A stretch of DNA of 62,955 bases, counting the filler, from Syncephalis fuscata S228 (Eukaryota; Fungi; Zoopagomycota), in the NCBI GenBank assembly GCA_025786725.1. It is 4 parts of 4 records of this genome, joined end to end, with 100 filler letters (N's around TTAATTAATTAA, not from the genome) between each part and the next. Parts side by side here need not be neighbours in the genome. Positions count along the whole stretch, not along the records: positions 52,098 to 62,955 come from JAHLTZ010000289.1; 3 more parts are not named here. One strand, 5' to 3'. Shown here one piece after another: positions 1 through 62,955 of the stretch. Below the pieces are notes generated by a model, which made no database searches, was not told the origin of the DNA, and worked only from the letters and a program-made list of their open reading frames with translations. A program made the translations under genes and the position numbers. How positions within the stretch are numbered: position 1 is the first letter of the stretch; each line of letters starts with the position of its first letter.

Positions 1-672
1 CGCCATTGCCACATTTATTATATACATCTCTAATAGCAAATCGTGTGTTAAAACACTTATGATTTAAAATAACATACACGATCAACAGTAGTTTAAATAT
101 GTCAAGTTAGTCAAGTTGTAAATATAAAATTTAACACTGTTGATACAAAATAAAAAAATACTTGATCACAGTCTACTACTATGGATCAGTAACGTGTATG
201 GAAAATCATAATTTGAAAACAATCTGAATTTTAATGTAAATCAGGCGATAGTTTAAGAACAGTTTATTTGAACATAACAAATGGTATATCCAAACGAAAC
301 ACTAAATTGTCAATGACCCGATCCAAATTACACACTCAGTTTAGCACTGCGCTACAATCTCCTTGTATAATTTCATCATGTAATTGTTGCTTAGTCTAGA
401 GTACATGAAATGTATATATATATATTGCGCAAGTATTCCTTGCTATTTTCACCTAAAAATTAACTTATTATGATTAAAAGCAAAAGTGTAGCAAAGTAGC
501 TAGTATAGTAATTAGTCATAACTCTACTTTTTTGTTGTAAAAGCAATACTGTTAATGAATTAGTAAAATAGTGCTAAACAAAATCTGCAACCAGCAGATA
601 CGGCAATGCCGTTGCGGTTATTTGAAGGTACAAAATGTATAATAAAATGAAGAAAAAATGTTACGAATGTTC

Positions 673-1372
673 ATAAATATTGGTTAAAAAAATTAGTAAC
701 GGTCATTAAAAATGATCATTGTTATTATGTTGTTTAAAATCGATAAACTCCAAGGTAAATTAGCTTTTTCAAAACCGATCCGATATAATACCACTCAATT
801 GTAGACTATCAAAAATATATTTGAAATTCAAAACAGCAGCCAAGTCGCAATGCCACAATCTTGCACCTGTAAAAAGTTTCATAAGTTTTCTTACAATTTT
901 GGTTTGTGCGCCTACAAACAATCTAGATGTTAAAATAAAATATTCATTTGTATTCAGTCTATAGATTATAGTACCTTAGGAGGCCATGACACTTTACTTT
1001 TGGGTGATTGCGACGCTGATACAGACGTGGATTATCGATTATTTTAAATGTTTCTAAACTTAGAGCTTGACAAGTAGGACGGGTTTAGAGCTGTTATACT
1101 CATCAATTAAAAGCACATTAAGACCGCTCTTTTGAAGCATACGCTTCAAGTCAGCACTTCAAATAGCTTCTTGAAACTTTACATGACTTACAGTCCAGTT
1201 ACCAAATATCAAAGTAGCATCACTATCAAACTTGGATTTAAACTTATTGGCAAGCTTTTGATCAGCTTGCTGTCGTCTAATGTACGAAGATGGTTTTAGT
1301 TTTCTGAACAGCCAGTTTTATTTGATAGAATGTATATTTGTTTGATAGGCGTAATATGGTGCAAGATATTGG
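673..1372 (-). mobile_element. Inverted 700-bp duplicate of the 3' part of a decayed Fanzor1 (TnpB-like) gene
   Basis: Reverse complement of 4215-4914; same length, one mismatch seen (at ~1348); carries the same stop codons, frameshifts and intron. Confidence 0.85.
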
Positions 1373-2099
1373 TTAAATAAAATTTTTATTATGTTTATAT
1401 GTTAAAACATGCATTTAATTTCATTAATTATAACTTTATTGTAATAGCATTTGAAATAATCAAAGCCACTCGCTTAATTTATATTATTGCTCTTTATTAT
1501 ATCCATTGCTATTTAACAAGCATAGAAATGACATGTAACAATCTATATATATTTTAATACATTTAATATATATACAACGATTGTTAAACTATATATATAT
1601 ATATATTGGTGTATAATGTCATGTTTAGCTAGTTTGATAAAACTATATAAAAGTAATGATGGTTAATTAATGAAGAGGTAACAGCACATGATAGTTACTA
1701 GAATGAAGAATTTAAACAAGCAAAAATTGAATTATTAGTGGCTTCTATTTAACTACTGCATTACTGTTAGTATTATTATAAACACATGCTTTAAACATCA
1801 TATTTGATAATCTAAAATGGTATCTAAAACATGCTATTATTCTTTTATAAAATCATGTCATCTGAATTTGAAAGTGGTCGCCAAGCATTTATTAAAATGT
1901 TTATACCCCATTTACAACGTCTTTTTATTTGCTTTTTGTCAACACCTTTTTATTCAATTGATTTATGCAATTATTTTTAATACAGCAGTTAATTATCATT
2001 ATGATAGCAAGACAAGCGCAAAATTAGTTAATTCTCACAGTGTTGCTACTTTGTTCAACATGACACTTTGCTGTAGACAGTGTCAAACCATATGATAAA

Positions 2100-3840
2100 G
2101 ATTTTCATAAAACACCCAACTTTGAACGCCCTCATATTAGTTCCAAAATCACCGGCAAACAAGTTTATGTAACACCTTACTATGTGTCCACCGGTGTTGA
2201 AGCATTTCATGCCATGGGCTTTAAAGGAAAAGAAGTGAAACTTGGGATTATTGATACTGGTATTAATTTAAACACTGCTGCATTTAAAGAAAATTATAAA
2301 TATTATCGCAACCTTGAGTCTTGATTATAGCAAAACTGTAGGTCCAGTTAAATGCGATAATCGTGGCGTAAGTCTAACCGGAATTGCTGTTGCAAAACTA
2401 ATTATTTTACTGGAGTTGCACCTGAGGCGACACTTGGCACCTATCGCATATTTTACTGCAAAGGTCGAACTTCAACTTCATTGGTATTGCAAGCTATAAT
2501 AGCTGCAACCAAGGATCAAACAAAAAATCTATTACCGGAAAACATTGATATAGATAAAAAACCACGAAGCTAAGACAAGCAATAAAAGATGCCGCAAGAC
2601 AAGGTGTGATTATAATTATTGCGGCAACACCACATAATTTTCAGTATCAAGCATATCTTTCATACAAAAACCTTCCTGTACTGAGCGTTGGTGGTGCCAA
2701 ACAAGAATATCATTTATCGCATTGGTTTGAAAAAAAAACAGCCGGACATTGTATTCAGTTTACGTCTACATGTTTAAATATGAAATACAACTTTAGCAAA
2801 AAAATAAATATCATTCTTACCAATCCTGAAAACACCTTGAATGAACATTGTGACAAGTTTAAAAAAGAAGGTATTGAGCTTGTTTGGTATAATAGCACAA
2901 ATATGTTTTATTTGTTAAAGCATGCTAAAAACAACTGGAATGGCTGGGCTTATCATTGTAAACGGCCCTTCTAAAAAAAGAATGCGATGTGCCTTTATTC
3001 AGTATTAAAGAAGTTGATGCTTTATTTATAAAAAAGATTATAGAAATAAGCTTGGATACAAATACATTTTTGCAGGCAAATATGTCTACATTGAAAATGG
3101 CAATCTCGCTGTTGATACAGCTGAGCCGCAGAATTAACCTTTCATGTTGCCTTCCTATTCCGACATTTTGACTCTAAGCCACAAAATCTACACTACCGCT
3201 ACTAATTTACAAATAAGTAAACGTCATTTTAACGATATCTCGGCTGCTGTTGCTTATGTCGCTGGTGCAGCTGCATTAACAGTTGCACTTAATCGATACA
3301 GTTCAATCGATGTTAACTCTATAAAAACTATATTGCAAAACAATGCAATTCCAATTAAAAACAACAATCTAAATGAGTACTCTTTTGTAAAAGATTAAGG
3401 TGCTGGCATGATTAATCTTAGCAAATTAGTAAATGCTAAAAACATTTGTGTTGAGCCGTCTTTAATTGATTTAGGAATGACTCATGGCAACAGCAAATGC
3501 ATCAATCAAATTTCATCTCTATCATCCACATTATTATCGTATAAGCTTTCACATTTTTTTCAGCTGCTGGGGCTTTAATACAGAGGATGGTTAATACTGG
3601 TACATCATCAAAACTATCTAAAATTACAACCGTTTCACTCCAGATTTAATCACTTTACAGCCTTATCAAAAAGACGAGATTATTATAAAAATTAGTACAC
3701 CGACGGATATACAAAAGCATGAAATATAGTCATATTCCGAGTATATTATACTTGATCCTAATTCAGGAGCCAATGGGTCGCCATCAAATCATGCTGTTTA
3801 TGTTCCGTATCAAGGAACATTTAAAGACCAGACAAATTAG
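2100..3840 (+). pseudogene. Degenerate S8 subtilisin-like protease gene (frameshifts, stops; 5' boundary approximate)
   Basis: Cross-frame translation gives GFKGKEVKLGIIDTGIN (Asp motif), CDNRGVSLTGIAVAK (His motif, His lost), FTGVAPEATLGTYRIF, DISAAVAYVAGAAAL (degenerate GTSMA region), *GAGMINL and C-terminal VYVPYQG. Confidence 0.8.
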
Positions 3841-3974
3841 ATATATATTATATTTAATATTATTTTGTTCTTTTATTAAAAGCGCAGCTTTTTATAATAA
3901 ATCAGCTAATGAATTATTATACAACTTATTAATTATTCAATGTAATTCAATGGTTCAATAGTTGTATTTTTATA

Positions 3975-4818
3975 AAGTCATCTTGCTTATACGCACACTA
4001 TAACTTCAGTATCATTCAAGAGTCAATGCCCTACAGATATACTTCAAATCAAAAACATTTTGATACCGAGGCAAGAGGTATCGCATAATCAAATTGGAAT
4101 TGAAAGCAAAGTGCCCCGATGTTTAAAGAAAAAATAATTGCTGTCTTAATGTCAAACCAAATCTATTAATTTATCTAATTTTGAAAAATATCTCGCCATT
4201 CGTGTTGTTGCCAGCCAATATCTTGCACCATATTACGCTTATCAAACAAATATACATTCTATCAAATAAAACTGGCTGTTCAGAAAACTAAAACCATCTT
4301 CGTACATTAGACGACAGCAAGCTGATCAAAAGCTTGCCAATAAGTTTAAATCCAAGTTTGATAGTGATGCTACTTTGATATTTGGTAACTGGACTGTAAG
4401 TCATGTAAAGTTTCAAGAAGCTATTTGAAGTGCTGACTTGAAGCGTATGCTTCAAAAGAGCGGTCTTAATGTGCTTTTAATTGATGAGTATAACAGCTCT
4501 AAACCCGTCCTACTTGTCAAGCTCTAAGTTTAGAAACATTTAAAATAATCGATAATCCACGTCTGTATCAGCGTCGCAATCACCCAAAAGTAAAGTGTCA
4601 TGGCCTCCTAAGGTACTATAATCTATAGACTGAATACAAATGAATATTTTATTTTAACATCTAGATTGTTTGTAGGCGCACAAACCAAAATTGTAAGAAA
4701 ACTTATGAAACTTTTTACAGGTGCAAGATTGTGGCATTGCGACTTGGCTGCTGTTTTGAATTTCAAATATATTTTTGATAGTCTACAATTGAGTGGTATT
4801 ATATCGGATCGGTTTTGA
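3975..4818 (+). mobile_element. Decayed Fanzor1 (eukaryotic TnpB-family RNA-guided nuclease), C-terminal RuvC/Zn-finger half, with one intron (4613-4675)
   Basis: Translates across lesions as YRYTSNQ...FEKYLAIR...LFRKLKPSSYIRRQQADQKLA...LIFGNW...LLIDEYNSSK-(fs)-PTCQ...NPRLYQRRNHPKVKCHGLLR^RTNQNC...RLWHCDLAAVLNF...IISDRF*. This is the motif order of fungal Fanzor1 proteins; the RuvC-I DPG motif is absent. Confidence 0.85.
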
Positions 4819-6326
4819 AAAAGCTAATTTACCTTGGAGTTTATCGATTTTAAACAACATAATAACAATGATCATTTTTAATGACCGTTACTAATTTTTT
4901 TAACCAATATTTATAAAAAATTAATACTGCATTATCTTTAATACACTTTAATTGTACATATTAGCAAGCACTTGCCATTATTTAACAATCATACTAGCCA
5001 ATAAACAATTTTATTTACATGTATATCATTGAAACAAGTACTCACAGATTTATTATTGCTCGTGACTGCCAATTGTTTTCTTTTGCCCAATTCTTATCGC
5101 CGTCTTTCAGTTTTACAATCCACAATATAACTTCTTGCCTATTATGTATAGCATTATACTTACTTGCGGTCAATCTTGTGCAAACTTGGTTTTTGGCCTT
5201 ATTTCACCACTACCCCTTATTCTTGTATCCCCCATCGGATTACAGCCGCCTGCAGCAACAGCCAGATCGATACTTGAGTAAGGAGACAGGTAAGATGTTA
5301 ATGCAAATGGCACTTACACTACCGCAGCAAATAGCCATAAATTATACTTTCTAAATATTTAGTACTATAATTAATACATTCAGCCATCTTTATGGTTTAA
5401 AATGCTTTTATGTAGGTACGTACATATGTGTATACATACATGATAACGTACCAATGACAAGTATTAATTTGGCAATAGGCCACTCACGTCGTGCGCCTAC
5501 TTGCATCATTACCTGCTTATTTTTCAAGTTATTAGCTTGGCAAAAAGTATTATTAATGGCGTGTTATGGCTAGCATAATGATTATAAGCCATTCAATATT
5601 TGCTATTCATAATAAACAACACTATTAACAAAGCAACAAAAGCATTTTTATTATTATTATTAGTAGTAGTATTAGTAGTAGTAGTAGTAGTAAATAAACA
5701 GTATTCAATAGGCTTTTGCAGAGGCTTTGGTCATACGACCTTTTTTATAGCCACACGCAACAAGTTTTCGATCACTGCACCTCTCAAGCGTTTTCATCCT
5801 CCGCCAACTGTCTTTTGTCGAATTCTTCTTCCGCTTTTCTTTACCGCCATCGTTGTTCGTCACCGAGTCGCTTTCCTTGAAATAGTTGGTTTACCATTCG
5901 TTTCTGGTTGGATAATTAAGCACGCAACGTGGTTTCTAGTCTTTATTAATACAGTTTATTTATTACTATTGACTCATCAGGCATTACGCCGTTATTTGGC
6001 CGTCAATACACCCACTCTTCTACTCGCTCTCTCTCTCTATTTCTCTCTCTATTTCTTCTCCTAATCTAATATTTCAAAAGCAACTGAATGTGGTACGAAT
6101 CTATCTAAACTGGTTCGATAGAAGAGGCTTATCTATTGTCTGGGCCTGCGAAGTGTCCCATTGATATCCTGTCCCTTATTAGTCATCCTGCGCAAGTCAT
6201 CTGTGTCCCAACGTATACTTTTGTAGAATCTCCTTTATATCTAATACTAAACAACTCCATAGTCTACACGTATATAGCTACTGGTAGTCTTTAATCTTTT
6301 CTTTATTCATTGACCTTGCCGTATCA

Positions 6327-7796
6327 ATGGATTTACTAGTGGAGCTGGCAGGGTCAGATCCTGATCTCAACGGCCCAGTAGCATTGCCATTGTTTATTGT
6401 ATGGACGGTAGCTACGCTGGTGTCCATCTACTATCGGCGACGCTATGGCCCAAATATAGGCTATTATAGCGCACTAGCCATGGCCGCCTTTACCATGGCC
6501 ATTTTTCACTTTGTTTTATTTTTAACATCCCATAGGATACCATCAGTAGCCATGGCACGCCAAGTGGTGACTGCTCTTGGCACTCTACTGCTCTGCTGGA
6601 TATTGATTGCTGTGCTTAATAGCTGGAGCGAGTCCAGACGTGTTATGCGTATACGTCCCGAGGCCGTTAGTCCTATTTACCAAGCCAATGGAAAAATCAG
6701 CGATCGACCACCAAGATTACCAAAGCTTTCGTTCTTATCCACGCCTATGAATGAATTAGAAGTAATTCATCCACCGACTCAGCGTCTTTCTCAGCTTATA
6801 CCTGAAGCTACTGCACCTTATCGTGTTACATCCTCAGACACTGAGACATTCCCAGCCTACCAGCCACACTATTCGCAGCCTCGATTCCGTCACTTTACAG
6901 CGGCCCTTCAAGTAGCCAATACAACATCATTTGTCGCAGCTATCACTGGTCGTCTCGTGGCCATATTCACCCAAAAACCGGATATTGAGCTACCATTTGT
7001 TATTATAGCTTGCATTTTCAACGGACTACTTTTAGCCGCTATTCTTGCGTCTTCAGCGTTGTTTTGGCGGGCTAGTCGTGAAATGAGCCTATTAACACGC
7101 CGCCCCTTAATAATCTTGTTTCTTTTAACACTACTACTAATTCCACGCTGTATTTCTCTTGGACTTCGTTCACTGGACATTGGCTGGTATCTTGGTTCGG
7201 AAGTATTTACAGCAATCTGGCTATTTATTGCTTTATGGCCAGGCATGTTAAAAACAGTGACTGAATTCAACAGCCAGGAGGACAACACTTTAGAACGGCG
7301 CGGTCTAGTGCGTGTAGACCAGTTTTCTACCATCGACACAACATCCAAAGATTTTGAACCCATTAGATTTTCTACACGAAGTATAATAGACGGTACAGAT
7401 ACTGGATCACCAATCGATCTACCAACACCTGTATCACCGCGATTTAATGTCACGTCACGACTAGCCCGTACACAGTCGATGCTCTATGATGCACGACGTA
7501 CATCATTTGCTAGTCTAAAACGTGTCTATAGTATGGCAGTACCATCAGTATTTACCGATGAATCAGTCGAAGACGATGTCAAACCAGAAGAACAATTAAT
7601 GAAAGAGCGTAAACGGTGGACAATTAATATGGACATAACACAAGGCGAAAGCTTGATAGATATGTTGCAACGCGACTTGGATATAGTTATAGATAAAGAT
7701 AAGATGAAGACAGAATCGTCGGTACAACGACCGCCCACTGCAGCAAAAAGAACAAAGTCCAGAACCAGAACTAAATCAAGAACTATACGCGTTTAA
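6327..7796 (+). CDS. Multi-pass membrane protein with a long cytoplasmic tail (possible additional 5' exon)
   Basis: 489-aa ORF with about 7 hydrophobic segments and a Ser/Thr-rich tail; the frame is open upstream to a TAG that could be a splice acceptor. Confidence 0.7.
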   Translation: MDLLVELAGSDPDLNGPVALPLFIVWTVATLVSIYYRRRYGPNIGYYSALAMAAFTMAIFHFVLFLTSHRIPSVAMARQVVTALGTLLLCWILIAVLNSWSESRRVMRIRPEAVSPIYQANGKISDRPPRLPKLSFLSTPMNELEVIHPPTQRLSQLIPEATAPYRVTSSDTETFPAYQPHYSQPRFRHFTAALQVANTTSFVAAITGRLVAIFTQKPDIELPFVIIACIFNGLLLAAILASSALFWRASREMSLLTRRPLIILFLLTLLLIPRCISLGLRSLDIGWYLGSEVFTAIWLFIALWPGMLKTVTEFNSQEDNTLERRGLVRVDQFSTIDTTSKDFEPIRFSTRSIIDGTDTGSPIDLPTPVSPRFNVTSRLARTQSMLYDARRTSFASLKRVYSMAVPSVFTDESVEDDVKPEEQLMKERKRWTINMDITQGESLIDMLQRDLDIVIDKDKMKTESSVQRPPTAAKRTKSRTRTKSRTIRV

Positions 7797-7836
7797 TTGA
7801 AGATTTCATTTATTTCAAATTAATAAACCTTTAAAA

Positions 7837-8460
7837 TCAATGGCATTTATTAGCCGATAAAAGTGCTTGAAGTGTTTTGTTCATATCACCATTGTATAAG
7901 CATAATTTCTGTTCAGCTACTGGCCGGGTCAATTCAAATTCGTTCATCTATACAGCACATATTATGAATACGCAGTATTAATAGCCATACCATTTACTTA
8001 CTATAAATTCAACCGCGCTATCTTCAAGTGTTTGCTTATTTACTTCCACTTGACTATATCAATTAAGCGTTATTTATAATTAGTTAAATAATCACCTATC
8101 TAGTTTCTTATTTACCTTTGCATACGTGCGGCTTTACGTTCACGTTCTGTATTGCGAACATCTTTTAAAGCCTACACATACACATACACATATAGATTGT
8201 ATGGTTAGTAAGTGAATCCGTCATAGCCTTACACTTCTTTAACCTACCTTTTCGGTCTTTGACAGTTCGAGCTCGCCCGATTGCATGTCAGCCAATAAAC
8301 TGACCATATCGCCCATATCTTTGGTGGCTTGCGCGCCATGTCCCTTCTGTTCAACCTCTTGCTCATCAGCCTGCACCGATTGATCTGCAGTAGAGGCTGC
8401 TTCGGGAGCAGCAGCTGCTGGCGGTGCAGTTGATTTCTTAGACTTGGATTTTCGAGACAT
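7837..8460 (-). CDS. HYPK-like (NAC/UBA-like) protein, multi-exon
   Basis: Starts MSRKSKSKK; last exon MNEFELTRPVAEQKLCLYNGDMNKTLQALL resembles the HYPK C-terminal UBA-like domain; GT-AG introns. Confidence 0.7.
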
Positions 8461-8533
8461 AATCAAAAAGAACAAAATAAAACAAATACTTGATAGTTCA
8501 ATTTTCTGACTAGTGTCTTTTCTCTCTTTAATT

Positions 8534-10380
8534 ATGCCTACTCCAAAAAAGCAACCTTCTAAAAGTAAAACAACTCCTAGAAGACGAGGCCGACCACCAG
8601 CAACTAAGCAAGATGAATTACCACTCACTGGCCCGTCTATTGAAGTAGAGGATAAATCAATAACTGAACCAGCAACGTTGACAGAACAACACTTATCAGT
8701 CACCACAAGACGTAAAAGAAAATTAACCATTACTGAACATGACGAGACAGCAACTCAAAGTACAACATTAAACACTGCAGATAAAGTAATAGTGACAGAA
8801 AATGAAGATCCAGTACCGTTAAAACAATCTATTAATTCAAATCGTGGTTGTAAACGTACAAAAACCATAAAAGCTATTCAATCAATTGATAAAGAGATAG
8901 AAAAGCCGGTAACTGTACATGGTAACGAGAAAGGTAAAGGACATGGTATTCAAACTAGACGACAACGACGACAAAGCAAAGAGGCCATAGAAAGTCAATT
9001 AATAGACAGTAGTGTAGAACATATTATAAATAATGAACAGCAACCATCTAGTAAACAAGTAATTGATAAAGAAGTTATAACATCTGGTGTAAAACAGTCA
9101 ACTAAAACTATACGTAAAAGAGGACGTCAATTAACACAAGACACAGTTGTAGAAGAAGAAGAAGAGGTTATAAAAGATAACAACAATAATAATAACAATA
9201 ATAATAATAATAATAATAAGTCTATTACATCATTAGTTAATAATAAGCGTGGTCGTAAACAGCAATCTACAACAATTGATAATAGTATTACAAATATTAC
9301 TATATCCAATGAAGAAAATGATAACAATAACAACAACAACATTGATAGTATCAATACTGATACTGTTAATAATAATAAACAAAATACATTTATTACAGCA
9401 CCAATTCAATCTTCAGTAGGAATAGGACCAAATTATCCCATATTATTACCAGCACCATTACCATTGTCGGTATGGTCACCGGAAACATATAAAGAAGTTG
9501 ATTATTTCTCACGCGATCTACCAGTCCATAGTGTACAACATACAGATCCATTTCGTTTCCGTAAGTAATTATTAGTAAATAAGCAATATAGATATAAATA
9601 TATTCATATAAATTATAGGTAATCTGGCTCATGGTATACGTAAAATGAGCCTATATGGATCAACTGAACAGCGACAGGCCGCCATGTTAGCCTATAAATC
9701 GGTAAGTTATCTATTTATAATAAATATAGAGTAGTAACTATACGCCAATGAATAGATTATAGAGACGCTGGCTACAGATATTGCCGGTAAGTCTGTGATG
9801 TTTATAGACTACCTTATTAATATACTGTATAATAAATATAGAGGATGATCCAGAAAAAGAAACACTAAAGCGTATTTACGCCTTTCTAAGTTGGACATTT
9901 GAACCACATGCTTTTAAAAAAGAAGCAGGTCTACCTATGCCTATGCTTATTGATGATGGTAAATATTAGTATTGATATTATGAATTACCAATTAACTAAT
10001 TAATCAATATAATAGATATAAAACTATTACAAGTATTGTTATTACAAATTAATGCTGAATTACATCATACTGATATGGATGTACAACGACGTCAATTATA
10101 TCGACAATTGAATCGAGTCCAACTAGATCCAACTACCAAACGATTGGTGGATTTAAGTCGACGGAAAGAGGATAATTTCTTACCTCAAGTGGCTAATCCA
10201 CTAGGTATTTACGAACAATCTAAGCGGAAATTAGACACATCAATGACACAGACATCGCATAAAAGTACGGAAACATCAACAACAGCATTAAATCAAGGTA
10301 CAATTGAATTAGAAAATAATAATTTAATTAAAAGCGATGTTGACACGGATGACGACAATAATAGTGATGATTCTATGTAA
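8534..10380 (+). CDS. Low-complexity putative nuclear protein with AT-hook-like motif, multi-exon
   Basis: MPTPKK...RRRGRPP, long Asn/Thr-rich exon, several short GT-AG introns, helical C-terminal exon ending TAA at 10380. Confidence 0.65.
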
Positions 10381-10462
10381 TATAATATAATATAATAAAT
10401 TTATTGTTACCATTATTATTAATACTGTTACTTTATTACTTTAATACGATTATTATAACTAG

Positions 10463-11938
10463 CTATCTACGACGACGATCGTGATATCTATCATTATCGT
10501 CGTGTTCTCTTCGGTTTCGATGTCGATTAGACGATGGACTACGTTCACGACTATTACGACGACGAGCATGATGTTGATGATGACGCGGTTCATGTTCATA
10601 AGACCGTGGCCGTTGATAATGATGACTTGACTCCGATCGGCCAAAATGATGATGATCTCTTTTATCTTTTGACTTTTGTAGTTGATGTTGTTGATCGCGG
10701 TCATTCGACGTCACTTTATGTTCATTATCTTCTCTTGGTGTTGCCTTAACTGTTCTACCATCGGCATGCTCAAATACCATTTCGTATTGATCGGCATCTT
10801 GTCGACCTTGTCGTTTCATAGCCAATCCTTTTCCGACATCGTCACCGGCGGCTCGTGCTCGACGTGCATTGGTCCAATCGCCGTGTAGTTTACTTACAGA
10901 TTGTGAAAAGTCCACTTTAATACGTCGATCATCCACGAGTACATTATCCATTTTAAAATACGCTTCTTCAGCGTGTTCACGCTCTTCAAATTCCACAAAT
11001 GCATAGCATAGCGATTCATTAGTGCGACGGTCACGAATGACTTCACACGATGATATGGCGCCGAATCGAGAGAATATTAATTCTAAATCTTCATCTTGCG
11101 TAACTGGATTCAATTTACATATAAATAGTACGTTTTCCGGCGGCTTAATATCGGCAAATGGCAAATCACCGACCATTTCAAGGGTAAGTGCGCGGGCCTG
11201 TGCTTCACGTTGTCGTTGACGTGCTAATAACTCCTCTGGTCCCATACCTTCAGGATCATCAATCGATTCATCTTCGCCGAGTCTAACTGTAGCCAGTTGT
11301 TCGGCAGTTGGCATAGGCGATGCATCTGGTACACTAAGACCATGAGGATCGGGAAATGGATCATCCAGTATAATGGTATGTCTAATACGAATATCTCGAA
11401 ACGGCTGATGATTATCGTCGCATTGAGCGTCATTAATAAGATCGAGTACTTCAAAGCCTTCAACGATATGACCAAATACTGTGTAGCGGCCATCAAGATA
11501 GTCAAGTTCATCGCCCAGTGTAATAAAGAACTGTGAGCCACTAAGTGCTAATGAAGTGCTTGTATCGCTAGTTTTATCGGCTGTTGTTGTTGTCGTCGTA
11601 TTAGTTGAATTATGTTCAGTGGCTACAACAGCCATAGAGACAGTGCCTCGCTTTTTATGTTTAAGTTTTGGATGTATCTCGGCTGGAAAGTAGCGCTTTG
11701 CTGCTCGTTCCTCTGTTGACAGTCCTTCTAATAGACTGAATACGCTTTCACCGCCCTTGCCACTTCCTGTAGGATCGCCAGTTTGAGCGGCAAAATCCTT
11801 TTCAACGCAAAACATTGAACAAAAGTTGTAGTATTTAATCTTGCATAGTTTTAAAAAGTTAAGGCAAGTACGTGGACAACGATCTACTTCGAGATCTATA
11901 ACCAAATCGCCTAAAGATGTTTCAAGTAGAACGCTCAT
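10463..11938 (-). CDS. PPIL4: Cyclophilin-RRM protein PPIL4/Rct1
   Basis: [69 protein letters not shown]-rich tail. Confidence 0.95.
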
Positions 11939-11998
11939 AATGGAATAAAGACAAATACAGAATAATAATAATAATAACAATTGTAATTGATGTTTACA

Positions 11999-12004
11999 AC
12001 GCGT
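11999..12004. promoter_or_regulatory. MCB-like element (ACGCGT) in the divergent PPIL4/NUF2 promoter
   Basis: A single ACGCGT about 150 bp upstream of the NUF2 ATG in otherwise very AT-rich DNA. Confidence 0.3.
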
Positions 12005-12152
12005 ATTAATTGGTTTATTTTTCTTTTCTATTTCAACTTTCTAAGCCACTTTCTTATTGTTCTTTATTAGTGACACTATTCACTATAAACAATATTGATA
12101 CTGGTTTATTGCACTTCAGAACAAAAGGTTTCTGTTTATTTACTTATTCAGT

Positions 12153-13943
12153 ATGGATTACGGACGACGACAGTCATTACAGCCCATGAAGGCTTCTTAT
12201 ATATTTCCAACGTTAAAAACCCAAGAAATTCTTACATGTCTTCATGAATTGCAAATACCTTTCTCAGAAGACGACCTACAACGACCTTCACATATGCGTA
12301 TGATGTCTGTATACGAAAGTATTTGTTATGTCTTTATGGGTGTATCGCGTGAAGATATTGTGTCTATTGACAAATTTACATCGAATATGTCATATCCCGA
12401 TCTATACCAGAATGCACTTGTATCCATGTCATTTTATCGGTATTTGTAAGTTGTTACTTAATTATCGTTATATTTACTTATTAATATTTTATTTAGATCG
12501 CGGTTTATGCAAGCGATAGGTATTGATGATTTTGGCTTTAAAGATCTGGCTAAACCGGAACCAGGACGTGTTCGTCGTATTATGAGTGCTGTAATCAATT
12601 TTGCCAAGTTTCGTGAAGAAAGAATGGATGTATTAGACCAATTTACTATTAAATCAGTAAGCAACACACTATGTTATTTCTAGCACTAATATTATTGGTA
12701 GGAAGAGCTACTGGATCAACATGCATTATTGCAACAACAGAATGAGCAGCTAAAAGAACATTTAAAAAGTATAAAGTAAGAATAAGCAGGTATATAAATT
12801 TAATACAGCTTACATTAATGAATAGAATACAACAAGAACGTGAATTAGCACAAGTCCAAAAGCTGGAAGAAGAGAAATCAGGCATTCAATCTGAACTTCG
12901 TGAAATGAACAAACAACAAACACGGCTTAATGCAGAGATTGAAGAACAAAAACAAGAGAAAGGACAACTTTCTGATAAAATGGTAAATCATAAATATTTC
13001 AATTTACAACACTTATATTATTGAGTATAGACAAGTGCCCAATTTGAATTAATTGAGGTCAAACAAGAGATTGGTCGATTACAAGCCCGTATTGTTCCTA
13101 GTCCGGAGAAATTACAGGAGGTAAATGGAATAGATAGCATTGATTAAATAGAGACTAATGATCGTTTTAGTTGATTGATAAATTGAATGCAGACTTGGTT
13201 AATACGCGTCAAAAGATTAGTGTTGAGGAATTAAAAGCCCATGAGTTTCAAAGTAGAATTAGTAATATTCAATATTTAGCTCAGGTAACTATTGATATGG
13301 CCAATCATTGAATAATACAACTAAGACTGGTATAGGATGTTGAAGCGTGTAAACAATTGATGCAAGATTGTTTAGAAGAGACAGAGAATTGTCAGAATAT
13401 TACACGAGAAATTACTATTCTTTGTGAGAAAGTGGAAAAAAAAGAGCTTGAAATTCACGATTTAACCTATAAACTTGAGGTAAATAGATATATTAACAAT
13501 AAACTGTATACATATGTGTGTATTAATGTTCATTATAGTCTCAAGAACGTCAAATTACAAAGGCCAAAGATATGCTAGAGAAATTGCATGTACAGCACCA
13601 ACAACAGCAAGAGATAATTGCCCATAAAATGGATCGACTTCATGAAGATTATGGTGAATTGCAACGAGAAAGTACTGTTTATGCGCAAAAGATTATTGAA
13701 TATCAAGAATTAATAACCGAGAAAGAGGCACAAGTAAGTATTGGCCATAATTACTTTATTGTAGCAACTATGTTGATCATTTACGTATTTAAATAATCAC
13801 TATTCTAGATGGCTGAACTACATAAAGATGTCGAACAAGAGATATCAAGCATTCAAATGAGCTATATGCGACTTCGACAACAAGTAGAAGTGTATCTAGT
13901 CAAAGTACAACGTCATTTAGTAATACCAAAGGAACATGAATAA
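12153..13943 (+). CDS. NUF2: Kinetochore protein Nuf2, multi-exon
   Basis: FPTLKTQEILTCL...FSEDDLQRP and DFGFKDLAKPEPGRVRRIMSAVINFAKFREE, followed by coiled-coil exons. Confidence 0.92.
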
Positions 13944-14206
13944 TGATAATATGATGATGATTACCACTATTATTATTAAGATTCTATTGATTTATAATAC
14001 ATTGTTATTTAGTAAAATATAAATTGTTAAATGACTTATTTATACAAATGTTTTTTATTATATCAAACAAAATATACCGATATTACATTTCAAATGATTT
14101 ATAACAACGCTACTTATTATTATCATTATTGTTATTAGTATTGCTATTATTAAACTAATGGATATGGATAGGTAAAAAGTGTTGTAATACTTGTAATAAT
14201 AGTAAA

Positions 14207-16863
14207 TCAAGTTTCCGTATCGCTATGTTGTCGTTTACGTGATCTATTTGATTTAGATGCACCATGGATATTCCGAGAAGAAAAGCGCTTTTTACGTCCA
14301 GCAAGTAATGCTTCACATTCTTGCCAGGCATAATAAAGAATTGCATTTAATTGGAGGATATCCTGTTTACGTCGATGATCTTCACCAAGTCGACGGAATT
14401 CATGGGTGAGTTGTGCACATCGACTTACATTCTCTGGTGATACAAAATCCATGGCCACTTTAATACAAGAAGCGTAATTACATACTTGATGTGCACAGCC
14501 AGCTGGCACAAATACTGCATCACCGGGATTTTGAAATATACGCCAGCCTTTAACGCCGTATTCCTGATACAGACGTTGGCGTAAGCCACGATCAAGATAG
14601 AATGTTTGGTCGTGTACTGGATCATCAACTGATATATTGCGTTCACGGGCAATATGAGTTAAAAAGTCACGTATTTTTGGTAGATCAGCCAGTGGAAATA
14701 TATCCCATACGGCAGCAGCGGCAATGCCTGGTGGCCGTTCTGTAAACGCTAAACTATCATGACAAATAGGATATCTGGCACGGTTTTCTTCCGGTGATGG
14801 TCGATGATGCTGTCCATTGGATGATGATGCTGTTGGTGGTGGTGGTGCAGTATGTTGGTTAGTTGAGTTCATTTTCTTTTGAATAAGCTGTTCTTGCTGC
14901 TCGATCGGTAGGTTATCAAGATAGGATGCATAAAGCATAATATTAACAGCATCAGCCATGTCAAGATGTAGATTTGTGGTACCGGCACCACCTTCGCCAT
15001 CATTTGATCCATAAGCATTATACATCTTTGGCCCTAGATCGGGCCAGATATAATGATTTGATAAACGATTGACTAGATTTAGATCGCCTTGTAGATGTGT
15101 ATATGGCTTAAATGGTAAAACACGCATAAATCGTGATAATGGTCAGGGAATTTGTTGCGGAAATCGTCGTTTGACGGCCAATCCTACAATAAATACACTT
15201 TATTAATGTTACTTGTTATATAATTATGCAATACGTACCTTTAATTTAAGAATCATACAACGACTATTCTCGTCACTAGGCCGTACTGTAATATCGGAGA
15301 AGCCTTGAAAGAATTGACCAACCGTCATGTCGACAAGTGCATCACCTGTACGACAATCGATCATTTCTGTAACTTCATGACCGTGATATTCAATAAACCA
15401 ACTCGGTGTCCATAATGAACATGTAAATTGCGATAATAGATTTGGTACAAAACATGCTTCACCTCGCGCCCAACAGGCTTGGAACTGATCAAGTTGATCA
15501 TTTAATGGAGTAACATTCAATATCTGATAGCGTCGAAAGTGGGCAACCGAGTCAAATGCCGCATCGTCCGTGGGCAGTGGTGGCTTAGGTAGTTGCGGGA
15601 ATTGCCAGGCCATAATTGTTTCCTTCATCCAGCGAAGTTCGGCTAGGCCATAATTACGCATTCTTACCATATGCTGATGGCCATGACGTCTGCTATAAGT
15701 GCACCGTTTGATACGGCCAGCATCTGGACTTGCATCCCATTCATCGTAGCAATCCATACAAATCTCAAGACCACAAACACCACACATCCAGAATCCACTT
15801 AGAATGTTGGTCAAGCAAGCATCGCATAGTTGGCGCTGTAAGCCTAGTGGTTCACGTCGGTAGCATGGTTCATGTTCGGCAAACGATAGTTCACGATCGA
15901 CAATATGTCTTACAGCAGAAATAATTCGATGCAGTATGAATCGTTCTGGTGAACCAAAATGATAATGAATTTGCGGATCTGTTTCTTCAACAGCGGTACT
16001 AGTGGTAGTAACAACACTAATAATTGATTTTAATAGATCTTGTCTTGTCCAATCAATAATACGCCCTTCAGACGACTCTTCAACCGCCGATTGAAAGAAT
16101 GGACCATAAATAAGATCGTCGCTTGTAATATCACTTCGTTTTTTGCCTACTGCGTCAAGTTTTAGACCAAATACACGTGTACGAGCAAATCTACATGAGC
16201 CAGCATTTCTAGATACGCACGCTACGCATCGTTCAAATCGACTAACTACTGGGCGCTGGCATTGTGAAGTTTGCCAAAATACTGGACCAATGACATGTAC
16301 GCATTTTCACCTTTGATAGATCGTCATGCACCCAAGTACGTTCTGGTGCTGGTTTTGTTACACGAGACTGGCGCGATGTTCGACGTGCTTTGCCATAATT
16401 ACCGTCATGTGCTTCATCATCGTCTGCGCCGTCGTTATCCTCATCATCGCTCCTTTTAACCATTGTTTAATCAACATAGGAATCTAATTTTGGTGGCAGC
16501 TCGTTGAGGACGACGATAGGGCCGAGTTTCATTAGGTACGATGGATCTTGTTTAACAAGTGCTTTCGAGCAAGACGAAGGCGCAAGTACGCATCGACTAC
16601 TGCCTCGGAAAGGCCCGTCATATTTGCACAAAACTTTAGCTCTTCTGGAGTAGCAGGTCGTGCATGAGCCTCAAGTTTTTGATCCAAAATATACGCCGAT
16701 TCTGGTGGAATCATAGCTAACAAGAATGACTCGTTTGTACCTTTATATTATACTTTTAATTAATAAACAATAACTAAGGAGTATATATAGATTTACCTGA
16801 TATGTTACCATTGCTATTTACTGTCGACCTCTGGTCACTTTCTTCGCTATCGCTATCGCTATA
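14207..16863 (-). CDS. KDM3/JMJD1-type JmjC histone demethylase (5' end cut by gap)
   Basis: Cys-rich CGVCGLEICMDC, LKLK^DWP, PDLGPKMYNAY, GTTNLHLDMADAVN, DPVHDQTFYL, QNPGDAVFVPAGCAHQVCN, IKVAMDFVSPE. Confidence 0.9.
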
Positions 16864-16963
16864 NNNNNNNNNNNNNNNNNNNNNNNNNNNNNNNNNNNNN
16901 NNNNNNNTTAATTAATTAANNNNNNNNNNNNNNNNNNNNNNNNNNNNNNNNNNNNNNNNNNNN
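16864..16963. other. Assembly gap/linker
   Basis: N-run with central TTAATTAATTAA. Confidence 0.98.
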
Positions 16964-18349
16964 CTTAACTATACTGCTTATTAATACAGTAGCTAATATG
17001 CAGCTTGCTGGCGTGTATGACATTGATCGCCGCTGATGTCAGTGAATATTACCACCAACATTGCAACTATAACGAGCGTGGTTGTCGTACTTATACTCGT
17101 GATAGACATTGCCATGCTGTTGCCTTCTTGTATCGTTGAATGTGTGTATATGGAGGTCAACTATTTGACATGATGCTTATATCGTAGTGCTGATTCCATT
17201 GTAATGCCATGCCTAACCTGATTATAGGTAGTAGCAATACAGCTACTTTTTTATAAACGCTTTAACATTTAGCATCCTTTAACTAAATAATATGCTATAA
17301 ATCAACATTAGTATAGTGTCTAGTAGCTTTGTTATGCCATTCAATATTTGAATTGTACTATACTGCTAGTATACTAAAATAGTTACATTCTATAAAGCTA
17401 CACCCACACTGGTCATTTTAATAATAGCAATAGTGGTTCGTTTGATTGGTTTGATTGTGTTAAGCCTAGTATAATAATATTAAACAATTTGCTAATGATC
17501 TAGTATGATTTGAAAGATAAATGGCTAAATTTAACAACATCCAATCTATTGGGCATGAAACTGTGTGGTGGATGGCATTAGCCATTAAAATACTCGTCAT
17601 TATAGATTTAGTATTTAGTATGCATATGCCTTCTATCCACCCATATCATTACTATTCTGTATTTATTAAGTCATATATCGATCGGTCATATAATAAGCAC
17701 AACCCATTTACAGCAGGTATTTTATTGCCGCTAGCTTTATTGCTATAGGTTCAATTTATTGTACTTACCTAATCGTCTATGTATATCTTCACTATTATTT
17801 TATCCATTGATTCTATTCTAAACTATACTCATCATGTCTTATTGATAAAACTCGTTTATTTGTTACTCGCCGTATTGTTTGTATATTTTACTTGATTGCT
17901 TGTGCAATACGCATACTATACCTTTATTGCCATTATTTTACACTTTATTTGACCATTCATTTGAATCTATATTATTCCATATTATAACACGGCAAGGAAG
18001 AAGCTTGTGATCTTGTTAAAAGCTAGTATTATTTGAAAACAAAACACAGTGCATGAATGCAAACAGCAACACTAACACTGCATACCTAAATATCTATGTA
18101 AAAATAACAGTTGATTAAATGGTAAGTAGTTTGAAGTAAAAATAAGCAAGTATTTATTACATAGCAGCGCCAGTTGTCTTACCATAGTAAACAGCCGATT
18201 ATAAAAGCGTACATGGCTATTTGTGCTACACCGTCTTTGTCCGCACAATAATACATATTTAATAAAACATAACAATGCTTACCTGTAGCTTCAAAGAAAC
18301 GGCAAATGCTTTAAATGTAGACTGATAGTCGATAGTCAGAGACTGTCAA

Positions 18350-19789
18350 GGCAGAATGGCGGAATGGCAGAATGGTAGTGGCAGGACGGTGGACTGGCAA
18401 AACGGTGAGATGGTGGAATACCGCTGTTCTGCCATCACCAGTCCACCGTTCTGCCACCACCATTTCACCGTTCTGCCACCACCATTTCACCGTTCTGCCA
18501 CCACCATTTCACCGTTCTGCCACCACCATTTCACCGTTCTGCCACCACCAGTCCACCGTTCTGCCACCACCATTTCACCGTTCTGCCACCACCATTTAGC
18601 GTTCTGCCACCATCAGTCCACCGTTCTGCCACCACCATTTCACCGTTCTGCCACCACCAGTCCACCGTTCTGCCACCACCAGTCCACCGTTCTGCCACCA
18701 CCAGTCCACCGTTCTGCCACCACCAGTCCACCGTTCTGCCACCATCAGTCCACCGTTCTGCCACCACCAGTCCACCGTTCTGCCACCACCAGTCCACCGT
18801 TCTGCCACCACCAGTCCACCGTTCTGCCACCACCATTTTAGCGTTCTGCCACCACCATTTTAGCGTTCTGCCACCATCAGTCCACCGTTCTGCCACCACC
18901 ATTTCACCGTTCTGCCACCACCAGTCCACCGTTCTGCCACCACCAGTCCACCGTTCTGCCACCACCAGTCCACCGTTCTGCCACCATCAGTCCACCGTTC
19001 TGCCACCACCAGTCCACCGTTCTGCCACCACCAGTCCACCGTTCTGCCACCATCAGTCCACCGTTCTGCCACCACCATTTCACCGTTCTGCCACCACCAT
19101 TTCACCGTTCTGCCACCACCATTTCACCGTTCTGCCACCACCAGTCCACCGTTCTGCCACCACCAGTCCACCGTTCTGCCACCACCATTTTAGCGTTCTG
19201 TCACCATCAGTCACCGTTCTGCCACCACCATTTCACCGTTCTGCCACCACCATTTTAGCGTTCTGCCACCACCAGTCCACCGTTCTGCCACCACCAGTCC
19301 ACCGTTCTGCCACCACCATCCACCGTTCTGCCACCACCAGTCCACCGTTCTGCCACCACCAGTCCACCGTTCTGCCACCATCAGTCCACCGTTCTGCCAC
19401 CACCATTTTAGCGTTCTGCCACCACCATTTCACCGTTCTGCCACCACCATTTCACCGTTCTGCCACCACCATTTCACCGTTCTGCCACCACCAGTCCACC
19501 GTTCTGCCACCACCATTTTAGCGTTCTGCCACCACCATTTCACCGTTCTGCCATCACCATTTCACCGTTCTACCACCACCATTTCACCGTTCTGCCACCA
19601 CCATTTCACCGTTCTGCCACCACCATTTTAGCGTTCTGCCACCACCAGTCCACCGTTCTGCCACCATCAGTCCACCGTTCTGCCACCACCAGTCCACCGT
19701 TCTGCCATCACCATTTCACCGTTCTGCCATCACCAGTCCACCGTTCTGCCACCACCATTTCACCATTTTGCCACCACCATTTTACCGTT
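18350..19789. repeat. 22-bp tandem satellite (~62 units, CCGTTCTGCCACCACCA+GTCCA/TTTCA/TTTTA) preceded by a short inverted degenerate block
   Basis: Read directly; 18350-18417 carries reverse-complement units (GGTAGTGGCAGGACGGTGGACTGG). Confidence 0.95.
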
Positions 19790-20135
19790 GAACAATTGAA
19801 CGGTTGAACCGTCGGACTCACTTCCACCACTTTTGACTCCACTCTCTTTTCATTCCTTTTAGTGAACATAAAATTAAAGTACCTGACATCTGGGTCCAAA
19901 ATACCATCATCATAGATTTATTATCCAGTATGCATATATTTTTAATCCAACAATATCATTAAGATGTATCTTTACATCCTACTCTTAGTCAATGACAGGT
20001 TGAACACTTATATTTATTATGCATTTCAATCAGCTTCACTCAGTCCGCTCAGTGCGTTATAGCTTTATTATAGTTATTTTTATTATTAATAACTGTTTAT
20101 TACAATTATTAACCATTTAATGTGATTTGTGTCAA

Positions 20136-20380
20136 ATGGCTACTTTTGATATTCGCGCAACTGGCCTGCACATTTGTTCTATTGAACATGGGGACGGGTG
20201 GTGAGTTTTATTAACGATCAAATCATCACATTTGGTGTGATTTGGTGGTTAAATGGCTATTTTGATTATTTACGCGTTTGAACTAAACATTCAACCTATT
20301 GAACATGGAGCTGGGTGGTGAGCGACATCAAAGTTTAAAACACTTGTCATTATAGATTTATTATCCAGTATGCATATATC
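20136..20380 (+). repeat. Two tandem copies of a dispersed repeat with core CTATTGAACATGG-N3/4-GGGTGGTGAG
   Basis: Cores at 20179 and 20296; related copies at 25801 (+), 26166-26205 (-) and 55241-55270 (-). Confidence 0.7.
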
Positions 20381-23300
20381 TCTATCTACCTACACCACTC
20401 CCTTTTATTCCGCACTTCTATGTATCATTCTACGACATACTGGACACATTCTGTTCATTAAGCACACCAGCACACTCTACTCATTCCCTCCTTGCGTTAT
20501 ATGCGCTATAGTTTGACATCGTTTATATGTCATTTTACACTCGCCCATCTATACTCAATCCAAAACTGGTTTTATTTTTGTTCTAGCGTTATTATTAACA
20601 ACTGTCGACTAATGTCGCTCATTGATCATGCATATATGCTCAGTAGCTATACCACTGCTGTCCATACTTTTTACTTTGTATATTCGTTTTATTATCCAGT
20701 AAATACGCGCTAGCTATTACCGTTGTCTGTTTGGTTCTAGCACCATTATTAGAAAAGTTCACGCAAGTTGCTTATCTACTCATGCATATATGCTCGATAG
20801 CTTTAACAAAGCTAGTTGTCTTTTAACTAGCATAGCTGATAGCTGTTATGCTATTTTACCGTACAGTTACTATGCGCCATCAATAACTACTGCCAGCTTG
20901 ACGCCAGCTTTAATATTGACAAGTTTGACTCGTTCCGCTTAGTCATTCCTTCTCAAGGCGCACTATAGCTTAATGCTGCTACTCACACAATTACTTTTGG
21001 TATTTTATTTGCTCCATATTATTGTATGCTTAATGGCTATGCTTTATTTGCAGAAGCTATACGTTCCTTGTTAGCTGTTTGTTGCAAAATTTAGCCCTGA
21101 GCACTTCTTTTACTCTTTGCACACAAACGCGCAAGTAGAATAGCCTTCTTACACTGCTAGTGCTCTTTTTGCTGTTTTCCAGTGCTGATATGTTGCAATG
21201 GTATCGAACGGGCCAGCGATGAACTGGTATAAGCTATTATACCAAATAAAGCTTGTTATTACAAAACAGATATTCGCTATGGGTGTTATGTATACGTGCT
21301 TTAAAAGTGTCGTATAGCTTATTGCAGGGTAATCATGTATTGCGCTATAGCTACTTGAGCATAAGGACAAAGTGTACATATATTTACCATGTGGCCGTAG
21401 ACAGTGCTGGCTACTCTATTCGACACAGTTAAAAGCAATAATAAACTTGGCCAAAAACAATTTGCTTTAAAGATTTTATTAGATGGATTGCATTAGTATT
21501 CAACATATAAGCCATTGGTATTTACTGTAGCTACAAGCTTGAAACTGGTCCCATTTAGCTGCTTTGCGTGCCGCCTAAATGATCGGCATTGTTTGAAATA
21601 AAGCCATAACTGATATTGCCAAATAGACAGATTTACTTGCTATGCTACATGTAAAGTTTAGCATAGATCATTTTTACGCTTAGTCGGTTAAGCCGTGTAA
21701 TCTAGATTTAATCCATCAGCCTATCGCGTTGTAAAGAGCTTGCCAATATTAATGTTCAGACAATATAATGACAGCAATAAAGACTCTTTTGCAATAAGTG
21801 TACAAGAAAACACACGGTTTACTACATATTACACTAATAGTTACATGTACTGAAGATTCTACTGGAATGGTTGTAGCTGCTTATACGGAAGACTAAAAGC
21901 AATTACGTAGTACATTGGTCATAGACGGTTTTAGACGACTCATGTTTTATTACGACATTTTCTGCAACTATCACAATACATAAGCTGGCTTTACTGCTCC
22001 TCCGAACCAACATTGTATCTTTATCTTCTCTTTCTACTCTTTACCACTCAATATACGCTACACTCATTCGTTCTTACTGTCCTTTGTTGTTCAATATGCT
22101 TTACACTCGCTAGACGTCTAATGATTACAAGATCACTGCTGGTTGCTGCTATACATACTAAGATAAGTAGCTGTCATGTGTGGTGTAATGCAATTGGCCT
22201 TTTACTATGTGAGCATTTGTAGATATATAGCCAACTAGACGCTATATGATTTTGTGGCCTGTATTTCAGTGTGCTGCAAACGGTGCTAGATTGCACATAG
22301 TTGACTGACCTTTTTTAGTAGTAAATATGAAGTTTGCTATGAGCTTGTTCGTTTGGTTGCATTGATAAGTATTTGGGTGTAAGTGCAGTATCAGATTTCT
22401 ACTTGCCTGTTTTTGAATTGAACTGGGTATGGCGATAGAATCGGGTGTTGTTTTTTACAGCGTTTGTTAGTGGGACTCCGCATGAAATTGCATAGGATTT
22501 ATACAATACAACGTATACAAACTGCCTCCATGATTGTGCGCGAGAAAGCTAGCCAAAACGCAGTTGTTGGTATGGTTTTATGAACGTGATAGATGCTGGG
22601 GTCTTGATCGGGGGGGAATTCCCCCTGCTCCGTGTTATTACGGATCATAGCTATTAAAGATGGCTGTTCCAGTGCTCTATCACTGTAACTACGCGGGCAA
22701 GCAGCATTGCACAGTCAAATCGCATGGCGGTATACTTATTTCTTTTTAAACCGATATAGATTCAAGAATGCTGCTGTTCAACAAGAATATGGCCGTAGTC
22801 TACTATTTATCTACTTGGTTTGTATTATTCTATTTATATTTGTATTAAATAAAAATAAACTTTTTGTACATATCAAAATGTTATAATAGTTAATGTAATT
22901 ACAGTTGGACTATTTATTTGACAATCATTTCAGTGATTTATTTAGTTAATTGCTTTTTTTATGTTATTACTACGTTAATATTAAACAATTTATTAACAGT
23001 TTAAAGTAATTTAGAGGGTCAAATGACTATATTTAATCACATTCCCGCAACTGAATTAGTCATTTGTTTTGTTAGACACACAATTGGATGGCGATTAAGA
23101 TTAGTCATAAAACCATCATTATCAAGCACACGTATATCCACCATCTATCCATATCACCATCAGTGCATATTCTTTATAATCTGTGTCGTTTTTATGCTTA
23201 TTCATGCTTATTCTATTTAGAATTGTTATTTGTTTTACACTGAGTTTATTCTTTATAAACTTCGACATATTTCACAGTGTAAACTCATCAAGTTAAATAT

Positions 23301-23681
23301 GAAACTGGTTTCACTTAGAAAAATTCGTCATTATGCCAATAACATTTACATTCCTTGACGTTGCGGCGACTTTACCATTAATTACAACGCCGATCAATTA
23401 ACTAGTTCGTGACAAGCGGTATTTGATAATACTTACAAGCTTGTCTAGCCTTTTTTGGTACTTAGCCCCGTTTTTATGTAGCTTCGATGCATACTTTAAT
23501 TATAAATAATACCAACATACATTGCATTCCAATAGTCATACACAATCGTGTAACCGTTTTACTATGAATAGAATAAACTAAGCCACAATTGTGCAAAGCC
23601 CTTTTTCTTTTTACATTATTGTTTATTACTGCTCATTTTTTTGTCACGTTGCAATTCTAGCGCAGTTATTTTTGATCAGTC

Positions 23682-25734
23682 ATGCCTTTGAACACACAGA
23701 ATGAACGTTTGTGGAATAACTACGATGTTTTGATGCATCTGTTTTGCTATCTTGAATACAAGGATGTAGTACGCTTGGTCATTACCTGTCGAATTATTTA
23801 TCGACAAATTGTTGATTGGCCTGGCTATTGGAAACGACAATATAGGCTAAAGTTTTGCCTAAGCGATCGACGTGAACAGGAGTGGCTTGCCTGGTACAGC
23901 TGGTATATTCATACTATAGTAAAAGCCAAGAATACTACGACCGACGTAAATAAACAAAAACGAAAACGAAAACGCTCATCATCATCTATTACTGCACCTG
24001 TTAATAACAATGATGATAAACATGTATCGCCTTTCAACGATTTGTCATTTATTCCTGATTTTACTGCCAGTCAGTGGTTTTATGTTTATTATCGTCGTCT
24101 ACAAAATGACCGTAATGTTATGGAAGGACAATTTACCACACGGATGTGCCAATTGCCGTTTGATAGCCACATTCAACTAGAGCTTGCTAATGTAAACTAT
24201 TGGAACGCATTGGCATGTAACAAGGACGCAATGACACTATGGTTAATTAAGCATGATGTTTTACAAAAGGACAACGAAGATAACAGTATAACAATGACTT
24301 GCAATGAACTATCTATTCCTTTACCACCATCTTTATTTGATGGCAAAATTCAAATCCATTTTGTTTATGGAACACATCGGTTTGCCATGGCTGATGTTAC
24401 TATAAGCACATATGATGATGTAAAATATATAAATGTTGGCGACAAAATAGGTAAATAGTAATTATTAATGCTGGCAATTATATATTGACTAATTAATGTT
24501 ATCAATAATAGTGAATATCGACGATTTTGAAGCGCAGCACATTAACGAAACTGGATCTAAAGTTTTTGCTGCTTCTAATGAACAATCTACTAGCTCATCG
24601 GTTAATGTGCTTTTAAAGAGACGAGAATGTTCATGGAGAACAGCAACTATAGTATGGCCTATTGCCGATAGTTCACCACCTAGAATCATCAACCTTCGAT
24701 GCAAACATAAAAACAACCAAAAAGAACCAAAATTGCCTGATATCTACAACGACTGGATGCTAGTACATGCCAACTATACAAAAAGTTCATGTCAAACGTT
24801 TAATTTGTTTGATTTGGATGGCAATAAATGGATAAAAGGACCAGTATTACCTAGTTATAACTCAGGTGCTTGTATTCAATTTGCGTCCCGTAGTCAATGT
24901 CAATTTTTGATGTGGACACCAGTAAACGACTCTGTAAAAAGTGACATTGATCTTACGCCCACTACCATTGAAGAGTCAGGAGCCGTTGATAATAAAAATC
25001 AATCAACGTATATTCAGTGGGAGTTACATGGCACTCAAGAAGGCCAAACTCAGTGCAAGAAAACGCTATCTGGTCAATTTACTGTTTTAAAATTTCCAGG
25101 CTGCAACATTAAAGCACAAATGTATACAACCAACCTTTGTCTAGTCGTTGTATATCATACATTTAATTTTTTTTCTCAAAATCTACTATTAATGTTTGCA
25201 CTTGGATCATTTGGTGAAAATGATTCGACACAAACATTATTCGACACGATAGATTATAGCCAATCGATGCCAATCAGTAGTTCCGCCCAAGGACGTATTC
25301 TATGGAGCCGGCCCATAAATGATGATGTAATTACGGGTTTATACAGCAAGAAGTTGGTTACTGTTCAAATTTTTAATGAAATCGAAGTGCTCAATGCTCA
25401 AGATGGAACTCTATTGCGCTCAATTACTTGCCCATCCCACGTAAATTTTACACCATTCCTTGGGTCATTATGCGCGATGGTTGATAAACAAAATGGACCA
25501 AGTTGGTTTGTTGACATGCATACTGGTTGTACTTACAAGGGACCAGCATGTCTTATTAGAAGAAAGAAGGAGGACGCCAAAGAAAATAGACTTTCACGCT
25601 CCATTAATGCAGTGCCAGCACCATGTTCATTTTCTGGTATACAGGTTGGGAGTCTTGAGTGCCATACTTCAAGTTCCATTATTGGCCGAATCAACGTAGA
25701 TTCCGAAGTTTCGTACGAAGTACATAGTCTATAA
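23682..25734 (+). CDS. N-terminal F-box protein, one intron (24451-24511)
   Basis: LWNNYDVLMHLFCYLEYKDVVRLVITCRIIY...YWKRQY is F-box-like; a GT-AG intron joins the two ORFs in frame. Confidence 0.8.
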
Positions 25735-25800
25735 ATAAAATTTATTTTTATTTTTATAAACAATTCATTAATAAGTTATTAAACATTTAATAACATCCAA

Positions 25801-26205
25801 TCTATTGAACATGATGATGGGTGGAGTGACATTAATCGTCAAACACTCATCATTGTAGATTTATTATTAGTATGCATATATCCACCATTTACTTATATCG
25901 CTCCCATTCTGTATCATTTCTTGCTCGCATAGTCTTGCTCTATTCAAAACTATTTTTATTTTGTTTTAGCTTTATTATTAATAAATTTCAACTCATTCAA
26001 TTCATTCATTTAGCAAGCTATATGTAATTAAAACATATAACAATAGAATGTATCCAGTATAGTATAGAATAATACATAGCATTATAGATGTATATTGTTA
26101 ACGATACAAGAAAATAGAATATATATATGCATACTAAATAATAAATCTGTAATGATGAGTATTGATAATTAATGTCATTTATCACCCAGTTCCATGTTCA
26201 ATAGA
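25801..26205. repeat. Inverted pair of the dispersed CTATTGAACATG repeat (MITE-like geometry)
   Basis: About 38-bp imperfect inverted repeats TCTATTGAACATG...GGGTG...TGACATTAAT around an AT-rich core. Confidence 0.55.
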
Positions 26206-26400
26206 ACAATTGTTTAATTTGATTGCGCAAATATTATAAATCTTTATAAAAGGTATTGTTTTATTCTCAAATCAAACTACAAAATACTCATCACTTTAGC
26301 AAAAATGTAAGTTGATGTATTATGGATATCGTGAATATTGGTCCACTACATTCTCTTAGTATTATCAAGCTATATACTTGATACCAATACAAATTTGCTA

Positions 26401-28392
26401 TTACTGATGGTGCTGATGATTGCCATCTTTGACTTTGCTATCATTGTTGTTGATATCATCGATATCGTCATTGTTGTGCGTATCATTAGGATAAATCTGT
26501 GGTGTAGCCGGCAAAGGGATATGCATCGCCACCGATTGTAAATCCGTAGTAGTCTGATTTGCATAGCTTGAGTCAACATCAACCATGCTGACCGAAGCAG
26601 TAGCAAGATTAATTCGTCGGGCAACTGTTAGACCGCGAGGCATGCTACCCTCTGAACCTGACATAAAATAAGCATCTGATGTAGGACGTGATGACTCGTA
26701 GGACATTGTAGTAGCAAGAGTCATAACACTATCACGGACTGTATTATTCTCTCTTAGGCCAATGCCATTATTTTGATTGGCCTCTTCAATCGCTAATTGC
26801 TCCATTAATCTTTGAGCATCAAATGAACTAACTGATTGTGGTCGCGGCATAACTAATATTGGTTCATTAGCAATTGTTTTTGTGGTCATCAGACCCATTG
26901 ATGATCTTCTCTGCTGTAGCATATTGGAAGAGGTTGGCGCTGATGCTGATGCTACTGTTGCTGCCGCAGTTGCCGCTTCTGCGGCCGCATAATTCGAATA
27001 TTTAGGTGTGCCTAGGGATGTTTGCGGCGAAGAATCACGTTGTATATCCCTTGATACATTAAGTATACCAATCAAATCCGAATTATCGTTTGCTGTTGTA
27101 GATGCGGTCGCTTGTCCTAATACAAGAGCATCAGGCAAGGCAGATGATCTAATTGGAGAGGGTGGGCTTAGAGTTGCAATAAGAGCGCTGCCAAGTGATG
27201 TATTTCCGCGTGTATTGCTGGTGTTAAGTACTGATCTTCGGGTGCGTGTCTGTTGCTCGGCCGACATTAGTTCGTTAAGCTTATCGGATAATGGGCCGTC
27301 GTCGTCGGAGAATGCATATGAGCCATGGAATGACTGGCTATCATCTTCTTCAATAAACTGCATAGTGTTACCCGCTGTTGTTAATTGCGTTTGCCAGCTT
27401 GTGTTTCCACTTTGATCATGTTGATAAACAACGCCCATAGCTGCAGCTGCAGTAGCTGGATTACGGAAATTGGCAAGAGATTGCCGTGGTGGGCGCACTT
27501 GCTCTGGATCATCCTCTGACCAGATTGAGCTGCTCTCCCACATTTCATTCTCATTGCTATAATCAGAACGTACACCGAGTGTGTTTGTTCGATCGATGCG
27601 GTTACGTATAGAGTGTGATCGCTTAACGCTAGTCTCACGGCTTAGTTGTCGGCTTGTTTGTGCTTCAAGCTGTAGTCCACTAGTGTTATGGAACTGATCG
27701 CTAGTTGGAATGGGAGCAATAGGGGTCGATGAGTTTACAGGCCGTGGCACATGTGCCGGCCAGTTGGCTGGAATCTGGGGTGGAATACCCCATGCATCGG
27801 CACCACCTTGCGAGGTAGTTACGGAAAATGGTGTTGATGTTATAGTCATTGGGCTTTGGTTAGCTTGATTGTTCGTCGTATTGAGTGCAGTAATATGAGA
27901 TGGGCTTCTTATTGGCGAGGGATTACGTCGAACCAAGCTGCTAGCACGTAAGGGAGGACTGCGAAGAACATTGTTACCATGTATGTTTGATGAGGCACGT
28001 GTCTGTAAACGGCGAGCTGTTAGCAGTTGTTGCATCTCTCGCCGTCTCCGTACGTAGAGCACCATTGCTACACCGAGGACCGCCAATACGACCATCGATA
28101 CCGTAATACTAATCAGTATAGGGGTATTAGTGCCTCCTCCCTTGCTATTATCAGTTTCCGAATTCGTATTATTTGTTGGCCCGGGGTCAACGAAAGAAGT
28201 CGTCGGTGTAGCAGCTGACTGTTGTGCCTTTGCCAGTGGGACTACAATAGCCAAATCATTATGAATGGCTTTTGAGTTTGGTTCCGGTACGCTAATACCA
28301 CCTAGTATAGGTGAATTGCCATTATTTTGGCCAGATGGATTTGGAGCATCAGATCCAGGTCCTACACCGGTAGGAGTGGGTTCCACTTCCAT
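26401..28392 (-). CDS. Single-pass membrane protein with a long disordered cytoplasmic tail
   Basis: 663-aa ORF; TM ILISITVSMVVLAVLGVAMVLYV followed by RRRR. Confidence 0.8.
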   Translation of the reverse strand: MEVEPTPTGVGPGSDAPNPSGQNNGNSPILGGISVPEPNSKAIHNDLAIVVPLAKAQQSAATPTTSFVDPGPTNNTNSETDNSKGGGTNTPILISITVSMVVLAVLGVAMVLYVRRRREMQQLLTARRLQTRASSNIHGNNVLRSPPLRASSLVRRNPSPIRSPSHITALNTTNNQANQSPMTITSTPFSVTTSQGGADAWGIPPQIPANWPAHVPRPVNSSTPIAPIPTSDQFHNTSGLQLEAQTSRQLSRETSVKRSHSIRNRIDRTNTLGVRSDYSNENEMWESSSIWSEDDPEQVRPPRQSLANFRNPATAAAAMGVVYQHDQSGNTSWQTQLTTAGNTMQFIEEDDSQSFHGSYAFSDDDGPLSDKLNELMSAEQQTRTRRSVLNTSNTRGNTSLGSALIATLSPPSPIRSSALPDALVLGQATASTTANDNSDLIGILNVSRDIQRDSSPQTSLGTPKYSNYAAAEAATAAATVASASAPTSSNMLQQRRSSMGLMTTKTIANEPILVMPRPQSVSSFDAQRLMEQLAIEEANQNNGIGLRENNTVRDSVMTLATTMSYESSRPTSDAYFMSGSEGSMPRGLTVARRINLATASVSMVDVDSSYANQTTTDLQSVAMHIPLPATPQIYPNDTHNNDDIDDINNNDSKVKDGNHQHHQ

Positions 28393-29764
28393 ACTATAAT
28401 CAAATCAATAGTATTACTATTGACGATGGAAATATGCGCAATTGGTATTGTATAAATGATAGCAGTGAGTTATACAGCTCAATTGGAGTTACACGCCAAA
28501 TGATAAGCTATCAATGACAATAAAACAGTTGGAAGATACAAAATGTAGATGAAATCAAATGCTAAAATGGCGAATGGCCACGTCGATGTTGCGAAAATCG
28601 ATTGATGGCAAGTAAGACTTGTGTAAACAAATAACGTGTAGTTATCTTTTTCTTTCTTTTGTCAAAAATGAATGGATGCAGTAAATGAAGGAAATGCTAT
28701 AAGAGAATGCTAGAATAGATAGAAATATGCAGATAGAAATGCCAATATGCTATGCTATAGTCAATGTAGATGGTGAACCTATGTACGCGGATATGTACCA
28801 GTGCAGCCGTGTGGCGTCAAGTTTGTAAACAATGCTATAAAGATACAACTGGACATGCAACAACTTGAACACACAGCAAGCAGGCAAGCAAATATTAACA
28901 CCAATGCAAAAATGCGTAAAGACAAAAGAAAGAGAGAAAGAAAGGCAATGGGCGGTGGGAGATACAACGCCATCGATTCTATAAAGATAGCGCCATAGTC
29001 CTTTGTTCTTTTTCCATAAAGCCATTGTACGACCATAGTCGCCAATCCACATGATCGATAAATATAGTTGGTTGATTGATTGTGCGAATGGATAAAACTG
29101 GCCTTTTCTCCAATGGAGCCCAATACAAACACAGCTTATCTATATGAGGAATGCTATGACGTTTAAGTGGGGGGAAGACAAGAGCAAAGGCGTATGTATA
29201 CGCATTATTATTTGCATATCACTTTTCTTCTTATAAGCTAGTTTCTGGTTTTAAGTTCAATAAGCGTTTACTATTATGTTTCTTTTATGCACTAGCATCT
29301 GTTATTGCCATATTTGGTAAATATAATTATCTAAATCTTCACACACTGAATAATCGTAATAAATACTTTAATGATTCATACAATCGATACAACTCCCTTG
29401 CATCACTTGTCAGTGGCTGCATTGCCCTCATTTCATTTCACCATATAATGCAATTATCATGACATCCATATAACATAGTAGATATAAACAAAACAAGTCT
29501 AAAGTACTATTCAGCGTTTATAGAGTGGTGTAATGTATTTATTATCATAAGCGTGTCTGTTAATAGGATCGGCAATGGACATTGTCTTATTGCTAGTATA
29601 ACAGCACCATCGATTTGAAAGCAGAATGACCAAAACAATAGCTGAATCTTGATGTATGATAAACTATACGATGTAGTTGTCAAACAATCTTGTCGTCTAC
29701 CGAATGTACACCTAAATATACTGCAATAATAACTACAGCTACAACTTACCCGGTTTGCTAATTA

Positions 29765-30246
29765 TTCTATGTATGTCAATATATAAATGATTAGCTCTGT
29801 ATAAAACTGAATTGAATAGCCAATTTATATTTTAGCTTACACTCTATTCATCGCTATTGAGGAATAATGCTAGTTTTGTCATACAACTTACCATCTACAA
29901 TAATAATTAACCAATAGCATACATGAGTGTTATGCTATTAGTTTGTCATGCAACTTACTATCTATGATAGTCATTAGTTATTATCATATATAAGTAATAA
30001 AAATCAATATTGCAATGTATATTTAAAACTAGGACTTACCGTCTATTGAATTTAATTTGCTATGTTTATAAAAATAAACGATAATCAGTTCAATGCAGTG
30101 CTGGCAAAGGCTGTTCTAGTGGTCATAAAATATAAAATATAATCACAACATGCCACAGCAAACCATGACTGGCATGGCAGTTGTCACAATTGCATTGGAC
30201 ACGAACACCAATAGAAGGTGTAGATGGTAGCAATAGAAAACTTCAT
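29765..30246 (-). pseudogene. Micro-exon peptide gene paralog (four 3-nt exons), probably disabled
   Basis: Exon 1 30246-30154 reads MKFSIATIYT-(1-nt fs)-LLLVFVSNAIVTTAMPVMVCC; GC donor; 3-nt exons ACG (30042-40), ATA (29961-59), ATG (29894-92), AGT (29843-41), each TAG|NNN|GTAAG; spliced tail DDNE*. Confidence 0.75.
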
Positions 30247-32909
30247 GGTAATATAAATTTGTTAGAATAAGCAGGTGTATCAAAAGTAGGGGATATATAA
30301 TAGATAGCTGTGTAGAAAGAGCTGTGTGTGTGTGTGTGTAAAAAAAGAGAAAGAGTTCAAGTGTGATAGTGGTTGTGAATTGGTAAGCACTATTTAAGTT
30401 CATGACAATGATGTGAGTGCCGTTTAGTCCAGATAGTGCGTTATGTATACCGCATGCATCAATATAACTATTGCTGTATTATGCATTGAATGGGTATGCA
30501 TCAAAAACAAAATATGCAAACAACACATGTGGATATGATTTACACCAATTAAAATGCTTCTATTAAATGCTATGCGACGCGTGTTGGCTTGCAAAGTAAA
30601 GTTCTAAATTATCATAATCTGTGCTCAGTAAAATCTGTTTTCATTCATGCAAATGCGGTGATGGTAAAAATCAAGCGAAATGTGCCTAGTCTAAAAGCTC
30701 CAATCAATCTAAATTTCGCTGTTATCCAAAGGAGCTTCATTGGCTTTTTAAAATAGTGATGCTATTTGAATGTTTATTGCGTGCATAGCAAACCACACAA
30801 TTAAACTAAAATCGACTTTCCATTAGAATGTCACTTTAGCTTTATTTATGTCATTAATAAACTAGTAATAGTATCACTTATATGTTATTAAAGATTTTTG
30901 CTATAGAATTATTATAGTTGACCAGTAATAGTTTAATCATATTTCTTTTGGCAATAAATAGTCTATCTATTATCTTTTTATTTAGCTAATCGCTTGCTTT
31001 TTACTAGCACATTATTAATGACTTAATATAAACATTGTTAAACTACATCAAGTTGCTAATAGACTGTTTGATATCAGCATAATATAAAAAAAGCAGATTA
31101 ATGATATAGTTGTTGAAGTAGCTGGCGTTGGTATAGTTTTATTAAATGTAAATAATTGTGCTATGCTGTTATTGTTTTTAAAGCTTTGCATTAATTTATA
31201 ATGACAATAGTATTAATACTAATATTACTATTGATTAAAGTTTCTGCTTCATTTCATTTGTGCAACAAGAACATAAACTTTTAAATAACCAGACTATTTA
31301 CAAATTATAAGTCTTATTCATTATTTAAAACAAATAAGCACATTTTAAATAAACAATGGCTGGCTAGACAATAATCTAGTAATTCTATTGATTCATGGCC
31401 ATTAAAGTCGCGGTAAAGCATGATCTATAGTCTCCTTTATAGTAGTATCTTTAACTCCGATAAAGCAGTTTTAAATATTTCAAAAAGCGCCGTTTTTATT
31501 TCATAACTATTAGCCAAGCAAGATACAATACATCAGCAAGTAATTTCTGTTTATAATCTATAGCAATCATCAATAAAAGAAATTTTAATTGGCAGCTATC
31601 AAATAGCGGTTAAACATACTTTAATAAAACCTTTTCTTCAATAAGGTGGAACTGACTGATTGAGGCAGCAAAGTACTTTTTGTTTCACTCACTCACTTAA
31701 TAACATCCACTTAGCACACACTATTCATTCATCCACACACGTTCATTACACTTGGGCACCCAGCACACCCGTATAACACGCACACACACACACACACAAC
31801 TTTCTCGTATTTCTTGGCCTTTAAGCTATTACACACTTTTCTCTCCTTTCAAATTGACCTATACTTCATCTGTGCTTTTCTGGCAATTCACCTACTTTGT
31901 CGCCTATTTATTTCGCTACAAACGGGTAGACGTAGCCTCGTGGAGTTGACTTGCCAAGTAAATAACAAAGCAAGGTTACGCCTTCCTAGTAAAGAGTCTA
32001 GTGTGAAGTAGTCCTTTTCTATTTCTTAGGATATCTTTTTCATTGTCGTCTCTCTGTTTCTCTCTCTCTCGTTCGCCAACTACTCAGTCGTTTCTATATC
32101 ACAGCGACGTATACCGCCAATACAACCGATACAAGTGTGCGTGTGTGCGTGTGTGTTTGTTTTCGTGTCTTCCTTTGTTGTTGTTCTTTATTGACACAGC
32201 TCGCGGTTTGTCCTCCGCTAGCTATTTATTCGCCTAAAGGAGATTCCACATTTATCATCTCGTTTTCCTTTGTTGCATAAGTATTGATACTTTGAACAAA
32301 CACTCGTTATCTAGACTATTGGATGGTTATACCGGGCGGTACTGGCACCAGTATTAGTCTCCAGTGCAGTTATAGCTATTGTGCTAAACTCTCCTACCTT
32401 CAGCCATAGTCAACGAAAATAACCGTGTTTATCAAATAATTATTTGGTAAGTAGTCTTTGTATTACAGAATACATACCTGCCTATATATATATAAACATA
32501 TATATCCTGACGGGTACATATCTTGGCCTATTATTATCAATGTTATTCATTTTACCTAATGGCTAGTGTTATAATTAATGAATAATATAGTTTATTATTG
32601 AACAAATGATCAATAGTAAATAATATTTATTTAACTTTTACAACATTTGTTAATCAGCACATTTACTGCTTATACTCCTTTATTTAGAACAATTTGCTGT
32701 TATTTCGACGCACCAACAATTAATATCTATTGTTTACAGCGCCAGTAATTGTACGTATCCATAGATACACATAATAGATAATATTAATTCTATCGATACT
32801 TAATCTAGGTGTTCCATTACCACTATTACTACTACCACAATTGTTATCATTAGTATTGCAGTTATACGACATTTCCATATCCAGTGCCTCAATTCTTGCA
32901 CGTCATTGA

Positions 32910-35900
32910 ATGATTGTGCGCGGTATGGATGATCCATCAGTCAATAACGTGACGGTCATTGCTTCAGGTCCAGATGAGCCATTGACCCGTACACCATCAT
33001 TGCCGGCCAGTCCAAGCAATTCATTACGCTTTGCCCGTCCACCACGGCCTAATTCGAGAGGCAATCGACGACATAGTCTTGTAGGGGTATTCCCATCTGC
33101 TACCGATGCTGTGATAACCACTGCAGCAGAGTCCACTCCTGTTATGCAACGTAGTGCATCTCATGCTCCATTCTCGAATAATGAACATACAATTGAAGGC
33201 AACGAGTCTACAGGTCGTCCTCGCCGTCCCATGTCATACCATGCTGGATTCCAACGCAACCTATTTTCACAAGAGTCAAATCAACGTTTGATGGCTGTGA
33301 CTGAATCCGCTGCATTAATGACTACTGTAAAAGAAATCACTATGACTGAAACGGAGGATATTGATATGAGTTTGCCAGTATCTAAAGCAGAACCCAATAT
33401 CATTCCAGATATCGATACAGAATCCATGGAAAGTAATGTTGTCAAAGAAGACTGTCCATCTTTAGAAGAGACACCCGATGCATCTTATAGTATTATAAGT
33501 GATGACACACCATCATTTGCGGCTATGATGGCCGATATGATTGCCTATCCGACTGTATCACCATTATTACCCGTAGTATCACCGTCTAATGGACTTTCCA
33601 TGCTTGTTGATGCCACCTACGAAGAAACAACTACTGTGGAAGAAACAACTACTGTGGAAGAAACAACTACTGAACAAACAACCAACGTAGAAGAGATAGC
33701 TGATAAACAAATAGTTACTGAATCAGTAGTAACAAGGGAATCAATGGTTGAATCAAGCGATACTACTGAACAAGTAACGACTAGTACAACAGAAATTGGA
33801 ACAGCCAATGATATTCAAGATGATGACGAATCTGATCTAAGAATTACTTATGATAATACTGAACTACAAGATAGTATTATTGATGGACTGGCTATTAACG
33901 CTACAGACAATACTATTGTGACCACTATAACCGATACTACTATAAAAGAGGTATTTAGCGATATGGATCCCGATGAAGATGACAGTGATAGCAATGCTGA
34001 AGTACCCTCTGTCATTGGTATGCTATCACCAGAACGTGTACGTGATTCAGTCATCCTTCAAGCTGAAAAGAGTCCCCAATTACTGGCATTACGTAATATC
34101 GATGATATCGATGATATCGATCCATTATCTGGCAGCCATGATGGCGACAGTAATAACAGTGGAAGTAATAGCGATGAAGATATGGCTGCATTATCACTTC
34201 CCGGTGTATTAAATCCAGCCAATCTAGTAGTTGATGAAGCCATGCCACCCAAATCACCTCTACTCGGCAATGCTGATCATGATCATGAACACACCACGAT
34301 TGAACAAGCATTGATATCACCTATCGAGTGTTTACCATCTAGTGCGTTTATTGAGAATAGAGAAATACTCGATGCCATGACAGACACATCAGTACAGCCA
34401 CCAGTAGATGGCGAAGTGTCCATGTTGTCCACATCTGCATTGAGTACTGGATTTCCTATTGCACCAGGTAGTCCAGCGGTTGTTCCTACTGAAATGATAT
34501 CAACAATGAGTGGTATGTCAGATGGACATGATCATACACTTATTGGTGAAGGCCATGGATCACCCTTAGTCTATACAACAGCAGGACCGGCCAATGGAGA
34601 ACGACAAATACTCATTGCTCGTCTATGTTCACTTGGACATTCTGAAGGAGCGGCTAACGATGCATTAGATGCACTACCTAGTGGTAACTTTGATGAGCTA
34701 CTATTATGGATCTCACGTCGTCGATTAGCTATTCTTAAAAGCGATGCTGAAGAAGAGAAACGACTACGACGACTTGAAGAGGTGGGACGGGCAGGTGGCA
34801 GTGTAAATGGCAGTAGCAGTGTTGGTGGCAGTAATGGTACTACCAGTGTTACTAGTCTTCGGGGCCCATCACATCATCTATCTGGACTGGGAGTCAGTGG
34901 TCGATTAAGCGATGCTGATTCAGAGGATTCAACGATACTGTTACCAGATGTACAGTTAATCGATCGTACTACCATTTGTGATCCATTACATCGACCACCC
35001 GATTCACGTACAACGCCCAGACCACGTTCTATCCTGAAACCACCACCGAGTAAAATGAATAAAGAGGGTAGAATGGAAGTGGCAAAGGATTTACTTAAAG
35101 ATACGACAGTTGCTTCATTATGGCAACGATCACGTGTATGGTTTTCATTACCGACCCGTACATCATCAGCATCGACCATGGGTGGATCAGGTGGAATGGG
35201 ACGTAAAGAGGCGTTCCATCAACGTCAAGGCGGATCATTACGGACTAAACCATCGCCGTATTCCGCCTATTTACCAGCACCGCCTTCACCGTCACTATCG
35301 GTTGAGAGTGATGAATTGCCTATTCGTCAGTTAAAACAAGTTCGTTTCCCGGTACAAGCAATGGCCATTAAGTATTTATATGTTGCTGAACGACCCATTC
35401 AACCTGGGCTTCGTTTAGATGAGCATGGTCGTACCGAAGATGGCCAATTACTAGATGGTAAGTTATATATATATATTACTATAATAGTTATACTAATATA
35501 TACATATATATATGTATTTATATATAGCGAATGGACATGCTCAGCTACTTAGTCATCAGAATAATCAAGGTGTCTATGATAGTTTAGAGGCATTGGCTAG
35601 TAATACACAATTATCCGGTGTTGATCATCCACCGGGTCTGGTATCATTGGCCGGAGGAGAACAGGTGAATGGATCAAGATCGAGTGGACATGCATCGACA
35701 TTACATCCTGCTACTAAAAGTGAAGCACAAGCAGGCATTACTATAGATGCCGCATTGGCAGCCGGTGCACCACGGGACATCAATGATGATTCGCCTATTA
35801 CACCAATTGAAGAAGCACGTCTACATTCAGCACGTGAGCTATCGGTCTATTATCGTCGAGCTTGTCAAGCCCGTCATGAACGGCCTATTGATTCGGTATT

Positions 35901-36721
35901 ACAGCAACTTAGAGTAAGTACTGTAATTAATGTATTAAATTTAAGTTGTAATCGTGTTTATTATTAGCGGGCAAGTGAACGAGCCGAACCATTAACCACC
36001 CTATCATTGACGGGTAAGTCATCTAATAATCGTATTGTTGTTGTTGTTTAATATTTACATATGATTAGGTATTTATTGGAACGGCGAGCGGCTGATGCAT
36101 TATCAGATATGCTTATACTTCGTTCAGGTCTACAGCGACTTGAACTTAATGACTGTTCTCTCGTTAATGATGCGTTGAAATCAATTCTACATAGTCTATT
36201 ACTAGTAGATGAATTACAAGAGCTTAGTTTATGTCGCAATAAGCGTATTAGTGCAGACGGATTTAAATATATTGCTATTTATACGCGAAAGGTAATAGAG
36301 ATAGAATAGAAATAGAAGTATTTATTAATATTTATTAATTTATAGGCTAAACATCTTCGTTTACTTGATTTGTCGGGTTGTCGACCTGACAAACGAGGTT
36401 GTCGTTACTTGTCTCACGCTCTTGCCTCTAGCAGTGTTATGATGTTACGTAGCGCTTTACGTACACTTTATTTAAATGATTGTAATCTACGATCAACACT
36501 ATTAGAAGTTCTTGGTAAGTAATTGATAGATTCTACGCTATATATTGCGTATACTTATGTATGATTTATGTTAGTGCCATCGATTCGTCGGTCTAATGTT
36601 ACCGAATTGAGTATGACGCATAATCGATTTGGTCCTAATGGTGCAATATGGGTAGCGGCCTTACTGGATGCCGATTGGCTTCCATCTGAAGAGAGTAATG
36701 GACTATTTGCGGTATTGAAAG
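32910..36721 (+). CDS. RNI-like LRR protein, PP1 regulatory subunit PPP1R37/Mhp1-like (3' end cut by gap)
   Basis: SILK and KQVRF (RVxF) motifs, YRRACQARHERPIDSVLQQL, LRR exons LQRLELNDCSL and LQELSLCRNKRI. Confidence 0.75.
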
Positions 36722-36821
36722 NNNNNNNNNNNNNNNNNNNNNNNNNNNNNNNNNNNNNNNNNNNNTTAATTAATTAANNNNNNNNNNNNNNNNNNNNNNN
36801 NNNNNNNNNNNNNNNNNNNNN
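36722..36821. other. Assembly gap/linker
   Basis: N-run with TTAATTAATTAA. Confidence 0.98.
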
Positions 36822-37319
36822 ACAGCTGTGTATGATCAACAGATATACACTAGTTATTGTAGATATACTGTATTGTCACTGTTAATAAAATAATAACATG
36901 TATATTAATTGCGCAAATATTTACGAATGCGTGAAAAAATAGCATAAAAATAGAACTTTGACAAGAACTAATGTAGAATGGATTTTGTTACAAATTTGGT
37001 AGTCGTGAGATATTTTTGTCCGCCGAGTCGCAAAATTGATGCTAAAAATAAAATATGAATGGATAGCAACTGCTACGTCATTGTACAAAGCGGAAAATAG
37101 TCTTAAATGTGGTGAATGATGTTGACACTGCAAGCAAGTAGGAAATGTTAATTTACGTATAAAAGCAGGACATGATTTGAAGTAAATTGTTAGTTCTTTA
37201 CTACACAACAAGCATCTTGCATTGAACATTCATTCATTCATTCATTGTCTATAACAATTGTTTATTCTGCTATCTAGCACTTTCTGCATTCAAGCTACAA
37301 TCAAAACAACTCATTTATC

Positions 37320-37658
37320 ATGGTCCGTGCTGCTTTCATTAAAACTGCCTTGGTCCTCGCTGTTGGTGCCGCACTAAGCGTTGAAGCATTCCCAAATAAG
37401 TCTTACCAGCCGGAGTATGTTGGTCTTGGTGAACGCTGTGGTTACTCTGGCAATCTTTACCGTCAATGTCGAGAAGATCAAAACCTGGTCTGCACCAACA
37501 GACCAAACACAAGTGATACTTACTGTGTTTTGAATTCCAAAGAGGGTGGTGCCTGTGACGAAAACCACATATGTCCTCCCTGGTTGTACTGCACTGTTGC
37601 GCCATTCCAAGGAACCGGCGTTTGCGCCCGATACACTCAACCTCCTAAAACCTATTAA
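37320..37658 (+). CDS. Small secreted cysteine-rich protein (112 aa, 8 Cys)
   Basis: Signal peptide MVRAAFIKTALVLAVGAALSVEA; two 4-Cys modules; TATAAAA about 180 bp upstream. Confidence 0.85.
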   Translation: MVRAAFIKTALVLAVGAALSVEAFPNKSYQPEYVGLGERCGYSGNLYRQCREDQNLVCTNRPNTSDTYCVLNSKEGGACDENHICPPWLYCTVAPFQGTGVCARYTQPPKTY

Positions 37659-38348
37659 TTGGTTTAACATTCAAACTGTCATCTCTTAATAAAAAAGCTG
37701 TTTGTTCAGCTACTGTTTTTAGCTTATTTATATTAGTAGCAAGATAACAGTACCATTTATAATCTACTAGATGTTTTTATCATAGAATCATTATACTTAA
37801 TTGGTAGCTATTTCTATAAAAAGAATTGTTATTATATAACAATTGAATGGCTTTTTAATTAGCAATGATTTATCTATTTATATCCTATGTGCAATACTTG
37901 ATCATTTAATTCGTATTACAATATTATTATATACACAGTTTTTTAATTTCACTATAATAAATTGCTCATTTTTAAATTTATTTTAGTTTATATCAGAATT
38001 TATACAATCACAACTTTTGTTATAAATATGTTAATTAAGCTATTGTTATAAGTTAAAGTCATTTAATATTAATAATATTTTTATTAAATTGATATCAAAA
38101 TATTTAATTAAACTACTATATATTTTTATTTTTAAAAATTTTATTCAATGTATTAAACATAATAATAGACGATGGATGATATCAATCATCAAAATACTCA
38201 TCATTATATGATTTTATAGTTATAAATTATTTATAAATTTTAATTTGTTTAGTTTATTGAATCATTTATACAAACAATATAATTCTTGCTATTAACACTT
38301 GTATTATATATAACAAATATACGCTTCATTTATTACTATTATCATTAT

Positions 38349-38842
38349 TTAACTGCCACGATATGTGCTATATGAATAGGGACTTAATAACAACGGAATG
38401 TGGTAGTGGTCTTCTGGTGCAGCCAATTCAAATACAATCTATATCATCCATATTAATTAGTTTATAAACATCAACGCTATATCTATTTACCTGAACAAAT
38501 GGATAAAAACACTTTTCATTAAATTGTGCATAATAAGCTTTAGTATCAAAAGTAACACGATAACATCCAGGCTGAAGTGTATCGCCACTTTTTGTTAGTC
38601 CTGGACAACGACCATCTTGATTAGTTAGACTAACACCATCCACAATACATCAATGCGAATTATTTATAAACACTAGTATTAACTTACGTTGTTCCTAGAA
38701 CAGCCCAAGCTACTGCTTCCGCATGACTAGTAACAGATAAACCCGTATATTCCAACAAAACCGGAAGATTGGCAGCTGGTCGACCACGTCCGGTATCAAG
38801 AACGTGTGACGTAATAGGCGGTTGAGCAGAAGAACCCGACAT
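38349..38842 (-). CDS. 5-hydroxyisourate hydrolase (transthyretin-like), 2 introns
   Basis: ITSHVLDTGRGRPAANL, TNQDGRC, FYPFV, HYHIPLLLSPYSYSTYRGS*. Confidence 0.95.
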
Positions 38843-39102
38843 GACAGACTTTGCACTCTATAAAAGCCAGTTTGAAAGTCAGTATCATATAATATATATG
38901 CTATATACTATATACTATATGGACCTACTAAATGTTCACGATATTGTTCAAGACGTGGCTGTGTACGAGAGTTACTCATATCAACACAATAAAAGAATAA
39001 ACGATTGAAGGAATAAACGAGTATAATGTTGTTTTCACACTCTCTTTTAAATCACAACGCGCCCACGCGCTTCATTAAAACCAAAGATCAGCAAATAACC
39101 CA

Positions 39103-40302
39103 ATGTCAACGGCCAATGCCCGAAGTGTACTTAAACGGGCCCGTCTAGCCCGAGAACAACAACGAAAAGAAGGTTCTAGTCGCGATGATGGTGATCACGA
39201 CACTACAGAACCCATTCAAGAATCGAGGCGTATTCAATCGCCATTAGCCCGCTATGATACACAAGGCCGTCTCAGCTGTGCTATTTGCAAAGTAGTTATA
39301 AAGTCATCGGTAGATTGGCCTGCTCATTTAACATCCAATAGTCATCAAGCAACAATAGAGCAATTACGCAAACTTAAACGCTCCTCTACCGAGAAAAACA
39401 CTTTTAACCAAGAAGAAGAAGAAACAAGCGAACCAAAGAAGCTAAAGACATCGAAGGATACATTTGCCGCACCACGACCTATTTCTAAGCGCAAGATTAC
39501 TTCTTCTTCTACCGTAGATCCTAGTACATCAATCTCTTCAGTATCAATTGAGTCTATTAAAACAGAAGATACATCAACTGTTAAACGAAAGCGTATTCAT
39601 AAATCAAATACAGATGAAATGGAATCAGATACAATTTATATGGAATTAAATGAACATGATCAGACTACAACGAACGTAGACGAATTGGATAGTAAACATC
39701 AATTACCGGCCAATTTCTTTGATACAACACCAGTCAATGATGAATCTGTTAATGTAAATACTACAAACAATACACAACATTTACCCAAAGGATTCTTTGA
39801 TAATGCTAGTCAAGAGGATAAAGTAAGACGTGAACTTGGTATAGATGCCACATCTACGGCTACACCACTATCACAAGATACAATGGATCTAGAATGGAAG
39901 CGATTTCAACAAGCACTTGGCGATACAACAACAACAACAACAACAACACAGAGTACAACACAAACAATGACACCATCAATAGAACCATCTATTAAAACCG
40001 AACCACAAGAAAAGGAAGAACAAGAACAAGAAGAACAAGATAATAATGACTTGAATCCACTGGCATTACTTCAACGCAGATGGGAAGATGAAGAAGAACA
40101 AATGCAAGACTGGAGAGATCGATTGGATGTGTTACAATTGCGTGCAGCAGAGACACGTTCACGATTAGTAACCACTACTACTATAACAAGTAGTACACTT
40201 CAACAGAATACAGATATGAATGAAGATGAAGATGATAGTGAAGATGAAGATATTGATTTAGATAATTTATTATTGGATTGGAGAACACAGCAACTAAAAT
40301 GA
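39103..40302 (+). CDS. ZNF830/CCDC16-like zinc finger protein
   Basis: SPLARYDTQGRLSCAICKVVIK...WPAHLTSNSH, LPKGFFD, EWKRFQ, DWR terminus. Confidence 0.85.
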   Translation: MSTANARSVLKRARLAREQQRKEGSSRDDGDHDTTEPIQESRRIQSPLARYDTQGRLSCAICKVVIKSSVDWPAHLTSNSHQATIEQLRKLKRSSTEKNTFNQEEEETSEPKKLKTSKDTFAAPRPISKRKITSSSTVDPSTSISSVSIESIKTEDTSTVKRKRIHKSNTDEMESDTIYMELNEHDQTTTNVDELDSKHQLPANFFDTTPVNDESVNVNTTNNTQHLPKGFFDNASQEDKVRRELGIDATSTATPLSQDTMDLEWKRFQQALGDTTTTTTTTQSTTQTMTPSIEPSIKTEPQEKEEQEQEEQDNNDLNPLALLQRRWEDEEEQMQDWRDRLDVLQLRAAETRSRLVTTTTITSSTLQQNTDMNEDEDDSEDEDIDLDNLLLDWRTQQLK

Positions 40303-40378
40303 AATGAAAAGTTGTAATTGCAAAATCGTAACAATAATAATAATAATAATAAAATAAAAATATATCCATTTAGATCAT

Positions 40379-43300
40379 TTATGAATGATGATAATAAGAT
40401 CGATGTGATCCATGACTATCATTATTATTGTTACTATTATTGTTATTACTGTTATGGTGGTTATTATTATTATGTCGATAGTGTCGATATCCACTATGTT
40501 GTTGATGATGACCTCTTCCTCGATGAGATGTATCATATCGATGTTGGGTTGATGTATATGAATACTGATTGGATGGTGTATCTTCATTATAATTAGACCG
40601 ATAATCACTATTCATAGTATTCTTGTAGTTATGAGAAGAGAAACGACGAACCGATCTAGATTGATGTTGTTCTTGTTCATTACTATGATGGCTGTTGTTG
40701 TTGTTGTTGTTGTTGTTACTATGATCATAGTAATTATAGTTACTATTGGATGGATGTCTTGGTGGTGGTGGTGGTTGATATGTGTGGTGGTAATTAGATC
40801 TTGTATCGGCCGTAGATGACATATCCGTATCATGATAATTACTATTCATATTACTATTCAAGTTACTATTCGTACTATTTAGGTTATTATTATTATTTAG
40901 GTTATTATTATTATTATTATTATTATTATAAGTGTAGTCAGATTCATAAGGATGATATTTATCTGGTTCAGTAAAATCCCATGTCCGTGTCTTGGGTACC
41001 GGTAATGGATTGACACTTGCTATATTAGAGGCGATACTATTCGTCGTTGATTGTGCTTGAATAGCCTTTTGTAATGCTTGTAATAAAGCAGGTGATAATC
41101 CAGTATGACCAGATGGTATATTGGTTGTTGTTGTTGTTGTTGTAGTAGTAGTATTGGTAGGTGGTGGTACGGCTAATGATGTCATATATTCATTTGTTGA
41201 CATACTAGGAGGATTAATAGTGGTGGTGGTGGTGGTGGTTAAAGGACGAATAGTCGATACAGGATGATTTAATTGAGCTAGTAATTGAGCTACTGATGTA
41301 TTAGGCGATAGTAATCCACCATTATTTGTACTATTCGTATTAGTATTAATACTAGGTAGAGGTGTAGTATTGTTACTAATCGTATTGATAGAAGTAATAG
41401 AAGTAGGTGTTGAAACTAATGGTGCTCTATAAATAGTAGGTTGTTTATGATCACGACTATCTGGTTGATGCTTCACTCTATTGATATCACTCTGCATCTT
41501 ATTATTACTACTACTACTACTAATACTACAACTAGTAACAGTAGAGAGTGATTTGGGTTGATGCCATACAATAATACCGAGTAAATAATGATGTGCTGTA
41601 TGGATATCCACTTTATAATCGAGTAAGTCAATAAAAGGTGGCAATTTAGACTGATTAGTAGCAATAGGCACAATATACATATCCTTAACCGAGGATAGTG
41701 TATAGCCTATCACGCCATATCGCTGTCTTGTACTAAAATAGGACCATAATAGATCGTAGGCCTCTTGATACACATGAGAAAGGGGATCAAATCGCACGAG
41801 CAGTAACTGTTTACTACTAGATGATTTGATAATCTGGGTCAAATAGTCATCGGTACGGTTAACGTGGATACGGCCATCAATGGACAGGGCTGCCGGTAAT
41901 AAATCCGCCCACGATGATCGACTCAATTGAGTGGCCCCGGCCACTTGACATGCCGTACATTGTAGATCGGTGACATCAGGCATAAATAATCTACCTTGCC
42001 ATATCACATCGACTGGATCACTACTAGCATCAATCAGTACTGGTTCTAGATCATAATCTGCAAATGGATCATTATCGTCATCGTCATCATTATCATTAAT
42101 ATCGATATCAATGTCATCTGCTCTTATTACATGATTTATATTAGTAACAGACAATGATGCATTATGGTTTAATAAAGTATAATCTCTATTCTGTTCCTTC
42201 ATCGCTTCATCATGAATAGTTGACAATAATGGTGGTGGTGGCGATGCTGATGCCGATATTGAGGAGGCAATTGTCATGAAATCGTCGGGTAATTCCAATT
42301 GATTAACATTAAAATCAGCTAGAGGAGAAACAGGACGTGAACCACTTTTAATATGACTAGTGGTAACTGCTTTAATGGCTTTATCGTCATCGTCATCATC
42401 ATCTTCTTTAAATGGCTTTAATGTACTGGTTGATTCAAATCGATCAAATACTTTATCAAATTTAGATAGTGCATCTTCATGCTCATCTTTACTACTATGA
42501 CTATGACTCGTAGTAGTAGTAGTAGTAGTATAACTATCGGTAAATGTGGCTGTCACTGGCGTAGTGGCTAATGATGTAGTGGCACTATCTCTATCTCTAT
42601 GTCGATTAGAGGATTGACTATGTGTAGGAGTTGGTTGTGATGATGATGATGATGGTGGTGGTGGATGATTATCTTCATTACGAGGACGTGTATCACCCAG
42701 CATCGTTTCACCTTTATGGGTTTTTTTAACATAAGCGGATAGATCAATATCTTCAATAATAGAATCTCTAATGCCTTGTTCGCGTACATCTTGGGCTAGA
42801 TTACGTAGTTCTTCATTGGCCATATCTTCATTACTCATACGCACTAATACAGAAGAGGTCACTTGTCCGGAGAGTACACGAAAGCGTAACGAGTTATTCT
42901 TCTTGTCATTTAAACTGAATATAAGACTGCGGTATTTGTTCTTATAATCTTGTCCACATCGACCATGTCCCACTCTATCTGATCTATCGGCCAAGTAATG
43001 GAATAGTGCTTCTTCAATATCCTCCGCATGGGCTTGTAAGTCTTCATCGGTGACTTTAGAGACATCTGTCTTGCCTTTCTCTCCTGCTTCTTGTAGAATA
43101 TTCTTAAGGGCACCGGTTAGTTTATTGACCACCATACGGCGTAGTGGATCGGGACTATGATGGACACTGGCGCTGGTACTGGCACTGGCACTAGTACTTG
43201 ATGTTGTACGGTGATGGCCAATGGTAGTGGGACTTGTATCGATACGCGTTAATTTAGGTCGTGTTGATTTAGATTTAGAACGGATGGGTATATTCTCTTC

Positions 43301-44668
43301 TTCTTCTACATCCATATCATCTATACCTTCTGTATCATCCTCTTTATTTTCTTCATTCTTATAATCGTCATCGTCATTACTGGTATCTCGTCTCGTTTTG
43401 AATAATCCACTTTTGTTATGAAGTGTGGCATGACTATTACGTCGTGTGGCTTGTTTCTTAGTTATGCTCTGTTCTTCGATATCTTGTTGAGATAGACGAC
43501 GTCGACGTTGAGATGGTGGGCCTGTAGCACGGTTACGAGGTGGTGGGAATGACAGACCATTGGCCTTTAATTGAACTACTTCAGGACTGTGTTCACATTC
43601 AGCACTGCAAAATGCTGTCCAATCCTCGGCATCATGTGAACAAGAAGGACGAGCACATTTGATAGTACTTGATGTCTATATTAATATTAATATTAATGTT
43701 GGGTTATTATATATTATATATATATTATATTATATAAAAGGTACTTACTGGTGAATGACTTGCCTTGTCGTCATTATTACTTATTATAGCTGTTGATTCA
43801 GGACTATCTTGTTGATCTGAGTTAACAAAGGTTGCTATAATTAATATAAATAGTATAGATTAGTATAAATAGTATAGATTAGTATAAATAGTATAGATTA
43901 GTATAAATAGTATAGATTAGTATAAATAGTATAAATTAGTATTTGTTATATATATATATATCAATAGCTTACGTTTCATAGCATTCTTGCCCGCCTTGCC
44001 TCCAATACCTGGTAGTGTCGATATACATACAGGACAGTAATAGGTAGTGATTTTAGCCACTTTACCCTTGGTTAATCCAACACATTTAGCATGGTACCTA
44101 TATTATACATATTAGTTATTAATTATTTGATGATTTGGTTATTTAATATAAATACTTGCCATTCAGAACAGCCATCACAACTAATCATAACAGTGCCATC
44201 ATCTGGTTTACGACATAGACAATATAGTTTATCATCTTCTATATCTTCTTCATGTTCATGTTCTTCTTCTTCTTCTTCTATATCCTCTACTTGTTCAGTA
44301 GTTGCATCAATGACTTTACTGTTATCATTAATACTATTTATGACATCATTTTCTGTTTGTTGGTGGTGGATTGATGTATCGAGTGATTTAACCGCTTCAA
44401 CATATTGAGCAGTTAATTTACGGGCCCTTTTACTTCTTCTAATAGGGCCTGTTTCTTGTTCCACTGCTATAGTGTTGTTTTCATGGTGGTTGCTTAAATC
44501 GCTACTCTTTATCATTGTTACTTCAGAATCAATACCATTGGTAGAGCCATTTAATGGCATGTCTTTAGAAAGAATACACGATTCCTCTCCTGCAACAGCA
44601 ATACTATCCATATCATAAGTTAGGGGAGGTGCTTGTTGCGGTTCTGATTGATCGGTCATATCCGCCAT
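40379..44668 (-). CDS. BYE1/PHF3/DIDO-like transcription factor (PHD, TFIIS-M, SPOC)
   Basis: LYCLCRKPDDGTVMISCDGCSEW (PHD), YKNKYRSLIFSLNDKKN (TFIIS-M), WQGRLFM...IDGRI...RQRYGV...VKDMYIVP (SPOC). Confidence 0.9.
43851..43942. repeat. 19-bp intronic minisatellite (TAGTATAGATTAGTATAAA)x~5
   Basis: Read directly inside an intron of the PHD/SPOC gene. Confidence 0.85.
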
Positions 44669-45055
44669 GACACTCGTTGATAATGGCTGTCACAGCGATT
44701 GTAGTAGTAGTAGTAGCAGTAGTAGTTAACTATACTAATAGATCGCAATTCAATAGAAATACTATCGCTAATACTATCGTCAACGACAGATCAAGAATAA
44801 AAGTCACTACAAATGGGTTGAGTTGGGTGGTTTAATGCAAAGTAGCACGGTAAATGTAAGAAGTGTAATAGTTGTGGTCCTTAAAAATATTGTTAAAATA
44901 GACCAATGGTTCTGATTTAATAGATAAATAGAAAGAGTGAAGAAATCATTGTGAATTTCCATTGTGTATTACAATTACAATTACAATTTATTATTATATT
45001 GTATATTATATTGTATATTATATTGTATATTATTATTATAATGACAGTGTTGACT

Positions 45056-46030
45056 TTATTGTTTGCCAAGACAGACAAAATAGATTTCTGCAGAATCTTT
45101 TCGAGAGGCCATGGGTTTTTCTATTAATACTTTACGGAATAAGCCTTGTAAATGGCGTCTAAAGGTTGGATCACCTCCATCCATAAATACCTATATTATA
45201 ATATATTACATGTTATTTAGTATAATATTATGAATATGCAATACGTACTTTGCAAATAAACGTGCCTTCTTTTCTTAAATGTTGTTGGGCGAATTCTAAT
45301 GCTGCTTCACATAATTCCTATTATTATATATTATTATAACATTAATATATATATATAACTTACCATAGATCTTGCTTGATCAACTGTTCTAATACCTATT
45401 GATATATATATATATTAGTGGTCTATTAATGATATATACGTGTTATTATTATGTACCAGATAACGAGGGTGCCATATCTGATAGTACAACATCAACGGGT
45501 TTATCGTCTAATAGTTTGGCCATACGTTGTGTTATTTCATCGGTTCTAAAGTCACCTTCAATAAAATGAACACCAGTGATAGGAGCCATTGGTAGTAGAT
45601 CAACGGCTATAACAAGTCCTTCATCCTCTAGTTCTTCGTCGTCGTCGTCGAGTCTATTTGACTCGGTGTCTGGTGTTGCTATTCTATAGTGGATGCGTGG
45701 TTTTTCTGGTTTGACAGCATTACGTAAAATAAGTTCAGCGGCTACCTGGCTCCAACCACCTGGACTCGAGCCGCAATCGACACACCGGCACCCCGGCAAT
45801 AGAAAGCGATGCTTTTCATGCAGTGCCAGTAGTTTATAGGCACTCCTTGTGCGGTAGCCGTCGGCGCGGGCTTGTCGGGCATAAATATCGTCGCGTTGTC
45901 GCTGCAGCCACCGATTAGACGAGCCAGACCTACTATGGGCCATAGCTATGCCATACGTAGACAAATAGCGTCGCATAGCCCAACCACTACTACTACTACT
46001 ACTACTCGGCATTAACTTGGCCATAGCCAT
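45056..46030 (-). CDS. MRM2: FtsJ/RlmE-family rRNA methyltransferase MRM2, multi-exon
   Basis: RWLQRQRDD, YRTRSAYKL, VDCGSSPGGWSQVA, VDVVLSDMAP, KPMASRKDSAEIYFV. Confidence 0.9.
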
Positions 46031-46130
46031 GTAATTGAGTTTATGTTGGTGGTGGTAATATACGCTGTGCAACATAATAAAATAGAAAATAACGCTCAAA
46101 TATAATTTATTGTTGAAAAATAGCTGTTGC

Positions 46131-46788
46131 TCATTCCACTACTCCACCTTCGGCTACGACTAAAGCCAGATCCTTTACTGTATCGCGTACTTGATTTGCC
46201 AGCTCTAATAATAGACCTGTATAATAATGAAATAGTTGGTTTATTGGCTTATTATTACTGTTAGAGTATTATGACCTACCTGTATTGGCTTGTGCGTCAG
46301 CAATAAGTGAAATAACTAGAGGTGGTCGCGATGCTTGCACTAATTGATGTAGGCCTGTCATACAAGCGACCGTGCGATGACGGCCAAGTCCTAATTTACT
46401 AGCCTATAACTAAAATAAATAACACAATTATTAAATAGCATTCTATTACCTGTTCGCTAGCTACGGTAAAAGTTGACGACATTGGAGGTTCGTGTAAGTT
46501 TTCTCGTGTCTGGTCGGTCATAGCTAGTCGTTTTAAATGAGTATTGCTAACTTATAAAACCTTACACGCACCTTGTCCTAGAATAACGCCTTCGCGATCA
46601 GTTACTAAGCAGACAAGCAAGTCCCGCGGATGACTATGTGGGATTTAGCTTATTGGGCCATAGTATTACTGTTCAATATATACTTACCAGGCGAGTAGTT
46701 GATGTAAATAGGATTCTAGCTCATCCCGCTGTTGTTGTTGTGCCTGAGATTCCTCAACCATTGATGAATCGCTAACATTGGTAGCCAT
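46131..46788 (-). CDS. LAMTOR3: Ragulator subunit LAMTOR3/MP1-like, multi-exon
   Basis: Spliced VTDREGV...STFTVASEQ^ASKLGLGRHRTV...HQLVQASRPPLVISLIADAQANTG^LLLEL matches the LAMTOR3 pattern. Confidence 0.85.
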
Positions 46789-47157
46789 GTTAAACAACGA
46801 GTAGATTAAAAAGAAAAGTAAAGGAGGTAAAGTTTTATATTAATTCTATGGATACTAAAGTTGTTTATCATTTGAATTTAAAGAACTTTTGTTATTGTTA
46901 TGGTGTATTATTTGAAACAATCACTCATTTGCCAAGTAAAACAATACATCTTTATAAATAACAAACAAACTATATTCATTATGTTTAATACATTTTACTG
47001 ATTTTAACTATTTTATTATATGTGCTATAACTTCAGCACCAATATTCATATTCTTCGCATTATATATTTGTGCTAATATATACCGTTTTACGTTTACTTG
47101 GCGTTGCTCTACTGAGAGACACTGCCAGCTCGACTCTAGCTTTATTATTGCTAATTT

Positions 47158-49144
47158 TTACTTATTTGGCTTATTGAAATATATACACTATACAATAAAT
47201 AGTATAAGTATGTGTAGAGTTATTGATTTATTAGAAACATGTATAAAGTTGGTCATTGATAAGTAGCAATTGTTGGATCGACCAACGTTTATAAGATAGT
47301 GTTGTAATACTATCTGGTGAAGCAATTGATAAATCGGGCTTGCCATCGACCTTATTAAATAGCCGTGCCTTAATCTCTGACCATAAAAGTCGGTAGGCAA
47401 AGAGTGGACTAACAATAATTGTTTCCGATGAAGTTTTGCCATAATCTGGCATACGGATACCAAGCACATAAAGTAGAACAGCCGATACAATGGTTAGGCC
47501 AACGATGTTATATGAAAGTCGAGCAATCATTTTATCGGCATCGATTGACCATTCAAGATTGAGTGATAGGAAAACATCAATAATATTAAGAAGAAATGCA
47601 ACAAACGAAGCCGTTGATATGATGGCCAACTGATCGAATACAAGTTAATTATTAGTAAAAATCAGTAATCAAATAGTTTGGTGTTTATAAACGGTAAAAT
47701 ACTTACGCGAGCTAGAGCATTACGAAGCGATTCGCTAATACAGTTCTTCATGCTAAGATAGAAAACTACAGCTACACATTTGATTAGAAGTTGTATATGC
47801 AATTGTATACACCAATAAATGACTTACTAAAATAGGCAAATATAAGTGCTGTCAATAGTTGTTGCGATATTAAGAAGTAGCCAAGTATATTGTAAACAAT
47901 TATATTAACAATATGGTCTGTATCATAACAATCGACGGCGACTATTATAAGAACTGCAGTATGTATGATTATCCGCATAGCAAAGCCGATGTGAATGACT
48001 ATACGGAACAGCCTAATTCTACGTTCAATTTGCTTTCCGAGTTTGAGGGAGCACCTGATTAATAAAAAGTGTTAATTTACTACATATTGCATATCCATTT
48101 TATACATACCAGATAACAAGCAAAAAGTAAAAAGCTATAGAGCATAGTATCGTAGAAATCTGTATTATAATATGATAACTTAGATCTCCAAAGTTACTAG
48201 GAATAACAACTAAGTCAACTGTGAATAGCGATAAAGCTACATTAACCTGGCTGTAAAAATGCTACGTATTATTGCTACTTACGCACGACAGCTAAGAAGC
48301 CAGCCACAAATGCCAGCGTCCGTAGGTCGGCCTCGAGACTTCCAAACAACCATATATATATAAAACTGCCGAGAGCATGCAGAATAAAAACGACATTGAT
48401 TGCAAAGAATGTCCACATAAATGTTTGGAACCACGGTGAAAGTATATATCGTTTCCATGCATTGGGTTCTAATCGGCATGCTATTAGTTGATATATTAAA
48501 TCGGTGCTTTTAATCTACCTTGTGTCATGGTGGCTATAGCTGGAAACTCTAGCATTTTCATTGCATTGCTAATATCTTTCAGATCTTTATTACGAGCCAA
48601 TGCTATAGGAATACTTGGTGTATACCTTTTAAAGAAGCTGCCGACAGATGCTGAGATTTTACGGAAGGCAGGTCTTAAAAATAAAAGACCACTGGCTGGG
48701 GGATAATTGCGGCTGACTATCCATTTCTTGTAATCATCTAGCGTCTTCTCAAGCTTTAGACGCAAAACAGATTATTAGTTCGATTACCATGGAGTACAGC
48801 AAAACTTCAGTTACCTGTCGCATGTTTCTACAGCCGTAGCTTTTTAGTTTCTCGAGCTCAAAAACCAAAATGATGGATGCAACATCCTTTGGCAGAGTGC
48901 TTACTTCTGATATAGTTTCGCCTGGTAAAGGCAGTTTTTTAAGTTCGCAATCGACATTATTATAGAATTCTGGGATGACCAGCATTCCAGTAATGTTAAA
49001 ATAATCAAACTCTATCCTAAATGGATCGGCCGTTTTAAACTTGAATACTGTCTTATTTGTACGCATAATTATTCCACCAACCGCCAGGTGCATTATTTGG
49101 CTGATGAAAAACAACAATGACAATAAATATGCCACGAGTGACAT
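47158..49144 (-). CDS. Signal peptide + extracellular (PA-like) domain + multi-TM membrane protein, multi-exon (3' end approximate)
   Basis: MSLVAYLLSLLFFISQ signal; exons with several TM helices; colinear paralog immediately adjacent. Confidence 0.65.
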
Positions 49145-49984
49145 GGCTGCTGGTATAATAGGTTGTTCGTTGGTCGTAAATTGGCTACTAATAACTTAAA
49201 ATAGTTGCTAGTATAGTAAATCAGATAAACATTAAGCGTGGCACACAAAAAAGAATAGCAATCACAGACATGCAATTGTTTGTAAAGTCAATTGACTAAA
49301 AAGGATAACTATGAATAAATGGCAATTATTAGAAAGGTTCTGGCCACAATATGGTGCAGCATCTACAAGTAAAGCAGTATATTTAACGCATGGGTTTGAC
49401 CCTTCAAACAGTACATATTCATATTGTATCAACAGTATTAAAAAATACTGGTTTGGCTGCTAAAAGTGCACGCTTAAATGACTCGCCTATTTACCCTAAG
49501 ATTAATGACACTTATCTATACACGCGGTCTGTTTTAAAACTGCTTCCTAACAAGTACCTGCATCCTCCGACTGTCTTCGTGCCCTTATCTGTCTAAAACC
49601 TATACCTTCAATATTTGTTGTTAGCATAAATATTTGCAGCCAAAAAACTTCTTGGTTTGCAGTATGTTCTATTTTTTATTAATCTTAAATGCAATTAAAT
49701 TAATCTGTTTGTTAGTAAACATTACTTAAAATACAGTATTCCACTTGTTTATGATTCTATCAAGATTTAAGCCTAGGAGAGACTTGAGTGTTTTAGTTTA
49801 CACGTGATTAGTTCAAGCCGCCCCGGTTACATCACTATTGGCTGGAAAATGTTTTAAATTATTATGATTAATCTATTAATTACAAGGCATTATTGCGTCT
49901 TGGCAAATAATTTGTTATTCCATGTTTATTTGGCGCCGCTCTACTCAGAGACAGGTCGGTTTGACTCAGCCTTTTATTAATAAT

Positions 49985-51974
49985 CTTAATTTTATTTGGC
50001 TTATTAAAACATGCACACTAACACATTAAACAATATTAATATATATATATATATTAATTTACTAGAAACATGTATTAAGTTGGTTGTTGATAGATAGCAA
50101 TCCCTAGATTAATTACTATGTAGGAGATAGTGTTGTAATACTATTCGGTGACATAACTGATAAATCGGGCTTGTCATTAGCCTTATTAAACAGCCGCATT
50201 TTAATTTCTAACCATAAAAGCCGATAGGTAAGTAAAGGACTGACGATGATCGTTTTAGATGAAGTTTTGCCATTATAATTTGGCATACGGACACCAAGTG
50301 CGTAGAGTAGAATAGCAGATTGGATAGTTAGACCGACAATTCTATATGCACGCCGAGCGATCATTTTATCAGCATAGATCGACCAATCGAGATCAAGTTC
50401 TAAGAAAGTATCAATAGTACCAATGAGAAAGGCAACAAATGTGGCAGTTGAGATTATGGCCAGCTAATTAAAGTTAAATTAAATATTATTAAAAAGTAAA
50501 AATCAAATAGTTTGACGTCTATAAATGATAAAATACTTACGCGAGCTAGAGCATTACGAACGGATCCACTGTTACAGTTCTTCATAACTAAATAGAAAAC
50601 CACAGCTTTGTATTTGATTAAAATTTGTATATGTAATTGTATACACCAATAAATGACTTACTAGAATAGGCAAAGATAAACGCAGTTAATAACTCTAAAG
50701 AAATCAAGACGTAGCTAAATATATCATAGATAAATTTATAGCCGTAATAGCTTGTATCGTAATAATCAACAGCGATTATTGTAAGAGATGCAATACGCGC
50801 AATAATTCGCATAACAAAGCTGATATGAATAACTATGCGAAATACTTTAGCTCTATGTTCAATTTGTTTGTCGAATTTGAGTGAGCACCTAATTATTATT
50901 GTTATGATTAATCATCTATAATATTGCATATTCATTTATACATACCAAATAATGAGTAAAAAATAAAAAGATACAGTAAACAATATCAAATAAATCTCTA
51001 CTATAATATGATAGCTCAACTTTCCGAAATTACCAGGAATAGTTGCTAAACCAACTGTAAATGAAATAAAAGCATATTAGTTTGGTTGTAGAAATGATTT
51101 ATATTATTGTTGTTACTTACGCATGACAGAAATAAAACCAAATACAAATGCCAGTGTTCGTAAATCAATTTCTAAACTTCCAGATAACCAAACATATGTA
51201 ATACTGCCGAGAGCATGCAGAATAAAAACGATGTTAATTGCAAAAGACGTCCAAATAAATGCTTGAACCAACGGTGAAAGTATATATTGTCTCCATATAT
51301 TGGTTTCTAATTAGTATGCCATTAGTTGATATATTAAATCGGTGCTTTTAATCTACCTTGTGTCATGGTGGCTATAGCTGGAAACTCTAGCATTTTCATT
51401 GCATTGCTAATATCTTTCAGATCTTTATGACGAGTCATTGCTATGGGAATACTTGGTGCATACTCTTTAAATAAATTGCTGGAAATTATCGAGATTTTAC
51501 GAAAACCACCTCTTATTAACAAAAGGCCACTGACTGGAGGATACTGGTGACTGGCTATCCATTTTTTGTAATCATCTAGCGTCTCTTCGATCTATCGGAA
51601 ACAAAGGAAACAAAAAATATTAGCAAATATTATTATAAATTATGGCAAAATCTATATTTACCTGTTGCATTGTTTTGCAGCCATGGCTTTTTATTTTTGA
51701 AAGCTCAAAAACTAAAATAATGGATGTAACATTCTTGGCAGAGTGTTTACTCCAATATATTTTCTCCTGGCAAAGGCAGTTTCTCGATTTTACAATCAAC
51801 ATCATTATAGAATTCTGGAATGACCAGCATGCCAGTAATGTTAAAACAAACTGTATTCCAACTGGATCAGTCGTCTTGAACTTAAATATTATTATTTGAC
51901 TGCATAACAATTGCACCGATTGCCAGGTGGATTATCTGACAGATAAAAGATAACAATACAACAAAACGTGCCAT
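49985..51974 (-). pseudogene. Tandem paralog of the 47158-49144 membrane-protein gene with frameshifts in exon 1
   Basis: Colinear exons and introns; MARFVVLLLSF... hits a stop early, and at least two frame changes are needed to follow FKFKTTDP...NITGMLVIPEFYND. Confidence 0.7.
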
Positions 51975-51997
51975 GAGTAATATATTGCTGATATATA

Positions 51998-52097
51998 NNN
52001 NNNNNNNNNNNNNNNNNNNNNNNNNNNNNNNNNNNNNNNNNTTAATTAATTAANNNNNNNNNNNNNNNNNNNNNNNNNNNNNNNNNNNNNNNNNNNN
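51998..52097. other. Assembly gap/linker
   Basis: N-run with TTAATTAATTAA. Confidence 0.98.
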
Positions 52098-53177
52098 TAT
52101 CTTATGGTTTGACAGGTAGTATTGCGAATACTACAATTGTCAGTGCTATGATCATTATCGCTATTGCTGCTGTGTACATCTATCTACGTAACACGTCTTC
52201 TTATTTGACAGTTGTCTGCAACTACAACCATTAAAGAAAGAAGATAAAAAACAATCATGATATATGGAGGAATAAGGGAGGATAGCGGTTTGTGTACACA
52301 TGCATAGTGAAACCAAATATGTCTATGCTGTGGTAGCACTATTGCCTTCATTTGGTCTTGGCCTATTATTCATTACTAAACTTATACAAACTATAAGAGA
52401 TAGCGCTGCCCTTATTGTTTATTACTTATCGTCGGTAACGGTCAATGAACGATGATGGATCGTCTTTATCGTGTTGGTAGATTTGTAGGTTGGGTGGTGC
52501 AATAGATACAGGTCGGTCGAATCGGTTGGTAAAACCTGATTTGCTAGAATACTGTTGTTAGAACGCGCTAGTATTGTGGCTACACTGGTTGGTTATGGAG
52601 AGAAATAGAGAAAGGACAATCTGGGGCATACATATGAAATTGGAATGACTGTGTGACTGCGTGGATATGCACGCGTGTTCGCATGGTCCATCCAGCTACT
52701 TGTCTGCTGCACGGCATGGCCAAGGACAGCGTGTGCTGCTTGTTGCATGCTAGACAATACATACAGTCTGTCTGCCTGTCACTCTCTATTGCTCTTGCCA
52801 ACAAGCGCAGCGCCCCTTACTGCTACGGCCCAACTCCTTTTCTTTCAACTTAATCTCTGCAGTCATCATTATAGTATTCGTAATTCCTCCACTCGTTAAT
52901 TACCAGGCATATAGTCTGCTATTTTTATTAAGCTTTAATCCTACCTAATATCCATACTTTTTGTTTCGCCGACCATAACCTGCAGGCCATAGCTACCTGT
53001 CTTTGTACTGCTCCCTTTGGTGTACAACGTTGCTAGATTGGTCTACGTTTATATATTACGCTTTTGTAGTTCTTTGTTTAATTCGTGTTCTTTGACTTGT
53101 ATTCGTGCTATCGGTGATTGTAGTGTTAGTTCTGACGCGTATTTCATATTATAGTCTTTTTTCCACTTTATATCACC

Positions 53178-54303
53178 ATGTCTGCTATCCAAGACAAGTC
53201 TACCACTGTAGTGGCCCCCGAACAGTTGCCACCATCGTCCAGCACTGGTGGTCGCAAGAAGAAGAGCAAGAGCGGTGCCGCCAAGCGCAAGAGAAAGCAG
53301 CAGCGTGCCGCTGAAGAAGCCGCTGCTGCTAAGGCCACAGCTCTTGCGGCTACCAACATGTTTGTACACGCTGCCTCTGATGCTTCAGGTAGCGAGACTG
53401 AAGGTGCATCGACGCCCAAACATGAGATTGACACTGAGAAGCGTCAGCTTGCTGAAGCATTGTTGAACGAATCAGCATCTGTTTCGTTGAGCAAGTCTGG
53501 TAGTTCCGGTGGCCAATCCACCGCATCAAACACCGATGTTGCCTCTGAGGATGACAAGGTGGTTGAGAAGGTGAAGAAGGCCGATAAGGCCGAGGAAAAG
53601 ATTGAAGAGGAAGTCAAGGAAACTGAGGCAGAGCCTGAAGTAACCAACACTGAAGGTAGTTAGCATTATTTAATAAGTAATAGCGTATTTAACTAATAAT
53701 AATACTTTTATAGAACCAGCTGCAGTGGAAACGACCGAATCAGCTGATGTTAAGCCAGCTGAAGTTACTCCATTGGAGGAAGTAGTGGCTGCTGAGCCAG
53801 TTGAAGCTGCCTCCAAATCAGTAGAGGCTGAAGCTGTTGTCGTTGCTGATGAGCCCATTACTGAAACAGCTGCTCTTGTTGAAGAAAAGGAGCCAGTCGT
53901 TGAAGCAGCAGGCAAAGATGATGACGCTGCTGTTGTTGCGGAGGAAGCTAAGCCTGTTGAACAAGAGGCTGTAGAGGAGGAGAAGAAAGTAGAGGCAGTT
54001 GTAGTTGAAGATGAAGTTAAGCCAGAAGTAACTGAGGAAGTCAAGGCGGCTGAACCAGTTAAAGAAGAAGTGGAAGAGACACGGGCTGAAGAGCCAACAC
54101 CTGGTGTATCAACACGTAGCGTTGAAAGTGGCGCAGTTCTTGTTACTAAAGTACCAGTATCCAAATCAAGTAACAAGACAGCACCATCATCCAAGACACG
54201 TTCTGTGCAGCCATCGATCGTTTCTGACACAACAGTTGATACGGCAACACCCAAGAAGAAGAAGAGCATTTGGAAGAAGATCAAAAAGATCCTTAAAAAG
54301 TAA
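53178..54303 (+). CDS. Acidic Glu/Ala/Val-rich low-complexity protein with basic termini, one intron (53656-53713)
   Basis: Two ORFs joined by a GT-AG intron; C-terminal amphipathic KKKSIWKKIKKILKK. Confidence 0.8.
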
Positions 54304-55829
54304 AGCAATTAAGGATATGACAGGCATTACAGTGTCTGTCGCCACAGCACCCTTTTGAATTGTGTGTTGACAAGTGTAACGATCATGTTATATTTACACA
54401 CACACACACACACAACGCTACGCAATCCGATCAAGTACATACTCTGATATCTTATTATAGATGACGTGTAATCACCGACAACGAATGCGTATTTGTGTAT
54501 CGCCGTTTCTGCGTGTATAATTGGTGTTGTTTTTGTTTTCTTCGTTTTTAGTGCGCTGATTTACCTTATGCTTCGTTTCGTATTATTTCATCGAGATGTG
54601 CCTCTTTCTATTTTCATTCTTCCTATGCACACCGACAACAACATGCATGCTGCACACATTATATATATATTTTATATAACCATTTATAATTTGTTGGCGC
54701 CTTTTTGTGACATTTCTGCAACTCATTTGATATTCAGCTACAATCTATCAACACGAGTTGACCATTGAACCTATTCAATTAACCAACCAACCACTATTAG
54801 TACTAACCACAGCTATATTATGATACTTGGGAATGATGCTACAATATTAATCGTTTTTATTAACTATTAGCAAACAGTTTGTTTTTTTCTGTTATTCCAC
54901 TAATATCATACAATCATAAATAAATCTATCATTGAAAAATACTAATACTAGTAATACTAGGGAGCTATTTTACTTTGAATTCCTGTCCTTCAGTTTAAGG
55001 ATAAAAATATCCATAATTTGAATAGTAAACCGTCGATCAGTTTTACTACTGAGAAGTGCTATTTGTTGAAGCAATGCCACATCAACTTTGATTGAATCAA
55101 TCAATATTCGATATTAGTGTTAATAAATATTATAGTATTTCATGTCACTTACAATAAAATATAATAGATAGATAAATGTTAATCCATGTTATTATTGCTG
55201 TAAAGTATTGAAAGCATTATAATTTAGTGATTTAATATAACTCACCACCCAGTTACATGTTTAGTAGAACAACAAATGTGTAGTTCAATCAAGTAAAGGA
55301 TGTCAGCTTTGATCTTTTGACACTAAATTACATGAGTCTACTAATAACTTAATACATGGAAGTTATTATACGTTGCCTTTTACATTTTTATTTACTCGTT
55401 TCACTCTTATTTTTCTATTGCTATCTTATTGTTCTATTTAGTGCTATATTATACAATAATACCGAATATAACAATATAAATAGCATACGTATTTGAACAT
55501 CAATAAATAACATGATTCAATCCCTAGACTTTATTTCTTTTACTTTACATCAACACCTGTTCAAGTAACCTCAGCGGCATGCCGTATCTTCTGGCTACAA
55601 CTGCCGCCACAAGATCTTCCTGATAAAGAAACTCAACCTATCATAATTGCATATGATGGAGGCCATTTGCTTCATCAATGGTTGGCAAATAAACTGCGCC
55701 TACCAAGTTGATATTAAGAATGCCTAAGAGAATGGTGAACATCAGAAATGCTAGTCGTCCTACCTTCTTGCGACCATAGACAAGTATCTTACATAGTAAA
55801 TATGCCCAAAATACAACAGTAAAAGATTA

Positions 55830-55967
55830 GAAAATAGAAGAGACCATTCAGATACAAGAACCCACACTGTATGTAGTAACAACAATAACAACTACAGAAT
55901 GACATGAAATCATAATTATATGGCTTTTATTAATACTCAATCAATCTTTCTACGCATAGCCAACAAC
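55830..55967 (+). repeat. ~135-bp direct repeat, copy 1 (copy 2 at 59922-60057)
   Basis: Shared AGATACAAGAACCCACACTGTA(T/C)GTAGTAACAACAATAACAA...ATATGGCTTTTATTAATA...ATAGCCAACAAC. Confidence 0.85.
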
Positions 55968-57703
55968 AATAATAATCAGCCTTATGAATTGCAAAGTAGT
56001 TAAATGAATATTGTAGCTATGTTTGTTGTGAATAACAGCATGACTTCAATTGAAACAAATTTTGCTTTGAAAACTCAAAATATGAGAGTCAAAGTAGAAT
56101 TGGGAAATTTTGAAAAGCTAAAAATTCTTGATAAGAAAAAAAGTTAATTACAATAAATGCAACAAATTCTATTTTAAACTTTGTTTATTTACATAATCTA
56201 ATTAATGTAGCAATATTAACGGCAATGCCAATAGTGTTTTATTTGCCAAAATACTTCCAACAACTTACTTGTGGTAAATGTGGCTAACAAATACAATACA
56301 AAAATATGCTCTGTAAGAATTAGTATTAATAGTATTGAACTGGTAGTTAATGTTAAAACAAATGTTTATATTGAATAAATACAAACTACTAATGAAACAA
56401 CTATCAAAGTAAATAAAGTGTAATGCAAACAAAATAATTTAATTAATAATTTTTTTAAAATATAAAATTGACCAACAGATAAAATTATACTTGTTTGTTT
56501 AAAGCGTTTCAGATATCAGATTTAGCAAGTAAACAATTTCGAATTACATAAAAGTATTACTGTCTTGATTAACTTGAGCTAATTAGTTGATGTATCAAGC
56601 AAAAGTGGAGATATGCAAAATAAAACTGTCAATATGGCATTTATCATTGATAAACTAAAACAATTTACTTGAACATTTATTCTTAAACGCCACAATAGTC
56701 GCTTCAATATTCTAATTTAAAAGAGTCGTGGAACATGGCAAAAGAAGCTTAAGAGGGTGTTGTGGTGGATTACTTAAATTACTTGATTTGTATTAAATCT
56801 TATGGTAATTTTATTAACTAAATAAAGATAACCTTTTTTCATAATATTAAGCACAATATTGGTTGTTTAATGTAATTTAACTGTTAAATAACTATAATAG
56901 CCTCACATTTAAACTAAATATCCGCTTTAGTGAAAATGAAACTGAGTGGTGAGTGTCATTGGTGATAAAATATTTATTTACCATTATTATTGCACTGTAG
57001 ATATCTATCCTGTATACATATACTATATATCCGCGTATATCACTAATATTGTAAATTGTAAAAGCTATATTAACAAAGGCTAAAAGTTTACTGCCAGCTG
57101 GATTCTTTAATAGATTTTGATTTATTTTGCTCATTACTTTTAGTAAATTGCATTAGTATAGTTTTGCTATTACTATTCATGTATTTGTTCTGTCTATTTA
57201 TTTTATTTTATAGTATTCTATGCTTTATTGCCATGTTTTATTAAAAAAGCTTATTTATTCTAATTTCAGCACAATGTTATGTAGCTATATGATAATAATA
57301 GCTTTGCTACTATCCATACCAATATATGTCTATAGCTTAGACAATATAATTATACACATTTTGTTAATTTAACTATTTGATTAATAGTTATTAAGCATTG
57401 AATGCAAATAGAACATGGTTATAAATATAGCAATTCGATTGTATATAGTTAAGATGAAACCATAAGTTTATTACTATAAACTTGCACAGTTGAATAGGGA
57501 CAACTAGATGCAATCTTGCTAATAAAATAATGATCTCATTGATTAAAGACTGGATAAACCGGAGCATTGGCCAAAACTTGATATATAAATAGACTGGACG
57601 GCGTAGTTGTCAAATAGTCTTGCTTTGCACCGAATATATACCTAAAGTGTATTGGAATAGTGGCTTGATTGCACTACCGATGCTGATGTCTTGAAACCAT
57701 CGA

Positions 57704-58678
57704 TTAGTCTGTATTTACAAATAAAAATATTATATGCCATATAATTAGTGTATAAGGCATCAATATTAATATTAAATAATCGGTACAATCAGTAAATGGC
57801 ATAATTAATATATGGTCAGTCGACGTATAATATAACTTACCCCCTATTAATAATAAGTTATTTATATGCATAGTACATGACATAGTTAGTACATAGTTAG
57901 TTAACATACAACACAACTTACAGTCTATTAATATTGTTATTTATACACATAATACATGGTACATAATTAGTGCATAATCAGTTGATATATAATATAACTT
58001 ACCCCCTATTAATAATAAGTTATTTATATGCATAGTACATGACATAGTTAGTACATAGTTAGTTAACATACAACACAACTTACACCCTATTAATATCAAG
58101 TTGTTTATACGCATAATACGTGGTACATAATTAGTGCATAATCAGTTGATATATAATATAACTTACAATCTATTAAGTTATTTATACGCATAATACATGG
58201 TGCATAGTCAGTGCATAATTAGTCAATATATAATACAACTTACATTCTATTAATATTAAATTATTTATACGCATAATACATGGTACATAATTAGTGTATA
58301 ATCAGTCAATATATAATATAACTTACTGCCTATTAATATTAAGTTGTTTATACGCATAATACGTGGTACATAATTAGTACATGATCAGTCAATAATAGTA
58401 TAACTTACAACCTATTAGTATTAAGTTATTTATGCGCGTAATAAACGGTACATAATTAGTGCATAGTCAGTCAATATACAATACAACTTACTCCCTATTA
58501 ATATTAAGTTAGAAATACCGTTAGTAAGCATGATAATATAATATATCTATTGTCATCGAAACATACGACGAACCAAAGTTGATTTAGCATCCACCATAGC
58601 TGGTTTAGCATCTACTATGGTTGTAGCGGCTATCAAAGCCACAAGGACGATGCAAATAACGGCAATGGAAAGCTTCAT
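57704..58678 (-). CDS. Secreted prepro-peptide gene with nine 3-nt micro-exons; predicted 47 aa MKLSIAVICIVLVALIAATTIVDAKPAMVDAKSTLVRR-SCKYWWDWD
   Basis: Exon 1 58678-58567; 3-nt exons at 58494-92, 58411-09, 58329-27, 58246-44, 58169-67, 58086-84, 58005-03, 57924-22, 57843-41; last exon from 57708. Donors GTATGT/GTAAGT, acceptors TAATAG/CAG, CTAA(T/C) branch-like motifs. Confidence 0.8.
57790..58510. repeat. ~81-bp tandem repeat, 9 units, each one intron plus one 3-nt exon
   Basis: Recurring AACTTAC-NNN-CTATTA every 77-83 bp; the 3 nt are the most variable part of the unit. Confidence 0.92.
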
Positions 58679-59921
58679 GGTGATATTGATTTGTTAAGAC
58701 AAACAAATAAAAGAGATAGTAGAGTGTGGTTGGTATAGAGTGGAGAGTAGAGTGTGTATAGCAAGAAGTAGAGTGTAATGATGATATCGCAGTTGGTTGT
58801 GTATATTTTGTGGGCTATTTAAACTTATGGCTATGTAGAGATACTAGTATACTGTAATATATGAGGTATATTTTTGGTGTATAATATGAACCAATAAAGC
58901 AATCCAGGTGATGGTCTGAAATGCGCATGCACCAATAGATTCATGGCGTGACAGCATGCTTTCCAGCTTTGATTTTGACCTGCTCGGCATTTACACAAAT
59001 GACGTAACAATGTTTATAATCCAGTACATATGCGATAGAGATAGATATACTAGCCTGTATTTTTGTCGCATGGTTTAACTATTTGCTAAAAACAAGTACA
59101 TTATTTGGTTTTGTAAAAATTATAATGATGTCTTTGCTGCTGCTTCCACTGAATGACTCGACCCCAATGTCTACATGCATACAAAATAGCACACAACACT
59201 GATGCAAAAACAAGTTTAATATATGAAACTAGTATTTTTTTATATAGCTCTTTACTTCTATACATAAGCTAATTATAATTTTTAAATTATAAAGCGTGTT
59301 GATTGGTACATGTGTGCATTTCATTCGACACTATGCTCATTGTTATGGAATAGCAATTGTTTTGAATTTACAAATGCATCATGCCACCTAGACATATTGT
59401 GCTACATGTCGTGCAACTACTATCATCCAAATGGCGGTTAATTCAAATTATCTGAAATTGACTATACAATAAGTACTATTTGTAGGGTGATGCATCACAG
59501 CATTTTGAGCAATGGAACATTCCAACATGTCATTTTCGTCGTCAGTTTTCAGTTGTAAACTAGATTGCATCGGATAAATTACACGCAATGCAATATGCAG
59601 ACACTAGATTAGACACAGTAAAAAGCTCTAACCAATTACCAACAAGCTTGAGTGCATAATGTTAATGGATTGCATATAAACCGGTAATCATCCAAGGCCT
59701 AACTGCTGCTTATATTTCTGAAACTTAATTCTGGCAAGTCAAGCAAGATGGAATATAGAAGAACAAGCCAAAGCAGAAACCAATGAAAAAAACAATCAGC
59801 AGCTCAAAGGCTTACTGGTTTAACCTATAGCAAATCATTACAGTTATGCTATGCTGAACTGCGTTTATCAAAAGTCGACTGTTGCTGATGCGACCAGAAC
59901 GGTAGCAATGATGGAATATTG

Positions 59922-60057
59922 GAAAATAGAATACCATTTAGATACAAGAACCCACACTGTACGTAGTAACAACAATAACAATTGCGGAATGGCATGTAAT
60001 TACAATCATATGGCTTTTATTAATATTTGATTAATTTTTCTACATATAGCCAACAAC
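59922..60057 (+). repeat. ~135-bp direct repeat, copy 2
   Basis: Matches 55830-55967. Confidence 0.85.
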
Positions 60058-60301
60058 GGCAATGATCAATCTCAAATATTTCAAAGAAATCAAGTAGAAT
60101 GTTACATTGTTTAAATATTTAATATTATTACCGATACAATGTTCAGTTACATTTAATCAATTTTATGGAAATAATAATGGACAATAATATTACATTAGTA
60201 TTTATTGTGAATGATCATTTAAACACAAATTAATTTAATCAATTCGTCAATTATTTAAATCATTATTTCTATTTCATATTGATTGTTTGGCTTGTTTATT
60301 A

Positions 60302-60311
60302 TTGTTGTTGT

Positions 60312-60353
<42 letters not shown>
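60302..60353. repeat. (TTG)/(TTGCTG) microsatellite
   Basis: Read directly, just upstream of the CDK start codon. Confidence 0.9.
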
Positions 60354-60386
60354 AACTATTGTTTATCTATAATCTCTAACGCAACT

Positions 60387-62105
60387 ATGGAGGAAGGCGA
60401 ACTAGACTTAGACGCTAAACTTGCCGCTTCTAAAAACAACGGGCAGCCTAGTCATCGCGAAAATCTTGTACATTCTAGTACAAGCGAGTCAATCGCGTCA
60501 GGAGAACAGCAAACAGCACTAGGCCGGTCTAAATGGGAGTCTGATCACGAGTATAGCGATGACAATGAGAATAATACAACACTTAGAAAGCGAAAGCCGG
60601 CAAAAACCGAACGTAAACGATTAAAACGACGAAAAGAAACTGTAACAATGGCAGAAGAAGAAAAGACGATTGATACAATGGAAGTAACATCTAAAGCACA
60701 CCAAGGACCGCTCAATCAATCATCTGATATGGCGACAGCAGCAATGCATCAGCTATCGGTAAAAGAAGTATGGAAGCCACGACCACAGCCACAGCCACCG
60801 ACCATTCGACGATGTGGATCGGTCGATCGATATGAACGACTGAATCGTATTGATGAAGGCTCTTATGGCGTTGTTTATCGGGCACGTGATCGTGAAACCG
60901 GCGAAATAGTTGCGCTAAAACGACTCAAATGCGAGCATCAAGATCGAGTAGGCTTTCCAGTTACTGATCTACGTGAAATTCATACACTTTTATGGGTCAA
61001 ACATGAGAATATTGTCAATGTACGGGAGATTGTTGTAGGGAGTGGTACACCACCAAAGTAAGTGTAAACAATAACTATAGTAATAATAATAATAATAATA
61101 GCTGGATCATTAATACACTAATGATTAGAGTATTTATTGTGATGGATTTCCTTGAACATGACCTAAAGACGTTAATGACGGGTATGCGCTCGCCATTCAT
61201 GCAGTCGGAGGTAAAAACTCTTATGTTACAGCTATTGTCGGCTGTGAGTACACTGCATCGTAATTGGATTATTCATCGTGATTTAAAAACAAGTAATTTG
61301 TTGATGAATAATCGCGGTCGTGTTAAAGTAGCCGATTTTGGTTTGGCGCGTAAATTTGGTAGTCCACTTAATGCAATGACCATCCCTGTTGTGACACTAT
61401 GGTATCGGTAAGCCGTATGCATAACAGGTGCCTTAATAGCAACGCTAACGTAGTGACGATAAATGACCAATATTAGTGCGCCAGAACTGCTCTTAGGCGC
61501 TAAGGAGTATACGACGGCGGTTGATATGTGGTCAATTGGTTGTATATTCGGAGAAATGCTACTTAATGAACCGATGATACCAGGTCGTGGTGAGATAGAT
61601 CAGTTGAATAAGGTAAAAAAATAGGAATTAAATACATAATGGATATTAATAGATCTACAGATATTTCAATTACTTGGGACACCCAATGAAGAGATTTGGC
61701 CCGGATTAAATCAATTACCAAGTGCCAAAAGTATTAATTTTGTAGAGCAGCCGTAAGTAGTATTGATAACAAAATAAATGGATTAATTAATCGGTATGGA
61801 TAGATATAATATGCTTCGATCCAAATTTAAATACGTTACAGCAAACGGAATAGATTTGCTGGGACAGTTTCTTACTTATGATCCGGAGAAGCGGATTACG
61901 GCAGAGAAAGCATTACAGCATCCGTATTTTAGGTAAGTGTTGGGCTATGATGAATCTTAGATGATTAATGAATACAATGAACAGCGAGAATCCACCGCCA
62001 CAGCACCCGGATCTCTTTCCTAGCTGGCCATCAAAAGCGTCTAAAGAACGAGCCGGTGCTATGGTATCACCTGTACTTATTGTTCCCGAAGCAAATATGG
62101 AATAA
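60387..62105 (+). CDS. CDK11: CDK11/PITSLRE-type cyclin-dependent kinase, multi-exon
   Basis: [84 protein letters not shown]. Confidence 0.9.
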
Positions 62106-62329
62106 AATAGCTTGTTTAATTGTTATACTATTGATAGATCGTAGTTGATACGAATAACTGTATGACTCAAGACACAGCATAAATTAATGTTGTTTTATTA
62201 CAGACTATGATTAAAGAAAGCATTTGTGAAATTGGCATTATTAGCTGTATCGTCACAATTGATTTATTGGATTTAAATGTATATAAAAGCTATATTTACT
62301 GCAACTATGTCCATGTTGAATGTGCGAGT

Positions 62330-62955
62330 TGAATGGTACAAAAATTACCGATCGGCTGCTGAGAGTCATTCAGATTGCATTGAAACCATCTCTGTAAGTT
62401 AAACCTTGAGATAATTGTTTATAATATCGTTAACCATCACGTTAATACGGGGTTGTCCTCGAATATGCTCAAACTTGTTAGAAGACGTAATTGGTTCTGG
62501 TCGTGCATTTTTGTAATTGTATAGCACAATCTCCTTTCCGTTGTTCACGCAGATATCTAGTAATTACATATTTAGTAAATCAGAAATTATTATCTATCGC
62601 TTACTTTCTGCTTTTAAATCGTACAGCCATCCCAAGTTGTATAATTCGTTCATGCCTAGTTTGCAATTAATTATTAAAGTATGATAGCATTGTTTAAATA
62701 CTTACCATCTTGAATTGTTTTCCCAAACTTGCCGATTAGCAATCATTTTCTCTTAGGAAGCCATTAAAAATGGGTTTATATTGCTGAGATTGACGTGGCA
62801 AATGTTTGGAGCTATATAGCAATGCCATCTTTCAACTTGAAAGAAGTTGTGGAGCGAAGAATCAAATCCTTGAGAGATGAAGGCTTTGTTTTCTTGGGTT
62901 AAACTTTGGGAGACTCTGTTTTGGTATATCAATTAATTAGTGGTATTTAATAAAT
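62330..62955 (-). pseudogene. Degenerate protein-kinase-like gene fragment
   Basis: Spliced LYNLGWLYDLKAE^NICVNNGKEIVLYNY resembles kinase subdomains VIb-VII without HRD/DFG; in-frame stop and frameshift upstream. Confidence 0.45.

Follow-up and report, generated by a model that had tools for sequence, protein, structure and literature searches.

The window analysed here is a stretch of 62,955 nucleotides, filler included, from Syncephalis fuscata S228, and Syncephalis species are obligate mycoparasites (PMC13188720). On its minus strand lies a locus at which GenBank calls no gene on scaffold JAHLTZ010000008.1 (GCA_025786725.1). Direct reading gives a start in ACC-ATG context at 30246, opening on MKFSIA, a first segment of 93 nt, and four units of the form TAG-NNN-GTAAG, namely ACG (30042-30040), ATA (29961-29959), ATG (29894-29892) and AGT (29843-29841), with spacers of 111, 78, 64, 48 and 74 nt. 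The first segment carries a 1-nt frameshift near 30216-30215, GCATGT stands at 30153, and TGC TGT is present. All of these elements had been listed in a preliminary description of the locus and all were found in the window. The same description had proposed measuring how densely YAG-NNN-GTAAG clusters occur by chance. Four units within 250 nt were reached in none of 1000 dinucleotide shuffles of the piece, where the maximum was two; the maximum was also two, never four, in 5000 shuffles of the local 800 nt, and two again in 300 shuffles in which any exon size from 1 to 15 was allowed. The four-unit cluster is non-random.

Several other features surround the locus. A single-exon gene of 663 aa at 26401-28897 (minus strand), with one predicted membrane segment and a product identical to an S. 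fuscata protein on JAHLTZ010000008.1, is transcribed with a leader of about 500 nt, and its sole relative found was in S. pseudoplumigaleata (46%). An LRR-domain gene at 31834-36721 (plus strand; 1387 aa in GenBank) is divergent from the micro-exon locus and has a long transcribed 5' region from near 31834; an 18-nt coding repeat at 33621-33694 varies in copy number between haplotypes. Two ORFs of 258 and 412 aa at 23682-25734 (plus strand), with a weak F-box match at the start, are probably one F-box gene, of which GenBank calls the last 68 residues only. A dispersed repeat family has a MITE-like member with two inverted arms at 25785-26241 and further related copies in the neighbourhood of 17529-17662, 19898-19972, 20170-20379 and 23105-23159. 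A 22-nt satellite of about 62 copies runs from 18426 to 19779, and 18357-18397 holds a short copy of it in inverted orientation.

The preliminary description had the locus as a second member of an S. fuscata multigene family, a putative family whose other member, described with Arg-Arg and a Trp-rich 9-mer, lies outside the piece analysed. Relatives of the locus were searched for with exon 1 and with the exons singly. The word search, whose power is limited by the shortness of the query, found none, and neither Pfam nor Rfam gave a match at the locus. About 29 kb of scaffold held no relative, and the locus was absent from the syntenic interval of S. pseudoplumigaleata, where the LRR gene and its neighbour are adjacent, with no cluster and no similarity. 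An 86-aa ORF at 30403-30143 was considered as the gene and rejected: it has no Pfam match, its last 49 residues have no homolog, and the RNA contig, by the estimate of its 5' end, stops about 14 nt short of the ATG of this ORF.

Transcript, haplotypes and coding content

Transcription was assessed in one run (X1, labelled "RNA?"), probably of the sequenced strain, as assembled contigs, from which rare forms drop out. The contigs cover the neighbouring gene and 29413-30312, with zero coverage at 29058-29254 and 30437-31618; this pattern, together with joints at GT-AG ends, indicates that the run behaves as a transcriptome. They carry both haplotypes, and the locus is transcribed from both.

The contig block from 30312 to 30040 is continuous, unspliced and gap-free, which makes the frameshift a real one and shows retention of the 111-nt intron with a GC donor. 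The first exon as transcribed (30040-30312; this and all following features of the locus are on the minus strand) comprises a leader, a broken signal-peptide ORF, the retained "intron 1" and ACG, and its contig carries about 77 nt more on the 5' side, ending near 30389. Within it, a putative ancestral signal-peptide/pro exon (30154-30246), recognised heuristically, carries the frameshift near 30216-30215 in both haplotypes. The putative former intron 1 (30043-30153) is retained in all RNA contigs shown, and the 30153-30043 junction is absent from the X1 contigs, which rare splicing of this intron could escape. A working GC-AG intron 1, as had been proposed, was not seen, GCATGT itself being present.

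The ACG unit (30040-30042) uses its donor, as seen in the joint 29961-30040, and use of its acceptor was not seen. Downstream, intron 2 (29962-30039; 78 nt, GT-AG) is spliced, the 3-nt exon ATA (29959-29961) is included, intron 3 (29895-29958; 64 nt) is spliced in the fully joined form and kept in intermediates, and the 3-nt exon ATG (29892-29894) is included, with a joint 29766-29892. Both adjacent 3-nt exons are spliced in: in the fully joined contig a single letter remains between 30036 and 29767, and ATA plus ATG is the sole fit of eight combinations. This is RNA-contig evidence for the splicing of consecutive 3-nt exons in an early-diverging fungus. In the joined forms, ATG runs straight to 29766 and AGT is skipped. 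The AGT unit (29841-29843) has intact signals in the window haplotype, its inclusion was not seen, and the donor and acceptor of intron 5 (29767-29840; 74 nt) are used, as indicated by a loose end at 29845 and the joint to 29766. Besides AGT skipping, the variant forms in the contigs consist of intron retention. The gene had been thought to end at 29765, whereas the RNA continues through a 17-nt exon (29750-29766) with an in-frame TAA and an internal TAG, the latter a possible alternative acceptor (giving an 8-nt exon in the same frame), a spliced intron 6 (29697-29749; 53 nt, loose ends at 29697 and 29750) and a last exon reaching about 29413 (29413-29696).

Joints at the predicted sites bear out the earlier claim of real splice sites as opposed to a repeat artefact, and the look for spliced RNA that had been proposed yielded ATA and ATG joined. 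The proposed set of four 3-nt exons holds for these two; ACG is only the end of the long first exon, and AGT is skipped.

The part of the window analysed matches the GenBank scaffold at about 99% identity, and so would represent a second haplotype or an assembly closely related to it. The divergence of about 1% and the RNA alleles of both haplotypes across window positions 16964-36721 are consistent with a heterozygous strain. The exon-1 frameshift is present in RNA and in both haplotypes. The base suspected to be missing at about 30215, for which a read check had been suggested, is indeed missing in the RNA contig and in both haplotypes; pseudogenisation or an assembly error had been offered as its cause, and only pseudogenisation stands, the same break in RNA and in the second haplotype having led to the rejection of an assembly error. 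The GenBank haplotype has lost the AGT acceptor, with SNPs between the haplotypes at 29842/29844. The contig of the allele without this acceptor keeps intron 4 (29844-29891; 48 nt), whose retention is possible in that haplotype, and splices introns 5 and 6; AGT skipping is due in part to this allele. The splicing constraint that the preliminary description had read from the preserved spacing would have acted at best in the past, one haplotype having lost an acceptor. With the frame broken in exon 1, intron 1 retained and an acceptor lost, no peptide coded by the micro-exons is made in any of the forms seen.

The start at 30246 is the first ATG of the transcript, with none in the 149 nt before it (30395-30247), and the frame it opens is 20 codons long. 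In the RNA-supported transcript, no ORF runs through the 3-nt exons. A signal heuristic that asks for a basic N-terminus, an uncharged core and A-x-A followed by P was set up with the sequence of the locus known; of the 461 non-coding ATGs in the analysed piece, only that at 30246, with the break read through as X, passed it. The signal-like start is visible only across the frameshift. A phase-1 reading of the units gives DDNE and then TAA, whether AGT is present or not, and beyond this TAA reading can continue in frame for another 14 codons, over the spliced intron 6. An intron 14 nt or less past the stop suggests that the ancestral peptide was longer than this 4-mer, which may be a decay product. 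DDNE had been put forward as the product; with the frame broken upstream, intron 1 retained and the frame continuing past TAA, it is made in none of the forms seen. The window copy has no dibasic site and no repeated peptide cores. The intron lengths given earlier (111, 78, 64, 48 and 74 nt) hold. The introns had been described as no longer near-identical; introns 3 and 4 have kept a measure of similarity (75% over 64 nt; p=0.0065, uncorrected over 15 pairs), consistent with an origin by tandem duplication of the unit.

Codon-sized exon arrays in metagenomes

A three-unit DNA pattern derived from the locus matched at least 120 JGI metagenome stretches, 111 of which were analysed. Nine ENA/GenBank-type contigs, possibly of human-associated origin, were set aside after a first overview (L020, L023, L031, L053, L056, L068, L075, L082, L102), and the TGG pattern of four of these also occurs in a Segatella copri contig. 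Among the 111 stretches listed, 81 had variable triplets at intron-like spacing, 12 had invariant triplets and 18 were short-period repeats. In a control on prokaryote genomes, 45 of 46 matches had at most two different triplets and were CRISPR-like or simple repeats by appearance, so that variable-triplet arrays are essentially not prokaryotic; the remaining match was variable and lay on a short low-GC MAG contig. When the triplets of the listed matches were concatenated, stops in the three frames numbered 23/1214, 36/1104 and 133/1104, fewest in phase 0, in counts blurred by missed units and overlap artefacts. The invariant-triplet arrays (L003, L046, L096, L134-L178; GGA where inspected, period about 70 nt) were mostly cyanobacterial, CRISPR-like repeats mimicking the splice pattern.

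NACHT-ankyrin genes run straight into arrays in L043, L073 and L086, which appear to be nank-type genes of environmental fungi. By eye, ankyrin or NACHT-ankyrin ORFs also end directly before codon-sized arrays in L006, L016 and L114, and a HET domain lies downstream of the array in L091. Long variable arrays, of up to about 60 units, were seen in L004, L054, L061, L071, L085, L108, L113 and about 60 loci more; a short upstream exon ending WFPNYW is common to L054, L061 and L113.

Of the 58 listed arrays that have sequence upstream, 5, belonging to four families, directly follow an open predicted signal exon in phase 0; among control windows the figure was 9 of 10262 (a background of 0.09%). 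These families (L021, L077, L117 and L014/L045) have 7-27 putative codon exons each, and the signal exon of three of them ends in Arg. In L021 (12598-13850, plus strand), and likewise in L123, L124, L125 and L127-L132, a pro-piece ending KR precedes 12 or more units that read as a Cys- and aromatic-rich peptide; near-identical copies in other samples differ in intact donors and unit number. Gene calls show this type solely as a read-through ORF of 68-72 aa. L117 (6073-7141, plus strand) has a signal exon ending DR, 14 units and near-identical intron repeats; L077 (1018-1627, plus strand) has an exon ending IR, a GC donor on its first intron and 7 units up to the contig end; L014 (4453-7466, plus strand) and L045 form a further family with signal exon and codon array. 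Weaker candidates are L024/L059 and L074. Intron size and branch-point motifs look fungal on direct reading in L021, L077 and L117, less clearly in L014. A constraint on the triplets was considered among L021, L123 and L127 and dropped, the shared triplets being unchanged at 94% column identity, which is not significant.

The architecture thus recurs in other organisms, as open signal exons before codon arrays in these four families. The window locus shares no detectable sequence with them and is read in phase 1, they in phase 0, so that what is shared is a design and not an established homology.

Reading of the locus and its alternatives

Transcription and fixed frame-disrupting lesions are both found at the locus, and we consider it likely to be a pseudogene, still transcribed, whose ancestor coded for a secreted peptide with about one codon per exon in the mature part. 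In favour of this reading, the first ATG lies in an ACC-ATG context, the signal start is unique among 461, introns 3 and 4 keep residual similarity, open signal exons directly precede codon arrays elsewhere, and the Tuber nank genes offer a precedent for the splicing mechanism. Against it stand the lack of an intact S. fuscata relative in the word search and the 29 kb of scaffold, and the difference in phase from the four signal-type families. In such a gene, the first exon would have supplied a signal peptide followed by a short pro-piece with a protease site at its end, and tandem duplication of a unit of intron and 3-nt exon would have built the array. Including or skipping single units would then have changed the peptide by one residue with the frame kept. 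The peptide may have been secreted, its most likely role being recognition or interference between fungi; secretion, processing and function in the ancestor are presumed. At present, the locus is still transcribed and its 3-nt exons are still joined by the spliceosome, with the frame broken, intron 1 kept and one haplotype short of an acceptor.

The same transcript could be non-coding or carry only a short ORF, micro-exon splicing being a by-product of a duplicated intron unit and the signal start a coincidence. The lack of any ORF across the 3-nt exons, the unspliced intron 1 and the absence of a protein relative fit this, as does the tendency of AT-rich DNA to give hydrophobic residues. However, the signal-like start is both the first ATG and the sole pass of the heuristic, the same layout recurs elsewhere with open frames far above background, and no Rfam match was obtained, so we regard this explanation as unlikely. 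Several independent lesions, and a frameshift fixed in both haplotypes, make it quite unlikely that the gene is still live, whether through minor splicing of the GC intron, with the break bypassed as well, or through a functional ORF of 20 codons, or of 10 codons from an internal ATG. GCATGT is weak as a GC donor and no joint was seen there, although L077 does have a GC donor on its first intron and contigs drop rare variants; transcription from both haplotypes would suit a live gene too, and the loss of AGT leaves the phase-1 peptide the same. A stranded tail of another gene type, NLR-like NACHT-ANK as in Tuber, captured later by the present promoter, would recall the metagenome genes that run straight into arrays (L043, L073, L086), but neither a long ORF nor a NACHT or ankyrin remnant lies upstream on the same strand, the contigs stop near 30389 and 30437-31618 is without coverage, which renders it very improbable. 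A chance pattern or assembly artefact in AT-rich intergenic DNA that GenBank leaves without annotation is hardly credible given 0/1000 shuffles, joints at predicted sites and a locus present in the second haplotype.

Beyond the pseudogene reading of this locus, a wider proposal seems to us about evenly balanced between true and false: an undescribed, widespread fungal class that couples a signal/pro exon to an array of codon-sized exons, with a relic here and live members in L021, L077, L117 and L014, acting as a combinatorial peptide library by skipping, evolving as single units are gained and lost, and missed by gene callers.

Comparison with known systems

The locus itself is probably dead, and its worth lies in pointing to a class: the pattern derived from it finds at least 81 variable arrays in metagenomes, part of them attached to NLRs and part preceded by signal peptides. 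Should those of the signal type be live genes, they would amount to a hidden, hypervariable secreted peptidome of fungi, misread as short read-through ORFs (P0003-P0007) or missed; if true, this would also offer a natural model for how the spliceosome defines 3-nt exons.

Codon-sized mini-exon arrays are known in the nank NACHT-ANK genes of Tuber melanosporum (PMC4986451, PMC9815663), and have been regarded as a peculiarity of one lineage, confined to the immune receptors of truffles (PMC13449251). Like those genes, with their C-terminal, alternatively spliced run of 3-nt exons between short introns, the window locus has consecutive spliced 3-nt exons (ATA and ATG). It differs in that no NACHT or ankyrin sequence lies upstream, as it does in the metagenome loci L043, L073 and L086; instead, there is a putative signal-peptide exon and a tiny predicted secreted product, in a Zoopagomycota host, with 4 units and not dozens, in a broken copy. 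Schistosoma MEGs carry 10-20 short exons per gene, which measure 3/6-81 nt and for the most part 15 nt, and introns of 0.1-5 kb (PMC10526429). The parallels are a signal peptide, putative in the window locus, followed by very short exons, mostly multiples of three, with variation by exon skipping and a parasitic bearer, as an analogy only: the window units are all 3 nt, the introns 48-111 nt and the organism a fungus, and the FL..FX6W motif was not seen. Neither Pfam nor the word search, of low power for a short query, gave a sign of MEG homology.

With KEPs (PMC6339444, PMC9769878), the signal-type loci would share a fungal signal peptide and a basic processing site that frees a short peptide, judging from the KR or R ends in L021, L077 and L117; unlike KEPs, there are no repeated cores, the core comes from separate exons, and the window copy has no basic site. 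Fungi are known to splice exons of 3 nt or less, with 27 3-nt exons in 26 genes of Coprinopsis cinerea (PMC12230235), where such microexons stand nearly always one per gene in ordinary proteins, whereas the window has consecutive units. A literature search, most subscription journals aside, returned no report of Syncephalis microexons, of fungal secreted peptides coded by microexons or of codon-sized arrays behind signal peptides. The locus is like the Tuber arrays in splicing and like the MEGs in layout, and is a member of neither, nor of the KEPs. The new part looks to be the coupling of a codon array to a signal peptide, and the locus is a decayed member of a probably undescribed variant.

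Follow-up and report, generated by a model that had tools for sequence, protein, structure and literature searches.

Tens of 3-bp exons, alternatively spliced, have been described in the nank genes of Tuber melanosporum, which encode NACHT-ankyrin proteins (Iotti et al. 2012, PMID 22289772, as presented in PMC4986451, PMC10197012, PMC9815663, and PMC13449251). A 2026 paper still terms this case lineage-specific. The micro-exon genes (MEGs) of Schistosoma have exons mostly of 15 bp (6-81) and introns of 0.1-5 kb, which are not described as repeat units (PMC4350168, PMC10526429). Long reads from Coprinopsis cinerea show the inclusion of 3-nt internal exons, 27 exons in 26 genes (PMC12230235). 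Here we consider a gene family of Syncephalis fuscata (Zoopagales) whose members carry runs of successive 3-nt internal exons bounded by canonical splice sites, nine in the gene analyzed in most detail and 17-40 in its relatives. A first-pass annotation of that gene knew of no description of such an arrangement; this point is not supported, as the Tuber genes already contain tens of 3-bp micro-exons. The proposal as a whole, namely that this is a family of secreted prepropeptide genes whose mature part is encoded as an array of 3-nt exons, is in our judgment likely to be correct.

The gene lies on the minus strand of the window, by which we mean the whole 62,955-nt stretch of DNA analyzed. A TATA-like box (58816-58823), conserved among family members that keep a native promoter, precedes a 5' UTR (58679-58787), the start of which is placed where the alignment of the retrocopy L007:5001 begins. 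Coding exon 1 (58678-58567, 112 nt) would encode a signal peptide and pro-region, read from the sequence as a hydrophobic N-terminus ending in VDA followed by a conserved RR, and it ends in phase 1 at a GTATGT donor directly before the array, as first reported. It contains a short internal duplication and has 3 nt fewer before the donor than its paralogues. Intron 1 (58495-58566, 72 nt, GTATGT..TAG) is homologous to intron 1 of the paralogues. Nine micro-exons follow, namely GGA (58492-58494), which completes the second Arg of the family-conserved RR site, GTT (58409-58411), GCA (58327-58329), AAT (58244-58246), ATT (58167-58169), GGT (58084-58086), GGG (58003-58005), ACT (57922-57924), and GGG (57841-57843). 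The triplets are exactly those listed in the first-pass annotation, eight of the nine being distinct, and its unit pattern TAATAG-NNN-GTAAGT has nine exact minus-strand matches between 58500 and 57835 and none in 100 dinucleotide shuffles. TRF reports the same intron-plus-triplet units (repeat interval about 81-83 nt) as a tandem array at 57826-58511, assigned to neither strand, with period 83/160.

Introns 1-9 measure 72-80 nt. The last intron (57709-57840, 132 nt) is an ordinary unit fused to the terminal intron of the family, a deletion of 19-21 nt having removed an acceptor, a triplet and a donor and so joined two introns. It is terminated by CAG at 57711-57709, the first AG after the last donor, and the paralogues support both this acceptor and the stop that follows it. 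Two terminal coding nucleotides and the TAA stop (57704-57708) occupy the site of the stop in all paralogues, intronless ones included. The 3' UTR (57451-57703), found family-wide, contains AATAAA at 57472-57467, and its end is set by the A-run of the retrocopies. The GT..AG ends are intact in each of the ten introns, and the nine array donors are perfect throughout. The introns checked in the first-pass annotation had been said to lack an internal AG, and this is true of introns 2-10, beyond the AG of the donor itself; intron 1 has one, 20 nt from the donor and too close to it for use. Branch-like motifs of CTAA type are indeed present in introns 2-9, with the small correction that 44-61 nt separate them from the downstream acceptor.

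Joining the triplets in phase 1 reproduces the predicted ..VRR, SCKYWWDWD and stop, and the paralogues back both the phase and the RR processing site completed by splicing. The window reading frame is fixed by these paralogues rather than by the window itself, because all three registers of its array are stop-free and shuffles of triplet order leave phase 1 stop-free with P=0.55. A phase-0 reading of the triplets was rejected, as it has no good donor and no family match.

Gene finders miss the gene, and no public model is called over the array locus. At a distance of 1.7 kb lies a CDK11-like kinase gene with 100% identity to an S. fuscata protein; it occupies 60387-62044 (plus strand), and its public model of 377 aa seems by eye shorter than the exons, which would give about 450 aa. 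Synteny could not be followed in relatives, as a kinase-bearing Thamnocephalis contig and a metagenome contig both break off within 1 kb on the upstream side of this gene. A two-exon gene for an acidic, low-complexity protein of about 355 codons lies at 53178-54306 (plus strand), where the public annotation has the first exon only, plus an antisense frame. By eye, positions 55300-57450 resemble L008:13250-15400, a downstream flank of about 2 kb, and this likeness suggests that array genes spread by segmental duplication.

A search with exon 1 returned four small proteins and a profile search eleven, all of them hypothetical proteins of S. fuscata; P0129, P0132, and P0133 are also observed to be family members. 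All family data derive from a single assembly (GCA_025786725.1) of a single strain. Six further array genes with 17 to 40 micro-exons occur in this genome, one of them partly covered. L004, L005, L008, L009, and L010 share the layout of the window gene: a common 5' region, RR codons followed by a phase-1 donor, then an array and the common last exon. L011 contains part of a seventh array gene, on its minus strand. In all of the loci compared, array-bearing or not, the stop codon falls at one column, two bases past the last acceptor point of the array genes. The six complete genes were parsed by a single rule, with exons of 1-9 nt allowed and a minimum intron of 55 nt; the minimum had been raised from 30 nt, and the donor list widened, after the sequences had been seen, and three exons within over-long introns were added by rule. 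An 8-nt exon in L004 proved false, a product of the 30-nt minimum. Under the final rule there are 159 internal exons, all following a phase-1 donor, and 158 of them are multiples of three: 152 of 3 nt, four of 6 nt, one of 15 nt, and one of 21 nt, with a single exon of 2 nt.

The micro-exon introns of the family are repeated and 70-86 nt long, and some relatives have weak donors. In five genes phase 1 stays open as far as the family stop (the shuffle probabilities multiply to about 4e-4), and in the paralogues stops occur in the other registers. L009 contains the 2-nt unit, at L009:13806, which was read through as X, and its stop comes one codon early. This only non-triplet unit is seen to lie within a G run and would represent either a genuine frameshift or a fault in the assembly. 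In L004 and L010, the exons of 15 and 21 nt give rise to a second dibasic site, like that of the intronless P0131. Only one canonical parse fits the public model KAI9591764.1, with exons of 94, 3, 3, and 83 nt, although its two 3-nt exons could be an ab initio prediction.

Four paralogues are intronless, namely L006, L011:10001, and two genes in L007, and they have UTRs and stop position in common with the array genes. These twins provide a natural check of a kind that usually falls to RNA data. To illustrate, the 35 micro-exons of L008, joined in phase 1, align to intronless P0126 with a score of 109, where 2000 shuffles of exon order average 20.8 +/- 4.9 with a best of 45, and the other two registers score 11 and 13. 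The resulting six-cysteine peptide and P0126 share a KDPAK start, the Cys spacing and an NYPYPS loop. Likewise, the joined triplets of L005 score 67 against intronless P0124 (best shuffle 45), and at the DNA level 74 of 108 bases are identical between the L008 micro-exons and L007:3752. The triplets of L005 and L008 are therefore coding, as one register is open and homologous to a real coding sequence. For the window, a coding role of the triplets is inferred from the shared flanks; SCKYWWDWD scores at the shuffle mean against the intronless paralogues, among which no relative was matched.

That the family is spliced codon by codon is strongly supported by the intronless matches, by the retrocopy hallmarks described below and by the public model with two 3-nt exons, and we hold it to be very probable. 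In particular, the micro-exon splicing proposed in the first-pass annotation gains support from the paralogues. It is also probable, with somewhat less assurance, that the window gene itself is fully joined and expressed; its own function is less certain because it is a short, remodelled member with a nine-residue product that has no homologue. Under the proposed mechanism, the mature part would be encoded by exons of 3 nt (rarely 6, 15, or 21 nt) set in tandem introns of about 78 nt. The spliceosome would remove each short intron singly, by intron definition, and the triplets would be joined in phase 1 so that codons are split 1+2. The signal peptide would then be removed and a Kex2-type protease is predicted to cut after RR, leaving a short peptide. 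Processing at KR or RR by such proteases is established in fungi. In the case of the window gene, a short and recently remodelled member, the predicted release is SCKYWWDWD.

Variation among these genes appears to be mainly genomic. In a comparison of 135 units, conservation of the splice columns is 93-100%, whereas at the three exon positions the commonest base never rises above 42%. Unit pairs whose introns differ by about 5% already show differences at roughly half of the exon positions, and once intron difference reaches 8-13% the exons are near saturation; overall, triplets differ at 46-79% of positions where introns differ at 5-13%. The introns would therefore be homogenized or freshly copied, and the triplets would change independently of them. 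Introns 7 and 9 of the window gene are identical and precede the same triplet, GGG, the mark of a recent duplication, and this duplication and the last-intron deletion each alter the peptide by whole codons. Such a pattern would be expected if each duplication or deletion of a unit gained or lost one codon in frame, which is the mechanism that we propose.

A different source of variation would be the skipping of triplets, so that the arrays would serve mainly for alternative splicing and each gene would give a cloud of peptides, as reported for Tuber nank and the Schistosoma MEGs. This is possible, if on balance doubtful as the main role, and it can coexist with codon-by-codon splicing. Symmetric exons preserve the frame whichever are skipped, 448 of the 512 exon subsets of the window are stop-free and specify 305 different peptides, some relatives have the weak donors noted above, and precedents exist. 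However, this tolerance shows no sign of selection, as single skips create 9 stops against 9.2 expected, so that selection for exon skipping has left no trace in the sequence. A phase-1 skip also alters the neighbouring residue, and the Cys spacing kept between array and intronless genes points to full inclusion as the selected product. The MEG likeness drawn in the first-pass annotation holds for the small symmetric exons, but variation of the MEG type by exon skipping so far finds no support.

The family could be spliced as described and the window copy nonetheless be a decaying pseudogene, its residues functionless leftovers of deletions and re-expansion. We consider this unlikely, although several features would fit it: the array has 9 units against 17-40 in relatives, a unit has been lost in the last intron, exon 1 is altered, and the peptide has one Cys and no homologue. 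Against decay, the gene retains ten introns with intact ends and nine perfect array donors, its promoter box, UTRs and AATAAA are in place, and its frame reaches the family stop. Moreover, the first triplet restores RR after the loss of 3 nt from exon 1.

The predicted product of the window gene is the shortest of the family, nine residues, rich in tryptophan and with a single Cys. No Pfam match was obtained for exon 1 or the paralogues. The mature part of P0126 is predicted to form a helical hairpin (helix-loop-helix) with paired Cys motifs at pLDDT 88, and a fold search with it gave no significant match (best E 4.3). Alpha-hairpinin-like peptides, including the vicilin leader repeat peptides, also combine such a hairpin with paired Cys and are among the weak fold matches (E >4), a fold that the window peptide, with one Cys, cannot form. 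S. fuscata is a haustorial parasite of Mucorales. From secretion, dibasic processing, the Cys pattern, the expansion of the family and this parasitic lifestyle, we infer that the relatives, mostly six-Cys helix-loop-helix peptides, may well be host-directed or antimicrobial factors, a role that we favour slightly. The peptides are candidates for naturally occurring antifungal or host-modulating agents in such a parasite.

Turning to the intronless genes, both L007 genes lack a promoter box, and their alignment to the family begins at or inside the 5' UTR and ends at an A6 run about 20 nt past AATAAA. One of the two lies between copies of a 14-bp repeat that agree at 12 of 14 positions, so that a target duplication is clear for one copy. 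These hallmarks, with an A-run of only 6 nt, indicate that the two L007 genes are copies of reverse-transcribed mRNA, and reverse transcription of spliced mRNA would be the general route to intronless copies. More diverged intronless, family-like frames are seen beside the retrocopies at L007:4500-4900 and 5750-6180, inside a tandem duplication. L006 and L011:10001 are intronless but retain the promoter, as expected from cDNA-mediated intron loss or from an older intronless state. A single clade of intronless genes is rejected (AU p 2e-10, for ten genes compared over flanks only, with weak support inside the main group), and the whole array must have been lost, or gained, on more than one occasion. 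Loss by way of cDNA would be the simpler account of the direction of change.

The interspersion of intronless and array genes in the tree, and the intact frames of all four intronless genes, might also be accommodated if only intronless genes were expressed and the arrays were silent stores or relics that reach them through DNA recombination. This is very unlikely, as exact removal of dozens of introns requires an RNA step and the array genes retain promoter, UTRs and near-perfect splice sites.

A short retroelement family is also observed in array introns, antisense, 5-20 nt after the donor, with A-rich tails and, where found, target duplications of 11-16 bp. The inserts lie at L004:6250-6570; L005:5750-6250; L009:10190-11010, 11510-11870, and 13100-13500; and L010:10740-11150. 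Motifs resembling A and B boxes begin two full copies by eye, suggesting a tRNA-derived SINE, and searches of the copies with Rfam and ARAGORN gave no match; an Rfam search returned a sub-threshold chance match alone. The machinery that moves this SINE-like element may also have made the retrocopies, and its presence in the introns of four array genes may reflect relaxed selection.

That the array is an ordinary minisatellite of an intron or 3' region with chance splice-like words, exon 1 being read through or joined to the last exon, is the least credible reading of all and is contradicted at the family level. In its favour, unspliced exon 1 is open for 41 codons, the form with all triplets skipped is also stop-terminated, and repeats such as cyanobacterial arrays can match the pattern by chance. 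Against it, these chance-matching bacterial arrays have invariant triplets, and the joined triplets of two paralogues match intronless coding sequences far above shuffles in one register only. A search with the unspliced exon-1 frame gave no homologue in a set of 5.8 billion, and no contig records that product. In a bacterial and archaeal control, 73 of 74 arrays, mostly CRISPR-like repeats of cyanobacteria, have fewer than four distinct triplets. L136-L249, L020, L039, L040, L079, and L109, cyanobacterial repeats with unique spacers and an invariant triplet, were set aside as CRISPR-like false positives. The exception in the control, L186:480-1700, has a triplet array whose introns measure only about 37 nt; its 2.2-kb contig is assigned to a Mycoplasma MAG but is probably a eukaryotic contaminant of another lineage. 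Viral contigs contained no arrays of six or more units.

A scan of metagenomes for three such units in a row found at least 120 loci, and at least 31 have arrays of 10 or more units with six or more different triplets. Among the matches listed, 630 units contain one stop in register 0 versus 41 and 78 in the others. Flanking exons encode PNP_UDP-NACHT-ankyrin (L100), NACHT (L050), GTPase (L067), and protein kinase (L041) domains, and intron style and protein type suggest that the contigs are fungal. At L100:5340-7818, a PNP_UDP-NACHT-ankyrin gene has arrays of 21 and 9 triplets between ankyrin-repeat exons, as in Tuber nank. A very AT-rich group (L041:90-1631, L017, L073, L085, L096, L112, and L130) has repeated introns of 85-97 nt and variable triplets open in phase 1; several of its arrays lie directly upstream of kinase exons, and the last exon of L041 begins in phase 1. 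These kinase exons are of a type that we take to be associated with arbuscular mycorrhizal fungi. In GTPase-domain genes (L067:2784-5645, L133, L024, and L117), the domain is followed by 14-37 triplet units whose phase-0 reading is open. Long variable arrays of 23-48 units occur at L059:14-5709, L082:761-3074 (after a transmembrane-like exon), L021:648-2826, L099, L063, L113, and L134. In L052, L068, L093, and L132, the triplets are nearly all Ala in phase 0 and the introns moderately diverged, possibly representing alanine runs encoded by micro-exons.

These loci invite a broader reading that we offer tentatively, its parts taken jointly: codon-per-exon arrays would be a general, repeatedly evolved generator of diversity in fungi and perhaps other microbial eukaryotes. 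The near-identical introns would act as recombination spacers, across which single codons are duplicated, deleted and exchanged much faster than the flanking DNA changes, and reverse transcription would export finished variants as intronless genes. In Syncephalis the outcome would be a hidden library of secreted anti-host peptides, and elsewhere variation of NLRs, GTPases and kinases. If this is true, a large class of fungal coding sequence is now filed as minisatellite. The annotation blind spot is already evident, as none of the five public array-gene models examined spans its array, the window gene has no model and the metagenomes hold at least 31 more variable arrays. Testable questions include the way in which a spliceosome deals with 9 to 40 neighbouring 3-nt exons, the number of introns that come or go in a single event, and whether codon-level variation arises from DNA turnover or from exon skipping.

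Among known systems, the 1-3 nt micro-exons of Coprinopsis cinerea occur at about one per gene and do not form arrays, unlike those of S. fuscata. The Schistosoma MEGs share with this family small symmetric exons for most of the coding sequence, a parasitic owner and nearby retroelement insertions, and their signal peptide and secreted variable products would have counterparts in the products predicted here. However, their exons are larger and their introns long, whereas here 3-nt exons sit in repeated introns of about 78 nt, and alternative splicing, a possibility here, has been demonstrated for MEGs. No homology to MEG proteins was found, all homologues recovered being proteins of S. fuscata. 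The closer precedent is Tuber nank, which, as far as the citing papers describe it, is likewise a fungal multigene family with consecutive 3-bp exons and a proposed role in protein diversification at an interface between organisms. In those descriptions the arrays vary the sensor part of a large intracellular receptor of an ascomycete and alternative splicing is the reported mechanism, whereas in S. fuscata, a member of Zoopagomycota, it is the entire mature portion of small secreted peptides that is written this way. Codons split in phase 1 and intronless twins further set this family apart from nank as the citing papers present it. Exon 1 and the paralogues have no Pfam match to NACHT or ankyrin domains, and the array gene is therefore not a nank gene. 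A literature search conducted mostly outside subscription journals returned no description of such arrays for secreted peptides, Zoopagomycota or intronless twins. The architecture thus has a precedent; what is new is its use for secreted peptides, the encoding of a whole mature peptide in this way, the split codons, the intronless twins and, in metagenomes, similar arrays beside kinase, GTPase and NLR exons. What had been an oddity of one truffle receptor family extends to a different phylum and a different class of protein, and reaches here a limit case in which an intron splits every codon of the mature peptide.

Follow-up and report, generated by a model that had tools for sequence, protein, structure and literature searches.

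The minus strand of the Syncephalis fuscata S228 DNA analyzed here (62,955 nt, filler included, assembly GCA_025786725.1; hereafter the window, along which all positions are counted) carries nine units of the form TAG|NNN|GTAAGT between 58494 and 57841. The question raised by this locus is whether such units are genuine three-nucleotide exons and, if so, what product they would encode. A preliminary description had proposed a gene with nine 3-nt exons and introns that are all phase 1, coding for a secreted peptide, and had suggested that combinatorial exon skipping turns this single locus into a peptide library.

The gene is absent from the deposited annotation, and none is annotated at the matching place in a second contig, L001 (GCA_025786725.1), which is 98.5% identical to the window piece over 10.8 kb and appears to be the same locus in another isolate or haplotype. 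Coding starts with a 112-nt prepro exon (exon 1, 58567-58678, ATG at 58678, end at 58567, donor GTATGT), whose hydropathy indicates a hydrophobic signal peptide (about residues 1-24). A pro-segment follows, and the exon ends in phase 1 with a first Arg and the first base of a second Arg. The nine phase-1 micro-exons come next, the higher coordinate of each marking its first base: GGA (58492-58494, completing the RR site), GTT (58409-58411), GCA (58327-58329), AAT (58244-58246), ATT (58167-58169), GGT (58084-58086), GGG (58003-58005), ACT (57922-57924) and GGG (57841-57843; GCG in L001). The last exon adds two bases and the stop codon (AC + TAA, 57704-57708; TA in place of AC in L001). Ten introns of 72-132 nt each would separate these exons. 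Intron 1 (58495-58566, 72 nt) resembles the repeat unit at its 3' end, and its counterpart in the paralogue L123 is spliced in the deposited model P0133; introns 2-9 (57844-58491) are copies of one 74-80 nt unit, with a GTAAGT donor and a TAATAG acceptor, so that the array is in effect a tandem intron repeat of about 80 nt. Intron 10 (57709-57840, 132 nt) resembles two fused partial units, possibly the trace of a lost exon. Joined in order, the exons encode 47 residues: a signal peptide, a short pro-segment, RR and the 9-mer SCKYWWDWD.

The number of units seems striking at first, as a Markov model of the piece expects 0.26 of them (maximum of 3 in 200 runs) where nine are seen; since the units are copies of one repeat, this count is not independent evidence on its own, and tandem copying means that unit number proves little. 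We read the units as introns and exons because of three other features. Internal AG is absent from introns 2-10 (shuffle P of about 0.03 for the unit and 0.006 for intron 10), and across the 46 introns of the family 17 internal AG are found against 131 expected. Moreover, each of introns 2-9 holds two branch-like CTRAY motifs. Finally, the exons differ between units by 65% and the introns by 13%. With this evidence and that of the paralogues described below, the predicted micro-exon structure is confirmed as real, and the nine 3-nt exons of the preliminary description are borne out, as is its phase-1 reading. The donor, the frame and the stop are fixed because homology to intronless family members begins at the TAA, because all seven aligned sequences have their stop in one and the same column, and because exon 1 ends in phase 1 in all array genes; we take anatomy, frame and stop as established. 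Readings in phase 2 and from a different ATG frame of exon 1 were rejected on account of a nonsense change in L001 and of the paralogues. Phase 0 was ruled out as well, given the start of the 3' homology at the TAA, the common stop column and the weak donor within exon 1 that it would need.

Exon 1 used alone as a query retrieved four proteins, all from S. fuscata and 71-77% identical to its product, with the same signal peptide and a pro-segment ending in LVRR; a fifth paralogue was located in L126. The window gene and its five paralogues have a common prepro region, common 5' and 3' UTRs and a stop at the same place; the window gene is thus, within the one species that the comparison covers, a real member of a Syncephalis family of predicted small secreted prepro-peptides. 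The common 5' flank and UTR occupy 58679-58834 and contain a TATA-like element (58816-58823), presumably functional, 145 nt upstream of the ATG; L123, L124 and L125 have it likewise at 144-145 nt. The common 3' UTR (57449-57703), intronless members included, is 80-86% identical to L125 and L126, the similarity starting at or just before the stop codon. A 21-nt tandem duplication in the pro-segment (58572-58612) is missing from the paralogues. The RR pair is present in five of the six genes and absent from L126a, cleavage being predicted; in that intronless gene (L126:3752-3961, plus strand) two cysteines stand where the dibasic site would be. The signal peptide and RR support the secreted-peptide reading of the preliminary description.

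Behind this one prepro region lie mature regions of 9, 15, 31 and 38-46 residues. Three paralogues (L125, L126a and L126b) lack introns, and their mature peptides are Cys-rich and 38-46 residues long, while L123 and L124 carry arrays of at least 15 and 28 micro-exons, respectively, with homologous introns, and are wrongly annotated. The window 9-mer has no counterpart among the intronless genes, and none of these matched the 15-mer of L123. The deposited models of the array genes, P0134 for L124 (L124:5001-7948, plus strand) and P0133 for L123 (L123:5001-6889, plus strand), run into an intron after the first few exons. No combination of canonical splice sites reproduced the P0134 model; the closest attempt uses the 3-nt exon CTC together with another 3-nt exon that is displaced by two bases, which as support for micro-exons is a weak hint. 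Both genes also contain a long intron (579 nt in L124 and 416 nt in L123) with a common 93-nt stretch of 85% identity, and L123 has an extra candidate exon at 5240 with a weak donor. As for the intronless genes, homology in L126 ends in six A, and L125 retains the promoter and the downstream flank. Most simply, the intronless paralogues would be copies of spliced mRNA that lost their introns through cDNA; the signs are weak, and the direction of this change is one that we infer. Adjoining the two intronless peptide genes of L126 is a gene with a Dicty_CAR match (cAMP-receptor-like GPCR; L126:990-2291, minus strand), and a receptor-ligand link between them is speculation.

The intronless members offer a way to ask in which order micro-exons are joined. 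L124 has 28 of them (26 of 3 nt and two of 6 nt, one being followed by a GC donor), which in genomic order encode a 31-residue peptide with six cysteines at gaps of 2,3,7,3,3; the corresponding gaps are 2,3,11,5,3 in the intronless P0135 and 2,3,13,3,3 for the last six cysteines of L126a. Alignment scores of 68 and 63 exceeded the maxima of 53 and 50 reached in 3000 shuffles of exon order (P=0.0003), and at the DNA level runs of 14-15 identical bases span four micro-exons (P=0.001). The six-cysteine framework was kept in 0 of 200,000 order shuffles, was broken by 18 of the 28 possible single skips, and survived random inclusion at 50% in 1 of 100,000 trials. Because the intronless paralogues stand in for a cDNA of L124, these comparisons, in which we regard the order dependence of the homology as established, show that full in-order inclusion would be the selected product, at least for L124. 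For the window gene, ordered inclusion would be an extension from L124 by homology. With 28 exons each included at 95%, 24% of transcripts would be full length, and skipped by-products of such a gene may be abundant.

We then considered how the arrays change. In a tree of the 46 introns, which has few columns and many unresolved forks, the window-gene introns form one group and those of L123 another, the pattern that expansion or homogenisation of each array in place would produce. L123 has three GAG units in tandem, its units 3 and 4 having identical flanks, and L124 has duplicated blocks within its array. In the window gene, pairs of units whose flanks differ by 5-8% differ at two to three of the three exon bases. 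Comparison with L001 adds to this picture: the two sequences do not differ over array exons 1-8 and introns 2-8 (628 nt, no substitution), and from exon 8 to intron 1 they differ by one substitution in 645 nt, while the intergenic DNA nearby, outside repeats, differs by 0.6-0.7%. In the window gene, in turn, intron 9 together with exon 9 is an exact copy of intron 7 with exon 7, and L001 departs from it there at five sites. This is most simply read as a conversion event that would have changed one residue, although an assembly error in either sequence may also account for it. With GCG as exon 9 and a last exon starting in TA, the L001 peptide would end in DCV instead of DWD with the stop position unchanged, and its cysteines at positions 2 and 8 could form a loop. 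Of the 29 mature-peptide bases, 3 differ between the alleles, compared with 6 of the 831 bases in introns (Fisher P=0.0025, with one single conversion event among the differences). Intron 1 of L001 also has an extra AG straight after a CTAAC motif (window 58519); it may act as an alternative acceptor, in which case a stop would follow.

The immediate flanks are more divergent, the 5' flank differing from L001 by 11.5% (the first 122 nt of the 5' flank and UTR) and the 3' flank by 5.9%. In the two end alignments, at least one of the two states is found in a paralogue at 37 of the 39 differing columns, a pattern that points to exchange between members of the family. The visible variation of these arrays is genomic and appears to consist of unit duplication, block duplication and conversion; genomic exchange we treat as given. 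Misalignment between introns would add, remove or overwrite whole codons with no frameshift, and selection would then act on the exon bases.

Altogether, ordered full inclusion combined with genomic diversification in steps of one codon is the best explanation of the window gene, and we hold it to be quite probable. According to this model, exon 1 would supply the conserved signal peptide and a Kex2-type dibasic site, the ten short phase-1 introns would be removed and the nine 3-nt exons joined in order, each residue of the mature 9-mer being built from two neighbouring exons; both splicing in the living cell and cleavage are predictions here. The array would serve as a germ-line codon-step editor, in which near-identical introns misalign, unequal crossing-over and gene conversion add, delete, copy and overwrite codons with the frame kept, and exon bases would diverge much faster than their flanks. 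Reverse-copied spliced mRNA would give rise to the intronless paralogues.

This model has to be weighed against the skipping library of the preliminary description, in which combinatorial inclusion, as in Tuber nank genes and schistosome MEGs, is what makes the peptides differ. The arithmetic offered for it was right: skipping ATT gives SCKWWDWD, and skipping GCA alone creates a TAA stop. Moreover, every skip keeps the frame, RR is retained with any of the first three exons or with none, and the 512 inclusion patterns yield 307 distinct peptides; every single skip of L123 stays open, short unstructured members could tolerate skips, a fungal precedent exists in Tuber, and the diverse 3-nt arrays of recognition-type genes discussed below are nearly free of stop triplets. 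On the other hand, the L124 framework requires ordered inclusion, and the intronless paralogues resemble complete ordered products with a full cysteine framework. Phase 1 ties each residue to the neighbouring exon, 64 of the 512 patterns stop early, and both cysteines of the L001 allele are kept in 46 of the 512 only. Nor are the skip junctions of the window gene depleted of stops (1 of 55, P=0.63); here, as in two phase-1 kinase arrays, a search for selection against such stops gave a negative result. Thus the diversifying role proposed earlier is retained, while skipping as its main mode is not, as the visible variation is genomic; we consider a skipping library unlikely, though skipping may occur at some rate in the window gene.

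A rather different doubt is whether this particular copy still matters: the family could be real and the window gene a copy that is shrinking or decaying and makes a 9-residue product without function. Its mature region is the shortest of the family, the pro-segment carries the 21-nt duplication, intron 10 looks like fused remnants and one cysteine has been overwritten in the window allele, but all 20 splice sites are intact in both the window gene and L001, both read without interruption to the family stop, the TATA-like element is retained, and the substitution rate from exon 8 to intron 1 is below that of the intergenic DNA nearby, all of which makes decay very improbable. We give still less weight to the possibility that the units are a plain unspliced AT-rich repeat, read through for 41 residues, or a phase-0 array leading into a longer last exon. 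Tandem copying does inflate the motif count, both alleles stay open for 41 codons in phase 0, and the protein collection holds no product of the window gene; yet the introns exclude AG, the joined exons match intronless genes in an order-dependent manner, the paralogues fix the stop, and phase 0 requires a weak donor within exon 1, so that this reading is barely credible. A word search with the exon 1 read-through of 41 residues found no match in the protein collection. Beyond our preferred model of ordered inclusion with codon-step genomic change, a bolder version is possible, if rather doubtful: Syncephalis would own a dedicated peptide-diversifying system of one codon per exon, with introns as recombination handles within and between loci, skipping as an added RNA layer and reverse transcription fixing spliced variants, and the array would be a general fungal device, of independent origin in several phyla and missed by annotation.

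Codon-sized micro-exons have been described before in fungi. According to PMC4986451 and PMC13449251, which cite Iotti et al. 2012, the nank (NACHT-ankyrin) genes of Tuber melanosporum are reported to have codon-sized micro-exons and alternative splicing. They resemble the present genes in being fungal, in having tens of codon-sized exons per gene and in their link to diversification, and a canonical tandem run of 3-nt exons is found here too. However, the Tuber host gene is a large intracellular NLR, whereas the window gene encodes a 47-residue secreted precursor that is not NACHT-ankyrin, and its array makes up the whole mature region of a tiny secreted peptide. Diversity in Tuber is ascribed to alternative splicing, whereas here all introns are phase 1 and the paralogues point to ordered inclusion and genomic exchange. 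In Coprinopsis, lone exons of up to 3 nt have been reported. Schistosoma MEGs have exons of 3-81 bp, introns of up to 5 kb and alternative splicing (PMC10526429); as here, they belong to a parasite and combine a signal peptide and secretion with a frame-preserving micro-exon coding region. In contrast, nearly all exons of the present genes are 3 nt, with homologous tandem introns of about 80 nt (72-132 nt). The exon 1 search matched only S. fuscata, with no homology to MEG proteins or sign of a trematode origin. In the searched library, which is incomplete, we found no literature on micro-exons in Zoopagomycota or Syncephalis, nor any description of an entire mature peptide spelled out one codon at a time by exons.

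Kex2-processed fungal peptide precursors (KEPs), ascomycete alpha-pheromones included (PMC6339444, PMC7329392), are a further comparison. KEPs abound in Zoopagomycota, and the window gene resembles them by its signal peptide, dibasic site and short product; unlike them, it has one mature peptide per precursor and no repeated near-identical cores after dibasic sites. The two cysteines and the tryptophan of the L001 allele recall the alpha-pheromones that have two cysteines, but repeated cores, and Ste13 dipeptides or XA/XP spacers after RR, are missing here, and the paralogues are Cys-rich or Gly-rich, unlike pheromones. Disulfide-stapled helical hairpins were compared as well: the single-sequence model of the mature P0135, with the cysteine pattern CxxCxxxC...CxxxC, is a small helical hairpin (pLDDT of 84) with no structural match above Z 3.5 and none significant, a comparison that leaves aside the window 9-mer. 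The paralogues had no match in Pfam, PDB sequence, Atlas and fold searches (best fold Z of 3.5), and a Pfam scan of exon 1 gave no match either. Conotoxins and amphibian skin peptides combine a conserved prepro region with a hypervariable mature region, and the same pairing of a conserved prepro and a fast-changing mature region is seen here, with no sequence match. To our knowledge, no conserved-prepro peptide family has its mature region encoded at one codon per exon.

Syncephalis species parasitise other fungi, mainly Mucorales. Because a conserved prepro region precedes a hypervariable mature region in a mycoparasite, we infer that the peptides would most likely be directed at the fungal host or at competing microbes, a reading held with modest confidence; a self- or mate-recognition signal takes second place and seems rather unlikely.

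To see how widespread such arrays may be, a generic splice-consensus pattern was run on metagenomes, where at least 120 loci matched. In 33 of them the arrays are diverse, with 6-35 triplet exons and in most cases repeat-like introns, and they adjoin NACHT, HET, ankyrin and kinase domains or weakly matched GTPase domains; such arrays in fungal-type genes include L007, L009, L013, L020, L032, L033, L041, L052, L054 and L055, and also L086, L087, L090, L092, L109, L114, L115, L120, L122 and others. Stop triplets make up 2 of 669 triplets in the diverse arrays against about 30 expected, one array with two stops being left out. The flanking frames suggest phase 0 in several arrays and phase 1 in L009 and L087. 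The kinases concerned resemble those of Glomeromycota. Arrays of 3-nt exons seem far more widespread than in the Tuber report. No clear homology of these loci to the window gene was found, and none of those inspected had the prepro-peptide layout. In many other hits (L003, L019, L021, L031, L035, L043, L074 and similar ones) the repeat is uniform and the supposed exon is a stop triplet, so that they are probably simple repeats with no gene; L018 has 45 identical GGA units.

The structure described here is extreme, with up to 29 introns per 31-residue mature peptide, and offers a test case for how the spliceosome copes with many successive 3-nt exons that must be joined in order. A concrete and testable candidate mechanism also emerges for an old puzzle, namely how mature regions of conserved-prepro families can change fast with no frameshift. 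In addition, the intronless paralogues would be a natural record of the spliced product that could date intron loss or gain. With the window gene missing from the annotation and the models of both array paralogues wrong, a peptide family that belongs to a mould parasite has stayed hidden; it may yield peptides active against fungi or bacteria. Judging by the metagenome scan, similar annotation errors seem to affect many fungal genes of immune type.

Regarding the neighbourhood of the locus, the adjacent gene encodes a CDK11-like kinase identical, over the searched region, to an S. fuscata protein, and the kinase search returned none from other Syncephalis species; a Thamnocephalis contig ends 417 nt upstream of its own kinase. 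The kinase is one 475-residue frame in the window, which the deposited annotation splits into 377 and 93 residues. Positions 60387-62953 differ from L001 by one substitution and 22 gap positions, as is typical of an unpolished assembly, and a hexamer repeat upstream of the kinase (60302-60353) is about 22 nt shorter in L001. On the minus strand of an unrelated right-hand gene, a lone 3-nt candidate exon AAA (62605-62607, CAG/GTAAGC) is present in L001 as well, indels blurring the frame. On the other side, 55501-56000 differs from L001 by 5.6%, and a 161-nt direct repeat with 81% identity (55843-56003 and 59933-60093) brackets a 4-kb stretch with the peptide gene.
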